Assembly (NCBI GenBank): GCA_029548865.1
Contig: JAKPMO010000004.1
Location: 160,001 to 224,000, forward strand
DNA from: Caldisericota bacterium
Lineage (GTDB): Bacteria > Caldisericota > Caldisericia > JAAYUI01
DNA length: 64,000 nt
Direction: 5' to 3'
Under the pieces are notes generated by a model, which was not told where the DNA came from, did not search any database, and worked only from the letters and a program-made list of their open reading frames with translations. The position numbers were made by a program, and so were the translations under genes. Shown here in pieces: positions 1 to 64,000 of the stretch; positions within the stretch are counted from its first letter, which is position 1, and each line of letters begins with the position of its first letter.

Positions 1-2
1 TT

Positions 3-455
3 GAAGTCCAGGCGCTTGTGGCTCCAACATACTATCCTTCCCCAAGGAGGGTGGTGACTGGTTGCAACATGAACAGGGCGCTGATGCTTCTGGCTGTCCT
101 GGAAAAAAGGGCCTCTATTCCTCTGGGGAAACTGGATTGCTATGTAAATCTTGTTGGTGGTCTGGATTCTGACGAACCATCACTTGACCTGCCAATATCT
201 TTTGCGCTTGTGTCTTCGTTTATGGACAGAAAAGTGCCCGAGGGCGTGGCTTTTGTTGGTGAGGTAGGGCTTACTGGTGAAATACGCCCTGTCAGCCAAT
301 TGGGAACAAAACTAAAAGAACTCAATGCTTTGGGGCTTAAAACTGTGTTGGTGCCAAATCAGGACAAGCCTGATATTGAAGGGCTGGAGATTATCTCGGC
401 AGGGACGTTGAGGGAGGCACTGAAGTTGGTATGGCCTGGTCAAGGTTTACCTTGA
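3..455 (+). CDS. radA: DNA repair protein RadA/Sms, C-terminal part (5' end outside window)
   Basis: Frame reads EVQALVAPT...PRR..., LLAVLEKR, YVNLVGG, EPSLDL, GEVGLTGEIRPV: the Lon-like C-terminal domain of RadA. Confidence 0.93.
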   Translation, partial: EVQALVAPTYYPSPRRVVTGCNMNRALMLLAVLEKRASIPLGKLDCYVNLVGGLDSDEPSLDLPISFALVSSFMDRKVPEGVAFVGEVGLTGEIRPVSQLGTKLKELNALGLKTVLVPNQDKPDIEGLEIISAGTLREALKLVWPGQGLP

Positions 456-1176
456 GTTGGAAGGTGTAGTACAGAAGAACGTCTTTTGGCCAGACAGTGA
501 ATTCAAACGTGGCCACTCCAGTCAGGGTCTTCAAAGGAAGCCTTACCCAACCCGATCTTTCAGCACCCGATGGTATATCGCTTGAGAAAATAGGGTCCCA
601 GTCTGAGGCCTGGAGCTTTTCCTGGCCGACAATCATTTTTGTGAGTGAGGCCGGGAACCTGACTTTTGTTTCAAGCTTGTTGTAGATCTTGATGTCGAGC
701 CTGAGGTTGTTTTTTTCCTTGACGATTGCAACAAGGGTGAAATCAACGCCATTTTTGGAGAATTTTATTGGCGGAACAAGATTTTCAGTTGAACCGCCGC
801 CGCCCTCTTCAGCATTTTTGATGCAATCGGCAAGGGCTTGTTTGAGCTTGCGGTTTTCATCCTGAAGAGAAAGATTTTCTGCTTTAAGAACCGAGATGTC
901 CGGGATCGTAATTGTTATTTTCTTTTCCTTTGTGTCATACTCCACAGAGGAACCATCTTTCGGGAAAACATTGTCAATAAGGAAACGGAGTGGAACGACT
1001 GTCCTCTCCTCAATTATTGTTGGCGCTGGCTGAAGGGTGACTGACTTGTCATCCACAGTTGCGATTTTTTCACCGATTTTCATTACAATTGTGCGCGATT
1101 GCTCCTGGGTTGTAGCAACCGTTATCGACAAGAGTAAGAAAACTAGCGCCAAACTGTAAATTGCATACCTTTTCAT
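391..1176 (-). CDS. Secreted copper amine oxidase N-terminal (stalk) domain protein with coiled coil and C-terminal beta domain
   Basis: Signal peptide MKRYAIYSLALVFLLL; stalk motif APTIIEERTVVPLRF; heptad segment LKAENLSLQDENRKLKQAL. Start placed at ATG 1176, just after the promoter. Confidence 0.75.
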   Translation of the reverse strand: MKRYAIYSLALVFLLLSITVATTQEQSRTIVMKIGEKIATVDDKSVTLQPAPTIIEERTVVPLRFLIDNVFPKDGSSVEYDTKEKKITITIPDISVLKAENLSLQDENRKLKQALADCIKNAEEGGGGSTENLVPPIKFSKNGVDFTLVAIVKEKNNLRLDIKIYNKLETKVRFPASLTKMIVGQEKLQASDWDPIFSSDIPSGAERSGWVRLPLKTLTGVATFEFTVWPKDVLLYYTFQLKVNLDQAIPTSVPPSTSLPR

Positions 1177-1186
1177 GGCGGGACGT

Positions 1187-1214
1187 ATTATAGTCATTAT
1201 GATTTTTATGTCAA
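1187..1214 (-). promoter_or_regulatory. sigma70-type promoter TTGACA-16-TATAAT
   Basis: Perfect consensus hexamers; -10 box ends 10 nt before ATG 1176; no SD. Confidence 0.75.
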
Positions 1215-1218
1215 TACT

Positions 1219-1974
1219 CTACCAGCCTATCCTCAGCCTGTCGGCGAGGAAAAGTGGAAGTCCAGCCTCCATTACTTTTGCAATGGTTGCCTCAATGTCG
1301 TAGTCCACGCGCTTTATTGTGGCTTTTCTCATGTCTGTGTCATAAACAGCGTAGCTTGCCTGGGGATTCCTGTCCCTTGGCTGGCCGACTGACCCGACAT
1401 TTATTATGTATTTGATGCCGGGCTCAAGCGATATTTCCAGACCATAAGAACCCCTCTGGTATTCAATATCATCATGGCCTTTTATCGAAAAAACACCGGA
1501 TATGTGGGAATGCCCGATAAAGCATATATTTGAGCTCATTATTTCTGAGAGTCTGACGGCTTCCATTGGCGAAGCTATGTATTCGAAGGGTGCGGATGAA
1601 TCCAGACTACCATGGGCGACCTGGAAACCATCATGTGAGTTTGGCCCTGGTATTTTCAGCTTCATTGGTAAATTGCTTATGAATTTTTGGTGCGAGGGAG
1701 TTACCTGTGTTCTCTGCCACCTGATTGCAGAGAGGCCATATTGATTGAAATATCTTTCCTCAGAGGGCTCTATAAGCGCCTTGTCATGGTTGCCCATTAT
1801 TGCCCTTACCCCAAGGTTTATTATTTTTGCAACACACTCATCGGGATTTGCATTGTACCCGACGATGTCCCCGCAACAGATTATCTCGTCAACGTTTTCT
1901 TTCTCCAGTGAGGCAAGCACAACGTTTAATGCTTCGATGTTGGCGTGTATATCAGAAATTATGCCGTATCTCAT
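1219..1974 (-). CDS. Metallophosphoesterase (calcineurin-like, YfcE/PPP family)
   Basis: DIHAN, GDIVGY, GNHD, GHSH, NVGSVGQPRD motifs. Confidence 0.9.
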   Translation of the reverse strand: MRYGIISDIHANIEALNVVLASLEKENVDEIICCGDIVGYNANPDECVAKIINLGVRAIMGNHDKALIEPSEERYFNQYGLSAIRWQRTQVTPSHQKFISNLPMKLKIPGPNSHDGFQVAHGSLDSSAPFEYIASPMEAVRLSEIMSSNICFIGHSHISGVFSIKGHDDIEYQRGSYGLEISLEPGIKYIINVGSVGQPRDRNPQASYAVYDTDMRKATIKRVDYDIEATIAKVMEAGLPLFLADRLRIGW

Positions 1975-1982
1975 TTTGTTTT

Positions 1983-2010
1983 ATTTTACCCGTAGAGGTC
2001 ATTTAGTCAA
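1983..2010 (-). promoter_or_regulatory. sigma70-type promoter TTGACT-16-TAAAAT
   Basis: -10 box ends 8 nt before ATG 1974; no SD. Confidence 0.6.
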
Positions 2011-2016
2011 CACAGG

Positions 2017-2928
2017 TTAAAAAACCAGTCCCTGCCTTATTAAACCTGATGCCAGGAAGTCCCGGGTATCGAGCAATTTCCCTCCCTCTTTCTGGCATTT
2101 TGTAAATTCCAGCGCCCCTTCCTTGCAGGCGATTATTAATGTTTTTTTCGAGAGAAGCACTTCCCCTGGCTGCCCATTGCCTTCAACCACTTTAGGGCCA
2201 AACAGTTTTATCCTTTTGCCGTCAAGCACCGTGTAGCAACCGGGATCAGGCGACATTGATCTTATGTGACAAGACAACTCAAAAGCCGTCTTGTTCCAGT
2301 TGATGACTTCATCATCTGGTTTAAGTCTTCTTGCATAGAAGGTTTTTTCCTGGGATTGTGGCTCTCCTTCAAAACCCTGCCCAAGTTTTTTGATTGCTTC
2401 CGGCAGCATTGAAACAGAAAGCTTGGCCAGCTTCTCTGAAAGGGAACCAAAATCATCTGTGTCTTCTATTGCGATTGTCTCTGAAGCAATTACGTTGCCC
2501 CTGTCGAGTCTGTTTGAGATGAGCATCAAGCTCACACCGGTTTCCTTCTCACATTTCCTGATGGCCCACCTTATCGGCTCTGCACCCCTGTATCTTGGGA
2601 GTAGTGATGGATGAATGTTGAGTATCCCTTTTGCAAAAACATTAATGGTTGGAGGTAAAAGTATTTCAGAATAGGAAGCCAGGACAGCAATGTCGGCCGA
2701 AGCCTTTTTTAGAATTTCTACTGATTCATCGGAGTTGATGGATTCTGGGGAGTAGCAAGGGATATTTTTGCTTGCACAAAATTCTGATATGACCGAGGAG
2801 ACCACTTTCTGACCCCTGCCCTTTTTTGCGTCAGGCCTTGTGGCCACAAGGCAGACATCATAATTTTCCGAGAGAAACTCGATTATGGTTTTTGCAAAAT
2901 TGCCCGAGCCAATGAAAACTGTTTTCAT
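2017..2928 (-). CDS. fmt: Methionyl-tRNA formyltransferase
   Basis: TRPDAKKGRG, NIHPSLLPRYRGAEPI, ETGVS, LDRG motifs. Confidence 0.93.
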   Translation of the reverse strand: MKTVFIGSGNFAKTIIEFLSENYDVCLVATRPDAKKGRGQKVVSSVISEFCASKNIPCYSPESINSDESVEILKKASADIAVLASYSEILLPPTINVFAKGILNIHPSLLPRYRGAEPIRWAIRKCEKETGVSLMLISNRLDRGNVIASETIAIEDTDDFGSLSEKLAKLSVSMLPEAIKKLGQGFEGEPQSQEKTFYARRLKPDDEVINWNKTAFELSCHIRSMSPDPGCYTVLDGKRIKLFGPKVVEGNGQPGEVLLSKKTLIIACKEGALEFTKCQKEGGKLLDTRDFLASGLIRQGLVF

Positions 2929-4445
2929 ACCATCAGATTTTCCCTGTACTGGACAGCCTCTGCAATATGGGGAGTCTTAATCTCTTTTGAATCGGCCAGG
3001 TCGGCGATGGTTCTGGAAACCCTGAGTATCCTGTCATATCCCCTTGCAGTCAGGTTCATTCTTTCACAAGCGAGCCTCAGGAAAGACTCCTCGTCTGCCC
3101 CAAGCCTGCAAAACTCTTTTATCTGTTTTGATGAGAGCTGTGCATTACAATATATTCCAAGGCTCTTGTAACGTTCAGTTTGCATTTTTCTGCCATTTGC
3201 CACCCTCTGCCTTATTGTTGTACTCTTTTCACCAGGCTGTGTGCCTGAAAGCTCCTCAGGAAGCAGCCTTGAGAGCGAAAGGTATATGTCAAACCTGTCA
3301 AGTAGCGGACCAGAGATTCTCGACTGGTATTTTCTGATAGATGAAATGCCACAGGTGCATGGTTTTGTTCTGTCTCCATAGTACCCGCACGGGCAAGGGT
3401 TCATTGCTGACACGAGCAGGAACCTTGAAGGATAGGTGACGGTTTGCCTCACCCTGGCGACAGTTACCTCGCCGTCCTCCATTGGTTGCCTGAGCACCTC
3501 CAGAACGTCTCTCTTAAATTCAGGCAATTCGTCCAGAAACAGGACACCACCATGTGAGAGGCTTATCTCGCCTGGCATAGGATTTGAGCCTCCACCGATG
3601 ATTGCGGCAGGTGATGCAGTGTGGTGCGGTGACCTGTAGGGTCTTTTTGTTATAAGGCCTTCTTTTGACGGGAGGAGACCTGCAATCGAATATATCTGGC
3701 TGATTTCAACCGCCTCGTCAAAGGTGAGTGGTGGCAAGATTGATGGTAACCTCTTTGCCAGCATTGTCTTTCCAGAACCGGGTGCCCCCATCATAAGCAC
3801 GTTGTGGCTCCCGCATGCTGCGATTTCCAGCGCCCTCTTGGCCATTACATTGCCCTTTACTTCGGACATGTCAACTGGATATTCAAGGAAGGAATCGGTG
3901 AAATCAACCTTCCTCATTTTCACTGACTGCAATGGCTTTTCTCCGGCAAGGTGCAGTGCCATGTCTTGCAGGTTGTCTGCCCCGATAACTTCAACATTGA
4001 AAATGGAGGCCTCGGCAATGTTGTCTTTTGGGACCATAAGCGTTTCTTCAGTTCCAGAGAGGGCTATGGCTATCGGCAAAACCCCTGGGACAGGGCGCAA
4101 TGCGCCATCAAGCGACAGCTCGCCCAGAAAAGTCTTGCCCTCGAGGGACTCGGCAGGTATCTGGTTTGATGCGGCAAGTATGCCAAGAGCTATTGGCAGG
4201 TCAAACCCTGACCCTTCTTTCTTGAGATCGGCGGGGGCGAGGTTGACTGTTATCCTTTTGATCGGGAAGGCAAAACCGGAGTTTTTTATTGCAGAGCGGA
4301 CCCTCTCCCTTGCCTCGGAAACTGCAGCATCAGGCAAACCAACTATATTGAAAGAAGGCAAAGCCTGCCCGGTTATGTCCACCTCAACTCGGAGCCTGAG
4401 CGGTTTGAGTCCCTCCAATGTTACACTTTGTACAGACGAGAACAC
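2925..4445 (-). CDS. comM: YifB/ComM Mg-chelatase-like AAA+ ATPase
   Basis: VGLPDAAVSEARERVRSA, NLAPADLKKEG, GAPGSGKT, FLDELPEF, NPCPCG, SGPLLDRFD. Confidence 0.92.
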   Translation of the reverse strand: MFSSVQSVTLEGLKPLRLRVEVDITGQALPSFNIVGLPDAAVSEARERVRSAIKNSGFAFPIKRITVNLAPADLKKEGSGFDLPIALGILAASNQIPAESLEGKTFLGELSLDGALRPVPGVLPIAIALSGTEETLMVPKDNIAEASIFNVEVIGADNLQDMALHLAGEKPLQSVKMRKVDFTDSFLEYPVDMSEVKGNVMAKRALEIAACGSHNVLMMGAPGSGKTMLAKRLPSILPPLTFDEAVEISQIYSIAGLLPSKEGLITKRPYRSPHHTASPAAIIGGGSNPMPGEISLSHGGVLFLDELPEFKRDVLEVLRQPMEDGEVTVARVRQTVTYPSRFLLVSAMNPCPCGYYGDRTKPCTCGISSIRKYQSRISGPLLDRFDIYLSLSRLLPEELSGTQPGEKSTTIRQRVANGRKMQTERYKSLGIYCNAQLSSKQIKEFCRLGADEESFLRLACERMNLTARGYDRILRVSRTIADLADSKEIKTPHIAEAVQYRENLMV

Positions 4446-4452
4446 AAAAATG

Positions 4453-4480
4453 ATTTTATGTTATTGTGACTGATCGTCAA
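4453..4480 (-). promoter_or_regulatory. sigma70-type promoter TTGACG-16-TAAAAT
   Basis: -10 box ends 7 nt before GTG 4445; no SD. Confidence 0.6.
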
Positions 4481-5000
4481 GAAGCCTGAAGGCTTCCAGA
4501 AATTCCGAGATAATTTCGAATTCAAAATTGTTTTGTCTTTCAAAAAAACGGGACATATCTCCACGGCCCATTCTTTTGTATCTTGAGGCACGGCAGAGCA
4601 TCTGGAGCCTGTCACATTCTTTTACAAACCTTGCTTCCAGCGACTGGCATTTGACGTATTCTTCGAACAGTGCCTGCAGTTTTTGGGAGCTCCCAAAAAT
4701 CTTTTCAGAAACTTTTTTCTCCGCGCTTTCCTTGTCAATAAATTCCTTTGCGCAAAGCGGCAAATCGGTCAGCAGGGCTTCCGGGATGTCATGAACAAGG
4801 GCCAGCTCAAGGGCCTTTTCCTTTGACATGCCTGGTATGTGGTCGGAGAGTAAAAGGACAAGCATGGAAACATTGTAAGAATGAGATGAAACTGGCTCCG
4901 GTGAGGCCACTCCGGAGAGGAGATACCCAAACCTCGGTATGTCTGTAAGGGTCTCGCAGTGGAGATATATCCCGGCGAGCTTTTTTATGTCATCTCTCAC
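4461..5000 (-). CDS. HD-domain phosphohydrolase (YfbR/HDDC2-like 5'-deoxynucleotidase)
   Basis: PRFGY, EPVSSHSY, HDIPE, EARFVKECDRLQM. Confidence 0.85.
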   Translation of the reverse strand: MRDDIKKLAGIYLHCETLTDIPRFGYLLSGVASPEPVSSHSYNVSMLVLLLSDHIPGMSKEKALELALVHDIPEALLTDLPLCAKEFIDKESAEKKVSEKIFGSSQKLQALFEEYVKCQSLEARFVKECDRLQMLCRASRYKRMGRGDMSRFFERQNNFEFEIISEFLEAFRLLDDQSQ

Positions 5001-5877
5001 CGAGCATGCTCCTTATGGTTTCCAGTTCCTTCAATGCTCTTTGTTTACTATTGTCATTTGTATATCCGGCGCTGTTTTTAAGTAGCGGCTCAACAATTGA
5101 TATTGGGTCCTTGTGCCCGTGGGTTTTCAGGGACTGTGCCAGACTGATGCAAAATTGTGTCCTGAAATCATCTTTTGACTCGGAAACCGTTTTTGTCAGT
5201 GCATCGTCCCACTGTTTTGTGGCATCCAGATAGTCTGGTGTCGAATCAACAAATTTGCCGTTTTTCATGGAATAAACAACCAGTGCCGATGGGACAAAAT
5301 TGGTACCAAACTTGCCTGCCCACGATTTGTCGGCGCAAACCAGCTCATAGGTTCCATCCTTGTCCAGATCGTCAATGATCCATGGTGTTATGTGGTCTGG
5401 CAAAGAGAGGACATCAACCATTGCCTTGTCTTTGATGTCCAGCATCATGATGGTCCTGTCAAAGGGTGACATGGAGCTAAGAATCGAGATGGGGCCGGGT
5501 TTACTCCCTTTCTCAAACCACTCTTTCCTGGAATCATTTGTGGAGGCAAACCAGAGCCAGTGAAAGTTTATCCTTCGCGTTTGGCCAATTCCTCCTACTG
5601 GTTCTGCTGTTTCGTGGAACATCCAGTAACAAATGAGTTTTTGCTCCTCCACTCCGGTGAGCCTGCTGTATACCTGGACATAATACTGGTTGCTGGCGCC
5701 ATCTTCCACTATCCTCATCTCGGTGTTGAACCAGCCATCTTTTAGCTCGTTGTCAATATGAAAAGACCACAAGAGGCCCTGTGGCCTGTCGTGGTCTTTT
5801 GTGTTGGTGCCTAACGCAAAAACCGGATGCCAGATTGAGATGGCAATCAAAAGGCCGGCAATGATGGCCTTTCTCAT
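4990..5877 (-). CDS. Hypothetical exported protein
   Basis: Signal peptide MRKAIIAGLLIAISIWHPVFA; one FG-GAP/EF-hand-like DLDKDGTYEL motif; start overlaps the atpC stop. Confidence 0.6.
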   Translation of the reverse strand: MRKAIIAGLLIAISIWHPVFALGTNTKDHDRPQGLLWSFHIDNELKDGWFNTEMRIVEDGASNQYYVQVYSRLTGVEEQKLICYWMFHETAEPVGGIGQTRRINFHWLWFASTNDSRKEWFEKGSKPGPISILSSMSPFDRTIMMLDIKDKAMVDVLSLPDHITPWIIDDLDKDGTYELVCADKSWAGKFGTNFVPSALVVYSMKNGKFVDSTPDYLDATKQWDDALTKTVSESKDDFRTQFCISLAQSLKTHGHKDPISIVEPLLKNSAGYTNDNSKQRALKELETIRSMLGER

Positions 5878-6134
5878 TGCACCTTCTTGAAGTCGGTGGT
5901 CAGTATGATGATTTTGTCGTGGAACACCTCAATCCATCCATCAGAAACATTGTAAACCGAATCACCCTTTGCAGTTTTTGCTGTTATTTTGCCGGATTTC
6001 AGGGTCGCAACCATATTGATGTGTTTTGGGAGGATGCCCCAATAGCCATCTTCAAGAGGGACGATGAGCGAGGTTGCAACAAGTTTTTCCTCCCTTGATT
6101 CCGGTGTTATGATGGTGATGTTTAGCTGGTCCAC
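5874..6134 (-). CDS. atpC: ATP synthase epsilon subunit (short, N-terminal beta-sandwich only)
   Basis: IITPE, GYWGILPKH, VSDGWIEV; follows atpD; 86 aa. Confidence 0.9.
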   Translation of the reverse strand: MDQLNITIITPESREEKLVATSLIVPLEDGYWGILPKHINMVATLKSGKITAKTAKGDSVYNVSDGWIEVFHDKIIILTTDFKKVQ

Positions 6135-8448
<2,314 letters not shown>

Positions 8449-8450
8449 GC

Positions 8451-9959
8451 TCAGCTCCCAAAGGTGGATGATACAGACTGCACAAGTTTGGATATTCCTT
8501 CCTTGTGCGCATCAGTCAGTTTTGGTGCCATTGAGAGCTCCTTAAGGAGATCAGGCCTGAATCTTTTTGCTTCCTCAACAAGGACACGCTCGAACTCCTG
8601 GACCCTATCTTTTCTTATATCATCCAGTGCGCCAAGCGAGTAGGCGCCAAGAATAAGTACCTGCTGACCCACGTGCATCGGGCTGTACTGTGGTTGTTTA
8701 AGCAGTTCGACGAGCTTTTCACCCCTCTGGAGCTTCTTTTGGGTTACCGGGTCGAGCTCTGCGCCAAACTGGGCGAATGCCTTGAGGTCATTGTACTGTG
8801 ACAGATCTAGCTTGAGTGAACCACCGACCTTTTTCATGGTCGGAATCTGGGCGTTTCCACCGACACGGGAAACGGAAAGACCGACGTTTACAGCTGGCCT
8901 TATACCCTCGTGGAAAAGCTCTTTCTCAAGGTATATCTGACCGTCGGTGATGGATATGAGGTTTGTCGGGATGTACTGCGAAACATCGCCGGCCTGTGTT
9001 TCGATTATTGGCAGGGCGGTCATGGAACCACCGCCAAGATCCTTGTGGAGTTTTGCAGCGCGCTCGAGGAGCCTTGAGTGGAGGTAGAAAATGTCTCCTG
9101 GATATGCCTCACGCCCTGGCGGACGCCTCAGAAGCAGTGCAAGTTCCCTGTAGGCATCGGCATGCTTTGAGAGGTCATCATAGATTATCAGGACGTGCTT
9201 GCCGGAGCGCATCAGCTCTTCGCCAATTGCGCAACCGACATAAGGAGCTATGTACCTGGTTGCTGGCGACTGGTCTGCAAGGGTTGTGACGATGAGGGTG
9301 TAATCAAGCGCACCATAATCACGCAGTGTTTTGACAATTCCTGCCATGGTGGACGATTTCTGTGCAATTCCAACATAGATGCAGATTACATTTTCGTCCT
9401 TCTGGTTCAGGATTGTATCAATGGCAATGGCAGTTTTTCCGGTTTGCCTGTCGCCAATGATGAGCTCACGCTGTCCCCTGCCGATCGGAAAAAGAGCGTC
9501 AATGGTCTTGATGCCGGTTTGCATCGGCTGATGAACTGGCTCCCTCTCGATTACTGATGGGGCTTTTGTTTCAAGCGGGAGAAATTTTATTGATTTTGGT
9601 GCTGGTTTTCCATCAATCGGATTGCCGAGGGGATCAATTACACGACCAATCAGGTTTTGGGTGTAAGGAATTGAGAGAAGTCTTCCAGTCCTTGATACCC
9701 TGTCACCTTCCCTGACGTATTTGTCTTCACCGAGCAAAACGACTCCGACGTAATCAGGAGCAAGCGAGAGCACGAAACCCTCGATGCCACCTTCAAAACT
9801 CAACACCTCGCTGATGAAGGCATCAGAGAGCCCTCTTACTAGGGCAACACCATCACCAACTTCACTGACTGAGCCGGCATTTTCAATTACCGGAATGAAA
9901 GGTTTTGCCTCAAAAGAGGCCTGCCAGGTGTTGATTATCTCGTCTAGTATCTCAGGCAT
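8451..9959 (-). CDS. atpA: ATP synthase alpha subunit
   Basis: [31 protein letters not shown]. Confidence 0.98.
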
Positions 9960-9963
9960 AGGA

Positions 9964-10791
9964 TCACCTCAAGTCTTCGATGGTGGTTTCAACCATCCTT
10001 GAGATTGAGGAATCGAATATAGTGTCACCAAAGACTATCCTGAGGCCAGAAATGAGCTCTGGTTTTATGATAAATTCAACCTTGGCGCCGTTTTTCACAA
10101 AGCCGAGGACGAAATCTGAAACTGCCTTTTTGTCCACTTCTGGCATTTCAGTTGCAGACTCGATGACGATTCTTGATACCTTGCCTGCCTGGGAGAGCGC
10201 ATCGCAAAGATTGAGTTTATGGGAATGGATGTCGCAGACTGTGAGTTTTGGCAGCTCAGAAATGATGTGTTTTGTGTAGGCTTCGGTCATGCCATTATCG
10301 AAGACCTGCTTCATGACCTGTCTTGAAGCCTGAACAATAATTTTTTTCGAGCGGCTCTTTAGATCTTGCTCGGTTATTTCACGTTCGCCTTTTGCTTCTT
10401 CCTCTGCAATCCTGAGTATGGACTTGGCGTCTTCCCTTGCTTTACCAATGATCTCTTCCCTTATGGCTTCCGCGGTTTGGACCGTTTCTGATGTTATCTT
10501 TCTCGATTCCTCGGCTGCCACGCTTTTTTGTTTTTTGGCGTCTTCAAGTCCTGCTTTTGCTTCTTCCTGGAGCTTTTTTGCGTCATCAATGACTGAAGAT
10601 GCGGCCTTTTTTCTGTCTTCCATCATCTTCTTTACTGGCTTGTAAAGAAAAGTCCAGAGAACGATGAAAAGTAGAGAGAGGTTGAGTATTGCAAATAGCA
10701 GGGTTCGCCAGTCAATCTGGATAAGAGATGAAGAAGCTTCTTTTGCAACTTCATTTGCCGCTTGGGCGGCACTAGCTAGCAGATAATTCAT
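9964..10791 (-). CDS. atpF: ATP synthase subunit b fused to a delta C-terminal-like domain
   Basis: [14 protein letters not shown] helix, [12 protein letters not shown], long coiled coil, then [19 protein letters not shown] (delta/OSCP C-terminus); no separate atpH. Confidence 0.88.
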
Positions 10792-10804
10792 TGTGCCCAC
10801 CTGC

Positions 10805-11068
10805 TTATATAAGCGGGTTTGCGAAGATAAGGACCAACGCTACTGCAAGGGCATAGATTACGAGCGACTCTATGAGGGCCAGCGAAAGGATCAGGGTCGT
10901 AAATATCCTGTCTCCTGCCTCAGGCTGCCTTGCGATGGCGTCGGCTGCGGCTGCGGCTGCTTTGCCCTGTCCCTGGGCTCCTCCGAATGCTGCAATAGCG
11001 ATTGCGAAAGATGCGGAGAAGACCGAAACAACCTTAATTAACCAAACCATGCTTGTGTTTGCGTCCAT
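10805..11068 (-). CDS. atpE: ATP synthase subunit c
   Basis: GGAQGQG, ARQPEA loop, IESLVIY, FANP. Confidence 0.97.
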
Positions 11069-11070
11069 TG

Positions 11071-11907
11071 TTAGTGACCCCCTTTAGAAGTTACTGCAGG
11101 TTGCAGATAGACCAGGAACAACATGGTAAATACCAGTGCCTGGACAGCTCCGGTGAACAATCCGAGTCCCAGGATGACGATAGGGACAACAAAAGCCACA
11201 AGAGAAGAAATTACTTCGAGAACTATGTGCTCACCAGTCAGGTTTCCAAAAAGACGGACAGCCAGCGAAAGCGGGCGGCTGACTTCTTCAAGGATGTTGA
11301 TTGGCAACATAAATGCGTACGGTTTTACATAATGTTTCAAGTATGGCCCAATGCCTTTGACCTTCATGTATTGCCCATGGTAATAGGAAATTGCCGTTAG
11401 AGCGAAACCAGTGGTTACCATAAGGTCGGTTGTTGGCGCAATGACCATCTTGAAATTTTGGGAAACGCCATAGAAAGGAATGAATAGTGAGGAGACGATA
11501 CCCAAAAGGTTTGAAATGAGGATATAGCCGAAGAAAGCACAAACTGCCACCTCATAGCCTTTACCCTCGTGTCCGAGGATGCTCTCTGCAAAATTTTGTG
11601 TGGTGACAACAACCATTTCTGCGAGAACAGCCCTCTTTGATCCAGGTTTTTTAACCCCTGAGCCAATAACTATGATGATCGTGGAGAAAATCACAGTCGC
11701 GATGAGTAGTGCAAAAAACGTGTTTGACAGGGGTGATCCAAAAAGTGAGAAGGTTGTCTGCTGTGGGCCAACTTCAATCTTGTGAGGGTGTGGAGAAGCT
11801 GGAACCAAGAACATTACGCAGGCGTAGGCAGCCACAAAAAATAATGCAATCCAGAAGCTTTTTTTCCTGAGCAGGGGAGTTTTTTTCTTTTTCACCACTT
11901 CAGCCAT
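11071..11907 (-). CDS. atpB: ATP synthase subunit a
   Basis: [37 protein letters not shown] before ATG 11907. Confidence 0.96.
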
Positions 11908-12178
11908 TTTTGCCTCCGCGTTTAAACTTTGTAAACCATATCCACCATAGGCCAAAACCAAGCGCAAAGCCACCAAAAGATGCTAACAAAACATAAAACC
12001 CAAGTAAAACTGGGGCAAAAAGTGCCAGCGCGGCAATGAGGAGCCTCAGCGGGTTTGTAATAACCGTCTGGCCTTTCATGAATGACTTTTGCGTTTGCAG
12101 GAAAAGGAGGTGGAACCATGCGAACCCGAGGCCACAGCCCCAGATCGCTCCGCCTATTATCTCTAATGCTGTTTTCAT
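11900..12178 (-). CDS. AtpR/AtpI-like small membrane protein
   Basis: 92 aa hydrophobic; G-x3-LG-x3-F...LRL...LLASFGGF pattern resembles N-ATPase AtpR; directly before atpB. Confidence 0.6.
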   Translation of the reverse strand: MKTALEIIGGAIWGCGLGFAWFHLLFLQTQKSFMKGQTVITNPLRLLIAALALFAPVLLGFYVLLASFGGFALGFGLWWIWFTKFKRGGKNG

Positions 12179-12384
12179 AGCTTGAATTTAAGGGCCGTTC
12201 TTGCTGAGGCAACGAGGCCCATACATATCAGGATCAGGAAGAATATCGGCATTGTCCCCAATGCTTTGTCGAGAAAGAAGCCAGCCACGCCACCAAGAGC
12301 AATGGGCATGATGAGCATGAAGACGATTGTCAGACCAAGGGCCCTTGCTTTTATCATCTCAGCAAATATCTTTCCTGCCCTCAA
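12175..12384 (-). CDS. AtpZ/AtpQ (ATPase gene 1) two-TM protein
   Basis: LGLTIV...PIALGGVAGFFLDKALGT.P.F; AAGGAG then TTG at 12384, right after the nuoN stop. Confidence 0.8.
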   Translation of the reverse strand: MRAGKIFAEMIKARALGLTIVFMLIMPIALGGVAGFFLDKALGTMPIFFLILICMGLVASARTALKFKL

Positions 12385-12394
12385 TGTTCTCTCC

Positions 12395-13849
12395 TTAGAG
12401 TGATTCGCTAGCTTTTGCAATGAGCTGGTAGATCCATGGCAAAAGGCCAATCACGAGTGTTAAAACCGAGCATACTACTGCCACAAGATAAGCAAAAGAA
12501 AATCCTGGTTTGATTTCTTTTTCCAAGTACTCCTGATCCGGTGCCTCAAGATACATGTTCTTTACAATGCCAAAATAATAGAATGCCGAGATGGCAGAAT
12601 TTATGACTGCAAGAATCACAAGCCAGTAGAGGCCTGCCGAGACACCGGCAGTAAAAATAAGCAGTTTGCCGAAAAACCCTGCGGCAAATGGAATGCCAAG
12701 GAGCGAGACAAGCGAGACCGTCATTGCAAGTGCCAGACCAGGATCTGTTTTGCTCAATCCCTTGAAGTGGTTTAGGGTTGTTCCACCTCTTCTTATTTTT
12801 ACAACCTTAATTACGGAGAACACTGCGATGTTCATGAGCGCATAGGCGGTAACATACATAAGTATGCCCCTGGCACCCTCTGACCTGATTGCTGCTTCAG
12901 GAGAGAATGCTATTACAACAATGCCTATGAGCATGTAACCTATCTGCGCAATCGAGCTGTAGGCCATAATCCTTTTTACTTCAGTCTGCCAGATCGCAGT
13001 GAGGTTACCATATGTCATGGAGAGTGCCGAGATGGCAGCTATTGACCATTTTACCAGATTGGTGAAATTGTCGCTTGCCGCTGGGTTGATGCCCATTGAT
13101 ATAAATCTTGAAAGAACTATCAAGGCACCAATTTTTGGGGCAACAGAAATGAATGCAGTTGATATTGGCGGTGAACCTTCGTAAACATCCGGGGCCCAGA
13201 AATGAAACGGAACTGCCGCTATTTTGAAAGAAAGGCCTGCGAGTACAAATATGAACCCGACCATTTCAAGCGGAGTGCCCTTTATGCTGTTGAAAAGCTC
13301 TACAAAGCTGAATGTACCTGCTGTTGTGTAGATGAGGGATATTCCATAGATCGTCATTGCAGATGCAAATGCGCCAAGCAGGAAGTATTTTACGACGGCC
13401 TCTTTTGATTTGGGATCGTGTGATTTCAGGCCTGCCAGCATGTATAGGGGTATTGAAGACAGCTCTATTCCCAAATAGAGCGAGAGCATGTGTGACGACT
13501 GGACCAGGAGCATCAAGCCGGTGACGGAGATGAGCATGAGGAATACGAATTCTCCCTGGCGCTTTGAGGCATCGTTGAACATGTCAAGCGAGGAGAGCAG
13601 TATTGGCACGGAGATGACCAGAAGCAGTCCCCTGGCAAAATTGGAGAAATCATTTTGCACAAAAAGGTTGCCTGCTGGTTCCCTGATTCCTGGAACAGTC
13701 TGCATGACAATAAACGAAACCACGACAGTCAGGATAGCCAACAAGCCAAGCATATACTTCCTTAGCGGAAACTTGAATACCGACAGGAGTAGTATTATGC
13801 AGGCCCCAACAAGAAGGACCATCTCTGGATAAAATGAAGCAAAGTTCAT
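12395..13849 (-). CDS. nuoN: Complex I-like subunit N
   Basis: EAVVKYFLLG, FKIAAVPFHFWAPDVYEG, KRIMAYSSI. Confidence 0.95.
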   Translation of the reverse strand: MNFASFYPEMVLLVGACIILLLSVFKFPLRKYMLGLLAILTVVVSFIVMQTVPGIREPAGNLFVQNDFSNFARGLLLVISVPILLSSLDMFNDASKRQGEFVFLMLISVTGLMLLVQSSHMLSLYLGIELSSIPLYMLAGLKSHDPKSKEAVVKYFLLGAFASAMTIYGISLIYTTAGTFSFVELFNSIKGTPLEMVGFIFVLAGLSFKIAAVPFHFWAPDVYEGSPPISTAFISVAPKIGALIVLSRFISMGINPAASDNFTNLVKWSIAAISALSMTYGNLTAIWQTEVKRIMAYSSIAQIGYMLIGIVVIAFSPEAAIRSEGARGILMYVTAYALMNIAVFSVIKVVKIRRGGTTLNHFKGLSKTDPGLALAMTVSLVSLLGIPFAAGFFGKLLIFTAGVSAGLYWLVILAVINSAISAFYYFGIVKNMYLEAPDQEYLEKEIKPGFSFAYLVAVVCSVLTLVIGLLPWIYQLIAKASESL

Positions 13850-13858
13850 CTCGTCTCC

Positions 13859-15349
13859 TTAAACTATTGGAAGTGTTGGCAGTGTGGTGATTGCATGTTG
13901 TATCATATTGAGGAGCGGCATCGGGAATATTCCAATGAAGAATATGAATCCAAGAAGCGGGGTTGCGGCGAAAAATTCCCTGAAGCTTGCGTCCCTGAGC
14001 TCCTTGAAATGCGGGTCTGCAACAGTGCCGAACAACACTCTTTGCATCATCCAGAGCATGACACCACCGTTTATGATCATTCCAACAACGGAGACCCAGG
14101 CCCACCAGTTGACTGCCTGATATGCCGCAGTCATTGAAAGGAACTCACTGACAAAACCAGCAAGAGCTGGCAAACCGATTGATGCAAATGATGCGATGAT
14201 GAGCATTATCGAGATGATTGGAATGATTGATGCCATTCCCGGGAGCTTTGCAATTTCCCTTGTGTGGGTTCTGTCATAGATGTAGCCGACCAAAAGGAAG
14301 AGGAGGCCTGTTGTGATGCCGTGGTTGAACATTACAAGCACGGCCCCCTGGAGAGCAGCCACAGCACCTGTTTTGAGGAATGCCGCTACAGCCAGGAGAA
14401 CAAAGCCCATGTGGTTCACTGAAGTGTATGCAACAAGTTTTTTGAGGTCTTTCTGGACAAGCGAACAGAATGCTCCGTAAACAATGCCTATTACTCCAAG
14501 AATACCGATGATGTCTGCCCACCATGTTGCAGCATACGGCATGATACCTACTCCGATACGGATGAGGCCGTAGCCTCCCATTTTAAGCAGGACGCCTGCA
14601 AGGAGGATTGATATTGGGGCCGGTGCTTCGACGTGTGCATCAGGAAGCCAGGTATGGAATGGGAAAGACGGTACCTTGATTGCGAAACCGAGGAAGAGTG
14701 CTCCAAACACTGGGAGTCCAAGGGCCCACCCTCTCAGGTTGGCACTTGTCTCGATCAACTGTGGTATCGAGAAGGTGTTTTGCCCGGAAGCAAAATATAT
14801 TGCAAGCACACCGACCAGCATGAACAGGGAGCCAACCAAAGTGTAGATGAAGAACTTGATCGATGCGTAGAGCTTTCTGGGGCCACCCCAGATACCGATC
14901 AGGAAGTACATCGGTACAAGCACAAGTTCCCAGAACACATAGAAAAGCACCAGGTCAAGCGAAACAAAGACGCCTATAAGACCGGTTTCAAGAAGCAGGA
15001 ACAGTGAATAGTACTCCTTGTTTCTGTGGTCGATGTTGAACGATGCAAGACAGGCAACAAAGGAAAGGAGGGTTGTGAGGAAGAGCATGAGCATTGACAT
15101 GCCATCGACACCAAAGAAGTAGGTAATGCCAACACTTTCAACCCATGGCACCTTGTCGATCAGCTGGAAACCAGGAACTGAAGTTTTAAACTGTGTCCAG
15201 ATGAATATGGAAATGATTAGGTTGGCTACTGTAAAGCCAAGAGCGGTCCATTTGATCCAGCCTGCCCATTTTTTCGGGAAGAGCAGAAGCAAGAGCGAAC
15301 CGAGGAGCGGAAGAAACGTTACGATTGTAAGCAATCCATTGAATTCCAT
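13859..15349 (-). CDS. nuoM: Complex I-like subunit M
   Basis: FYVFWELVLVPMYFLIGIWG, PFHTWLPDAHVEAP, DLKKLVAYTSVNHMG. Confidence 0.95.
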   Translation of the reverse strand: MEFNGLLTIVTFLPLLGSLLLLLFPKKWAGWIKWTALGFTVANLIISIFIWTQFKTSVPGFQLIDKVPWVESVGITYFFGVDGMSMLMLFLTTLLSFVACLASFNIDHRNKEYYSLFLLLETGLIGVFVSLDLVLFYVFWELVLVPMYFLIGIWGGPRKLYASIKFFIYTLVGSLFMLVGVLAIYFASGQNTFSIPQLIETSANLRGWALGLPVFGALFLGFAIKVPSFPFHTWLPDAHVEAPAPISILLAGVLLKMGGYGLIRIGVGIMPYAATWWADIIGILGVIGIVYGAFCSLVQKDLKKLVAYTSVNHMGFVLLAVAAFLKTGAVAALQGAVLVMFNHGITTGLLFLLVGYIYDRTHTREIAKLPGMASIIPIISIMLIIASFASIGLPALAGFVSEFLSMTAAYQAVNWWAWVSVVGMIINGGVMLWMMQRVLFGTVADPHFKELRDASFREFFAATPLLGFIFFIGIFPMPLLNMIQHAITTLPTLPIV

Positions 15350-15358
15350 TCATTCCTC

Positions 15359-17422
15359 CTAATTTAGGACGGCAAACCATGCCACAAGTATCAATACCAG
15401 TGCTATTGAGGCAAACATTATTGTCGCGTAGTTTGGAAGGTAGCCGGTTTGCACCTTCCTGACCTTTGAGCCAATGAATCCAGTCAACGCAGCAACGCCA
15501 TTGACGGCACCATCTATGACATTTTCATCAAACCATTTGACAAGTTCTGACACCTTGACGGTCAGATACCCTACCAGGTTGACCAGACCGTCAACTATTC
15601 CGGCATCGAACCAATAAACGATGTTGCCAAGAACAACCGAGAGCCATGCCATTCCATTGACTGCCCCGTCAATGACTGTCCGATCAAACCAGTGGCAAAA
15701 TTCACTCACATAGAAAAGCGGCTTCACTGCGATGAAAGTCCAGGCCTCATCAATAAACCACTTATTCTTGAAAAAGAGGTAAAGTGGTTTGAGGACCCTT
15801 ATGAGTGTTTCTTTTTTGAACCAGCCCCAGGCGTAGATTGCGAGCCCAAGGAAGATGCCTGCAAGAACAAGCCCTGTGGAGCCAAAAATGAGCGTCCAGT
15901 TGACTGCTTCGGATTCGAACTCATGGAAGAATATAAACCTCTGGAAGAGTTCACCAAAGAACGGTGCCCCGACGAAGCCTATCACCACTGAAAGCACGGC
16001 CAGTATTATTAGCGGAAGGGTTGTCTTCCACGAGGCTTCGTGGACATGGTTTTCTTTTCTGGGTTTTCCAAAGAAGGTCAGCCAGACACATCTTGTCATG
16101 TAGTATGGGGTGAGGAAGGCGGTTATCAGTGCGAGGATAAGCGGTATGGTCGAGTGGGTTGCCTCTGCCCCGACAAGTATTGCGTCTTTACTCCAAAACC
16201 CGGCAAACGGGAAGAGTCCCGCAAGGGCAAGCGATCCAAGTATGAAAGTCCACGCGGTGATGGGCATTTTTTTGAACAGTCCGCCCATTTCATGCATGTT
16301 TTGGGTATGTGTTGCGTGAATGACCGAGCCTGAGCCAAGGAAGAGCAAACCTTTGAACATTGCGTGGGTCATGAGGTGGAAGAGTGCAGCAGTGTAGCCA
16401 AATTTGCCGAAACCCAGCGCCATTACCATGTAACCCAGTTGACTGATGGTTGAATAGGCAAGAACCTTTTTGATGTCATCCTGCACCGTGGCTATTGTTG
16501 CAGCAAAAATTGCCGTGAAAGAGCCAACATAAGTGACGACCTTCAAAGCAATCCCACTGGAATCAAGTGTGAACAGCCCCATACACCTTGCAACAAGATA
16601 TATACCGGCCGCGACCATAGTTGCGGCATGGATAAGCGCAGAAACTGGTGTCGGGCCTTCCATGGCGTTGGGGAGCCAGACGTGGAGCGGGAACTGGGCA
16701 GATTTGCCCATTGCGCCCATAAAAATCAGGAGTGGTATTATTATGAGAAGAGCAGGGGCGAGTGATGCAATTGCAGATGGCAGGGCCTCAAGGTTGAGCG
16801 TATGAGGGTTTGAGAGTATGAGGCACATTATTATGCCTGTGAAGAGGCCAATATCTCCAACTTTTGTAACAAAAAAAGCCTTCTTTGCGGCCTGGTATGC
16901 GGACCTCTTGTGGAACCAGAAGCCTATGAGAAGATATGAACAGAGACCAACCAACTCCCAAAAAGCAAAGAGCTGGAGAAGGTTTGATGCGGTAACTACG
17001 CCGAGCATTGCAGTCGTGAAGAGCTGGAGTTCGGCATAGAACCTTGCAATTCCAGGATCACCGTGCATGTAGTCCTGGGAGAACAGGTGCACAAGGAACG
17101 ATACCAGCGTGACCACACAAAGCATCATTGCACAGAGCTGGTCGACCCTAAACCCGAAATCAAGCGTCAGGTTGCCAGACTGGAGCCAGACAAAGCTGAC
17201 TGTTGGTGCTGGCCCGTTTGCGATAACGAGTCCAAGCACCACAATCGAGGTTATCAATGAAATAAAGATGCTTATTGTTGCGAGCTTTGGTCCCCACTCC
17301 TTTGCTATTTTTCCGCAGAGGCCAACAATGATGAATCCCAGAAGTGGAAAGGCCATCGTTAAAACAGCGAGGATCGAGGTGAGGGTCCAGGAACCGGCAA
17401 GGGAAGCTACAGTGTGTTCCAT
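15359..17422 (-). CDS. nuoL: Complex I-like subunit L
   Basis: WELVGLCSYLLIGFW, GKSAQFPLHVWLPNAMEGPTPVSALIHAATMV. Confidence 0.95.
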   Translation of the reverse strand: MEHTVASLAGSWTLTSILAVLTMAFPLLGFIIVGLCGKIAKEWGPKLATISIFISLITSIVVLGLVIANGPAPTVSFVWLQSGNLTLDFGFRVDQLCAMMLCVVTLVSFLVHLFSQDYMHGDPGIARFYAELQLFTTAMLGVVTASNLLQLFAFWELVGLCSYLLIGFWFHKRSAYQAAKKAFFVTKVGDIGLFTGIIMCLILSNPHTLNLEALPSAIASLAPALLIIIPLLIFMGAMGKSAQFPLHVWLPNAMEGPTPVSALIHAATMVAAGIYLVARCMGLFTLDSSGIALKVVTYVGSFTAIFAATIATVQDDIKKVLAYSTISQLGYMVMALGFGKFGYTAALFHLMTHAMFKGLLFLGSGSVIHATHTQNMHEMGGLFKKMPITAWTFILGSLALAGLFPFAGFWSKDAILVGAEATHSTIPLILALITAFLTPYYMTRCVWLTFFGKPRKENHVHEASWKTTLPLIILAVLSVVIGFVGAPFFGELFQRFIFFHEFESEAVNWTLIFGSTGLVLAGIFLGLAIYAWGWFKKETLIRVLKPLYLFFKNKWFIDEAWTFIAVKPLFYVSEFCHWFDRTVIDGAVNGMAWLSVVLGNIVYWFDAGIVDGLVNLVGYLTVKVSELVKWFDENVIDGAVNGVAALTGFIGSKVRKVQTGYLPNYATIMFASIALVLILVAWFAVLN

Positions 17423-17430
17423 TGTCCCTC

Positions 17431-17730
17431 CTACCACTTGAGCAGGCTGAACTGCTCGAGAGTTACCCAGCCCTTTGCCCTGTACATTGCCACAATTGCA
17501 CCGAGTCCGACAATGGTTTCAGCTGCTGCAATTGCTATGGCAAACACGACCATTGACTGCGCCATGCCTGGATCGGGGAGCTGGCTTGCCGTAGCGATGA
17601 AGGTGAGGTTGGCCCCATTGAGCATCAACTCAATGCACATAAGTATCCTGATGGCGTTTCTCAGGGTGAGGGCGCCGAGGACACCAAAGCTGAATATTGC
17701 AGCACCAAGGATAAGCAAGAGGTAGTTCAT
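17431..17730 (-). CDS. nuoK: Complex I-like subunit K
   Basis: RNAIRILMCIELMLN, AAAE motif. Confidence 0.93.
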   Translation of the reverse strand: MNYLLLILGAAIFSFGVLGALTLRNAIRILMCIELMLNGANLTFIATASQLPDPGMAQSMVVFAIAIAAAETIVGLGAIVAMYRAKGWVTLEQFSLLKW

Positions 17731-18272
17731 ACCTCGTCCTCCTTTTTCTTTGCCATCTCTATTCCGCCAACAACAGCCGCAAGCAGAAGGAAAGAGGCCA
17801 TTTCAACAGGCACCATGTAAGGTGTGGAAGCATTGTCTGAATAAAGTGCGTCACCAACTGCCATCAATGATGTTTTTGGTGGGAGGGCCATTTGTCCCTG
17901 GAAGTTAGTTGTTAACTGGCTTTCCGAGGTGTTCATGATGAAGAAGGAGATTGCACCAAAGAGCGCAAGGGCGACAAAAACACCAAGGACGGCTTGGCGG
18001 TTCAGGTGGCTCATCTGCTTTCCAGAGACATCATGCGTGAACATGATCGAGAACAGGATGAGTATGGCTATAGCGCCAACGTAGATGGCTATCTGTGCTG
18101 CAGCGATAAAATCGGCATGCAACCCTACATAGATTGCCGCAATTGACAGGAGGCAACCAATCAGACATATGGCCGCATGGACAATATTTTTTACAGTTAC
18201 AGTTAGGGCCGCAAAGACAAGTGCGGGGAAGGCGAGTGCCATGTAAAGAGCCTGTGACATTGTTACATTCAC
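17727..18272 (-). CDS. nuoJ: Complex I-like subunit J
   Basis: NIVHAA, ADFIAAAQIAIYVGAIAILILF. Confidence 0.93.
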   Translation of the reverse strand: MNVTMSQALYMALAFPALVFAALTVTVKNIVHAAICLIGCLLSIAAIYVGLHADFIAAAQIAIYVGAIAILILFSIMFTHDVSGKQMSHLNRQAVLGVFVALALFGAISFFIMNTSESQLTTNFQGQMALPPKTSLMAVGDALYSDNASTPYMVPVEMASFLLLAAVVGGIEMAKKKEDEV

Positions 18273-18685
18273 TGTGCACCCCCAAACGGAAGAAGGAGCT
18301 CTTCTTTCTCGTGTATCATCCCTTCCCTTGTGTATGAGGAAAGCTCATATTTGTGACCAACCTGCAGTGCACCAAACGGGCAAACCTCGACGCATATCCC
18401 ACAGAATATACACTGCTGGACATTTACACTGTACTTAACCGGGAAAGGCGTGTTGTCTTCCCTTTTGCCTTTTTCAATGGTGATCGCGTGTGTTGGGCAA
18501 TTGTTTGCGCAAATTCCGCAGGCGGTGCATTTTTCCCTGCCGTTTTCATCGCGGACCATTCTCATCAGGGCAAAAAACCTTGGCACCATCGCCTGCTTTT
18601 GCTTTGGGTAGCGGAGCGTTATTTTGACCCTGAATATATTTTTAAAAGTGACCCAGAGAGAGCTTGCTATTCCTGTTCCGTACAT
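18269..18685 (-). CDS. nuoI: Complex I-like subunit I (2x[4Fe-4S])
   Basis: CTACGICANNCP and CIFCGICVEVCP. Confidence 0.94.
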   Translation of the reverse strand: MYGTGIASSLWVTFKNIFRVKITLRYPKQKQAMVPRFFALMRMVRDENGREKCTACGICANNCPTHAITIEKGKREDNTPFPVKYSVNVQQCIFCGICVEVCPFGALQVGHKYELSSYTREGMIHEKEELLLPFGGAQ

Positions 18686-18692
18686 GATCACC

Positions 18693-19712
18693 TCATTTCA
18701 CAAAAACCTTGAGCCAGTTTTCATTTAAAACAACATATGCGGTCAAGATTATATTGACGAGAGAGAGCGGTAGCATGACTTTCCATGCCATGTTCATGAG
18801 CTGGTCAGCCCTGACCCTTGGCAGCGACCTGGAGAACCAGAGGATGAAACCAACCATAGCAAAGGACTTCAGGAGGAACCAGAACAGTGAAGACAGACCC
18901 CATGGAAGGAACTCTGGGCCTGAACCCCCACCAAGATAGAGCGCAGTAATGATTGCTGAAGTCACAAAGAGATATGTGTATTCTGCAAAGAAAAAGAACG
19001 CAAACCTGATGCCGGAGAATTCAACGTTATATCCGGCCACAAGCTCCGATTCACCTTCTGCAAGGTCAAATGGTATCCTGAATATCTCAGCAAGTGAAGA
19101 AACGAAAAATACCAGGAAACCAATGAATTGTGGGGCGATAAACCAAACTCTTTGTATCGAAGAGATGTGATATACATTCATACTGCCGGCGAGCATTACC
19201 ACTGCGATAATCGCCAGTGTTTTTGGGATTTCATAGCTGATTTCCTGGGCAGCAGTCCTGACAGCACCGAGGAGCGAGAACTTGTTTCCGGATGACCACC
19301 CGCCAAGGATTATGCCGATGACAGACAGCGCCATGACGGCCGAGATCATCAGAACACCGATTTCAGTGTCCGCGGCAACAAGCTTTATTCCGCCAACAAG
19401 TCCAAACGGAATGAAGGCAAAGGTGATAAAAGATGGGGTGAATGCTATGAGGGCAGAGTATGAATAGAAAAATTTGTCAGCTGCCTTTGGGATAACATCA
19501 CCTTTTGTCAGAAGCTTTATCATGTCGGCGAAAGGCTGGAAGAGACCCCATGGCCCAACTTCCATCGGGCCAAGTCGCTGGTGCATCCAGCCAAGCAGTT
19601 TTCTTTCGGCAAGGGTCAGAAGTAGTGCATTTACCATTACGAACCCGAAAATGCCTAGCGATATTGCTACCTGGATAAGTGCTACAATCAGATATGGGAC
19701 GAAGTTTTCCAT
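18693..19712 (-). CDS. nuoH: Complex I-like subunit H
   Basis: ERKLLGWMHQRLGP, QEISYE, PFDLAEGESELVAGYNVE; start moved to ATG 19712 after the nuoD stop. Confidence 0.95.
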   Translation of the reverse strand: MENFVPYLIVALIQVAISLGIFGFVMVNALLLTLAERKLLGWMHQRLGPMEVGPWGLFQPFADMIKLLTKGDVIPKAADKFFYSYSALIAFTPSFITFAFIPFGLVGGIKLVAADTEIGVLMISAVMALSVIGIILGGWSSGNKFSLLGAVRTAAQEISYEIPKTLAIIAVVMLAGSMNVYHISSIQRVWFIAPQFIGFLVFFVSSLAEIFRIPFDLAEGESELVAGYNVEFSGIRFAFFFFAEYTYLFVTSAIITALYLGGGSGPEFLPWGLSSLFWFLLKSFAMVGFILWFSRSLPRVRADQLMNMAWKVMLPLSLVNIILTAYVVLNENWLKVFVK

Positions 19713-19716
19713 TTTG

Positions 19717-20823
19717 TCACCTGTCCGAATCGCCCATTGTTGGCGCCAGCGATGCAAATGCGGCGACGACATCAGGCATGGAGATATTTTGGGCAATATG
19801 TGGGAACGACATCAGATTGCTGAAGCTTGGTGAACGGAGTTTTACTCTATATGGCTTTGAAGAGCCATCAGAAACAAGGTAAACGCCAAATTCACCGATT
19901 GGAGCTTCAACCCTGCAGTATATTTCACCGGCCGGGGGCTTGATCACCTTTGGCACTTTGGCCATTACAGGCCCTTCCGGAAGGTTTGGCATTATCTGCT
20001 CGATGATCCTAACGGACTGCTCTATCTCCTTGAATCTCACCAGGAAGCGTCCGTATGAATCGCATGTATTTTCACTTATTACATCAAAATCCAGCGTGGG
20101 GTATATCTCGTATGGCTCGTCTTTCCTGAGGTCCCTTGCAATGCCACAACCCCTGAGGGTAGGCCCCATGCAGGAGAGCTTGAGGGCAGTTTCGGGTTTC
20201 AGGATTCCTATGTTTTTTGTCCTTGCCTGGAATATCTCGTTTTTATGGAGCATTGAAGCGTATTCTGGGAGTCTGTCTTTGAAGTAGTGAATGAACCTGT
20301 CGAGTTTTGAGAGGTATCCTTCTGGAAGGTCGAACTTGACGCCGCCGAACCTGAAGTAGTTGAAGGTCATCCTTGATCCGGAAACCTCTGCCATCAGCTC
20401 CAGGATGTACTCCCTTTCCCTGAGGCAGTAGACCATCGGGGTCATCGATGCCAGGTCGAGTCCCTGCGCGCCAACGTTTACAAGGTGCGCCGCAATGCGG
20501 TTAAGTTCCATCATCAGGACTCTTATGTATTGTGCCCTGATTGGCACCTCGATCCCCATGAGTTTTTCAACGGCCTTTACATAGGGATACTCATTGAGGA
20601 AACCAGAGATGTAATCAAGCCTGTCTAGATAAGGAATAAATTGTTGGTAAGTCAGTCTTTCGGCAATCTTTTCTATTCCCCTGTGGAGATAGCCAAGCAC
20701 TGGTTTGCACCCGACCACAATTTCACCGTCAAGGGTGAGGACTGCTCTAAAAACACCGTGAGTGGCAGGGTGCTGGGGGCCAAAGTTCACTTCAAGCAGG
20801 TCAGTTCTGATTTTTTCTTCCAT
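19717..20823 (-). CDS. nuoD: Complex I-like subunit D
   Basis: GPQHPATHG, GYLHRGIEK, DRLDY; lacks the [NiFe] CxxC motifs. Confidence 0.94.
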   Translation of the reverse strand: MEEKIRTDLLEVNFGPQHPATHGVFRAVLTLDGEIVVGCKPVLGYLHRGIEKIAERLTYQQFIPYLDRLDYISGFLNEYPYVKAVEKLMGIEVPIRAQYIRVLMMELNRIAAHLVNVGAQGLDLASMTPMVYCLREREYILELMAEVSGSRMTFNYFRFGGVKFDLPEGYLSKLDRFIHYFKDRLPEYASMLHKNEIFQARTKNIGILKPETALKLSCMGPTLRGCGIARDLRKDEPYEIYPTLDFDVISENTCDSYGRFLVRFKEIEQSVRIIEQIMPNLPEGPVMAKVPKVIKPPAGEIYCRVEAPIGEFGVYLVSDGSSKPYRVKLRSPSFSNLMSFPHIAQNISMPDVVAAFASLAPTMGDSDR

Positions 20824-20832
20824 TTTCCCTCC

Positions 20833-21264
20833 TCAGTCAGTATCTGTGAAATCTTTGCGGAGAGGATGCCCTGTGAAATTCTCCGGTGTTATTATTCTTT
20901 GGAGGTTTGGATGGCCCTCAAACACTATTCCAAACATGTCATAGACTTCGCGTTCCAGCCAATCTGCCGCTTCCCAGTCAGGCGTCAGGCTCTTGATTTT
21001 TGGGTCCTGTGCAAGCAGTGGAGCGAAAATAAAGACCCTTTCCTTGGTTTCCCAGTTGTCCAGCATGTAGACCATTTCAAAACCATTGTCTTTGCATTTT
21101 GCGGTCAACATCGAGAGGATACTGAAACCAGATTCGCGGAGCTTCAGGCATGTCTCGGCCGCCTTTGAGCTGTCTACATTGATCATCAGGGCTGTTTCTG
21201 GGGCAGGCATTGGAGAGAGGTCAATACCAAATTTTTGCTTTGCAATGTCTTTGGAGGTGCTCAT
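20833..21264 (-). CDS. nuoC: Complex I-like subunit C
   Basis: [22 protein letters not shown]...GHPLRKDF. Confidence 0.94.
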
Positions 21265-21764
21265 GGTTGCCTCCCAAGATTGGCTCTTTCTTTCATGATT
21301 TTTTTCTCAAGCTCAAGAATGGCAAACTGGAGGGCCTCTGGCCTTGGTGGACACCCTGGGACATACACATCGACAGGAATTATCTTGTCGACGCCTTTAA
21401 CTACGGAATAACTGTCAATGAAAGGCCCGCCAGAACAGGCGCAGGCACCCATTGCAATGACCCACTTCGGGTTGGGGATCTGCTCATAAAGGAGTCTTGT
21501 AGGTTCTGCCATCTTTTTTGTTACAGTTCCTGCAACGATCATGACATCGCACTGTCTTGGAGTTGGTCTGAAGAAGCAGCCATGCCTGTCGAAGTCGTAT
21601 CTTGGCATCCATGCCTGCATCATTTCGAATGCGCAGCAGGCTGTTGCGTAAGTGAGTGGCCAAAGGGAATTCTTTCTGGCCCAGCCCACCAGCCAGTCCA
21701 GTGGTGCAAGAAGAACAGTTGATTTTTCAAGTTCTGTTGGTGCAGGTGTTTGTGTCAATCCCAT
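21261..21764 (-). CDS. nuoB: Complex I-like subunit B
   Basis: [30 protein letters not shown]. Confidence 0.95.
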
Positions 21765-22123
21765 TTCAACAGCCCCCTTCCCCAAGCATAGAAATATCCA
21801 ACGAGGAGTATCGCTATGAAGAGTGTTACTTCAAAAATGGCGTAAGTTCCGAGTTCTTTTACTTTTACGGCCCATGGGTAGAGAAAAACAGCTTCCACAT
21901 CAAATGCGACGAATATCAATGCAAAAACGATATACCTGATGTTGAATTTTATTTTTGAATCTGTCTTTGGCGGTATTCCGCACTCGTAGGACGTTGTTGC
22001 GAGGTCACTATCGATTCTCTTTGGTCTTAATGCAAAGGCGAGGAAGAATGCTATAAGACCCATGGCCAGACCAACCAGGGCGAAGATGCCCACAAACAGG
22101 TAACCGAAAGAATAATCGTTCAA
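21755..22123 (-). CDS. nuoA: Complex I-like subunit A
   Basis: [29 protein letters not shown] before TTG. Confidence 0.95.
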
Positions 22124-22155
22124 AGCTTACCTCCAAAAGTTGCACACTTTTGCAA

Positions 22156-22183
22156 ATTATATAAGCGTAAACACGATAAGCAA
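22156..22183 (-). promoter_or_regulatory. Promoter of nuo-atp operon, TTGCTT-16-TATAAT
   Basis: Hexamers upstream of the nuoA SD in an AT-rich intergenic region. Confidence 0.6.
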
Positions 22184-22308
22184 TGTCTTTACAGTGAGCA
22201 TAGACAACACACTTTATAAAAAAGTTACACCGTAAGAACAAAGAAGAATAAATTAAGGATGGGCAAAAACTTATGTTTTATAAAACCAGAAAATAACCTC
22301 GATTTAAA

Positions 22309-22326
22309 AAGTTAATAAATTCACAA
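22309..22326. promoter_or_regulatory. Possible Rex operator (AAGTTAATAAATTCACAA)
   Basis: One perfect TTCACAA half-site and one degenerate half with N4 spacing, versus TTGTGAA-N4-TTCACAA. Confidence 0.3.
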
Positions 22327-22391
22327 ATTGTGTTAAGAATGAATTTTTTGTGAAATTGCCTTGGATGTTGGTTTATTGGGCTAAAACTACC

Positions 22392-24293
22392 CTACTGGGC
22401 AGAAATTGCGGACAACTCTTCAGAAAGTTCGGCCCATTCATTCTCGGTTTCTGCAAGCTGTGTTTTTGTCTTGTCATACTCATCAAGATCGAGTTTTGTC
22501 TGCTCTCCCCGAGAATAGAAATCTGGGTTTGACATTGACTGTTCAATGTCATTTTTCCTTGATTCCAGCATGCTTATCTTGTCTTCAAGGTTTTTAAGTT
22601 TGTCCTGCATTGATTTTATCTGGTTCTTTGATGGGCCCTGGTCTTTTTTCTTTTGTTTCTGCTGGATTTTTTGGTCGCTCTTGTCTGTCTGTTTTTCAGG
22701 TTTTCTCTGCAGGTACTCCTCGAGGTTACCCCTTGTATCAACAATTGTGTTTCCGTCAAATGCCCATATTGTGGCGCCGATGTTGTTTATAAAATATCTA
22801 TCATGGGAGACCAAAAGCACGCTCCCGGAATAATTTTTTATGGTATCTTCCAGAGAAGCCCTGGCATTTATGTCGAGATGATTTGTGGGCTCGTCAAAGA
22901 TGATGAAATTGGCGTCAATGAGGGCTAACTTGGCCAGAATAAGCCTGCTTATCTCTCCGCCGGAGAGTGATTTGCACGGTTTTGAGACCTCGTCGCCGAC
23001 AAAGAGGAATGTTGCCAGATGGTCTCTGGCTTCCTGGGGCTTGAGGTCGGAATTATTCATTATCTCTTCGATAACAGTTGCTTCGGGATTGAAACTGCCG
23101 AGTTCCTGTTCGAGATAGGCCATAGAAACATTGTAGCCAAGCCACACCTCTCCACCTGAAGGCTCCTCTTCGCCAATTACTGTCTTCAGGAAAGTGGTTT
23201 TCCCGCAACCATTAGGGCCCATCAGGGCTATCTTCTGCCCTCTTTTCATTTCAAGATTGAGCTCACCAAAGAGCTCTCTGTCTCCAAAAGATTTCGACAA
23301 GCCTTTTGTCCTGAAGACGATCTCGCCAGTTCTTCCAGATGATTCAAGGTTGAGTTGGACTTTTTTCTCCCGGGGTAAAGCCTCGACCTGGACGACCCTC
23401 TCAAGGCGCCTTTCCATGCTCCTTGCTCTCTTGGCGGCCACTTCCGTTCCATACCCCTTGAACCTTTTTATAAAGCGGGTTGCTCTCTCGATGAATTCCT
23501 GTTGCTCCTGCAATTTTTCGAGAGAGTGTTCCCTCTCAAGGTCATACTGGGCCCTTGCCTGTGTGAAATTGCCGGTAAAATCAAAGGATTTTCCGTCAAT
23601 GAGTATCACGGTATGGTTGCAAACCTTGTCCAGAAGGTACCTGTCATGGGAGACAATGAGCACTGAGCCCTTGAATTCCTGAAGGAAGCCTTCGAGCCAG
23701 ATGGTTGCCTCAAGATCGAGGTGGTTTGTAGGCTCGTCGAGCACCAGCGTGTCAGGCTCTGTGGCCAGTATTGTCGCCAGTTGCAGGCGTGACCTTTCAC
23801 CGCCAGAGAGGGAAACAACGGGCCTTTTCCAGTCTTCCTTTGAGAAGCCAAGGCCGGACAGGATTCGTTCTATCCTGTGGTCTATGTCGTATCCGCCAAG
23901 CGCTTCATACTGGTGCTGGAGTTTTTCAAACTTGGCAAGAAGCTGTGAGTTGTGGGGATCTTTTGCAACCTCTGAAGAGATCTCTTCAAGCTGCCTACCG
24001 GTTTCATATATGTTTTTGAAAGCTGACCTGACCTGGTCAAACAAAATGACGTCCGAGACATCAAGTGACCTGTCCTGTGCAAAATAGCCAATGACCTTGT
24101 CGGGTTCTTTGAAGACCTTTCCGCCGTCCGGCTCCATCTGGTCCATGATTATCTTTATCAGTGTGGATTTGCCGGTGCCATTTGCGCCAACAAGCGCCAG
24201 CCTGTCGTTGCCGCCAAGCGTGAATGATATGCCATCAAGAACGGCCCTCACACCAAAATATTTTGTTATGTTCTGAACCTGGATCTGCCCCAT
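22392..24293 (-). CDS. ABC-F family ribosome-associated ATPase
   Basis: Two ABC domains (GANGTGKS/LSGGE/LDEPTNHLD; GPNGCGKT), no TM segments, C-terminal coiled coil. Confidence 0.92.
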   Translation of the reverse strand: MGQIQVQNITKYFGVRAVLDGISFTLGGNDRLALVGANGTGKSTLIKIIMDQMEPDGGKVFKEPDKVIGYFAQDRSLDVSDVILFDQVRSAFKNIYETGRQLEEISSEVAKDPHNSQLLAKFEKLQHQYEALGGYDIDHRIERILSGLGFSKEDWKRPVVSLSGGERSRLQLATILATEPDTLVLDEPTNHLDLEATIWLEGFLQEFKGSVLIVSHDRYLLDKVCNHTVILIDGKSFDFTGNFTQARAQYDLEREHSLEKLQEQQEFIERATRFIKRFKGYGTEVAAKRARSMERRLERVVQVEALPREKKVQLNLESSGRTGEIVFRTKGLSKSFGDRELFGELNLEMKRGQKIALMGPNGCGKTTFLKTVIGEEEPSGGEVWLGYNVSMAYLEQELGSFNPEATVIEEIMNNSDLKPQEARDHLATFLFVGDEVSKPCKSLSGGEISRLILAKLALIDANFIIFDEPTNHLDINARASLEDTIKNYSGSVLLVSHDRYFINNIGATIWAFDGNTIVDTRGNLEEYLQRKPEKQTDKSDQKIQQKQKKKDQGPSKNQIKSMQDKLKNLEDKISMLESRKNDIEQSMSNPDFYSRGEQTKLDLDEYDKTKTQLAETENEWAELSEELSAISAQ

Positions 24294-26608
24294 CAGCTCA
24301 CCCAGGCAAGTCCTACTCTTTGTGCCATTTTTCCTTCAATACCTGTCCTAAGTTCTCTATTTTCTTTGAACCTCAACTCCGGGTCATGTTTAATGATATC
24401 CTCTGCGATTTCCCTTGCCAAGGAAAGAAGCGGGAAATTTGAAGGAGTGATGAGTCTTGATGAAGCAAGCATCGGCAGTCCAGACTGCATTGTTCCGCCA
24501 ATGTCTCCGGGTCCGCGCAATTTGAGGTCTTCCTCAGCAACCTCAAGGCCATTTGCTGTTCTTTCCAGAACTTGCAGTGAAACTGTCGGTCTTGACGGTA
24601 TCAGGAAGCAATAGCTTTTGTGCTCGCCCCTTCCAACCCTGCCCCTCAACTGGTGGAGCTGGGCCAGCCCGAACCTTTCAGCGTTTTCAATTATCATGAC
24701 CGTTGCATTCGGGACGTCTATTCCAACCTCAATGACGGTTGTCGAGACAAGAACCTTTAACTCCCTGTCCCTGAACTTGCACATTGTTTCATCCTTCTCT
24801 TTTGCCGGCATCCTGCCATGGAGCAGCCCGCACGGAATGCCTTTGAAATGTGACTCGGTAAGCTCAACGAACTGCTTTGTGGCGGCTTTTGCGGAGAGTT
24901 TTTCTGACTCTTCGACAAGAGGGCAGACAACGTAGACCTGCCTGCCTTTTTCTATTTCGGCGAGGGCCGTTTTGTAGGCGAGACTGCCTGCACCTGTGAG
25001 CACTTTTGTTTCTATAGTTGCCCTGCCCTTTGGCATTTCATCAACCACAGAGACGTCCAGATCACCGTAGATCGTCATGGCAAGCGTCCTCGGGATCGGG
25101 GTGGCACTCATGACGAGCACATGCGGGCAGAAGCCCTTTTTTGCTAGCCTGGCCCTCTGCAGGACGCCAAACCTGTGCTGTTCGTCAACAACCACAAGCC
25201 CGAGGTTTTCAAACTTCACCCAGTCCTCAAGGAGCGCATGTGTCCCAAAGAGGACGCATGGCTCTCCAGAGGAAAGCAGCTCAAATATCTTTTCCCTTGC
25301 CATTTTTTTTGATGAACCGGAGAGGTACGCAGTGTTGAACGGAAGTAATTTTCTGGCGACATTGTAGGTCTGGCTTGCAAGGATTTCTGTCGGCGCAATC
25401 CATGCAACCTGGTAGCCCAGCTTTGCGGCAGAGCTGCATGCACTCAAACCAACAACCGTCTTCCCAGAGCCAACATCTCCATGCAGGAGCCTGTTCATCG
25501 GCCTTCCCGACTCCAGGTCTTTTGCTATTTCCAGACAACATCTCTTCTGGGCTATGGTCGGCTCGAACGGAAGTTTTGAAAGGAAATCCTTTGAAGATTT
25601 TTGTGCACCCTTGATGATTGGAGCATCCTGCTGCCTGTACTCTGCCCTGCGGAGCAGGAGAGCCGTTTCCATGAGCAAAAATTCGTCCAACACGAGCCTT
25701 TTTTCGCAGAGTTTGAGTTGCTCAAAGTTGTCAGGGAAATGCACTTTCTCGTAGGATTCACGGAGGGATGGCAAAGACATGCTCTTCTTTACGGCATTAG
25801 GAAGGTAGCCATCACCAATCTCCGGCATGTTGTCGACGATTTTTTTGATTACGCTTCTTATGACCCACTGTGGGAGCCCAGTAGTCAGTGGATAGACCGG
25901 CACAATCCCCATGTCCTGTATGTCAGTGTCCAGATCGGGGTTTGTCATGTGTGGGCCGCCATAATCGCCCACTTTCCCATAGAGTGCCACTGTTTTCCCG
26001 ATGGCAAGCTTTTTCAGGACGTATGGGTTGTTGAACCATGTGGCCATTATTTTGCCGGTCGAGTCGCCAAAAAGCGCCTGCACAAAATTCCTTCCGGCAC
26101 GCGGTTCCCTGACATCAAGCACTTTTGCAAAGACAGTCGCTTCCGTTCCGGTGGAGAGCTGTGCAATAGGCAAGACCTTTGTTCTGTCTATAAATCTGAT
26201 GGGAAAATGGTTTAGGGCGTCCAGGACAGTCACAAGTCCAAGTTTTTTTAAGAGTTTTGCCCTCTCGGGGCCGATTCCTGGAATGGAAGCGAGAGACATT
26301 TCTGTACCCAGATGTATTTTTTGTTGCCTGGGTACCGGTTTCTGCCTGACATAATGGCCCCTGGCAAACTTTAACAGGTCATTTACGGCCTTTTCCCTTG
26401 ATGTGATATCCAGGGAGGTATAACTGGAAAAAACCTCAATAGCCCTTTTTATGCTGGCATTTTGACTGGGTTCGTCTTTTGCCCACTGGTCGAGCTTTGC
26501 CAGAACAAATTTTGAAAACCCGCCAAACACCGCCCTGTCATCGCAACCCCTCTCAAGCTCGGCCATTGCAGGGCCAAGGATGAGCGTTCTGACAGGAGAA
26601 AGACTCAT
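24293..26608 (-). CDS. recG: ATP-dependent DNA helicase RecG
   Basis: GDVGSGKT, DEQHRFG, MSATPIPRT, QLHQLRGRVGRG, DLKLRGPG. Confidence 0.96.
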   Translation of the reverse strand: MSLSPVRTLILGPAMAELERGCDDRAVFGGFSKFVLAKLDQWAKDEPSQNASIKRAIEVFSSYTSLDITSREKAVNDLLKFARGHYVRQKPVPRQQKIHLGTEMSLASIPGIGPERAKLLKKLGLVTVLDALNHFPIRFIDRTKVLPIAQLSTGTEATVFAKVLDVREPRAGRNFVQALFGDSTGKIMATWFNNPYVLKKLAIGKTVALYGKVGDYGGPHMTNPDLDTDIQDMGIVPVYPLTTGLPQWVIRSVIKKIVDNMPEIGDGYLPNAVKKSMSLPSLRESYEKVHFPDNFEQLKLCEKRLVLDEFLLMETALLLRRAEYRQQDAPIIKGAQKSSKDFLSKLPFEPTIAQKRCCLEIAKDLESGRPMNRLLHGDVGSGKTVVGLSACSSAAKLGYQVAWIAPTEILASQTYNVARKLLPFNTAYLSGSSKKMAREKIFELLSSGEPCVLFGTHALLEDWVKFENLGLVVVDEQHRFGVLQRARLAKKGFCPHVLVMSATPIPRTLAMTIYGDLDVSVVDEMPKGRATIETKVLTGAGSLAYKTALAEIEKGRQVYVVCPLVEESEKLSAKAATKQFVELTESHFKGIPCGLLHGRMPAKEKDETMCKFRDRELKVLVSTTVIEVGIDVPNATVMIIENAERFGLAQLHQLRGRVGRGEHKSYCFLIPSRPTVSLQVLERTANGLEVAEEDLKLRGPGDIGGTMQSGLPMLASSRLITPSNFPLLSLAREIAEDIIKHDPELRFKENRELRTGIEGKMAQRVGLAWVS

Positions 26609-27414
26609 AAGATAATCTGGGCTACAACAAAGAGGGCAACGCAGTAGGCCGCAAAGATGTAGAAATTGAATTTCTGGATGACCTTGAAGAACAGGAAAAA
26701 TGATAAGTAGCCAACAACGGCGGCCACCACAAAGCCAACTATGGAAGGCATCCAGTCAATCTGCATCCCTGAACTGGCCACCATTTTATAAACATCATAG
26801 AGTGTTTTTGCTGTTGCAGCGCCGACTGCAGGAATTGCAACAAGAAAAGCCAGTTTGGAAGATGATTTTTTGCCAAACCCCAACAGCCTGGCTGCGGTTA
26901 TTGTGGCGCCTGACCTTGATATGCCAGGAAACATGGCAATCGCCTGGGCACAGCCAACAGTTAGTGCATCGATCCATGTTGTTTCTTCAAGTTTGCGTTT
27001 GCCACTCATGAGAGAAGCAACTATGAGGAAAGCTGCAGTAACAAGCAAAAGGTAAGAGGTAGTTTTTGGGTCCTGGAAAACAGATTCAATCCTGCTTTCA
27101 AAGAGCAGGCCGAAGATGATTGCCGGTACAACTGAAAGTATGAGGTTGTATGAAAAAATCGAATCTGGCGGGAGACCCCTGCCAATCTTTGGCAAACCAG
27201 CAAAAAAGGCCTTTACATATTTGACTACTTCCGGCCAGAAAAAGACGATTATTCCAAGGAGCGTTCCAGCATGAAGGAACACATCGAACCACATCGGTGG
27301 TTTGCCCCACCCCAAAAAAGCGGGAACAAGGACAAGATGGGCAGAAGACGAGACCGGAATAAACTCTGTGAGACCCTGGACAAAGCCGAGGACCAATGCT
27401 TCAATGATTCCCAC
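26605..27414 (-). CDS. uppP: Undecaprenyl-diphosphate phosphatase
   Basis: VQGLTEFIPVSSSAH, PGISRSGAT. Confidence 0.95.
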   Translation of the reverse strand: MGIIEALVLGFVQGLTEFIPVSSSAHLVLVPAFLGWGKPPMWFDVFLHAGTLLGIIVFFWPEVVKYVKAFFAGLPKIGRGLPPDSIFSYNLILSVVPAIIFGLLFESRIESVFQDPKTTSYLLLVTAAFLIVASLMSGKRKLEETTWIDALTVGCAQAIAMFPGISRSGATITAARLLGFGKKSSSKLAFLVAIPAVGAATAKTLYDVYKMVASSGMQIDWMPSIVGFVVAAVVGYLSFFLFFKVIQKFNFYIFAAYCVALFVVAQIIL

Positions 27415-28163
27415 TATTTTGCCTCCAGAATGGACCTGCAGAATTCGAGGTCCTCTATTTTATCAACATCGACGCCCAGCTCCGGGCACTGCAATATTGG
27501 TGCTTTTATGGTAACGCCAAGCATTTTTGAAATTCTCTTTTCAAGCTCGGGTATTTCGACATTTTTGAACAAAAGCAATCTCAGAAGGAACGGCACACCA
27601 AGCTGGAGGGCCTGTTTTATGGCGGACTTTCTCCTCTTTGATGTTTCCTCGACTATTGGCTCCACCTTTTTGTAGGCGGTTTTGCTGATGTAGAAGAGGT
27701 TTCCGATTTTGACATTTCCCTCTTTGATGCGGAGAAAAGTGCGCTTTGTTCCGGGGAACATCCTCAGGGTGTCTTCTTTGGTTATGATTGGCAAACCAAG
27801 ATCACACCCTGTTTTCTGGAGTGCAGAAACCACCATGTCAAAGGTTTTTTCGGTTACCAGCGGGATGTCGTTTGTTGTCACAACGAGATACTCTGTCTCT
27901 GAGGCATCCACAAGGCGATCTATGTTTGCCTTCTGGCTGTCGCCCTCTTCCAGCATCAGGTCCACTTTTGATTTTATGGAATCCGGATAGCCGTTGCCAA
28001 CAAGGATGATCCTGTTCGTGAGGGAAGCCTTGCGAAGCGCATCGATGACGTACTCAATCGATGGTTTTCCTGCAAATGAAAGCATGCCCTTGTTGGGCAC
28101 GCCCTCATTTGCGAACCACGGCTCTACTCCGCCGCCGCCTAATATTGCAAAATCGATTTTCAT
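27414..28163 (-). CDS. MobA/CofC-like nucleotidyltransferase family protein
   Basis: AILGGG...NKGML...GKP, NDIPL, C-terminal DVDKIEDL. Confidence 0.75.
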   Translation of the reverse strand: MKIDFAILGGGGVEPWFANEGVPNKGMLSFAGKPSIEYVIDALRKASLTNRIILVGNGYPDSIKSKVDLMLEEGDSQKANIDRLVDASETEYLVVTTNDIPLVTEKTFDMVVSALQKTGCDLGLPIITKEDTLRMFPGTKRTFLRIKEGNVKIGNLFYISKTAYKKVEPIVEETSKRRKSAIKQALQLGVPFLLRLLLFKNVEIPELEKRISKMLGVTIKAPILQCPELGVDVDKIEDLEFCRSILEAK

Positions 28164-30493
28164 TTTGGATATGTCAGCGTTATCTTTCTTGTGGCGCCTT
28201 CCCAGGCCACACCTGCCCCAAGAGCCTCTCCGACAAATCTTAGCGGTAACATGGTTTTTGCGCTAATGATTGTTGGATAGAGCTTTTGGGCCTTTGAGTC
28301 GATGAAGACCTCTTTGCCATTTATCTTGGCGGTTTTCTTGCCAATCCACAACTCAACGATGTTTTTCCCATTCCAGAGCGATTGCGTCAGGGTGACCTTT
28401 TTTTCTGCACCATCATAGCCAACCTGTGCTCCAAGGGCCTCTGCGACTTCCCTTATTGGCATGTATGTGCTCCCGCCAAGTTCTTTCGGAAGCGGTGGCG
28501 AGGAAGATGTTGGAGCAGTTTTGAGTGTCACCTTCAGGCCGTTTATAGTGATGTCTGTTTTGTCCAGCCATAATTCTATTGTGACGGCATAAATTACATC
28601 GACCGTTATTTTTTTGTTCTGGCTGCCCAGTGTCGCCGAGATCTCGAACTTGTTGAGTCCTGGGATAAGTATTACTGAGTAGTTAGCCTTTCCATTCTGA
28701 TCCACGGTTGCCGGCTTGCCACCAACCATCACTGTTGCTCCCTTTGTTGTGGAGATAGGGATTGTGTAGCTTGGAGAAGTGGTTCTCAATGGAGTACCAG
28801 AGGAACCATTGACCGAGAGATCAAGAAGTGCTGCAGACTCGACCAATACTTTAACAGGAACAACAATTTTTCCTGCGTTGGAGTCAATTGTCACTTCGCC
28901 TGTCAAGGCACCTTCCGTGTTCGGCTCTAACGTGATGTTTATCTTGCATCTGTCACACTTGAATGATGAAGGATCAACTTTTATCCATGGAGCGCTCGCA
29001 GTAATTGTTCCCTCGAGCATTCCGCCTTCGCCAGCCTGCTCGATGATTTCGATCTGGAGTGATTTTTTTGTGTTCTTTGGTATTTTGCCAAAATCCAGCT
29101 CTGAAGGCTCCACCTTCAGAATCATTCCGGATTTTTTGTAGGTGAAATTTACCGCAATTTCTGAATTTCCGCCGTTGCTTCCAATCGACAGCTTCCCTGA
29201 ATATGGTCCCGGTTCGAGACCAAGTGGGTCAACGGTCATGATTGTTTCAAAAGAACCATCTGGCTCGATCTCGAATTCCGAATTTTCAGTCCTGAGCCAT
29301 GACTCTGAAGACTTGATGGTCGCTGAAAGTTTTCCGGTTCCAACGTTTTTGAAAGCGAGCTTTTTGGTTATGGTTGTCGAAATCTCACCGAGGTCAAACG
29401 ATTTTTCTGCGACTTCAAGCTTTGGCTCTTCGGCCACTTTTTCGCATTCAAACTTCCAGATGATGTTGCCAATCAGTTTTTCGCCTGATTTTGATTTTAT
29501 GCCGGACTGGCCGCTTTTTGCGTAGAGCGTATACTTCTTGCCCTCTTCAAAAGCCTTGTTTGGAGCAAACGTGCACTTTGACCCTGAGACAGACGCTTTT
29601 CCAGGAACAGCGAGGCCATTCTGGTCAACCAGGAGCACCGTGCCCTCGTTGAATGTTGCAGGGTCCATATCCTTGTCAAATGGTAGCGAAAGTGGCGAGT
29701 TTGGCGATACCTTGCCAGGAAGCGGACTGGTGAGATGCGGTGCTTTGATTTTCCATGCGCCATAGGCATAAACCTCGAATGTGTCCTGATCGAATATCGC
29801 AACCGCGGCACCTAATTCTTCTTTTGTCCAGTCTTCTTTGAGATCAAAACTGGCTGTGAGCTTCTTGGTTTCGCCATTTTTGATGCGCATGGTTGAACCC
29901 TTTGCAGAGGGCTTGATTGCATGCACGACATGTTGGAAATACTGGTCTTCCCTGTCCACATTGTCTTCAAAGAGGAAGAAGGTATATCTGAGTGTTGCCT
30001 GGTCGAGAGGACCAAACTGCTCAACCATGGCCTCAAAATCGATCTTTTGCCCTGCGGCTTCTTCCTTCAGTTTCCCATTCAGCGAAATATTGAAGCTCAA
30101 GGGTGAAGAGCGGACCTTTGAAACCGTGTCCTCAACTTCCTTTTCAGTCATACCCGACCTCTTTATGAAATTGCCATTAAAAGCTATCGTCGGATAAGAC
30201 TTTCTTTCGTACATCTGCCCCCTTTTGTCGACTTCTTCAATGTAAAACTCGTCGTTGGGGTTTGAATGCAGCCTTAATTTGATAATAGAGTCCGAGCCAA
30301 GTTCAGACTCGAGTTTGTCCATACTGCGCACGGCAGTGTGACACTTCGTTCAGTTCGGCTCCACAAAAATTTCGCAGAATGCTGCACGTTTCGGAGTGAA
30401 ATCTGAAACGGAGAGCGGCATTGTCCTCGAGTAGACCTGGACGGTCTGTGAAAGTATGAGAGAAAGCAGAACAATTACTGACAGTTTTTTCAC
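28160..30493 (-). CDS. Probable exported selenoprotein (777 aa): signal peptide, Trx/Omp28-like UxxC domain, Ig-like repeats, stalk domain
   Basis: AAGGAGG SD, GTG 30493 overlapping the alr stop; MKKLSVIVLLSLILSQ...AAFCEIFVEPN-UGA(30352-30350)-TKCHTAVRSMDKL continues in frame into the 723-aa ORF. Confidence 0.85.
30316..30343 (-). promoter_or_regulatory. Putative bacterial SECIS element
   Basis: UGUCAC-ACUGC-[CGUGC]-GCAGU-AUGGACA hairpin; apical loop begins 17 nt after UGA with G at loop position 2. Confidence 0.65.
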
Positions 30494-31620
30494 AGCTCGG
30501 CCTCCTTTCCTGATTGTTTGTAAACAAATTTAGTCCTGCCACCAAGACCAGTCAAGATTTCATATGGGGTGGTTCTCAGGACCTCAGATAAATCTTTTAC
30601 AGTAACAGCCTCATCGGTATCTTTTCCAATGAGCGTTACCCTGTCTCCAACCTCAACTCCTGGAATATCTGTTACGTCAATCATGAACTGGTCCATGCAG
30701 ATTCTTCCTACTATTTTGGTTTTTTTGCCCTGAACCAGCACGAAACCACCATTTTTTAGGTTCCATCTCCATCCATCGGCGTATCCTACGGGCACAGTTG
30801 CGATGACTCTTGTAGAATCAGCGATAAAATCCCTGCCGTAGCCGACACTTTCACCCTTGTGGATGACTTTCATGTCGCAAACAACGGAAGTCCATGAAAG
30901 AATCGGCAGAAGTTCCTGGTCGAACCTGCCGCCAACTGGCACCCCGTAGAGCATCATGCCTGGCCTGACCATGTCAAAATGATACTCCGGATAGTTCATT
31001 GTTGCAGATGATGCAGAAGCATGAAGCATTGGTGATGCCCCCATTGCCTTTGCCTCAAGGGCCACTGCAGTGAACAGGTCAGCCTGGCGCTTTGTGAATT
31101 CAGGATCAGAATCAGCCACAGCAAAGTGGGTAAACAGACCACTGATCCTTATTTTTGGGAGCTTCATTACACTTTTTATGAACGGCACCGAGTCCTTGAC
31201 CGATATTCCGGCCCAGCACATGCCTGTATCAACCTTTATGTGTACCGGTACCGGAGCAGGTGTTAGCCTGTCAAGTTCCACTGCAAGCTGGTAGTCAAAA
31301 ATGGTTGGGGTGATCTGGTAATGGAGTATGTCAGAAGCATAGGCAGAGTGGGTATAGCCAAGTATGAGTATTGGGCAGACAACACCCCCTGCCCTTAATT
31401 TGATTGCCTCCTCCGGGGTCTGGACGGCAAGCCAGTCTGCCCCGTTATGGGCAAGAGCCTGCGCGATTGCGACATCACCGTGCCCATAGGCATTGGCTTT
31501 GACAACAGCCATCACCTTTGGCGCCCGGGAGATCCTCCTCACCAGGCCAAGGTTTGATATCAGCCTGTCGATATCTACCGTTGCCAGTGATGGCAATACT
31601 TTCTCTGGTGCAAGACTCAT
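30490..31620 (-). CDS. alr: Alanine racemase
   Basis: AVVKANAYGHG, HIKVDTGM, VGYG, GRICMDQ. Confidence 0.96.
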   Translation of the reverse strand: MSLAPEKVLPSLATVDIDRLISNLGLVRRISRAPKVMAVVKANAYGHGDVAIAQALAHNGADWLAVQTPEEAIKLRAGGVVCPILILGYTHSAYASDILHYQITPTIFDYQLAVELDRLTPAPVPVHIKVDTGMCWAGISVKDSVPFIKSVMKLPKIRISGLFTHFAVADSDPEFTKRQADLFTAVALEAKAMGASPMLHASASSATMNYPEYHFDMVRPGMMLYGVPVGGRFDQELLPILSWTSVVCDMKVIHKGESVGYGRDFIADSTRVIATVPVGYADGWRWNLKNGGFVLVQGKKTKIVGRICMDQFMIDVTDIPGVEVGDRVTLIGKDTDEAVTVKDLSEVLRTTPYEILTGLGGRTKFVYKQSGKEAEL

Positions 31621-32954
31621 TGGCTTGTTACTTTTATCCCTTCGAACCTGATGCTCGGCGTGATTACCGAGATCAGATCTTCAACATCACTTGATACACC
31701 GCTTATGTTTTTGATCATCTCGAATACATTTCCAGCAATCATTGTGCCAAGGAGAGGTGTTGTTATCTTTCCATTTTCGATCAGGTAGCCACCCTTTACA
31801 ACCCCAGAGAAATCACCGGAAGAAGGATCAATGTTTCCAGAATATCTTTTCACAAGAAGGCCAAGTTTTGTGTCTGCGATGAGCTCTTCGAGCGTGGTTT
31901 TGCCAGTTTCCACAATTATGTTGGTTGTAGAGACGGAGGGAGTTGAGGAGGGTGATCCTGCGGCATGGCCATTTGATATGGTTTTGTCCCTCGCCGCCGT
32001 CCTTGCGTTGTGGAAAGGCTCTGTGAAAATGCCATTTTTTATTGGCCACATGATCTTTGGTGCGATGCCTTCCCTGTCAAAGTTTGTTGATTCAAACCTG
32101 CCAGGGCGCCTTCCATCATCAAGAATGGACAGTTTTTCAGAAGCAACCTGTTTCCCCTGCATTCCGGCAAACCTTGACTCGCCCATCTGGATGGAATTGG
32201 CATTGCAAGACCACAAGACAGTTGAAAGTATAAGCTCGCTTAGTGCATCCCCAAAGAGGATTACCGGGCCTTCGAAGCTCTTTCCGCTCTTTGCGCCAAG
32301 TGACTCTATGACGTTTTTTGAGAATTTCCTTGCCACTTCTGAAACATTGATCTTTTGAGGGTCGGTTGTGGCACCAAAGGCACCATCCATTGAAGAGACT
32401 GTTTCACCTTCCTTTGCCATGCCATAGACAAAATAGAAAATCCCGGTCCTCTCCTGGGAAAGATTTATCCCTTTTGTGTTTGCAAGCGTTGAAACAGTGG
32501 AAGCCAGGTTGAATTTGGCCATGTCAACTGAAATCCTGCTGTCGTAGGTTTTGCATTCCAGGAGCATCTGTTTGGCGTAGCCAACAACCTTGTCAAGACC
32601 CATTTCAGCAAGGCTCTGATTGTGGAGGTCGCCAATTGAGATTGTTTCTCCGGGGTCCGGAAGGACATTCGAATCGTCAGGTGGAGAGGATTTGGCAATT
32701 GCCATTGCCTCCTCGATGGCCATCTGCACTTTTGAGTCTTCGAAGGAATTTACGCATGAAAAGCCCTGTGAATGGGAATTGATGACCCTTACGCCAAGCC
32801 AGCTGCCTTTGTCCGAAGTCGCGACGTGTATCTCGTTGTCCTGGGCACTGACAGAGACATTTTTGCTGTGGGAAACGGCCACCTCGGCATTTTGCGCACC
32901 GGCTTTTTTGCACATTCCAAGCGTGCGTTCTGCTATTTCTTTCGTGTCCATCAT
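31617..32954 (-). CDS. pmbA: TldE/PmbA family protein
   Basis: FDREG, SNGHA, SGDFSG...GYLIENG, IAGN; follows tldD with ATGA overlap. Confidence 0.88.
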   Translation of the reverse strand: MMDTKEIAERTLGMCKKAGAQNAEVAVSHSKNVSVSAQDNEIHVATSDKGSWLGVRVINSHSQGFSCVNSFEDSKVQMAIEEAMAIAKSSPPDDSNVLPDPGETISIGDLHNQSLAEMGLDKVVGYAKQMLLECKTYDSRISVDMAKFNLASTVSTLANTKGINLSQERTGIFYFVYGMAKEGETVSSMDGAFGATTDPQKINVSEVARKFSKNVIESLGAKSGKSFEGPVILFGDALSELILSTVLWSCNANSIQMGESRFAGMQGKQVASEKLSILDDGRRPGRFESTNFDREGIAPKIMWPIKNGIFTEPFHNARTAARDKTISNGHAAGSPSSTPSVSTTNIIVETGKTTLEELIADTKLGLLVKRYSGNIDPSSGDFSGVVKGGYLIENGKITTPLLGTMIAGNVFEMIKNISGVSSDVEDLISVITPSIRFEGIKVTSQ

Positions 32955-34339
32955 CTGCCTCCAAGCATTGCCTTGCATTTGATCGAGGGCCCGCCGCCAT
33001 CGACTTTGGCAGGCTGTATTTTCCCACAAGCACCGGAACCCATTGCAAACTCAAAGTCGTTTCCGACCATGTCCACACTTTTCAAAACATCAAAAGCCTG
33101 GCCGGAGATGGTAACGTTCTTCACAAGCCTGCCGACCTTTCCTTTGGCTATTTCGTAGGCCTCACCGCATCCGAACATGAATTCTGCGTTTGCGTCTGCT
33201 TCGCCGTTTTCAGGGTTGACCAGAAGGTAGCCCTTGTCTACCGAGCCAATGATCTCATCAAAACTGTTTTTGCCAGGTTTTATGTAGGTGTTTCTCATTC
33301 GTATTATCGGGACATCGGTGTAGCCCCATGCCCTTGCATTGCCAGTGGGTTCTACACCGAACAACTCGGCGGTTTCCCTGCTGTGGAGATATGAAGACAA
33401 AATGCCGTCTTTTATGATGACCGTTCCCCCGGCCTCTACACCCTCATCGTCAACCTCGATGTAGCCTGCAGGATTGCCAATCTTCATCAAATTTGGCCCG
33501 TCATCAACCATCGTGATTAAGTCTGAAGCTATTTTCTGGCCAATCTTGCCTGCCGTTATCGACCCTGACAATACAAAATCCGCCTCGACCGTGTGCCCTA
33601 TTGCCTCATGCGCAAGGATGCCAACCATGCCCGGTTTTAGAACAACGTCGTGCATCCCGCCTTCCACATAAGGTGCATCTAGTTTGTCAACGGCTATCCT
33701 GGCAGCTTTTTCGGCCATCTGCTCTGGCGTCCTGGAATCAAAGAGTTCATCAAAGCCGCCAACGACGCCACTGGATTCAAACGAGCTTTGCATCTGGCTA
33801 TCTTTTGAGGCAACAGCGATGCAGTAAAAATCAGGCTTTGAAAGCCTGCTGTGGCACTTTGCCCCGTCATTTGTCATTACCCATTTGCTTTCTGTTGTTT
33901 CGGAGTAATAAGTCGTAGCAGTAACGATAAACTGAGAGCTTTTCCGGATCAGCGACTCGATCCTTATGGCCAAGGCTATTTTTTCTTCAAACGGGATGTC
34001 TTCGAGGTCTCTTTTTGTTTTGTATTTGTAGTCTTTTTTGGCCAGCCTCTTTGGGGATAGCACTGGCACTTTCTTTTGTGATTGCGAGCCAATTGTAATA
34101 GCTGCTATCTCGGCATCTTTCAGGGCCTTGGCAAGAGAATCCGGATCGAGGTCAGATGTTGAAGCAAAGCCCCATGCGCCGTTCCTGAGCACTCTTATGC
34201 CTGCCCCAATGCTCCTTTTGGAGCTGGATGTTTCAAGCAGGCCGTTTTTTATTGCCACGCCGCGGCTCGTCTTGTCAGAAATCCTTATTTCGCAGAAACC
34301 ATTGCTCAAAGACAATGTTTTTCCAATCAGATCAAACAT
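32951..34339 (-). CDS. tldD: TldD metalloprotease
   Basis: GAWGFAS, HEAIGH, DDEG, PTGNAR, IRMRNT, CGK. Confidence 0.92.
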   Translation of the reverse strand: MFDLIGKTLSLSNGFCEIRISDKTSRGVAIKNGLLETSSSKRSIGAGIRVLRNGAWGFASTSDLDPDSLAKALKDAEIAAITIGSQSQKKVPVLSPKRLAKKDYKYKTKRDLEDIPFEEKIALAIRIESLIRKSSQFIVTATTYYSETTESKWVMTNDGAKCHSRLSKPDFYCIAVASKDSQMQSSFESSGVVGGFDELFDSRTPEQMAEKAARIAVDKLDAPYVEGGMHDVVLKPGMVGILAHEAIGHTVEADFVLSGSITAGKIGQKIASDLITMVDDGPNLMKIGNPAGYIEVDDEGVEAGGTVIIKDGILSSYLHSRETAELFGVEPTGNARAWGYTDVPIIRMRNTYIKPGKNSFDEIIGSVDKGYLLVNPENGEADANAEFMFGCGEAYEIAKGKVGRLVKNVTISGQAFDVLKSVDMVGNDFEFAMGSGACGKIQPAKVDGGGPSIKCKAMLGGR

Positions 34340-35730
34340 CAGTCCTCCTTTTGTCCAGTAGCGGCCGCTTTCCTGATAATAATTATTGGAGTCTGGTCAT
34401 CCTCGTTGCCAGCGGGATTATCGGCCATGAATTGCTCAAGCTCTTTCTTGTCTACGCCGTCAGAGGCGCCAACCGCCCAGGCTATTCCCATGTCGTTGGC
34501 ATCAATGATTGCGGCCTCAAAACCAGTTTTTTCCTTTATTATCTGGGCAAGCTTGTCGCTGTTGTATGGCCCTGGTATGACAAAATAATCGTAGGGTGCC
34601 ATTGATGCCGGCATGTCATCTATCATTGCGACCTCGGGTCCTGCCACCATATAAAACCAGCCCTTTTTGCCAATCAATTTACCCAAAGCGCCGCAGAACG
34701 TTGCAAAAAGTATTTTTAGGAGTCCTGCTATTTCAATTGCCACCTGGAAGGAGAGCGGATTTGCAAGGGGCGAAGTTGTGGCAAAAGAATTTTTTGATGA
34801 AGCTGTTACGAAACCAGAAAGCATCCTCGCGATCCTTGTGGGTTGGATTGTTTCCGCAGAGTAGATCCTTGCCTGTGTTATTGCAGCCACAGCAGAAGCA
34901 AATGTTACTATGTCACCTTTTTGGGCAATGCCTTTTATTGATTCTATAATAACTTGTGCTGCATCATCTTCCTCGGTGATGATTTTTGTTTTTACGGGTA
35001 TCTTTACCGAGCCAGGTTTTGACGGAAGAGGCGGTTTCAGGATTATCATTTTTGCCTCATCCGGAAACACCCTCTCGATCTCTTTTAGACATTTTCTGCC
35101 TTTTCTTCTCCTGGTACCCTCTTTCCAGATTTCCAGGGCTTTTTCTTTCTGGCCAGTTTTTTCGTAGCATTGGCCAAGCAGAACAAAGTCGGTCTCATAG
35201 AAATTTGATGGTTCGAGTCTTTTGAACTCCTCGAAATACCAGATTACATCCTTGAAACGACCAAGCTCAAAAAGGCAATGCGAAATCCTTTTTAAAAGGT
35301 ACCTGTAAATTGAGAGTATGTCTCTCCTGAGGTGCTCCTTGCCAATGTCCATCCCTTTCACATACACCTGAAAGGCGGCCTCAAGGTCCTTTTTATGGTA
35401 GTAATAAACATCGCCCATTGAAAGGTAATACCAGTACTGCGTTGGTCTCTGGTCAAAGGTTTTTTGTAGCAGGTCAATGGCCTTCTGGTATTCACCAGAA
35501 ACACTGTAGATTCTGGCCAGCAATCTCACCGAACGCGGATAGTTGCAACCACCACGGTCAACCACCTTTTCAAGAAAAGCTGTGGCTTGTTTTTCCTTTC
35601 CAGTCTTTCTCAGTGCTTTGCAGTACAGCTCTGCATCTCTGTCCGAGGTTCTTGCTGGGTCTGGGTTTCGATAGGCTTTGACAATATTTTCATAATCATT
35701 TGATTCGAGATATTTTCTATACGATGGCAT
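34339..35730 (-). CDS. TPR-repeat protein fused to a CofE-like (F420-0:gamma-glutamyl ligase family) domain
   Basis: N-terminal ~235 aa of TPR-like helices; C-terminal IPVKT..I, GDIV, IDD, IIDAND, DNPAGN..QTPIIIIR. Confidence 0.72.
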   Translation of the reverse strand: MPSYRKYLESNDYENIVKAYRNPDPARTSDRDAELYCKALRKTGKEKQATAFLEKVVDRGGCNYPRSVRLLARIYSVSGEYQKAIDLLQKTFDQRPTQYWYYLSMGDVYYYHKKDLEAAFQVYVKGMDIGKEHLRRDILSIYRYLLKRISHCLFELGRFKDVIWYFEEFKRLEPSNFYETDFVLLGQCYEKTGQKEKALEIWKEGTRRRKGRKCLKEIERVFPDEAKMIILKPPLPSKPGSVKIPVKTKIITEEDDAAQVIIESIKGIAQKGDIVTFASAVAAITQARIYSAETIQPTRIARMLSGFVTASSKNSFATTSPLANPLSFQVAIEIAGLLKILFATFCGALGKLIGKKGWFYMVAGPEVAMIDDMPASMAPYDYFVIPGPYNSDKLAQIIKEKTGFEAAIIDANDMGIAWAVGASDGVDKKELEQFMADNPAGNEDDQTPIIIIRKAAATGQKED

Positions 35731-36271
35731 CCTGATCTTCCTGCGCCAGTCCTGTTCTTTCAACCAGCTCAAATAATTTTATCAAAACATTTTTTACAGA
35801 TTTCTTGTCCTTGGCAACACATGATACAACCTCAACACTGTCATCAATTCCGAGCATCTGCCCGACCTGCTCCGGGTTTAGGGAACCTGTGACATCTTGT
35901 TTGTTTGCCGCAACAACACACGGTATCTGGAGTTTTGGCAAAAAGAATGAAAGATAACGCCTTGCTTCTATAATTGACTTGTAATCTGCAGAATCAACAA
36001 TCAGCACCATACCTACGGCCCCGACGGAAAGGACATCCCACATGTATGAAAATCTCTCCTGCCCTGGTGTTCCAAAGATATAAAGCACAAGATCATCATC
36101 AATTGTCAGCCTTCCAAAATCAAGTGCGACTGTTGTCTGGTTTTTTATAACCCTTGTTTCGTCTGTTACTGCCTTCTCTGTTGAAACAACAGGTATTTCA
36201 GAAACCGATTTAATTAAACTTGTTTTGCCGGATGAGAACGGCCCGGTCACAAGTATTTTGATTCTTTTCAT
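35717..36271 (-). CDS. Small Ras-like GTPase (MglA/CvnD-type)
   Basis: GPFSSGKT, TTVALDFG, GTPGQERF, ANKQD. Confidence 0.9.
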   Translation of the reverse strand: MKRIKILVTGPFSSGKTSLIKSVSEIPVVSTEKAVTDETRVIKNQTTVALDFGRLTIDDDLVLYIFGTPGQERFSYMWDVLSVGAVGMVLIVDSADYKSIIEARRYLSFFLPKLQIPCVVAANKQDVTGSLNPEQVGQMLGIDDSVEVVSCVAKDKKSVKNVLIKLFELVERTGLAQEDQDAIV

Positions 36272-36909
36272 AGTTTCCTGAGATAATCAATAATTTTTGA
36301 TATGAATGATGGTTTGGATTTTGGATCGTTTGGTTTTGGCTGAACCGTGTCTGTTCTTTGTTTGACCGCAGCCCTTCTTATGACTCCAACCTGCAAAAGT
36401 GAATAAAAAATTCTGATTGCATCAAATTCTGGCCAACCAAGGTCTTTGCTGATGTCGCCCAGGGATTTCTCGCCATCTATGAGCCCGATCACCTGCCACT
36501 GCTTTGAATCAAAAACGAGATCATAGGTTTCGAACTCCAACGAAAGTGAATAAATGATGTTGGTGGAGGGAATTTCACGCCTCAGGGTCTCGTAAAGTTT
36601 TATTCTTCCAGAGGCCTCCAGTAGTAGCTGGTCCATTGAAACAATGATGTTTGTTTCAGGACTGTTTTCATCACTTATGAACCTGAAGCTGCCGTTTTCC
36701 GCCTCGCATATCGCGAAAAAGGCCTCCTTGCCGTTCTGGTTGTCCGCAAAAGCGGCTGTTATGCCGCCATTCATAAAAAAAACTGATGCTTCAAACCTTC
36801 TTCCGGACTGCTCCAGAAAAAGCTGGAGCTTGCCGGTTCGTTTTGAAATCCAAATAAACTGGCATATTTCTATGACTGAAAAATCTTTGATGTTGCCTGC
36901 AAGTTCCAT
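36268..36909 (-). CDS. DUF4388 domain protein with winged-helix-like C-terminus
   Basis: LAGNIKDFSVIEICQFI...RTGKL...FMNG...GSFRF; QWQVIGLIDGEKSL. Confidence 0.8.
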   Translation of the reverse strand: MELAGNIKDFSVIEICQFIWISKRTGKLQLFLEQSGRRFEASVFFMNGGITAAFADNQNGKEAFFAICEAENGSFRFISDENSPETNIIVSMDQLLLEASGRIKLYETLRREIPSTNIIYSLSLEFETYDLVFDSKQWQVIGLIDGEKSLGDISKDLGWPEFDAIRIFYSLLQVGVIRRAAVKQRTDTVQPKPNDPKSKPSFISKIIDYLRKL

Positions 36910-36916
36910 CTACACC

Positions 36917-39250
36917 TCACTTTAGAAAAACAATTGTTACAGCATCACCACCCTCGTCTGGCTGGGCGAGGTTGAACCTGTCAACACGCGGGCAGTGCGG
37001 CAGATAGTCTTGGATGGCCTTTCTCAGGACCCCAGAACCCCTGCCATGAACGATATATACGAATGGCATACCAGCGGAATAGGCGCTGTCAAGATACCTC
37101 TCAAGTTTTACCAGCGCATCTTCTATGGGCATGCCAAAGAGTTCCAATTTTATCGGCACTGATTGGACTTCCGGTCTTACCTCCGGTTTTCCGATTTCTT
37201 CTCCTTCCACGGGTTCATTCACCAGCTCTACGCTGCTTGCCGGTAATTGCACCCTTGCCGTTCCAACTTGGACAAGAACCTTGCCCTTTTCAGGATAAAC
37301 GTCCATTACAACACCCTGCGATTTGAACCTTGGGACATAAACGATGTCCCCTGCTTTTATGCCTTCAACATCGACAGGAGTTGTGCTTGGCTGTTCTTCC
37401 TCTGCTTTTGCGACCTCTTCGTGGATCTCCTGGAGGCGCTTCTGGAGAGTGTCTGTCTCCTTGTTTTGTCTCGAGGCTTTGGCAAGTCTTTTGACTATCT
37501 CGTCAGCTTCGGCAAGCTTTTCGCCAAAAAATTTCCTGGCTTTCAGGAGCTCGCGGTCAAGCATTGATTTGCGGTTTTGTTCTATCTCAACAAGTTCTAC
37601 TTCGCGCTTTCTCAGGAGCTCCTCGGCTTCCATCCTAGCCTTGCTGACCTGCTCCCTTTCTTCCATTATCATCTTGGCGTCTTCGGCCATTTTTGAAATT
37701 ATGTCTGCGCTGTTTTTGTCCTCCGGCCTCATGAGCGCCCTTGCTCTTGATATGACCAAATCGGGGAGGCCCGTCCTCTCGGCTATTTCAAAGGCATGAG
37801 AAGAACCTGGTGTACCTATATGGATTTTGTAGGTTGGCATGAGGGTCTCATGGTCAAATCCAACCGAGGCATTTACAGCGTTTATATTGTTGTATGCAAA
37901 ACCCTTCATCTCGCCGATGTGCGTCGTAATAATTGTTGGACAGCCAACGGCATAAAAATGCTCGGCAATTGCATAGGCAAGAGAGGCACCTTCTGTTGGG
38001 TCAGTTCCAGCGCCGAGTTCGTCCAGCAGGACAAGCTTGGAGGATGAGGCATCCCCAATTATCAGCGATATGTTTTTCAGATGTGAGGAGAATGTTGAAA
38101 GGTTTTGAGTAAGGCTTTGTTCATCACCAATATCAAGAAGGACATCATCAAGGATGCCCATCTCTGTACCATCTTCGCATGGGAGGTGAAGGCCACACTG
38201 TGCCATGACCACAAAAAGACCGACAGTCTTCAGCGAAGCTGTTTTTCCTCCAGTGTTTGGCCCGGTGAGTATGATCATTTTGAAGTCAGAGCCAATTCTT
38301 ATGTCGATTGGTATTGGTTCGCTTATCAGAGGATGCCTCCCACCCCTGATGTTTAGCCTGTGGCCATCTTCCATGGCCGGCTCGGTGCAGTTCCATCTTA
38401 TTGATAATTCTGCCCTCGCGAACATGAAGTCCAGACCGGAAAGCGCCTCATCGATCACTTCCATGTCTTCGGACCTCATGGATATTTCATCAGATATTCT
38501 CCGCAATATTTCTGCAATTTCCTCGCGCTCCCTGAGGCGAAGGTTTCTGAGGTCATTGTTTAGCGGGATAACAGAAAGAGGCTCCACATAGAGTGTTTGC
38601 CCTGATGCGGAAGAATCATGGACTATGCATGGGAAGTGGTTCTTGTATTCGCTTTTGAGCGGGATTACATACCTGTCGTCACGGATTGTGATTATCGGGT
38701 CCTGTATCATCTTGGAGTATGAAGACGATCTCATTATCTCCCCGAGCTTGGACTGTATCTTTGTGTGTACCAGCCTCATCTGGACCCTTATCGAAGCAAG
38801 CCTTTCCGAGGCAGAATCAAGGACTTCTCCGTGCTCATCAACCGTCTTTGCAATCATCTGTTCAATTGCCTGTTGTGTTTTTATTCTTGAGGCAACCACC
38901 CAGACATCAGGAATGTCCTCCCTTGAACCCTCCAGCGATGATTTCACAGACCTTGAGCACCTGAGGGTTTTCAATACCTCAAGCAATTCCTCTGGCGAGA
39001 GCGGTGAGCCGATGACACATGATTTGATATAGTCGGTTATCGATTTTGCGTCAATGAACGGCAATGGGCCATATCGCAGTAGTTGATTCTTGCACTGGGA
39101 TGTTTCCCTCTGCAATCTAGCAACTTCTTCAGCCGAATTTGTGGGAAGCATGACAAAAACAAGATCCCTGCCACCCTGGGTGTGCGCAAATTCGGTGAGT
39201 TTCTCTTTTATTTTCTCAAACTCAAGCACCCTAAGGGCATGATCGTTCAC
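36917..39250 (-). CDS. mutS2: Endonuclease MutS2
   Basis: TGPNTGGKT, DIGDEQS, LSTFSSH, DELGAGTDP, Smr domain VHGRGSG. Confidence 0.96.
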   Translation of the reverse strand: MNDHALRVLEFEKIKEKLTEFAHTQGGRDLVFVMLPTNSAEEVARLQRETSQCKNQLLRYGPLPFIDAKSITDYIKSCVIGSPLSPEELLEVLKTLRCSRSVKSSLEGSREDIPDVWVVASRIKTQQAIEQMIAKTVDEHGEVLDSASERLASIRVQMRLVHTKIQSKLGEIMRSSSYSKMIQDPIITIRDDRYVIPLKSEYKNHFPCIVHDSSASGQTLYVEPLSVIPLNNDLRNLRLREREEIAEILRRISDEISMRSEDMEVIDEALSGLDFMFARAELSIRWNCTEPAMEDGHRLNIRGGRHPLISEPIPIDIRIGSDFKMIILTGPNTGGKTASLKTVGLFVVMAQCGLHLPCEDGTEMGILDDVLLDIGDEQSLTQNLSTFSSHLKNISLIIGDASSSKLVLLDELGAGTDPTEGASLAYAIAEHFYAVGCPTIITTHIGEMKGFAYNNINAVNASVGFDHETLMPTYKIHIGTPGSSHAFEIAERTGLPDLVISRARALMRPEDKNSADIISKMAEDAKMIMEEREQVSKARMEAEELLRKREVELVEIEQNRKSMLDRELLKARKFFGEKLAEADEIVKRLAKASRQNKETDTLQKRLQEIHEEVAKAEEEQPSTTPVDVEGIKAGDIVYVPRFKSQGVVMDVYPEKGKVLVQVGTARVQLPASSVELVNEPVEGEEIGKPEVRPEVQSVPIKLELFGMPIEDALVKLERYLDSAYSAGMPFVYIVHGRGSGVLRKAIQDYLPHCPRVDRFNLAQPDEGGDAVTIVFLK

Positions 39251-40926
39251 TGACCCCTCCAGCAGAGCTCGCGGACCTGTTCATATGATTTGCAGTTTAA
39301 CAAATTTTCCCGGGAAACGCCAGCCCTTCGCGCAAGCTTCACCCCTGAAGGCAGTTCTTTCAGGTGCAATGCATAATGGGCATCACTTCCAAGCGCAAAC
39401 ATGCACCCATGTTTCATGGCAATCCTTGCCACCTGCCAGGGAGGATCAAGCTTGTCAGGAGCATAATTCAGCTCCACTGCAACACCTGCTTTTGAACATT
39501 CCGAAAAAATCATGTCCCAGTCTATTTCTATAGGTGGCCTGACAAGGAGTCTCCGGAGCGTCGGGTGCGCCACGATATCAATTGCACCAGAGCTTATTGC
39601 CCTCAAATAGCGGTTTTCCAGGATGGATGGATCGTCACCGAGCCCGGAGTGTAGTGCTCCAATCCTCATGATTTTTTGCCTTGTCTGGAAATCGACATGG
39701 CCATCGGCATCAATGTTATATTCAATGCCGGGAACTATCTTTACCGTTCCTTTGAAAGCGTTCATTTTTCTTATTTTGTCTGTCTGAGCCTCAAGGTCTT
39801 GCGCTGAAAGTCCTTTTGTTACAGATATTCCTTGAGCGTGATCAGTGACTGTTAAGTATTCAAGACCCATCTGCTCTGCCTGTCTTACAAGCTCCGAAAG
39901 CCTTGATCTGCCATCACTCCATGGCGTATGTGCGTGAAGATCGCCCAGGATGTCATCTTCTTCAACGATGTCCCAGCCGAGTTTGCCTTCGGAAAGCTCT
40001 ATGCAGTCCGGCCATTCGCGTATTTCTGGCGGAATGTATGGCAAACCAAGCTGTTTGTAGAAAGATTCTTCGTCACCTTTTACAAGCAAAAAACCAGCAA
40101 CTGATCTGTTTTTGAATGCTGTCCTCGAGCAGAGCTTCTGGTAGTGGTCGCCGGGGCCAGTGGCAAGGCACATTGCAGAGCCAGTATACTCTTGTCTGCA
40201 CAGATGTACTCTCACCTGGACACCTGAAACCTGGCCTTCGCAGCCATATTTTGTAATGATGCACTCACCAAATTCCAGATATTTTGATATCTCTTGTGCT
40301 GTTTTTACGGTTGGCTTGGAAACGACAACAAGCAGATCAATTTTTTCTATCAGCTCCCTACCCCGCCTTATGTCGCCAGCAACAAATACTTTTGACGCCT
40401 CTTCAAAATGTTTTACTTTTCTTTGCAGAAGATTTGCCAGATGTATTGCGTTTGAAAGCGGGAGGGTCCTCCTTCCGGAGAGGGTCTGCGTCACCATTCC
40501 CTCTACTTGTTTTGAAAATCTCTCACCAAAACCTTTTCTTGAGGAAAGCAGACCACCTCTTGATGCTTTTCTGAGCTCCTCAAGTGTTTCTATTCCACAA
40601 TCCTCATAGAGTCTTGCGATATTTGAGATACTAAGGCCTGAAATCTGCAGAAGACTCTGCACGCCTTTTGGAGTTTTTTTCAGCAATGCCTGCTCAAGAC
40701 TTGAACTGCCAGTCTTTATCATCTCTGAAATTGCAGAAGCTGTTGTTTCAGAAAGCAACCCTTGCGCCAAAAGGAAACCGACCATTTGGAGTTCGACTTC
40801 ATCGACGTCCAGGTGTCTGATTGTTGTCGAGGCATCAAGAAACTGGTTCGAGCCAATACCAGTATTTGTGTATCTTGCAAGCCTTGCCAAAAAATTGAGC
40901 TTTTCCGCAAGCTCCCAAGAGTTCAT
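39247..40926 (-). CDS. polX: PolX-PHP family protein, polymerase site degenerate
   Basis: HhH motifs, AGDIRR, YIPPEIRE, PHP motifs DLHAHT.WSDG, TDH, AHP, SDAH. Confidence 0.85.
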   Translation of the reverse strand: MNSWELAEKLNFLARLARYTNTGIGSNQFLDASTTIRHLDVDEVELQMVGFLLAQGLLSETTASAISEMIKTGSSSLEQALLKKTPKGVQSLLQISGLSISNIARLYEDCGIETLEELRKASRGGLLSSRKGFGERFSKQVEGMVTQTLSGRRTLPLSNAIHLANLLQRKVKHFEEASKVFVAGDIRRGRELIEKIDLLVVVSKPTVKTAQEISKYLEFGECIITKYGCEGQVSGVQVRVHLCRQEYTGSAMCLATGPGDHYQKLCSRTAFKNRSVAGFLLVKGDEESFYKQLGLPYIPPEIREWPDCIELSEGKLGWDIVEEDDILGDLHAHTPWSDGRSRLSELVRQAEQMGLEYLTVTDHAQGISVTKGLSAQDLEAQTDKIRKMNAFKGTVKIVPGIEYNIDADGHVDFQTRQKIMRIGALHSGLGDDPSILENRYLRAISSGAIDIVAHPTLRRLLVRPPIEIDWDMIFSECSKAGVAVELNYAPDKLDPPWQVARIAMKHGCMFALGSDAHYALHLKELPSGVKLARRAGVSRENLLNCKSYEQVRELCWRGQ

Positions 40927-43340
40927 GCCTTTCTGACAGAAGCACCAATTTTTTCTAGGGCCAGATCAATTTTCTCGATTATAGCGTCAATCTGGCTGCC
41001 AAGGAGCGTCCCTTCGGGATCATAGAAAGACAGCGAGAATGCCAGCGAACGCTTGCCCTCTCTTGCAAATCCGCCAACAAACTGGTCAAAAAGCCTTATC
41101 GATGAAAGATTGTTGCCGGCGTGGTCTTTGATTGTTGATTCGATCTGGGAGCAAGGGACTGTTTCCGGTGCAAGAACCGCTATGTCCCTCAGGACCATTG
41201 GAAACCTCGGAACAGGTTTTGCAACAATCACTTCCGGAACGTGTGGAAGAAGGTTTTCTATGTTTATGTTCGCAATTGTTATGGGAGTTGCAACCTGCAG
41301 TCTCTCGTTTACTTCCGGGTCAAGCTGGCCGATATAGCCTATTGGGTTGCCAGAGATTGCTATTTCAGCTTGCCTGTACTGGTGCAAGTGGGGGTGGGGT
41401 TTATTTAAAGGTCTGTACGAGACACCACAAACGCAAAGCAGATCAAACAGCGCCTCAAGTGAGCCTTTCAGGTCAAAAAAGTCATAATTCTCGATATTGT
41501 CTTTCTTGCCTTCGGTTTCTTTGGCTTTGAGCTGGGAGTCCCATCCGGAAGGCCTTTTGCCGGTCATAATCATGACCAGCCTGCGGCATTCAGGTCCAAA
41601 CTGTGAACCCACCTCAAATAGCGCCATGGTAGAATTGCCCTGTCTGGCGTTGTATGAAGATGCCGCAAGAACACCCAACTCGCAAACAGGCCTCATGATT
41701 GTTGAATCTGTTGTCATCGGATTGAGGACCTTCGGGGCGTTTGGGACAAGCGTTTCGAGCTTCATCAATTTGAGCTCGTCCTCGCAGGTCATTGGTTTTG
41801 AGACGCACTCGTAAAGGCCCATTCCGGACAAGATTTTTTTGAGCCTTCTCTCAAGAAGGAAAATCGGGGTTTCGGTGACTATCTTCTCCTCGATTATTGG
41901 AAAAGTGGTGGGGATTGTGTCATATCCTATGACTCTTATTGCTTCCTCGATAAGGTCGATTTCGTCCCTGAGGTCATTGTCCCTGAACCCCGGGATAGTG
42001 GCCAATAGAGGATCTCCAACCTTGATGTCAATTCCAAGGGTGCCAAGGCCTTCTTTTATTTTCTCCGAATCAAGATCAAAACCCAGTATCTTTTTCATTC
42101 TCTTGACCCTTACCTGGACCTGGCGCCTTTCTTTTTTGTTGTAGCTTTCCACTGGGGCACATCCGCTTGTTCCAATCATCGAGATGACTTTCCAGGCGGT
42201 GTCCTCGGCGACCTCCACATCTGCGCCCTTCTCGAACCTTGTTGAAGCCTCGCTCCTTATTCCAAGGATCGAGCTGGATTTGGCTATAAGAAGAGGGTTG
42301 AAGTTCGCAGATTCGAGGAAAATCCTTTTTGTTGCAGAAGTGACTTCCGAGTCCTGTCCACCCATGATGCCGGCTATCCCAACCGGTTTCTCGCCGTCCC
42401 AGATCATAAGGGTGCCAACCGGAAGGTCGCGTTCCTTGTCATCAAGGGTTTTGAATTTCATTGGTGCTTTTGTTCTTGCGACCCTTACCACGCCACTCTT
42501 TATTTTGTCTGCATCAAAGGCGTGGGTTGGCTGTCCGTCCTCATACATGGAAAGATTGGAGGCATCGACAACATTGTTTATTGGCCTTGTGCCTGAAGCC
42601 AGTAATTTTCTTCTGGTCTCAAATCCTGAGGGCGCAACGCTTACATTTGCAAGCATTCCGATGTATCTCTGGCAATCCTCATAATCTTCTATGTCAACTC
42701 TAAATTCCAAGCAGGTGTTTTCAGCAGAGATATTTTTTGATGTCTCAAGCGATGGGACTTCATGTATCTTGCCGGTTTTCCTCCAAAGGATTGCGGCAAC
42801 CTCGTGAAGGAGCCCGCGGAGCGACAGCCATTCCGGATGATTTGGCGTTATCTTGATGTCCAGTATCGAGTCTGAGAGCCAGAATGATTCTGCCGGGTCT
42901 GTAAACAGCGGAGTATCATCGGGCATCTGCCACGGGCCTTCCCTCTCTGCCTGTGGAAGGATTTCTGGATCAACGCCAAAATCCTGGGCGGAAAGGATTG
43001 CCCCTTCTGAAGCGAATCCCCTTATGTTTCTTGGCTCGACTGTAACATCGCCAATGCGCGTTCCATGGATTGCGACCGGATAAATCTGGCCTGGTTTCAC
43101 CCTATCAGAGTTGATCACAACCTCGATGGTTTTTCCTGGAGCAATCTCAATTTTTGCTATGTGCAGTTTTTCTGTTGCCTGCCTTATTTCAGTTATTTTT
43201 CCAAAAACCGAGCCCCTGACCCTGTCTCTTTTTTGAAGGTCCTCGACTTCAAGGCCCAATATTTTGAAACCTTCCTGGATGGTTTCCAGGTCGATGTCCC
43301 ACGGAACAACACTTTTCAGATAGCGATACGAGAGTTTCAT
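40923..43340 (-). CDS. pheT: Phenylalanine-tRNA ligase beta subunit
   Basis: RPINNVVD, GQPTHAFD, RFEKG, DLIEE, FDX-ACB RDIA...KRSLAF. Confidence 0.96.
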   Translation of the reverse strand: MKLSYRYLKSVVPWDIDLETIQEGFKILGLEVEDLQKRDRVRGSVFGKITEIRQATEKLHIAKIEIAPGKTIEVVINSDRVKPGQIYPVAIHGTRIGDVTVEPRNIRGFASEGAILSAQDFGVDPEILPQAEREGPWQMPDDTPLFTDPAESFWLSDSILDIKITPNHPEWLSLRGLLHEVAAILWRKTGKIHEVPSLETSKNISAENTCLEFRVDIEDYEDCQRYIGMLANVSVAPSGFETRRKLLASGTRPINNVVDASNLSMYEDGQPTHAFDADKIKSGVVRVARTKAPMKFKTLDDKERDLPVGTLMIWDGEKPVGIAGIMGGQDSEVTSATKRIFLESANFNPLLIAKSSSILGIRSEASTRFEKGADVEVAEDTAWKVISMIGTSGCAPVESYNKKERRQVQVRVKRMKKILGFDLDSEKIKEGLGTLGIDIKVGDPLLATIPGFRDNDLRDEIDLIEEAIRVIGYDTIPTTFPIIEEKIVTETPIFLLERRLKKILSGMGLYECVSKPMTCEDELKLMKLETLVPNAPKVLNPMTTDSTIMRPVCELGVLAASSYNARQGNSTMALFEVGSQFGPECRRLVMIMTGKRPSGWDSQLKAKETEGKKDNIENYDFFDLKGSLEALFDLLCVCGVSYRPLNKPHPHLHQYRQAEIAISGNPIGYIGQLDPEVNERLQVATPITIANINIENLLPHVPEVIVAKPVPRFPMVLRDIAVLAPETVPCSQIESTIKDHAGNNLSSIRLFDQFVGGFAREGKRSLAFSLSFYDPEGTLLGSQIDAIIEKIDLALEKIGASVRKA

Positions 43341-44362
43341 CTGACACCTCCGAACTGGGAAAGGAACCTGAGGTCATTTGTGGTGAAGTCCCTTATGTCG
43401 CTGATGCCAAATTTCAGCATTGCTATCCTCTCGATTCCCCAGCCAAAAGCGAAGCCCTGATATTCTTCCGGATCGTAGCCAACATTTTTCAGTACCTTCG
43501 GGTTCACCATTCCGGATCCGCCCATTTCAATCCAGCCACTGTTCTGGCAGACCCTGCACCCCTTTCCATCACAGAATGGGCACGAAGCCAGAGTCTCTGC
43601 GCCAGGTTCGACGAACGGGAAAAACGATGGAAGGAATTTTACCTTTACGTTGCCACCAAAAACGTTTGAAAGGATGATAGACAATATCCCTGCGAGATCA
43701 GAAAAAGAGATGTGACGGTCAATCATCAGACCCTCGACCTGATGAAAAAATGGCGAGTGGGAGGCATCCGTTGCGTCCCTGCGATGACAGAGCCCCATGG
43801 CAATCATCCTTATTGGCGGTTTTTCGCTCTCCATTGTCCTTATCTGGACAGGTGAGGTGTGGGTCCTCAGGAGCCTGTTGCCTTCAATATAGAATGTGTC
43901 CTGCATGGCCCTTGCCGGGTGCCATTGCGGAATGTTCAGGGCCTCAAAATTGTACCAGTCAGATTCGATTATTGGCCCCTGCCTCACGACAAAACCAAGT
44001 TTGTGGAACACTTCGGTTATGTCTTCGGCAACAATGGACAGGGGGTGCATGGCGCCCTTCATTACGGGCCTGCCTGGCATTGTAATGTCTATCTTTTCTG
44101 CAAAAAGCTTCTCCTGCATCTCTTTTCTTGATATGTCGGAGAGTCTGGATTCAATTTTTGCTTCGATCTCTTCCTTGGCGCTGTTGAGGTTTGCGCCGGC
44201 AGATTTTCTTTCTTCTGGAGAGAGGTTGCCAAGCTCCCTGAGGAGTGAGGTCAGCTCGCCCTTTCTGCCAAGGAACCTTACCCTTATATCTTCAAGCTCT
44301 TTGGAGCTTTTTGACTGCTCAACGAGATTTAACGCTTCCTGCTTTATCTTTTCTATGTCCAC
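43337..44362 (-). CDS. pheS: Phenylalanine-tRNA ligase alpha subunit
   Basis: HPARAMQDTFY, LRTHTSPVQIR, FHQVEG, FPFVEP; GGAGG then GTG 44362. Confidence 0.97.
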   Translation of the reverse strand: MDIEKIKQEALNLVEQSKSSKELEDIRVRFLGRKGELTSLLRELGNLSPEERKSAGANLNSAKEEIEAKIESRLSDISRKEMQEKLFAEKIDITMPGRPVMKGAMHPLSIVAEDITEVFHKLGFVVRQGPIIESDWYNFEALNIPQWHPARAMQDTFYIEGNRLLRTHTSPVQIRTMESEKPPIRMIAMGLCHRRDATDASHSPFFHQVEGLMIDRHISFSDLAGILSIILSNVFGGNVKVKFLPSFFPFVEPGAETLASCPFCDGKGCRVCQNSGWIEMGGSGMVNPKVLKNVGYDPEEYQGFAFGWGIERIAMLKFGISDIRDFTTNDLRFLSQFGGVR

Positions 44363-45740
44363 GCCTTGCCTCCGAGAAGTATCGGGCCGTGAAGCAACCA
44401 TAATCTGGCCCCATCAAGTTTCCTTTTGCAACTGCCCTTGCTCTGCATCCCCCGCAATCTATGGAATGTGCGCATTCGCCACAAAAACCGGTCAGCTTTG
44501 TCCTGTCCCACATGACATTAAAGCCCTTCCAGGCCTCCTTGAAGCTCTGTCTTGTGAGATTTCCAACCACCGGATCAAATGGCGAGAACATGCATGGGGT
44601 CAAGTCGCCGTTTGGCTGTATGTTGCAGTAGAGCCTTCCCGCAGGGCAGCCCCCAAGGATGTCCTTGAACGCCCTGAAGAATTTTCTGGAAGGCCCCATG
44701 TCAAAGAATGCCGTTATCGGGAAACAGTTTGAGGCAGGAAGTTTTTGCTGGCAGTCCCCGCCAATCATGGATGTCTCAGTTGCATAGTGGGGTGTTTCAG
44801 ACATTATCTCGATGTCCGGGTCCTGCATTCTGGCCAGTTTTTCCATGGCCTCGGCGCGGGCTTTTGGCGTAAGATCGAGGTCTGATATCTCTTCACCCCT
44901 TCCAACGGGTATGAGATGGTAGAAAACAATCCTGTTGAAAGAGTGCTTTTTTGCTAGCGCAACAAAATCATCTATGAGCCCAATATTGTTTGAGGTGAGG
45001 GTCACGCCCATTGAAACAAAGAGCCCTGCTTTCTTCATCGCCTTCACGCCTCGCATGGAAAGGTCGAATGCGCCCTTCATGCACCTGAATTCATCGTGCT
45101 TTTCAGGGAATGGTGAATCAATCGAGACTTGGGCAGACCTTAAACCTGCTTTGAAGAGCTTTTCAGCAACGCTGTCATCAATAAGGGTGCCATTTGTGTC
45201 TATTGAGCAGTAGATTCTGTTTTCTGTGGCATATCTGACACAGTCCCAGAAATCTGGCGAGAGGAGCGGCTCTCCACCGGAGAATGTTATGGCCGCTGTT
45301 CCAAGATCGGCCATCTGCTTGATAATGGAGAATTTTTGCTCTTTTGTCATAAGGTCGCCAAGCGAGGAGTCTGCGCTCTGGAAGCAGTGGACGCACCTCA
45401 AGTTGCACTTGTTTGTCAGATTGTAGACCACCGAAAATGGCGCAGAAAGAACAATCGGTTTTTTGAGGCCATATTCGATGACGCTTTTTACAACAAGATC
45501 GAAGCAACGTGCAATCCCTGGATCGGAAAGAGTTTTCTTTACTTCACTCCATGACACTCCAAGGGAGGCCATGTAGGACCTCATGATCGCCGAGAAAGCC
45601 CAGACATAAGCTTTCTGGAGTCCTTTCGGTTTTCTTCTTCCGCCAATGCTGTCGATGGCAAGCTTTGAAAGAGGATAGCTTGCCCTGAGGATAGACCTGG
45701 CAAAACCACTAGAAACAAATGTTGATGCAATGCTTGACAT
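44319..45740 (-). CDS. Radical SAM protein with SPASM domain
   Basis: CNLRCVHC, SGGEP; SPASM CPAG..C...PC...CGEC...CGGCRARA...C; start at ATG 45740 after TATAAT. Confidence 0.9.
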   Translation of the reverse strand: MSSIASTFVSSGFARSILRASYPLSKLAIDSIGGRRKPKGLQKAYVWAFSAIMRSYMASLGVSWSEVKKTLSDPGIARCFDLVVKSVIEYGLKKPIVLSAPFSVVYNLTNKCNLRCVHCFQSADSSLGDLMTKEQKFSIIKQMADLGTAAITFSGGEPLLSPDFWDCVRYATENRIYCSIDTNGTLIDDSVAEKLFKAGLRSAQVSIDSPFPEKHDEFRCMKGAFDLSMRGVKAMKKAGLFVSMGVTLTSNNIGLIDDFVALAKKHSFNRIVFYHLIPVGRGEEISDLDLTPKARAEAMEKLARMQDPDIEIMSETPHYATETSMIGGDCQQKLPASNCFPITAFFDMGPSRKFFRAFKDILGGCPAGRLYCNIQPNGDLTPCMFSPFDPVVGNLTRQSFKEAWKGFNVMWDRTKLTGFCGECAHSIDCGGCRARAVAKGNLMGPDYGCFTARYFSEARRGHRKDKAGSVKSR

Positions 45741-45798
45741 ATTCCAAAGAATTATAATAGGGCGTCGATAAAATGAAAGGACAAAACGAGGTCGGGGC

Positions 45799-45827
45799 TT
45801 GACTATGAAAAAAGAATCGCATAAGAT
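45799..45827 (+). promoter_or_regulatory. sigma70-type promoter TTGACT-17-TAAGAT (divergent from the radical SAM gene)
   Basis: Hexamers upstream of the GGAGG SD of the first Roadblock gene. Confidence 0.55.
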
Positions 45828-45858
45828 GTGCGATATCACCAATATGAAGGAGGACAAA

Positions 45859-46221
45859 GTGGAACTGGACACAATTCTTGAAGGATTGAAGGACGAGCTC
45901 CCCGAATTCGTTGCTGCGGCCGTTGCAGGTAGTGATGGCCTGACAATCTCGACCCTCGCAAAAGATAGCTCGGTTGACATGAGTATGGTAGGGGCCGAAT
46001 TTGCCTCGATTGTCTCGATGGTTTCAAAGGCAGGGAGAGAAATAAACGCAGGGAAGCTTCACAGTTCAATCTTCTCGACAGAAAATTATCACATCCTGAC
46101 TTCACAAATTGGTGAAACTCCATTCTTCCAGATAGTCTGCCTCAAATCCGATGGGAACATTGGAAAAGCAAGATATTTAATGGGAAAGGTTGAGGCTAGA
46201 ATCAAGGAAGCAATTCTATGA
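45859..46221 (+). CDS. Roadblock/LC7 (MglB-like) protein
   Basis: AAAVAGSDGLTI...GAEFAS...GNIGKARYLM; GGAGG SD then GTG 45859. Confidence 0.85.
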   Translation: MELDTILEGLKDELPEFVAAAVAGSDGLTISTLAKDSSVDMSMVGAEFASIVSMVSKAGREINAGKLHSSIFSTENYHILTSQIGETPFFQIVCLKSDGNIGKARYLMGKVEARIKEAIL

Positions 46222-47468
46222 GTGAGATAAACGGGCTACTGTCAGAGGCTTTTTCAAAGATTCAGTATTGCGACAAGATACTTGTAGCATCATCAGACGG
46301 CCTCATTATAACGGCATACCCTGACTACAATCCGGACAAAAACGATTCCCTCGCTGCATCATCAACATCTGTCCTTGGGCTTACCGCTGCAACATCCGAG
46401 CTTGCTGGAAAAGGTGATGCCGAGTACGTCCTCATAAGGTCAAACAACGGCTTCATGATGACACTGGGTCAACAGAATTTCTCTGTGCTTGTAATGGCCG
46501 GGCAAAAAGCAAACCTCGGCATGCTCCTGCTTCAGGGGCAGAAACTTGTTGAAAAGCTCAGTGGTATAATTGATGAACACATTGCACCAAAAAAACTTGA
46601 ACACCCAAGAATTTATGCCAGAGAGCTTGGCACCATTGAAACTGAGAGTGTTGAAGAAATACACCCTGAAGAGGTTTCTTACACTTCCACAAAATCCAGG
46701 GATTCACAGCCTGAATCAGAATCTCCCGAACAGGGCATAGGCATACCTGCCTTTTCAAAACCGTTTTCTGATTATTCCAAAGAACCTGGCGACAGCTTTT
46801 TGGCCGGTTCACAGGGTTATGAAGAAGAACCCATCGCCATAGAACCCAATTTCAAACCAAAAATGGAAGATGTGCAGGATGTCTTGCAACAACCTGTCGA
46901 GGAAATTACCTGTCATGAAGAGTGCAACGAATGCGAAGAATGCGAAGAACCGGATGAATCGGAGCACTTCCTGACAGAACCCGAGGAGATAAAAGCAAAA
47001 TTCTGGCCGGAAGAGCCAACCAGAATTGATGAACATCCAGAACACACTCCAGATATTGAAATTGAGGAAAAATCCTCGGAGAGCATTTATTCTGACCGGG
47101 ATCTCCAGGCGCCAGAAGAAAATCCAACAGAGCCAATGGAAGAGCCGATAATAGAACCAACGGAGGAGAATCCAGAAGAAACGCACGAAAACATGACAAC
47201 ATCTCCAATCGTTGACCTCGTTCTGCCTAAAGGCATTTACATAAACGATGTAGTCTTATACTCGAATAAACAGGGGCTGGAAAACCTGGTTGTCCATAAA
47301 GAAGAGGAACAGTCCACACAACAAGAAGATCAACAACAGGAAGAAGAACAAAAACCTCCTGAAGCCATGCCATGGTTTAACTTTAATAATAATGGCGAGA
47401 ACAAGACTCAAAACCCGGAAGAAGACGAAAAGCCCCAAAAAGAAGGAGACCTGTTCGATTCTTACTGA
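46218..47468 (+). CDS. Roadblock/LC7 domain protein with long acidic tail
   Basis: VASSDGLIITA...LAASS...KANLGMLLL in the first ~118 aa; remainder E/P/Q-rich low complexity. Confidence 0.8.
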   Translation: MSEINGLLSEAFSKIQYCDKILVASSDGLIITAYPDYNPDKNDSLAASSTSVLGLTAATSELAGKGDAEYVLIRSNNGFMMTLGQQNFSVLVMAGQKANLGMLLLQGQKLVEKLSGIIDEHIAPKKLEHPRIYARELGTIETESVEEIHPEEVSYTSTKSRDSQPESESPEQGIGIPAFSKPFSDYSKEPGDSFLAGSQGYEEEPIAIEPNFKPKMEDVQDVLQQPVEEITCHEECNECEECEEPDESEHFLTEPEEIKAKFWPEEPTRIDEHPEHTPDIEIEEKSSESIYSDRDLQAPEENPTEPMEEPIIEPTEENPEETHENMTTSPIVDLVLPKGIYINDVVLYSNKQGLENLVVHKEEEQSTQQEDQQQEEEQKPPEAMPWFNFNNNGENKTQNPEEDEKPQKEGDLFDSY

Positions 47469-48180
47469 TCAAGTCAAAACAAGACTGAACAGGTATATTG
47501 CGTCTTCGGGCCTGTGTTCGAGAAGAAATGCCGACCAGCTCATATTGGCTGGTCGGGTTTTTGTTGACGGGACTCTTGAAACAAACCCTGGAACAATGGT
47601 CACTTTACAAAATATTGTAAAGGTTGATGGAAAAATCATAAAGCCAGTCGAGGAAAAGGTCTACATTGCCCTGAACAAACCAAAGCTTGTGATCACAAGC
47701 AAAAGTGACGAGCAGGGAAGAAATACTGTAATGGACTTTCTTCCGGAAAAATTCCTTCACCTTAATCCTGTCGGAAGGCTTGATTTTGATTCAAGCGGCC
47801 TCGTAATAATGACAAACGATGGCGAACTGGCCAATTTCCTGACCCATCCCAAATTCAGCTTTCCAAAAACCTATCAGGTCAGGGCAAACCCTCCCTTCGA
47901 AAGGGAAGACGTTGATGCAATTCTTAGTGGTGTGCAGATCGCAGAAGACGTTTGGGTGAGGGCCGACAAGGCAATCCTGTCCGGCGAGGTGCTCACATTG
48001 ACCATCCACGAGGGCAAGTACCATCATATCAAAAGAATGGCAGAATCACTTGGCAAAAAAGTATGTTTCCTCCGGAGAGTAGCCATTGGTCCCGTAAAGA
48101 TTGATGGATTATTGTCCGGACAATGGAGAATGTTAACAGATAAAGAACTTTTAGCGTTGCTGGAAAAAACAGGGAGATAA
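47392..48180 (+). CDS. rRNA pseudouridine synthase (RsuA/RluB family); start uncertain
   Basis: S4 domain RLNRYIASSGLCSRR, GRLDFDSSGL, EGKYHHIKRM. Confidence 0.88.
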   Translation: MARTRLKTRKKTKSPKKKETCSILTDQVKTRLNRYIASSGLCSRRNADQLILAGRVFVDGTLETNPGTMVTLQNIVKVDGKIIKPVEEKVYIALNKPKLVITSKSDEQGRNTVMDFLPEKFLHLNPVGRLDFDSSGLVIMTNDGELANFLTHPKFSFPKTYQVRANPPFEREDVDAILSGVQIAEDVWVRADKAILSGEVLTLTIHEGKYHHIKRMAESLGKKVCFLRRVAIGPVKIDGLLSGQWRMLTDKELLALLEKTGR

Positions 48181-48220
48181 TTTGGAACGCCCAGAAAGAC
48201 TCCCTTAAAAAGAGAGAGTC

Positions 48221-48248
48221 TTGACATCCCCGCTTTATTCGCTTTAAT
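48221..48248 (+). promoter_or_regulatory. sigma70-type promoter TTGACA-16-TTTAAT
   Basis: Upstream of tRNA(CAT). Confidence 0.55.
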
Positions 48249-48319
48249 GGTTTTTCGATGGTTAACACCATCGTCTGGTTTTAAAACACCTATCATATAG
48301 GAGACATGCACGGTCGTAC

Positions 48320-48393
48320 GGGACCATAGCTCAGTCGGTCAGAGCAGCTGGCTCATAACCAGCGGGTCGTAGGTTCGAGTCCTACTGGTCCCA
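48320..48393 (+). tRNA. tRNA with CAT anticodon, most likely tRNA-Ile2 (lysidine); CCA not encoded
   Basis: GGGACCA/TGGTCCC acceptor, GCTGG-CTCATAA-CCAGC, GTTCGAG T loop; paired 1-72 rules out initiator; body resembles Firmicutes Ile2. Confidence 0.9.
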
Positions 48394-48407
48394 GACTCCA
48401 AGAAAAC

Positions 48408-49121
48408 ATGCAAGGATTTTCCGAACTCGTCCAACTGTCTTTGATTGATTGGCAAATCCGGTCCACCCAGAACGAAATAGACACACTTGATGACGGAAGG
48501 GCCTGCAAAAAAGAATTGGAAGTTATCAATCAGAAACTTTCCCTGGCACTAGCAAAGAAGAAACAAATATCGTCGCTGCTTGATGATTTGAAATTCAAAT
48601 ATGACAAGGCCCTGGCCGAAAAAAAGAAAATGGAGACCCAGCTCTTCTCGCAGGGTGTTTCGCCAAAAACAATATCTGAAATACAGACAAGGCTTGCATC
48701 CATAAACTCCCACATAGACGAAGTTGAAACAGGACAGCTCGAGGCAATGGAAGCTTTTGAAAAAATCACTGCTTCCTGTGATAAACTGCAGGCAATGTCA
48801 GACCAGAAAACCCAGGAACTGGAAACTATAACCCAAAAATTCAAAAATATGACCGTTAAAGGCCAGATTAAACTCAAAGAGCTTGGTCTGGAAAGAGATT
48901 CAATACGGAAAGTCATAGATCCTTCCCTTCTTACCAAGTATGACAGGCTTGCTGAACAAAAAATGGGCCTCGCAATGGTTGAAGTAATCAACAACCTTTG
49001 TACAGGTTGTCAGCAACCAATCTCCATTACACTGTGCGACTCGATAAAATCGGAACCGGAAGAAATCCACTATTGTAACAATTGCGGAAGGATGGTTTTT
49101 ATCAGGAGGACCCAGATTTGA
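48408..49121 (+). CDS. Coiled-coil C4 zinc-ribbon protein (DUF164/CdsZ-like)
   Basis: Long coiled coil, CTGC...CNNCGR. Confidence 0.87.
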   Translation: MQGFSELVQLSLIDWQIRSTQNEIDTLDDGRACKKELEVINQKLSLALAKKKQISSLLDDLKFKYDKALAEKKKMETQLFSQGVSPKTISEIQTRLASINSHIDEVETGQLEAMEAFEKITASCDKLQAMSDQKTQELETITQKFKNMTVKGQIKLKELGLERDSIRKVIDPSLLTKYDRLAEQKMGLAMVEVINNLCTGCQQPISITLCDSIKSEPEEIHYCNNCGRMVFIRRTQI

Positions 49122-49537
49122 AAAAAGTGGAAGTTTTTACTGATGGGGCATCGAGAGGCAATCCAGGAAAGGCTTCGTTCGGGGTTGTAATTACTGTGGA
49201 TGGGGACACTGTCATTGAAGAATCACACGAAATAGGTATCAAAACAAACAATACCGCTGAATACGCCGGGCTCATTTTTGCACTGTCGATGCTTCTGGCG
49301 CTAAAACTGGAAAAGGAACAGATAACATTAAATTCAGATTCTGAATTCATGGTCAAACAGATACACGGCCAGTACAGGCTTAAAAAAGAAGAACTGGCCG
49401 AATATTACCTGGTTGCGAAAAACCTCTTGATGAGGTTTCCAAAAATAGAGATCAAACACGTTAAACGTGAGAAAAACGCCAAGGCTGACAAACTTGCCAA
49501 CCTGGCGCTTGATGAAGGAGGACTATGGAAGATTTAG
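49118..49537 (+). CDS. rnhA: Ribonuclease HI
   Basis: TDGASRGNPG, TNNTAEY, SDSE, REKNAKADKLAN; AGGAGG then TTG 49118. Confidence 0.92.
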   Translation: MKKVEVFTDGASRGNPGKASFGVVITVDGDTVIEESHEIGIKTNNTAEYAGLIFALSMLLALKLEKEQITLNSDSEFMVKQIHGQYRLKKEELAEYYLVAKNLLMRFPKIEIKHVKREKNAKADKLANLALDEGGLWKI

Positions 49538-51072
49538 TTAGAGTATATACAGCCGAAGAGCTTGAGGACAAAACTGCAAGACAACTTTATGACATTTGCA
49601 AGGCCCTCAAAATCAAGAACTACACGAGCTTCAAAAAAGACGATCTTATAAACGAGATCGTTCTTGTCTCAAGAGGCGAGAAAGTCATAGTCCGCAAAAA
49701 AAGAGGCAGAAAATCCAAAGCAGAACTCGAAGCGATGAGAAAAGCTGCTGAACAGGCATCAAAAACCGAAGTCAAGAAAGAAACGCTTTTTACGCCGACC
49801 CAACAGCCAGAAAAAAAATACGAATACAAGACACAGGAACAAACATACAAAACCAGCGAACAGTCGCAGTATCGTAAACCTGAATACAGCCAAACTTTTT
49901 CGAGCGAACCACAAAGCGAAACACCGCCAAGGGGCGACCAGTCAATGGGCCAGGGCGGCGGAGTTCTGGAGATACATCCTGATGGGTATGGTTTCCTCAG
50001 GCTCAACTACGTGCCAAACCCCAAGGATATTTACCTTGCACCTTCACAAATAAGGCGTTTTGGTCTCAGGAATGGTGATTTTGTAGAAGGCTCTGTAAGA
50101 TACCCAACAAAACCCGGCGAGAAATATGCTGCAATGTTAAAGCTTGACTCGGTAAACGGGATGGACCCCGAATACATACGCAACAGACCCCATTTTGAAA
50201 ACCTCATTCCGATTTTTCCTGATGAGAGGATAAAGCTGGAGCTCAGGGGCGTAAACGACACCACACTTAGACTCATCGAGTTGACTTCCCCGATAGGCAA
50301 GGGCCAGCGTGGCATGATAGTTTCACCACCAAAAGTTGGAAAAACCACCATCATCAAAAAGATTGCGAAAGCAATCTCGATTAACAGTCCCGATACCGTC
50401 CTCATGATCCTCCTTGTTGACGAGCGTCCAGAGGAAGTAACAGACATGCAAAGGTCCGTAAGGGCACAGATCATATCATCAACCTTCGACCAGCTCCCGG
50501 AAAACCACATCAGGGTCGTCGAGCTTGCAATTGAAAGGGCAAAACGCCTTGTCGAAATGAAGAAGGATGTTGTTGTCCTCATGGATGGTATTACAAGGCT
50601 AACAAGGGCGTACAACCTTGTCATGAGCCCAACTGGAAGGACGCTCACCGGTGGACTTGATACGTCAGCAATCCACGGACCAAAAAAGATCCTCGGAGCC
50701 GCAAGGAACATTGACAATGGTGGCTCACTGACCATCCTGGCCACATGCCTTGTTGAAACCGGTTCAAAAATGGACGAGGTCATATACGAAGAATTCAAGG
50801 GTACAGGTAACATGGAGCTCGTCCTCGATCGAAAGCTTGCAGAAAGAGGCCTCTTCCCTGCCATAGACGTCAAGAGATCAGGAACAAGAAGAGATGAATT
50901 GCTTTATGGCGAAGAGGAAAGAAAGAGAATATGGAGCCTCAAGAGGTTCCTCTCCAACCTCGAAAATTATGAGGCGCTTGAAAAGATACTCAAGTGGCTC
51001 AGCGACACACACAACAACGAGCAGTTCCTCAGGAGCATAGTGCCGGAGGAGAACCCGAAGGGAAGGGTCTAA
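49525..51072 (+). CDS. rho: Transcription termination factor Rho
   Basis: DGYGFLR, PIGKGQR, PPKVGKT, DERPEEVTD, EEFKGTGNMEL. Confidence 0.97.
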   Translation: MEDLVRVYTAEELEDKTARQLYDICKALKIKNYTSFKKDDLINEIVLVSRGEKVIVRKKRGRKSKAELEAMRKAAEQASKTEVKKETLFTPTQQPEKKYEYKTQEQTYKTSEQSQYRKPEYSQTFSSEPQSETPPRGDQSMGQGGGVLEIHPDGYGFLRLNYVPNPKDIYLAPSQIRRFGLRNGDFVEGSVRYPTKPGEKYAAMLKLDSVNGMDPEYIRNRPHFENLIPIFPDERIKLELRGVNDTTLRLIELTSPIGKGQRGMIVSPPKVGKTTIIKKIAKAISINSPDTVLMILLVDERPEEVTDMQRSVRAQIISSTFDQLPENHIRVVELAIERAKRLVEMKKDVVVLMDGITRLTRAYNLVMSPTGRTLTGGLDTSAIHGPKKILGAARNIDNGGSLTILATCLVETGSKMDEVIYEEFKGTGNMELVLDRKLAERGLFPAIDVKRSGTRRDELLYGEEERKRIWSLKRFLSNLENYEALEKILKWLSDTHNNEQFLRSIVPEENPKGRV

Positions 51073-52049
51073 AAAGGCCCTCTCCAGACAACTTGCCCTG
51101 ACTGGGCCCCATTTGTACTCATTAGGGGTTGATTGTTAAACATCTCAAGCTCGCCGATTTTTCCACCAAGCAGGCGGACACAATTAGCAACAACACAATA
51201 AAATGGCTCATGGCCTTCGCCCGATTCCATCTTGAGGGCAAGGCCTTTTTTATTTGCCGAGATGCAATTGACTCCTTCTGCACCCGATTTGATGGCAAAA
51301 TCGGGATTGTCTTTCATGGCAATAGTGTCGACCCTGTCAATGCCCGCAACAAGTTCCTGGTTCTTTGTCATCGCCTTAAACACCATTTTTGCAGGTTCCT
51401 GGAGATCGAGTGGTGCAGATTCCGGATTGGAAAATCTCGCAAAACCCTGAGCCATATTGACGAGCGGCACACCAAAAACTTGGACACCACAACCATCTAT
51501 TGCCACAACGACATCTGAAACTGGCAAACCACACATGCCGGCCACAATTTCAAGGGACAATTTCTGGATGGGGTGGGTCGGCTCAAGGTAGGTTTTTGTG
51601 TCCCAACCCATTTTTTTGCATACCGCCAGCATTGCGGAATGCTTGCCGGAACAATTGTGATTTAATTGGGAGAGTGGTTTACCATTCAGCTCTGCTTTTG
51701 CTGCAGCAGAGATTGGCTCATGAGTTCCACACAGGAGGTCTCTTTCTGACAAGCTAGCTTTCGAAAGTATCTCAAGGACAGCTTTGGTATGTTCGGCTTG
51801 TCCGTTGTGGGAACCACACGCTATGGCCAAATGTTCTAGTTCTAGTCCAAAATATTCATAAGTCCCAGTTAAAATGAGTGTCATTGCCTGAAAGGGTTTG
51901 GCCGAGCTCCTGAAATAGGTGATGTAATAGGGATTACCAAAGCTCTGGGCTATATTGCCAAAGCCATCCGCAACAACAATGTGCCCCCTGAAGATTGATT
52001 CATCCAGAGGCCCTCTTTTTTTGACGGCAAGTATGGGTGGACAGTTCAT
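51069..52049 (-). CDS. L-asparaginase II (Rhizobium-type, class 3) family protein
   Basis: RSSAKPFQA, GSHNG, NCSGKH, DGCG, KSGAEG. Confidence 0.88.
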   Translation of the reverse strand: MNCPPILAVKKRGPLDESIFRGHIVVADGFGNIAQSFGNPYYITYFRSSAKPFQAMTLILTGTYEYFGLELEHLAIACGSHNGQAEHTKAVLEILSKASLSERDLLCGTHEPISAAAKAELNGKPLSQLNHNCSGKHSAMLAVCKKMGWDTKTYLEPTHPIQKLSLEIVAGMCGLPVSDVVVAIDGCGVQVFGVPLVNMAQGFARFSNPESAPLDLQEPAKMVFKAMTKNQELVAGIDRVDTIAMKDNPDFAIKSGAEGVNCISANKKGLALKMESGEGHEPFYCVVANCVRLLGGKIGELEMFNNQPLMSTNGAQSGQVVWRGPF

Positions 52050-52086
52050 GATGTAGAGTCTATATCACGCCATAACAGCTTCAAGA

Positions 52087-52115
52087 TTGACCGTTTTCTT
52101 TTGCTTTCCTATACT
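52087..52115 (+). promoter_or_regulatory. sigma70-type promoter TTGACC-17-TATACT
   Basis: -10 box ends 7 nt before ATG 52123; no SD. Confidence 0.65.
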
Positions 52116-52122
52116 TTTACAC

Positions 52123-53259
52123 ATGAAGAGACAATATTGGACTGATCCGGAACGGCTTGATTTTGAGGTCGACCTTATCCCAATAGGTGGGAATGAATTT
52201 ATTATGGAACCAGTTGTGTTCCATCCAGACGAGGGAGGGCAACCCCCAGATCGTGGAACTGTCGATGATGCAAACGTTCTGGATGTTCAGTTCAAAAATG
52301 GAAAGGTTTGCGTAAAACTGGACAAAGACCTCGCACCTGGAAAACACATGGCAAAAGTTGACTCCCATACAAGGTTAGAGAACAGCAGACAACACACCGC
52401 CCAGCACATAATCTCGGCAATTGCAGAGAGAGAATACAAGGCTCCCACCCATGGGTTCCATATTGGAGATGCCACATCAACTCTCGACCTGAAAAATCCA
52501 ATAAATCTCATTCAGGCCGAAGATATTGAGATGCAGGCAAACAGGATTGTCATGATGGACATCCAAGTCACAACGACTTTTGGTGCTCCAAGTGATGGAA
52601 CAAGGGTAAGGGAAGACCTGCTGGGTGAAAACAAGGACGATTTGAGGATTGTGAGCATAGGAGATATTGACACATCTGCCTGCTGTGGGACCCATTGCGT
52701 CTCAACCGGAAAGGTTGGCCCGATAAAAATCATCTCTATTGAAGGCCACAAAGGTGGCTCCAGAATAACCTATCTTGCCGGAGAGAGATGTATCGCCTAC
52801 CTACAGAAACAGGACAGAATAATCAGACAACTGAAAGAAATATCCACAACAGGTACTGAGGAATTGCCCCAGGCGTTCCAGAAATATATCGACCAGACCC
52901 AATCATTTCAAAAAGAATTAAACAGGCTCTGGGAAGTTCTGCTCCCAACCGAAGCCGAAAAAGCAGAAAAACATCAAACAAGATTTGGCGAGCTGGCTGT
53001 ACTGAAAACTGACACACCATCAAAGCTCCTGGGCAAGCTGTCTGCAATCATTGCCAACAATACGAAACTCCCGGTGGTTGTTCTTACCAGTTCCCAACCG
53101 CAGCAGATAAGCATTGTCTCACAAAATGGGAATGCAAAAGAGATAATTGCTGCAGTTATGGCAAGTTTTGATGGCAAGGGTGGAGGTTCTCCAAACTCGG
53201 CTTCCGGGCAAACAGGCAAGCTGGCTGATACAGATGGAATCATCAAATGTCTGTCTTAA
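52123..53259 (+). CDS. Alanyl-tRNA editing protein (AlaX-L type, DHHA1 domain)
   Basis: GGQPPDRG, QHTAQH, CCGTH, GKGGG. Confidence 0.88.
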   Translation: MKRQYWTDPERLDFEVDLIPIGGNEFIMEPVVFHPDEGGQPPDRGTVDDANVLDVQFKNGKVCVKLDKDLAPGKHMAKVDSHTRLENSRQHTAQHIISAIAEREYKAPTHGFHIGDATSTLDLKNPINLIQAEDIEMQANRIVMMDIQVTTTFGAPSDGTRVREDLLGENKDDLRIVSIGDIDTSACCGTHCVSTGKVGPIKIISIEGHKGGSRITYLAGERCIAYLQKQDRIIRQLKEISTTGTEELPQAFQKYIDQTQSFQKELNRLWEVLLPTEAEKAEKHQTRFGELAVLKTDTPSKLLGKLSAIIANNTKLPVVVLTSSQPQQISIVSQNGNAKEIIAAVMASFDGKGGGSPNSASGQTGKLADTDGIIKCLS

Positions 53260-53448
53260 TACCAAATTAAACTAGGAATATGGATAGTTTTGGCATTTGA
53301 TTTTTTTTGGCAATCAAAACCGTCCATCTTCACCAGAGGGCTTCGAAAATTCTAATTATTTCTTTGATAGGCATCACCTCTATCAAAAAGTACCAGTAAA
53401 ACTCTCTGATGAAAACGGTTGGGGCAGATCTAGGAGCTATAAAACCAG

Positions 53449-53760
53449 TTAGCCTTTTGAACTCCTGGAATTGAAGCCGTAGCTTCTTTCTTCCTGTATG
53501 GTCCCATCAAGCTTGTGCACTCTCAAGGAGCCACCACCATGGTTTTTTATATAATCGGAGGCTTTTTTCAAAAGATCGTCTTTTGTCGACGCATGCATCA
53601 TAACTTTTTCTGTATCAACCTTTTTAACAATCCATTTCTTTTCTTTGTCCGGAACGAGATGGTACTGAGTATGTTTTACACTCGCATTGTGTGCCACTTG
53701 TAAAGCTGGCTTTGTAGAAGTTTTTGTTTTCCTTTTTAAAACTCTGCTTTTCTGGACCAT
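53449..53760 (-). CDS. DUF2188 domain protein
   Basis: YHLVP...WIVK...STK...LRVHKLDGTIQEERSYG; AAGGAGG SD. Confidence 0.8.
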   Translation of the reverse strand: MVQKSRVLKRKTKTSTKPALQVAHNASVKHTQYHLVPDKEKKWIVKKVDTEKVMMHASTKDDLLKKASDYIKNHGGGSLRVHKLDGTIQEERSYGFNSRSSKG

Positions 53761-54058
53761 TACCCCCTCCTTTGGAGTGATATGCTAGATTGTACACATC
53801 TGACAGGGACAAGTTGTTACCGAAAAATCACTTATTGATTCACGCCAAATCTTTTGCTAGACTCTGTCCGTGTTTTGAATAAAACTGCAAAAACCACTCT
53901 TTCTTGTATTTTTGTGATAAATCATACAAAAAGATCATTGATATGCCAGTATTTTAATTGTGACAATTTTATGGTGCATGGCCACAAGAAACAATCTGCT
54001 ATTAATACTATTTGTATCCAGAAATTTTATTACAATGTTGACAAGGAGAGGTGCCCAA

Positions 54059-54502
54059 ATGGAAGAGTCTTTTTTGAAACTAATTGACCCAAATGATGTA
54101 CCAGACACCAACAAAATTGAAAAATTCTTAGGCAAAACATTTGTTTTCTGGAAACAGATATCAGACCTGATTGATCAAAAATACCCTGGTATTTTCACCC
54201 CTGAATGGTTATATGCTGGCAAAAAACACGGTTGGTCACTTCGATACAAAAAGAATAAATCATTCTGCACGATGATTCCAGGAAAAGATCGACTAGCCAT
54301 TCAGATCGTATTTGGCAAAGATGAGCGTTCCAAGGTTGAAGAAATAAAAGAAAATTTGTCCAGCAGAACAAAAAATGCCTACGAGAGCGCAACAACATAC
54401 CACGATGGGAAGTGGCTCTTGCTGAATGTCGATGGCGAAGATGTCATCCATGACATAGAGGTTCTTCTTGCCACAAAAAGGAAACCGAAGAATTCGAAAT
54501 GA
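54059..54502 (+). CDS. DUF3788 domain protein
   Basis: KHGWSLRYKKNKSFCT..P, YHDGKWL; AAGGAG SD before ATG 54059. Confidence 0.8.
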   Translation: MEESFLKLIDPNDVPDTNKIEKFLGKTFVFWKQISDLIDQKYPGIFTPEWLYAGKKHGWSLRYKKNKSFCTMIPGKDRLAIQIVFGKDERSKVEEIKENLSSRTKNAYESATTYHDGKWLLLNVDGEDVIHDIEVLLATKRKPKNSK

Positions 54503-54652
54503 AATGCTTGTGTTTGTTTCAATGGCTGGCAAAATGCAACACGAAAAGTCGCTGGCCAATTATTAATGTATTTTTCTTACAAAAAAATGGGGTTATCTTT
54601 TTGGGGAATAAATATTGTGACCGATGAGCAATTGAGGAACTCCTACTAGTAC

Positions 54653-54727
54653 TGGCTCCCCGACGAGGATTCGAACCTCGAACCTACTGGTTAACAGCCA
54701 GCCGCTCTGCCGTTGAGCTATCGGGGA
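54653..54727 (-). tRNA. tRNA-Asn (GTT), CCA encoded
   Basis: TCCCCGA/TCGGGGA acceptor, CTGG-CTGTTAA-CCAG, GTTCGAAT, 3' GCCA. Confidence 0.96.
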
Positions 54728-54739
54728 GTAGCGTAGGGC

Positions 54740-54767
54740 ATTATATCCACCGAGGGCACCATGTCAA
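54740..54767 (-). promoter_or_regulatory. sigma70-type promoter TTGACA-16-TATAAT
   Basis: Perfect hexamers upstream of tRNA-Asn. Confidence 0.75.
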
Positions 54768-54837
54768 GAATGAAAGGTTATAAAACAATTATTGGCATGA
54801 ACGCGAGCCTCTGGCAGCTTTATTTCGACCCTCAGGT

Positions 54838-55551
54838 TCAGCTTCCTCCTGGATCGAAACAGTATCCTACTTTGTGGATTGTCCTTATCATTGAGGATGA
54901 AAACGACTTGTCTTCAATCTTTTTTCTGAGCTTGTTCACATGAACATCGACTGTCCTGCAATCCACGAGAGACTGTTTTTTCCAAATCTTGGTAAAAAGC
55001 TCTTCGCGTGTGAAAACCCTTCCAGGGTTACTCATCAGGAGCCACAACAGTTCGAACTCCTTGACGGTTAGATGTATGCGTCTGTTGCCTTTGAGGACAG
55101 AGTGTGCCTTTGAATCAACAACCATGTCATCAAAAACGATTTCTTCTTTTGATTTTGCTGGGGCAGAAAGATAGTGACAGCGTCTAATAAGACCCCTTAT
55201 TCTGGCAACCAATTCGTTAAGGGAAAAAGGTTTGGTCAAATAATCATCGGCACCCGATGAAATGCCAAGGACTTTGTCTACTTCAGAGCTTTTTGCTGTG
55301 AGCATAAGGACAGGGGTATTTGAACGCTTCCTGACCTGCCTGCATATTTCAATACCATCCATGTCTTGAAGCATCAGGTCGAGTATGAGAACGTCAGGTT
55401 CATTCTGGCTGAATTTAAAAAGACCATCTTGCCCTGTTTCTGAATGGAGGACTTCAAATCCTTCGGATTTAAGTCTCAGTTCTACAAGTCGGGCAATCTC
55501 CCTGTCATCCTCGATAATTAATATCCGATTATGTAACTTTCTGTCCGTCAC
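54838..55551 (-). CDS. OmpR/PhoB-family response regulator (no adjacent kinase)
   Basis: IIEDD, LDLML, LTAK, GADDYLTKPF, RTVDVHV..LRKK, GY. Confidence 0.93.
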   Translation of the reverse strand: MTDRKLHNRILIIEDDREIARLVELRLKSEGFEVLHSETGQDGLFKFSQNEPDVLILDLMLQDMDGIEICRQVRKRSNTPVLMLTAKSSEVDKVLGISSGADDYLTKPFSLNELVARIRGLIRRCHYLSAPAKSKEEIVFDDMVVDSKAHSVLKGNRRIHLTVKEFELLWLLMSNPGRVFTREELFTKIWKKQSLVDCRTVDVHVNKLRKKIEDKSFSSSMIRTIHKVGYCFDPGGS

Positions 55552-55558
55552 ATGTATA

Positions 55559-55586
55559 AATTTATGTTACAATAATAAGATGTCAA
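55559..55586 (-). promoter_or_regulatory. sigma70-type promoter TTGACA-16-TAAATT
   Basis: -10 box ends 7 nt before GTG 55551; no SD. Confidence 0.6.
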
Positions 55587-55790
55587 GTGACCGTCGATAT
55601 TTCTTTGTTTCTGCAAGATTTTAATAAATATGACTACTTAGATACCTGGCAAAGCATATAATCACTCTGCCATTTTTAGGCCAAGCATGAACAATCCAAT
55701 ATTTGGCCTACCTTGACAAAATGACTGTAGAAAATTGATCAAGATTTTGTGAGAGCCGCACCACACCTATAACCTCACAGGACAGGATAA

Positions 55791-57047
55791 ATGGTAGAAA
55801 ACATGGAAGATAAGAAAAACAAAAGGGCCATTACCAAAATAGTGGATTTTTTTGGTCTTAAAAAAAGCATTGTTGGGATGCTTTCGATGGTTGTTCTGGT
55901 TGGGGTCGGCGAGCACATGGCAGAGAAATTCCTGCCGCTCTACATGGTTTTTCTTGGTGGTGGTTTCATTTCAGTTGGTGTTCTCAACTTCATGGACAAT
56001 TTTCTTGGGGCCATCTATTCATTTCCAGGCGGCTATCTTGCGGACAGAATGGGCACAAAGAAATCCCTCCTTGTTTTCAATCTCATTGCAATAGCTGGAT
56101 ATTCGCTTGTGATAATTTTTCCTTACTGGCCGGTAGTTCTGATTGCGGCAACGCTTTTTCTTTCATGGACAGCCATATCGCTTCCAGCCACAATGGGCCT
56201 GGTCTCAAAGGCACTGCCAAAAAACAAAAGAACGATGGGTGTGTCGTTACATTCGCTCGTCAGAAGATTGCCAATGATATTTGGCCCAATGCTTGGCGGG
56301 TTGCTGATAAAAATATATGGCACGGAGCTTGGTGTAAGATACTCATTCACAGTGGCGCTAATACTTGCGCTGGTTGCCGCTGTGCTACAGCAAATCCTGA
56401 TCGAAGAGGACAACGGCAAAAAGAAAGAAGAAATGACTTCTTCGGGTCTCAGGTATTTGTACAAGCTGATGAGCCCAGAATTGAAGAAACTGCTTGTTTC
56501 AGATATTTTGATCAGGATTTGCGAACAGATACCACAAGCTTTTGTTGTTCTGTATGTTGTTGGGGCTGCCGGGAAAGTTGGCATAACCGATTCGCTTGGG
56601 TTTGGTTTTTTGACTGCAATCGAAATGGTAACAGCAATCCTTATCTACATTCCTGTCGCCTACTTTGCTGACAAAACCAGAAAGAAACCATTTGTTGTGG
56701 CAACCTTTGCTTTCTTCACTCTGTTCCCGGTCATTCTCCTTGGCTCAAAATCTTTCCCGATGCTCGTTGCTGCATTTATAATCAAGGGACTCAAGGAATT
56801 TGGCGAACCAACTAGGAAGGCGCTTATAATGGATTTGGCACCGGAGAATCACAAAGCAGGGATGTTTGGTCTCTATTACCTTATAAGAGACTTGATCGTG
56901 TCTGTCTTCGCGTTTCTAGGCGGAATACTGTGGATGATAAATCCGACTCTTAATCTCATAACAGCAGCATCTTTCGGGGTTCTCGGCACACTCTGGTTTG
57001 CTTTCTATGGGTCTGACCTGCCCTCTGCGCAAACTGGTATCCCCTGA
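55791..57047 (+). CDS. MFS transporter
   Basis: About 12 TM segments, GGYLADRMGTK motif A. Confidence 0.9.
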   Translation: MVENMEDKKNKRAITKIVDFFGLKKSIVGMLSMVVLVGVGEHMAEKFLPLYMVFLGGGFISVGVLNFMDNFLGAIYSFPGGYLADRMGTKKSLLVFNLIAIAGYSLVIIFPYWPVVLIAATLFLSWTAISLPATMGLVSKALPKNKRTMGVSLHSLVRRLPMIFGPMLGGLLIKIYGTELGVRYSFTVALILALVAAVLQQILIEEDNGKKKEEMTSSGLRYLYKLMSPELKKLLVSDILIRICEQIPQAFVVLYVVGAAGKVGITDSLGFGFLTAIEMVTAILIYIPVAYFADKTRKKPFVVATFAFFTLFPVILLGSKSFPMLVAAFIIKGLKEFGEPTRKALIMDLAPENHKAGMFGLYYLIRDLIVSVFAFLGGILWMINPTLNLITAASFGVLGTLWFAFYGSDLPSAQTGIP

Positions 57048-57165
57048 AGCCAAATAATCTTGCAATCACAATGTTTCTTTTCACAAAATCATTTTGGTTT
57101 TGCTTGACTTTATCCCCCGTGACGTGATAATTATTTATTCAAGGTCACGAAAGGAGGCACACAAT

Positions 57166-57693
57166 ATGCGTATACAGGTAACCGGTAGAAACGTAACGGT
57201 AGGCGATGAGCTCAGTTCGTACGCGCAGGAGAAGATTGGAAAACTCGAGAGGTATTTCGATGGCATTCAGGACGCCCAGGTTCTTTTCACCGAACAAAAA
57301 ACAGTCAAAATTTGTGAGGTGACGATGAAAGCGTCCGGCAAAATCATCCGTGCCGAGTACAGAGGCTCAGAGTTTTTGGAAGCGGTAGACTTCGTGGCCG
57401 AGAAGCTTGAAAGGCAAATCCGCCGTTACAAAGAGAAGTTCCAGGAGAGGAGAAAAGAAGGCTCAAAAGATGTAGAACCAGTTTTTGTGAAACAGGAGCA
57501 GGCGTCACAGTCGAAGATTGTAAGGGTAAAAGAAGTGCCGGTAAAACAGATGAACTTCGAAGAAGCAATAATGCAGATGGAATTGCTGTCACACGACTTC
57601 TTCGTGTTCTACAATCCTGATTCCAAGAGGTTGAACATCCTTTACAGAAGGAAAGACGGCGATTTGGGAATCCTTGAGCCGATTGAAGCTTGA
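57166..57693 (+). CDS. hpf: Long ribosome hibernation promoting factor
   Basis: IQVTGRNV, KLERQIRRYKEK, EEAIMQMELLSHDFFVF, YRRKDG; AAGGAGG SD. Confidence 0.94.
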   Translation: MRIQVTGRNVTVGDELSSYAQEKIGKLERYFDGIQDAQVLFTEQKTVKICEVTMKASGKIIRAEYRGSEFLEAVDFVAEKLERQIRRYKEKFQERRKEGSKDVEPVFVKQEQASQSKIVRVKEVPVKQMNFEEAIMQMELLSHDFFVFYNPDSKRLNILYRRKDGDLGILEPIEA

Positions 57694-58169
57694 TGAAGTT
57701 AAGAGAGCTTGTTAAGAAACTAAATTTTTGGGATAGCATAATAGTTGGTTTTGTAGTGCTGACAGTGGGTCTGTTTGGATACAGCGTTTATGTGAAAGCG
57801 GTCCAGCCACCAGCAAAAACAATCGAAATCAAAGTAAAGGCTGGCAACCTCTACCAGGAGGTTGCCTACTCCATCTCTGCCGGAGACTTCATTGTGGACA
57901 GGGATGGAAGGCCTTTCTTCAAAATCAGCCAGATTGACGAGCTGAGGAATGCAAAACAGGCTGTGGTCAAATGGGATGGGCAGATGATTTCTGCTGACAA
58001 TCCCGAACTTTACTCTGTCGAATTCACCGCCCAGTCTGTAAACCCTAAATTCAAGGGAAGCAATTTATTTTACAACTGGGAACTAGTCAAGCCCGGAAGG
58101 ACTATGTATATGGAGACGGAGAAAACCGGGTTTATGGCGGTAATCATCTCAGTTGGTGAGGAAAAATAG
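57693..58169 (+). CDS. Membrane-anchored hypothetical protein (DUF4330-like)
   Basis: KLNFWD followed by a single TM helix and a beta-rich domain. Confidence 0.5.
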   Translation: MKLRELVKKLNFWDSIIVGFVVLTVGLFGYSVYVKAVQPPAKTIEIKVKAGNLYQEVAYSISAGDFIVDRDGRPFFKISQIDELRNAKQAVVKWDGQMISADNPELYSVEFTAQSVNPKFKGSNLFYNWELVKPGRTMYMETEKTGFMAVIISVGEEK

Positions 58170-58172
58170 TAA

Positions 58173-60752
58173 ATGAGCATACTGTCGAAGTTATTCGACT
58201 CGTCCGAAAAGTTCCTCGGGCGGGCAAGACCACTTGTGTCACGAATCAGCGCACTGGAACCAGAATATGAAAAACTTTCCGACGAGGAAATAAGGGCAAG
58301 AATAAGCGAAATAAGGCAACAGGTCGCAAACGGCCAGAGGCTTGATGATGTACTTATTCCAACCTTCGCATTCGTAAGGGAAGCCGCAAAAAGGACCCTC
58401 AGCCAAAGACCATTTGACACACAAATGATCGGTGGAATGGTCCTCCACTCGGGAAGAATAGCCGAAATGAAAACCGGTGAGGGAAAAACCCTTACCGCAA
58501 CCTTTGCCGCAACACTTAATGCCCTGGAAGGCAAAGGGGTCCATGTTGTTACCGTAAACGACTACCTTGCAAAACGTGACAGGGAATGGATGGGCAAGGT
58601 ATACGAATTCCTGGGGCTAACCGTAGGCTGCATCTACCACGACGCGTCATACGACGAACGCAGGAAATCTTATAGAAGCGACATCACCTATGGGACCAAC
58701 AACGAGTTTGGTTTTGACTACCTCAGGGACAACATGGCAAGGCATGTTTCCCAGCTTGTCCAAAGGGAACTCCATTACGCCATCGTCGATGAAGTCGACA
58801 GCATTCTCGTCGATGAGGCAAGGACACCGCTCATTATTTCAGGGCCTTCTGAAGAATCCACCGACCTTTACGAGAAAGCCGACAAGGTCGTCAGACAGCT
58901 CAGGGAAGAAGACTACAACATCAACGAAAAGGACAAAAACGTCACCCTGACCGAGGCTGGTGTTGAAAGGGCCGAACATATATTGAACGTAAGCAACCTT
59001 TATGGTCCAGAGAATGTTGAAGTCAACAGGCACATCAGTCAATCATTAAAGGCGCACCATCTCTTCAAGAATGAAGTCGATTACATCGTAAAAGATGGTG
59101 AAGTAATAATCGTCGACGAGTTCACCGGAAGGTTGATGTTCGGCAGAAGATACAGCGATGGCCTCCATCAGGCCATAGAAGCAAAGGAAGGTCTGAAAGT
59201 GAGGGAAGAAAATCAAACCCTTGCCACAATAACCTTCCAGAATTACTTCAGGCTGTTTGATAAACTGGCCGGCATGACAGGAACCGCAAAAACCGAGGAA
59301 GATGAACTAAGGGAAATCTATGGGCTCGAAGTTGTTGTTGTACCAACCAATAAACCCATGATAAGAAAAGACCTCCCGGACATCATCTGGAAAACAGAGG
59401 ACGGAAAATACAAGCACATCATTGACGAGATAGTGGATTGCTACAAAAGGGGCCAGCCGGTCCTTGTCGGAACAAGGTCAATCGAGAAATCCGAGAAGCT
59501 CTCGTCAATGCTCCACAAGAAAATGATCCCCCATGAAGTGTTGAATGCGAAATACCACGAGAAAGAAGCTGCGATAATTGCCAAGGCAGGCCAGATGAAC
59601 GCCGTGACCATAGCCACCAACATGGCCGGTCGTGGCGTCGACATAGCGCTTGGCCCTGGAGTGGTTGAACTCGGCGGCTTGCATATTCTGGGAACTGAAC
59701 GCCACGAATCAAGACGTATTGACAACCAGCTCAGGGGAAGGTCGGGCAGGCAGGGTGATCCGGGTTCATCAAGGTTCCACCTTTGCCTTGATGACGAGCT
59801 CCTTAGAATCTTTGGCGGTGAAAGACTCAAATCGATGTTCAACTTCCTCAAGATAGAGGAAGACATGCCTCTTGAGCACCCACTTCTCACAAAAACAATA
59901 GAGAATGCCCAGCGCAAAGTTGAAACCCACAACTTTGACATAAGAAAATACGTTTTGGAATATGACAACGTACTCAACAAGCAAAGAGAGATAATATATG
60001 CGGAACGCCAGAAGGTACTGCACGGTGAAGACCTCATAGAAACCGTGCTTGCAAACCTTGACAGGGCCTGTGAGGACATGGTCGCAAACCATGCCTCCAC
60101 AGAGCTTGCCGTGCAGGACTGGGACATCAAGACACTCCACTCAGAACTCATGGACCTGACTGCCGGTGTGGTCAGGGATGTTGAGTTCAAAGACAGGCAA
60201 GAGCTCCTTGAGAACCTGAAAGAGTCTGTCAAGACCGCCTACAATGACAGGGAAACCAGGTTTGGTCATGAAACAATGCGCGAAATCGAGAGATTCGTGC
60301 TGCTCTATGTGGTTGACCAGAAGTGGAAAGACCATCTCTACAATATGGACATCCTCAGGGAAGGAATCGGATTGAGGAGCTACGCGCAGAAAAATCCGGT
60401 CCAGGAATACCAGAATGAGGCATTCCTGATGTTCCAGAGGATGCTCAACTCGATTTGGGAAGACACAATCAAGTATCTGTTCAGGGTAGAGCTCCAGGCC
60501 GACTCAAACCAGCAACAGAAGCAAACAAGAACACGAACCAATGAAGATGATATAAAAACCGCTCCAGCAAAATCATCCAGAGGCGATGAGCCAGAGAGAC
60601 AAGGCGAGACATCAAGAACAATGAGACCTTCGTCTGGCGGTCATACTGCCAATGAGCCAATAAGAAGGCATGGTGACAAAGTCGGCAGAAATGATCCGTG
60701 CCCCTGTGGTTCAGGAAAAAAATACAAACACTGCTGCGGTGCAGGACAATAG
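58173..60752 (+). CDS. secA: Preprotein translocase SecA
   Basis: [45 protein letters not shown]. Confidence 0.98.
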
Positions 60753-60773
60753 CAGACAGGCAAGGAAACAAGA

Positions 60774-61869
60774 ATGTTGATAGACGAAATACAGAGGTCC
60801 ATAGATCAGGTAAAAGAACGGCTCAACCAGGCCAAGGAGTTTCTTTGACCCGCTAAAGGCTGAACGGGAAAAACTTTCAAAACAGCTGGAGTCTCCAGAG
60901 GTCTGGAATGACCAGCAAAAAATTGCCGAGACCAACAAAAAAATTGCCATATTCGATATCAAACTCAATGACCTGGAACAGGCCGAACATTTCATTGGCG
61001 AAGCCGAAGTTTACATGGAGTTTGTCCAGATGGGCGAGGGCTCAGAGAAAGAGCTTCTTGGCGCAATAAAACAGGCCGAGGCAAAGATACAGGAAATAGA
61101 GCTCAAAAACCTCCTCTCCATGGAGCATGACCAGCTCAATGCCTTTGTTTCATTCAGCTCCGGTGCAGGCGGAGTCGACGCCCAGGACTGGACTGAAATG
61201 CTCATGAGGATGTACACAAGGTGGGCAACCAACAAGGGTTTCAAGGTTACTGTTGCTGAATACAGCCCTGGCGATGAGGCTGGTGTCAAATCAGCAACCC
61301 TCCACATCGAGGGCCCGTATGCCTTTGGTTTCCTCAAGAGCGAAAAGGGTGTCCACAGACTGGTCAGGATTTCCCCGTTTGACGCTAACCACAGAAGGCA
61401 CACCTCATTTTCACTCGTTGAGGTGCTCCCGGAGCTCCCGCCTGCAGAAGATATTGAAATAAACCCCGATGATTTGAGGATTGACACGTTCAATGCTTCA
61501 GGCCACGGTGGTCAAAACGTCCAGAAGAACGATACTGCTGTCAGGATAACGCATATACCAACCGGCCTTGTGGTGGCATGCCAGAATGAACGTTCACAGG
61601 GTCTCAACAGGGCCATGGCCATGAAAATCCTCTCATCAAGATTACAGGACCTGGCAAATGTCCAGCTTGCAGAGGAAGAGAAAAAACTCAGGGGGCCAAG
61701 GGTCTCAATTGAGTGGGGCAACCAGATACGCTCCTATGTTCTTCAGCCTTACACTCTCGTAAAAGACAACAGGACAGGCTATGAGGTAGGAAGTGTCGAC
61801 AGAGTTCTTGAGGGTGACCTGGATGAACTTATCTGGGCCTACCTGAAATGGGCGGTAAAAAACAAATGA
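60774..61869 (+). CDS. prfB: Peptide chain release factor 2, programmed +1 frameshift at 60843-60849
   Basis: 24-codon ORF ending AGGAG-TTT-CTT-TGA-C; +1 frame continues into the ORF with SPF and GGQ motifs. Confidence 0.96.
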
Positions 61870-63728
61870 CCAAAAGGAGCTTTATTGTCGGAACAGCAGG
61901 ACACGTTGACCACGGGAAATCAACCCTTGTCACAAGACTGACCGGTACTGATCCCGACAGGCTCCCTGAAGAAAAAGCCAGACAGATGACGATCGAGCTT
62001 GGTTTTGCAAAGCTTGACCTCCCCTCCGGAAGGATGTGTGGAATCGTTGATGTGCCAGGCCACGAGAAACTGGTCAAACAGATGCTCATGGGCGCACAAG
62101 GGTTTGACCTGGTAATGTTCACTGTTGCATGTGATGAAGGACCAAAACGCCAGACCTATGAACATCTATCAATCCTGGATATGATTGGGATCCGGGTTGG
62201 TGTCATTGTGCTGACAAAATGTGATTTGCCCCACGACGATGCAGTTTTGCAATCACAACTCGATTCAATGCTTACAAACACCTCTCTCGAGGCAATGCCA
62301 AGAATAAAGGTTTCAGCCTACACTGGGGAAGGGATCGACGAACTCAGGCAAACTATCGATGATCTGCTTGACCATGCTATCCCAAGACCTCTTAATATGC
62401 CAGCGTTCTATCCAGTTGATAGAGTATTTACAGTCAAGGGATTTGGAATAGTGACCACCGGCACCCTCTGGCAGGGCCAGGTGAAAAAGGGTGAAGAGCT
62501 GGAGATATTCCCTTCAAGGAAAAAAGGCAAATTGAGAGGGATAGAGAGTTTTGATGCCCAGATTGAAACTGGTGATGCTGGTTCAAGGCTTGCCCTCAAT
62601 TTTCAAAACCTCGATAAGGAAGACATTTCAAGGGGAAACATTCTTGCCACCCCTGGGAGATTTGACCCGACAACAGAATTTGATGCAAAAATTCGCCTCA
62701 TTGAAAAAGTGAAAAGGCGTACAAGGCTAAAGTTCCATTATGCAACTATCGAGCAGGAAGTTGATTACAGCGATATAGGAGGTGGTTTTGCAAGAATAAA
62801 ATTGGAAGGGCCGCTCCCCCTCACAAAGGGTTCCAGATTTATCCTGAGGTCGATTGCCCCGGCAGATACGGTTGGCGGTGGTGAAGTGGTAGACCTCCAC
62901 CCAGAGGGTAAGCTCAATGCCCCGGAAACGCTCCAGAGACTTGAAAATATCGGCCAGATTGATGATGAAAGCTATCTTTCAACGATGGTTTTTGAGCGTA
63001 GGAAATCAGGTTTTGAAGTGTCCAGGCTCAGAGGGCTTGTAAACTGGCCAGATGACAGATTTGCATTGTTTCTCAAAAATGGCCCCCATAAGACAATATC
63101 CGGCAATCTCTATGACAACAATGTTTTTGATTCATCATCAGCAAAATTGAGCAAATTGCTGACAGATTTCTTCAAATCGAACCCGTCCAGGAATTCCATT
63201 TCAAAAAGCGAGGCAAAAGCCAAGCTGATGCCGGAGATAAACGAGAATCTTTTTTCAGAAATCCTTTTGACTGCCATAAAAGAGCCATTGCACATGATTG
63301 GTCAGGATATATCCCTTTCAAATCAGACCATACAAAAATCACAAACCGAGGTTGGAATAGAAAGAGAACTCCTGAGAGAGATGTTCTCCCCTCCAACTCT
63401 CTCGGAGCTCAGAAAAATACCTGCTTTTTCCAGAAACCTGCGTGAAACCGAAGCAGCAATTTCAAAAATGATCGCGGAGAAAATAATAATCAAATCTGTA
63501 GATGATCTTTTCTTTCACAAAAAAGCTGTGGTAAAGGCTTATCTAATAATGAAAGCACTCATAGAAAAAGATGGTTCAGCCAAACTCGCACAGTACAGGG
63601 ACGAAGTAGGTACAACTAGAAAGTATGCCCAGGCAATGCTGGAGCTACTTGATGCCCTTGGCTTAACAAGAAGAGTAGGTGAAACCAGAGTGCTCGGTTA
63701 TAAGACTCTTGACATTGGTGGTAAATAG
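61866..63728 (+). CDS. selB: Selenocysteine-specific elongation factor
   Basis: GTAGHVDHGKS, DRLPEEK, DVPGHE, C-terminal winged helix TRKYA...LD; adjacent to tRNA-Sec. Confidence 0.95.
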   Translation: MTKRSFIVGTAGHVDHGKSTLVTRLTGTDPDRLPEEKARQMTIELGFAKLDLPSGRMCGIVDVPGHEKLVKQMLMGAQGFDLVMFTVACDEGPKRQTYEHLSILDMIGIRVGVIVLTKCDLPHDDAVLQSQLDSMLTNTSLEAMPRIKVSAYTGEGIDELRQTIDDLLDHAIPRPLNMPAFYPVDRVFTVKGFGIVTTGTLWQGQVKKGEELEIFPSRKKGKLRGIESFDAQIETGDAGSRLALNFQNLDKEDISRGNILATPGRFDPTTEFDAKIRLIEKVKRRTRLKFHYATIEQEVDYSDIGGGFARIKLEGPLPLTKGSRFILRSIAPADTVGGGEVVDLHPEGKLNAPETLQRLENIGQIDDESYLSTMVFERRKSGFEVSRLRGLVNWPDDRFALFLKNGPHKTISGNLYDNNVFDSSSAKLSKLLTDFFKSNPSRNSISKSEAKAKLMPEINENLFSEILLTAIKEPLHMIGQDISLSNQTIQKSQTEVGIERELLREMFSPPTLSELRKIPAFSRNLRETEAAISKMIAEKIIIKSVDDLFFHKKAVVKAYLIMKALIEKDGSAKLAQYRDEVGTTRKYAQAMLELLDALGLTRRVGETRVLGYKTLDIGGK

Positions 63729-63752
63729 TATTAGTGTCTCCCTTCTGATCGC

Positions 63753-63844
63753 GGGAGCGGTTGGGCTCTGGTGGGCCTCCTGGACTTCAAATCCAGTGTG
63801 GGGTGAACTCCCCGGGTAGGTTCGATTCCTATGCGCTCCCGCCA
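63753..63844 (+). tRNA. selC: tRNA-Sec (TCA)
   Basis: CTGGA-CTTCAAA-TCCAG anticodon arm, 6-bp D stem with TGGT loop, long variable arm, G73 plus CCA. Confidence 0.95.
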
Positions 63845-63863
63845 ATTACACTAGAGGTGAAGC

Positions 63864-64000
63864 ATGAACATCATTGTGATTGGTTGTGGAAGGGTCGGTT
63901 CGGCGCTTGCAACCATATTGTCTGTGGACGGTCACAACGTTTCAGTTATAGATGAAGACGAGTCTGCATTTGACAAACTTCCTCAAAGTTTTTGTGGTAA
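63864..64000 (+). CDS. trkA: TrkA-family NAD-binding (RCK) protein, truncated by window end
   Basis: GAGGTG SD, MNIIVIGCGRVGSALA..L...GHNVSVIDED. Confidence 0.8.
   Translation, partial: MNIIVIGCGRVGSALATILSVDGHNVSVIDEDESAFDKLPQSFCG

Follow-up and report, generated by a model that had tools for sequence, protein, structure and literature searches.

A predicted selenoprotein with an Omp28-type head on a stalk-domain scaffold in one family of Caldisericia

The locus described here lies in a stretch of 64,000 nucleotides from the genome of a Caldisericota bacterium (hereafter referred to as the window), in which a gene of 777 codons occupies the minus strand between alr and genes for an NTP-transferase and BacA/UppP. 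Its reading frame begins with a GTG at 30493, which overlaps the stop codon of alr (GTGA) and lies 54 codons upstream of the called 723-residue open reading frame, and ends with a stop at 28162-28160 that overlaps the ATG of the next gene. A single internal stop, the TGA at 30352-30350 (codon 48), is present in this frame. The upstream start with its Shine-Dalgarno sequence and the in-frame stop had been proposed by a reading of the DNA made without database searches (the sequence-only reading), and all their coordinates were confirmed in the sequence. The features of the gene and of its neighbours are listed below with the evidence for each.

30490..31620, minus strand: alr, upstream neighbour (Pfam)
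30501..30507, minus strand: Shine-Dalgarno sequence AAGGAGG, 7 nt 5' of the GTG start (from the sequence)
28160..30493, minus strand: full gene, 777 aa with TGA48 read as selenocysteine (Sec) (sequence and orthologues)
30428..30493, minus strand: predicted signal peptide, about residues 1-22 (hydrophobicity and N-terminus in orthologues)
30107..30391, minus strand: modelled thioredoxin-fold domain, about residues 35-129 (model pLDDT 93.7; thioredoxin matches at Z 7-9)
30350..30352, minus strand: in-frame TGA, codon 48, predicted Sec (U of U-T-K-C; context E-P-N-U-T-K-C-H; alignment of orthologues and homologues)
30341..30343, minus strand: Cys51, the second UxxC residue (without variation in alignments A2 and A3)
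30323..30337, minus strand: SECIS-like hairpin ACUGC-[CGUGC]-GCAGU (loop 17 nt 3' of the UGA; covariation)
30188..30199, minus strand: S-Y-P-T loop, with Pro101 at the thioredoxin cis-Pro position (Pro invariant in 58 aligned sequences)
29744..30100, minus strand: modelled Omp28/HBP35-type beta-sandwich, about residues 132-250 (structural matches of the head)
29450..29713, minus strand: Big_5 Ig-like domain, residues 261-348 (Pfam PF13205, E 1.8e-10)
29171..29419, minus strand: BACON/ASH-like domain 1 (BACON_2, residues 359-441; PF19190, E 2.2e-9; PF22544)
28841..29137, minus strand: BACON-like domain 2 (PF13004 below cut-off; choice_anch_D weak)
28589..28825, minus strand: putative further Ig-like domain, about residues 557-635 (PF09136 in one orthologue)
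28178..28477, minus strand: copper-amine-oxidase N-terminal ('stalk') domain, residues 673-772, predicted envelope anchor (PF07833, E 3e-26)
26605..28163, minus strand: NTP-transferase and bacA/uppP, downstream neighbours (Pfam)

The gene product is very probably an exported protein. The 13-residue windows of highest hydrophobicity begin at residues 1-7 and an N-terminus of the type MK/MR-K-hydrophobic is kept in 11/11 orthologues, in agreement with the signal-like segment noted earlier; a lipobox was looked for and no Cys was found after the hydrophobic N-terminal stretch. The domain order given by the sequence-only reading was borne out by Pfam for the Big_5, first BACON and stalk domains; the second BACON-like domain remained below the cut-off and is missing from the shorter orthologues of the three genomes of genus g3, and the last Ig-like domain (about residues 557-635) had no Pfam match in the protein itself. 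The PF07833 domain, which we take to be an envelope anchor that would place the protein either at the surface, as the sequence-only reading proposed, or in the periplasm, ends the orthologue in each of the nine relatives (of 10) for which the region was fetched. In the same nine, alr adjoins the gene on one side and the NTP-transferase and bacA/uppP genes lie on the other; the conserved neighbours alr, bacA and tldD/pmbA point to no redox substrate. Protein clusters to which the neighbouring genes belong carry the name Caldisericia in their sources. Pfam detected neither an Omp28 nor a thioredoxin match above noise in the head, the NCBIfam Omp28 models matched it weakly (NF033782, Omp28 family outer membrane lipoprotein, at 22 bits against the 150 required) and no relative emerged when the PDB was searched by sequence.

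The head was found in 19 of the 41 relatives searched, in 11 of which it belongs to orthologues with a single TGA each. These orthologues (683-790 aa, full-length in the nine relatives fetched; 36-100% identity) represent the whole of one family of Caldisericia (family f1, three genera), and a profile search of all 93 genomes of the phylum returned the same 11. TGA occurs at the same column in every one of them, never TAA, TAG, TGG or TGY. A CxxC motif stands at this column in all 19 of the weaker head matches examined (out of 21) in the phylum and in 132/132 of the database representatives that align over the motif; the remaining 18 of the 150 representatives are not aligned there, six of them beginning after the TGA. 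The proposal that Sec replaces the first Cys of a thioredoxin-fold motif, and that UGA would align with Cys at codon 48 in related genomes, was thus upheld, and the conserved segment upstream of it is retained in the homologues. A metagenome scan added only four loci, which match known orthologues exactly or closely; all four have TGA. Contigs of all four public runs examined (three RNA libraries, one DNA) showed no alternative letter at 30350-30352, neither TGT, TGC nor TGG, the RNA-library contigs covering the gene without being proof of its transcription. The TGA is therefore not the product of chance or of sequencing error. The runs containing the gene derive from sludge, digester and wastewater samples.

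The UGA is followed by a hairpin with a 5-bp stem and a 5-nt loop of the form N-G-U-N-N that begins 17 nt after it. In nine distinct sequences, which represent few lineages and lie within coding sequence, all 45 of the 45 stem cells are paired, four of the five pairs change on both sides (compensated stems include ACUGC/GCAGU, CCGAU/AUCGG and CCUAC/GUAGG) and the G-U of the loop is invariant, while slid controls pair at 13-38% versus 100% for the hairpin. It matches the bSECIS model and consensus as given in PMC13188914, a G-loop hairpin is located at about the equal place in the selD genes, and a GT-loop hairpin of such kind follows just 1234 of the 72,264 TGA triplets of the genome. Folding of single sequences gave no significant stability (z -0.01 to -1.3). 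Because the energy of a single hairpin is thus unremarkable, the -7.5 kcal/mol criterion is reached by nine of the 11 orthologues and missed by two, and the Cys paralogues fold about as well in this region as the Sec orthologues, only the covariation is counted as evidence.

The machinery required for Sec insertion is encoded in the genome, two of its components in the window itself, where they had been recognised in the sequence-only reading:

61848..63728, plus strand: selB (Pfam SelB wing and beta-barrel domains)
63753..63844, plus strand: tRNA-Sec, anticodon TCA (ARAGORN; Rfam RF01852, 78.6 bits)

selA and a TGA-containing selD are present on other contigs, completing the set of selA, selB, selC and selD. 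selD was found in 11 of the 93 phylum genomes, which are exactly those of family f1, and TGA is present in 12/12 of its copies; selA was found in 11 of the 41 genomes searched, and tRNA-Sec at 69 bits or more in 10/11 genomes of the family and at 49 bits or less elsewhere. The Sec trait is thus placed in one family of Caldisericota. Matches to tRNA-Sec at 47-49 bits in family f3 were not accepted, the genomes concerned being without selD. Since the members of family f1 are kin and not independent, the co-occurrence with selD counts once and not eleven times. Our literature search found no report of the Sec trait in Caldisericota; Caldisericia genomes were screened for BSepDB (PMC13326102), and these proteins may be listed there or in PMC12013261 (Haft and Tolstoy 2025).

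Taken together, the in-frame UGA is almost certainly read as selenocysteine. The contrary reading, that the TGA is a true stop (in a pseudogene, or behind a short peptide followed by a re-started protein of 720 aa) or is decoded as Cys or Trp, agrees with its being the commonest stop of the genome, where it normally ends 361 of the 827 ORFs with at least 300 aa, and with public collections that hold only forms beginning after it, but is very improbable given the uniform TGA and the conservation on both sides of it in the 11 orthologues, the covarying hairpin, the exact co-occurrence with selD, the presence of RF2 and tRNA-Trp(CCA) and the loss of signal peptide and active site that a re-started form would suffer. 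As anticipated, gene callers truncate the gene: in each of the 10 closest public protein clusters the protein begins only behind the TGA and lacks the active site, a gene model that is corrected here.

The structure of the head was predicted with U read as C from a 58-row alignment (pLDDT 93.7); a first model, from nine sequences, was poor (pLDDT 56) and has been superseded. The model suggests a thioredoxin domain followed by an Omp28-type beta-sandwich. The thioredoxin fold expected by the sequence-only reading appears in it with thioredoxin matches at Z 7-9, and the proposed cis-Pro loop (SYPTIAFNG) places its Pro, invariant in 58 sequences, at the thioredoxin cis-Pro position, so that Pro101 presumably has cis geometry. 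The best structural relative is HBP35 of Porphyromonas gingivalis (Foldseek E 2.3e-12, TM 0.80; for 5y1a, Z 24.0 and rmsd 2.4 over 214 residues), the next unrelated rows following at Z 8 and Omp28 (2r2c) matching at Z 9.7; the Omp28-like domain suggested earlier is therefore supported by structure, though Pfam is silent on it. HBP35, a protein of the cell surface, shares the two-domain head and is exported, and thioredoxin activity has been shown for it, its insulin reduction depending on both Cys residues (PMC2907840). It differs in having a CxxC motif and a type IX secretion domain at its C-terminus, and is 14% identical to the Caldisericia head; neither Pfam nor NCBIfam gave a match to a T9SS C-terminal sorting domain in the Caldisericia protein, the C-terminus of which is PF07833.

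Among NCBIfam models the best match is NF045500, 'Omp28-related selenoprotein' (residues 3-249, E 7.5e-9), at 35.4 bits against a curated cut-off of 200, a cut-off passed by none of the 93 phylum genomes. NF045500 is equated with GOS_C in Table 1 of PMC13188914, a 2026 review that lists it there as predicted. GOS_C was described as a thioredoxin-like UxxC protein with 74 Sec sequences, to which no function could be assigned (Zhang and Gladyshev 2008, PMC2398784). It shares with the Caldisericia protein the thioredoxin fold, the Omp28 beta domain, the Sec-first UxxC motif and a hairpin after the UGA, and the published representative has U at the equivalent place as judged by eye (supplement row, PMC12013277); it comes from marine metagenomes, whereas the Caldisericia protein has the stalk tail, the BACON spacers and the motif E-P-N-U-T-K-C. 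The view of the sequence-only reading that the architecture falls outside the described selenoprotein families does not hold for the head, which is that of GOS_C (PMC2398784; NF045500). The Omp28-type UxxC head itself is already known, as are the exported bacterial selenoproteins SaoB, SaoX and SaoC (bioRxiv 2022.07.06.499078), and what is new is a divergent Caldisericia branch of it on a stalk scaffold. A full-text literature search gave no report of an Omp28 selenoprotein by that name. Being compact and folding well, the head could serve as a test case for the GOS_C/Omp28 selenoproteins, and the scaffold and the phylum in which it occurs are noteworthy.

Relatives in other phyla, with FTATW-U-xx-C, were collected by a scan of GTDB genomes with one motif, which gave 74 loci (L063-L136) from Planctomycetota, Acidobacteriota, Marinimicrobia, Coatesbacteria and others; of its 76 matches, 70 belong to the Omp28 type, and these are spread over 68 loci and many phyla. 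Like the Caldisericia protein, they have Sec at the same column and, in 61 of these 70 matches, an equally spaced G-loop hairpin; unlike it, they have no stalk domain within the 1.5 kb flank in any of the 74 loci. Of 14 loci tested, one matched the T9SS tail model and 13 matched NF045500 at 37-85 bits, none above the cut-off. Sec in the Omp28-type fold is thus widespread and extends beyond the curated family.

Cys paralogues with the same head (about 20-27% identity, mostly W-C-G-x-C) occur in Caldisericota, including families without selA and selD, and NF045500-like matches are present in 37 of the 93 phylum genomes; the genome under study encodes four Cys-only Omp28-type paralogues, stalk-tailed forms among them. 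A tree was constructed, with the Sec/Cys column masked, from 32 of the 64 distinct Sec heads of other phyla (a biased choice, made with one motif), 35 representative Cys heads, 41 Caldisericota Cys heads and 11 rows of the Sec clade, no NF045500 member above the cut-off being included. The Caldisericia Sec forms constitute one strongly supported, long-branched clade, the placement of which varies between trees; the AU test neither establishes nor rejects a common origin of Sec (p 0.66). An independent change from Cys to Sec in Caldisericia had a support of 77, which collapsed on removal of two long rows, and was not retained.

Thiol-disulfide chemistry is the probable activity of the head. Its most likely role, in our estimate with somewhat better than even chances, is that of a CcdA-fed disulfide reductase or isomerase of the envelope acting on Cys-rich stalk proteins, the direction of the reaction and the substrates being the weakest steps of this proposal. 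The genome encodes 88 stalk-domain ORFs; judged by eye, most begin with a signal-like N-terminus, and Cys is present in all 88 (1.6% versus 1.27% in 371 background ORFs). They show no bias towards even numbers of Cys (38 even, 50 odd), in a test made less sharp by crude start calls and by the many Cys in each protein. A CcdA-type DsbD_TM protein was found in 5/5 genomes tested, beside exported thioredoxin-like genes, and DsbB and VKOR in 0/5, which favours the reducing branch. As the attacking residue, selenocysteine is characteristic of reductases and peroxidases, and this position of Sec, with the lack of an even-Cys bias in the stalk proteins, argues for a reductase or isomerase. SelB would read the hairpin and insert Sec48, the signal peptide would direct export of the chain, and the stalk domain would hold the protein in the envelope while the Ig and BACON domains keep the head away from the anchor; Sec48 would then attack the substrate disulfide, Cys51 would resolve it, and the head could be re-reduced via the CcdA-type membrane protein and the exported thioredoxins of the genome. 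The CcdA gene adjoins arsenic-resistance-like genes in our reading of the ORFs and hence may serve another purpose, and the four Cys-only paralogues could do an equal job.

The head retains the two redox residues and the Pro loop seen in thioredoxins that act on protein disulfides, which makes it unlikely that the protein acts on small molecules of the envelope (peroxide, polysulfide or sulfur, metals, heme) and not on proteins, even though E-P-N in place of T-A-T-W, found in none of the relatives, and the long branch suggest a changed specificity, HBP35 binds hemin through its C-terminal, non-thioredoxin part (PMC2907840) and the gene occurs in sludge, digester and wastewater runs. A disulfide-forming oxidase that builds the disulfides of the Cys-rich stalk proteins independently of DsbB and VKOR is a rather unlikely alternative on account of the lack of an even-Cys bias, of a re-oxidising partner among the genes found and of the position of Sec, which is that of reductases and peroxidases. 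It would explain why Cys is present in all 88 stalk ORFs and DsbB or VKOR in none of the five genomes, and U-x-x-C-H occurs in several orthologues; the HBP35 fold can also oxidise, as complementation of an Escherichia coli dsbA mutant by an hbp35 plasmid has been reported (cited in PMC2907840). Beyond the reductase or isomerase role preferred here, the protein raises the question of how envelope redox state is controlled in a bacterium whose envelope proteins are in many cases Cys-rich and in which neither DsbB nor VKOR is detectable.

All TGA triplets were scanned for coding signal, start and hairpin in this genome (72,264 triplets) and in a single-contig relative, G006 (102,193), and 61,486 read-through peptides of the former were compared with the latter. 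With rRNA rows set aside, 73 non-shadow rows showed conservation on both sides, and three of these read on inspection as true in-frame coding: selD, the Omp28-type gene and a gene for a small exported candidate (G000:C23:79995-80525). The candidate, of 177 aa, begins with a signal-like segment and contains G-U-C or G-U-GGGGG-C, a linker of poly-Pro and a single Ig-like domain; its TGA is present in 11/11 genomes of family f1, and the gene also has a G-loop hairpin. None of the NCBIfam cut-offs is reached by the candidate, and its six database relatives are all short forms, the five inspected beginning after the TGA. Molybdopterin oxidoreductase (FdhA-type), SelU and YqeB were not found in the five of the 11 family genomes tested, their controls matching; the search for GrdB gave no match anywhere, controls included, and so carries no weight.

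The three selenoproteins are a lower bound that we think is close to complete, the genome being 93% complete, the strict filter having missed two of three known selD and Sec near a C-terminus being hard to detect by the scan. In this family the selenium machinery seems to be maintained mainly for two exported proteins, an apparently envelope-centred selenoproteome that is itself of note. The stronger suggestion, that the machinery is kept only for the envelope, that the selenoproteome apart from SelD consists of the two exported proteins, and that these would form a selenium-based redox system independent of DsbB and VKOR in charge of the cysteines in about 88 surface proteins anchored by stalk domains, is speculative and we regard it as doubtful. 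Two more TGAs were observed in the single-contig relative only (L206 and L170).

A second candidate for an exported selenoprotein was identified in the genome of study (G000):

G000:C23:79995-80525 (locus L253:1501-2031), plus strand: candidate exported selenoprotein, 177 aa

Its signal-like start is followed by G-U-C (U being a predicted selenocysteine at an in-frame TGA), a poly-Pro linker and an Ig-like domain weakly resembling the Mo-co dimer domain, and none of the catalogued families to which it was matched fits. The TGA is retained in all 11 family genomes, with the genus g2 form carrying G-U-x5-C where G000 has G-U-C. A G-loop hairpin is present in the gene, and constitutes weaker evidence since it is located in low-complexity Gly/Pro codons. 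As the U sits close behind a hydrophobic stretch, a possible lipobox-like role for this residue was considered.

Omp28-type proteins carrying FTATW-U-xx-C were found at 68 loci from many phyla (within L063-L136), including a tandem pair of copies in L093/L094. The cut-off of the NF045500 model was reached by none of the 14 proteins tested from this set, so there is a large Sec group of Omp28-type proteins outside the catalogue.

The Sec genes of G000 are scattered across three contigs, with selA distant from both selB/selC and selD; within L252 (G000:C19:184000-199000), selA has nifS/nifU-like genes and dxs close by. The RF2 gene, with its +1 frameshift motif, immediately precedes selB and tRNA-Sec:

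window about 60770-61869, plus strand: prfB (RF2)
window near 60842-60848, plus strand: CTT-TGA-C, +1 frameshift site of prfB

The single-contig relative G006 has two selD genes (G006:C1:1000572-1001486 and 1657703-1658614), both with a TGA, the second encoding V-G-U instead of A-G-U. Two other in-frame TGAs in G006 (L206, minus strand, 2645; L170, plus strand, 19142) each lie between two coding-like stretches and have a hairpin; a Cys motif is absent at both, and they are probably nonsense mutations.

One gene group is a candidate electron source, the ArsP and Acr3 likenesses being judged by eye:

G000:C17:146840-150460 (L273): a pair of genes for thioredoxin-like proteins with predicted export, followed by a CcdA-type gene and next by ArsP permease-like and Acr3-like ORFs

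Neither DsbB nor VKOR was found in G000. All 88 stalk-domain ORFs from the genome-wide scan of G000 contain Cys, one of them (on C19) having 148 in 1799 aa.

An MglA-like small GTPase region and a Roadblock/LC7 protein occur about 10 kb apart in the window (35717-36909, minus strand, and 46218-47468, plus strand); the GTPase matches ATP_bind_1/Arf/Ras, and genes for a DUF4388 protein and a TPR protein accompany it.
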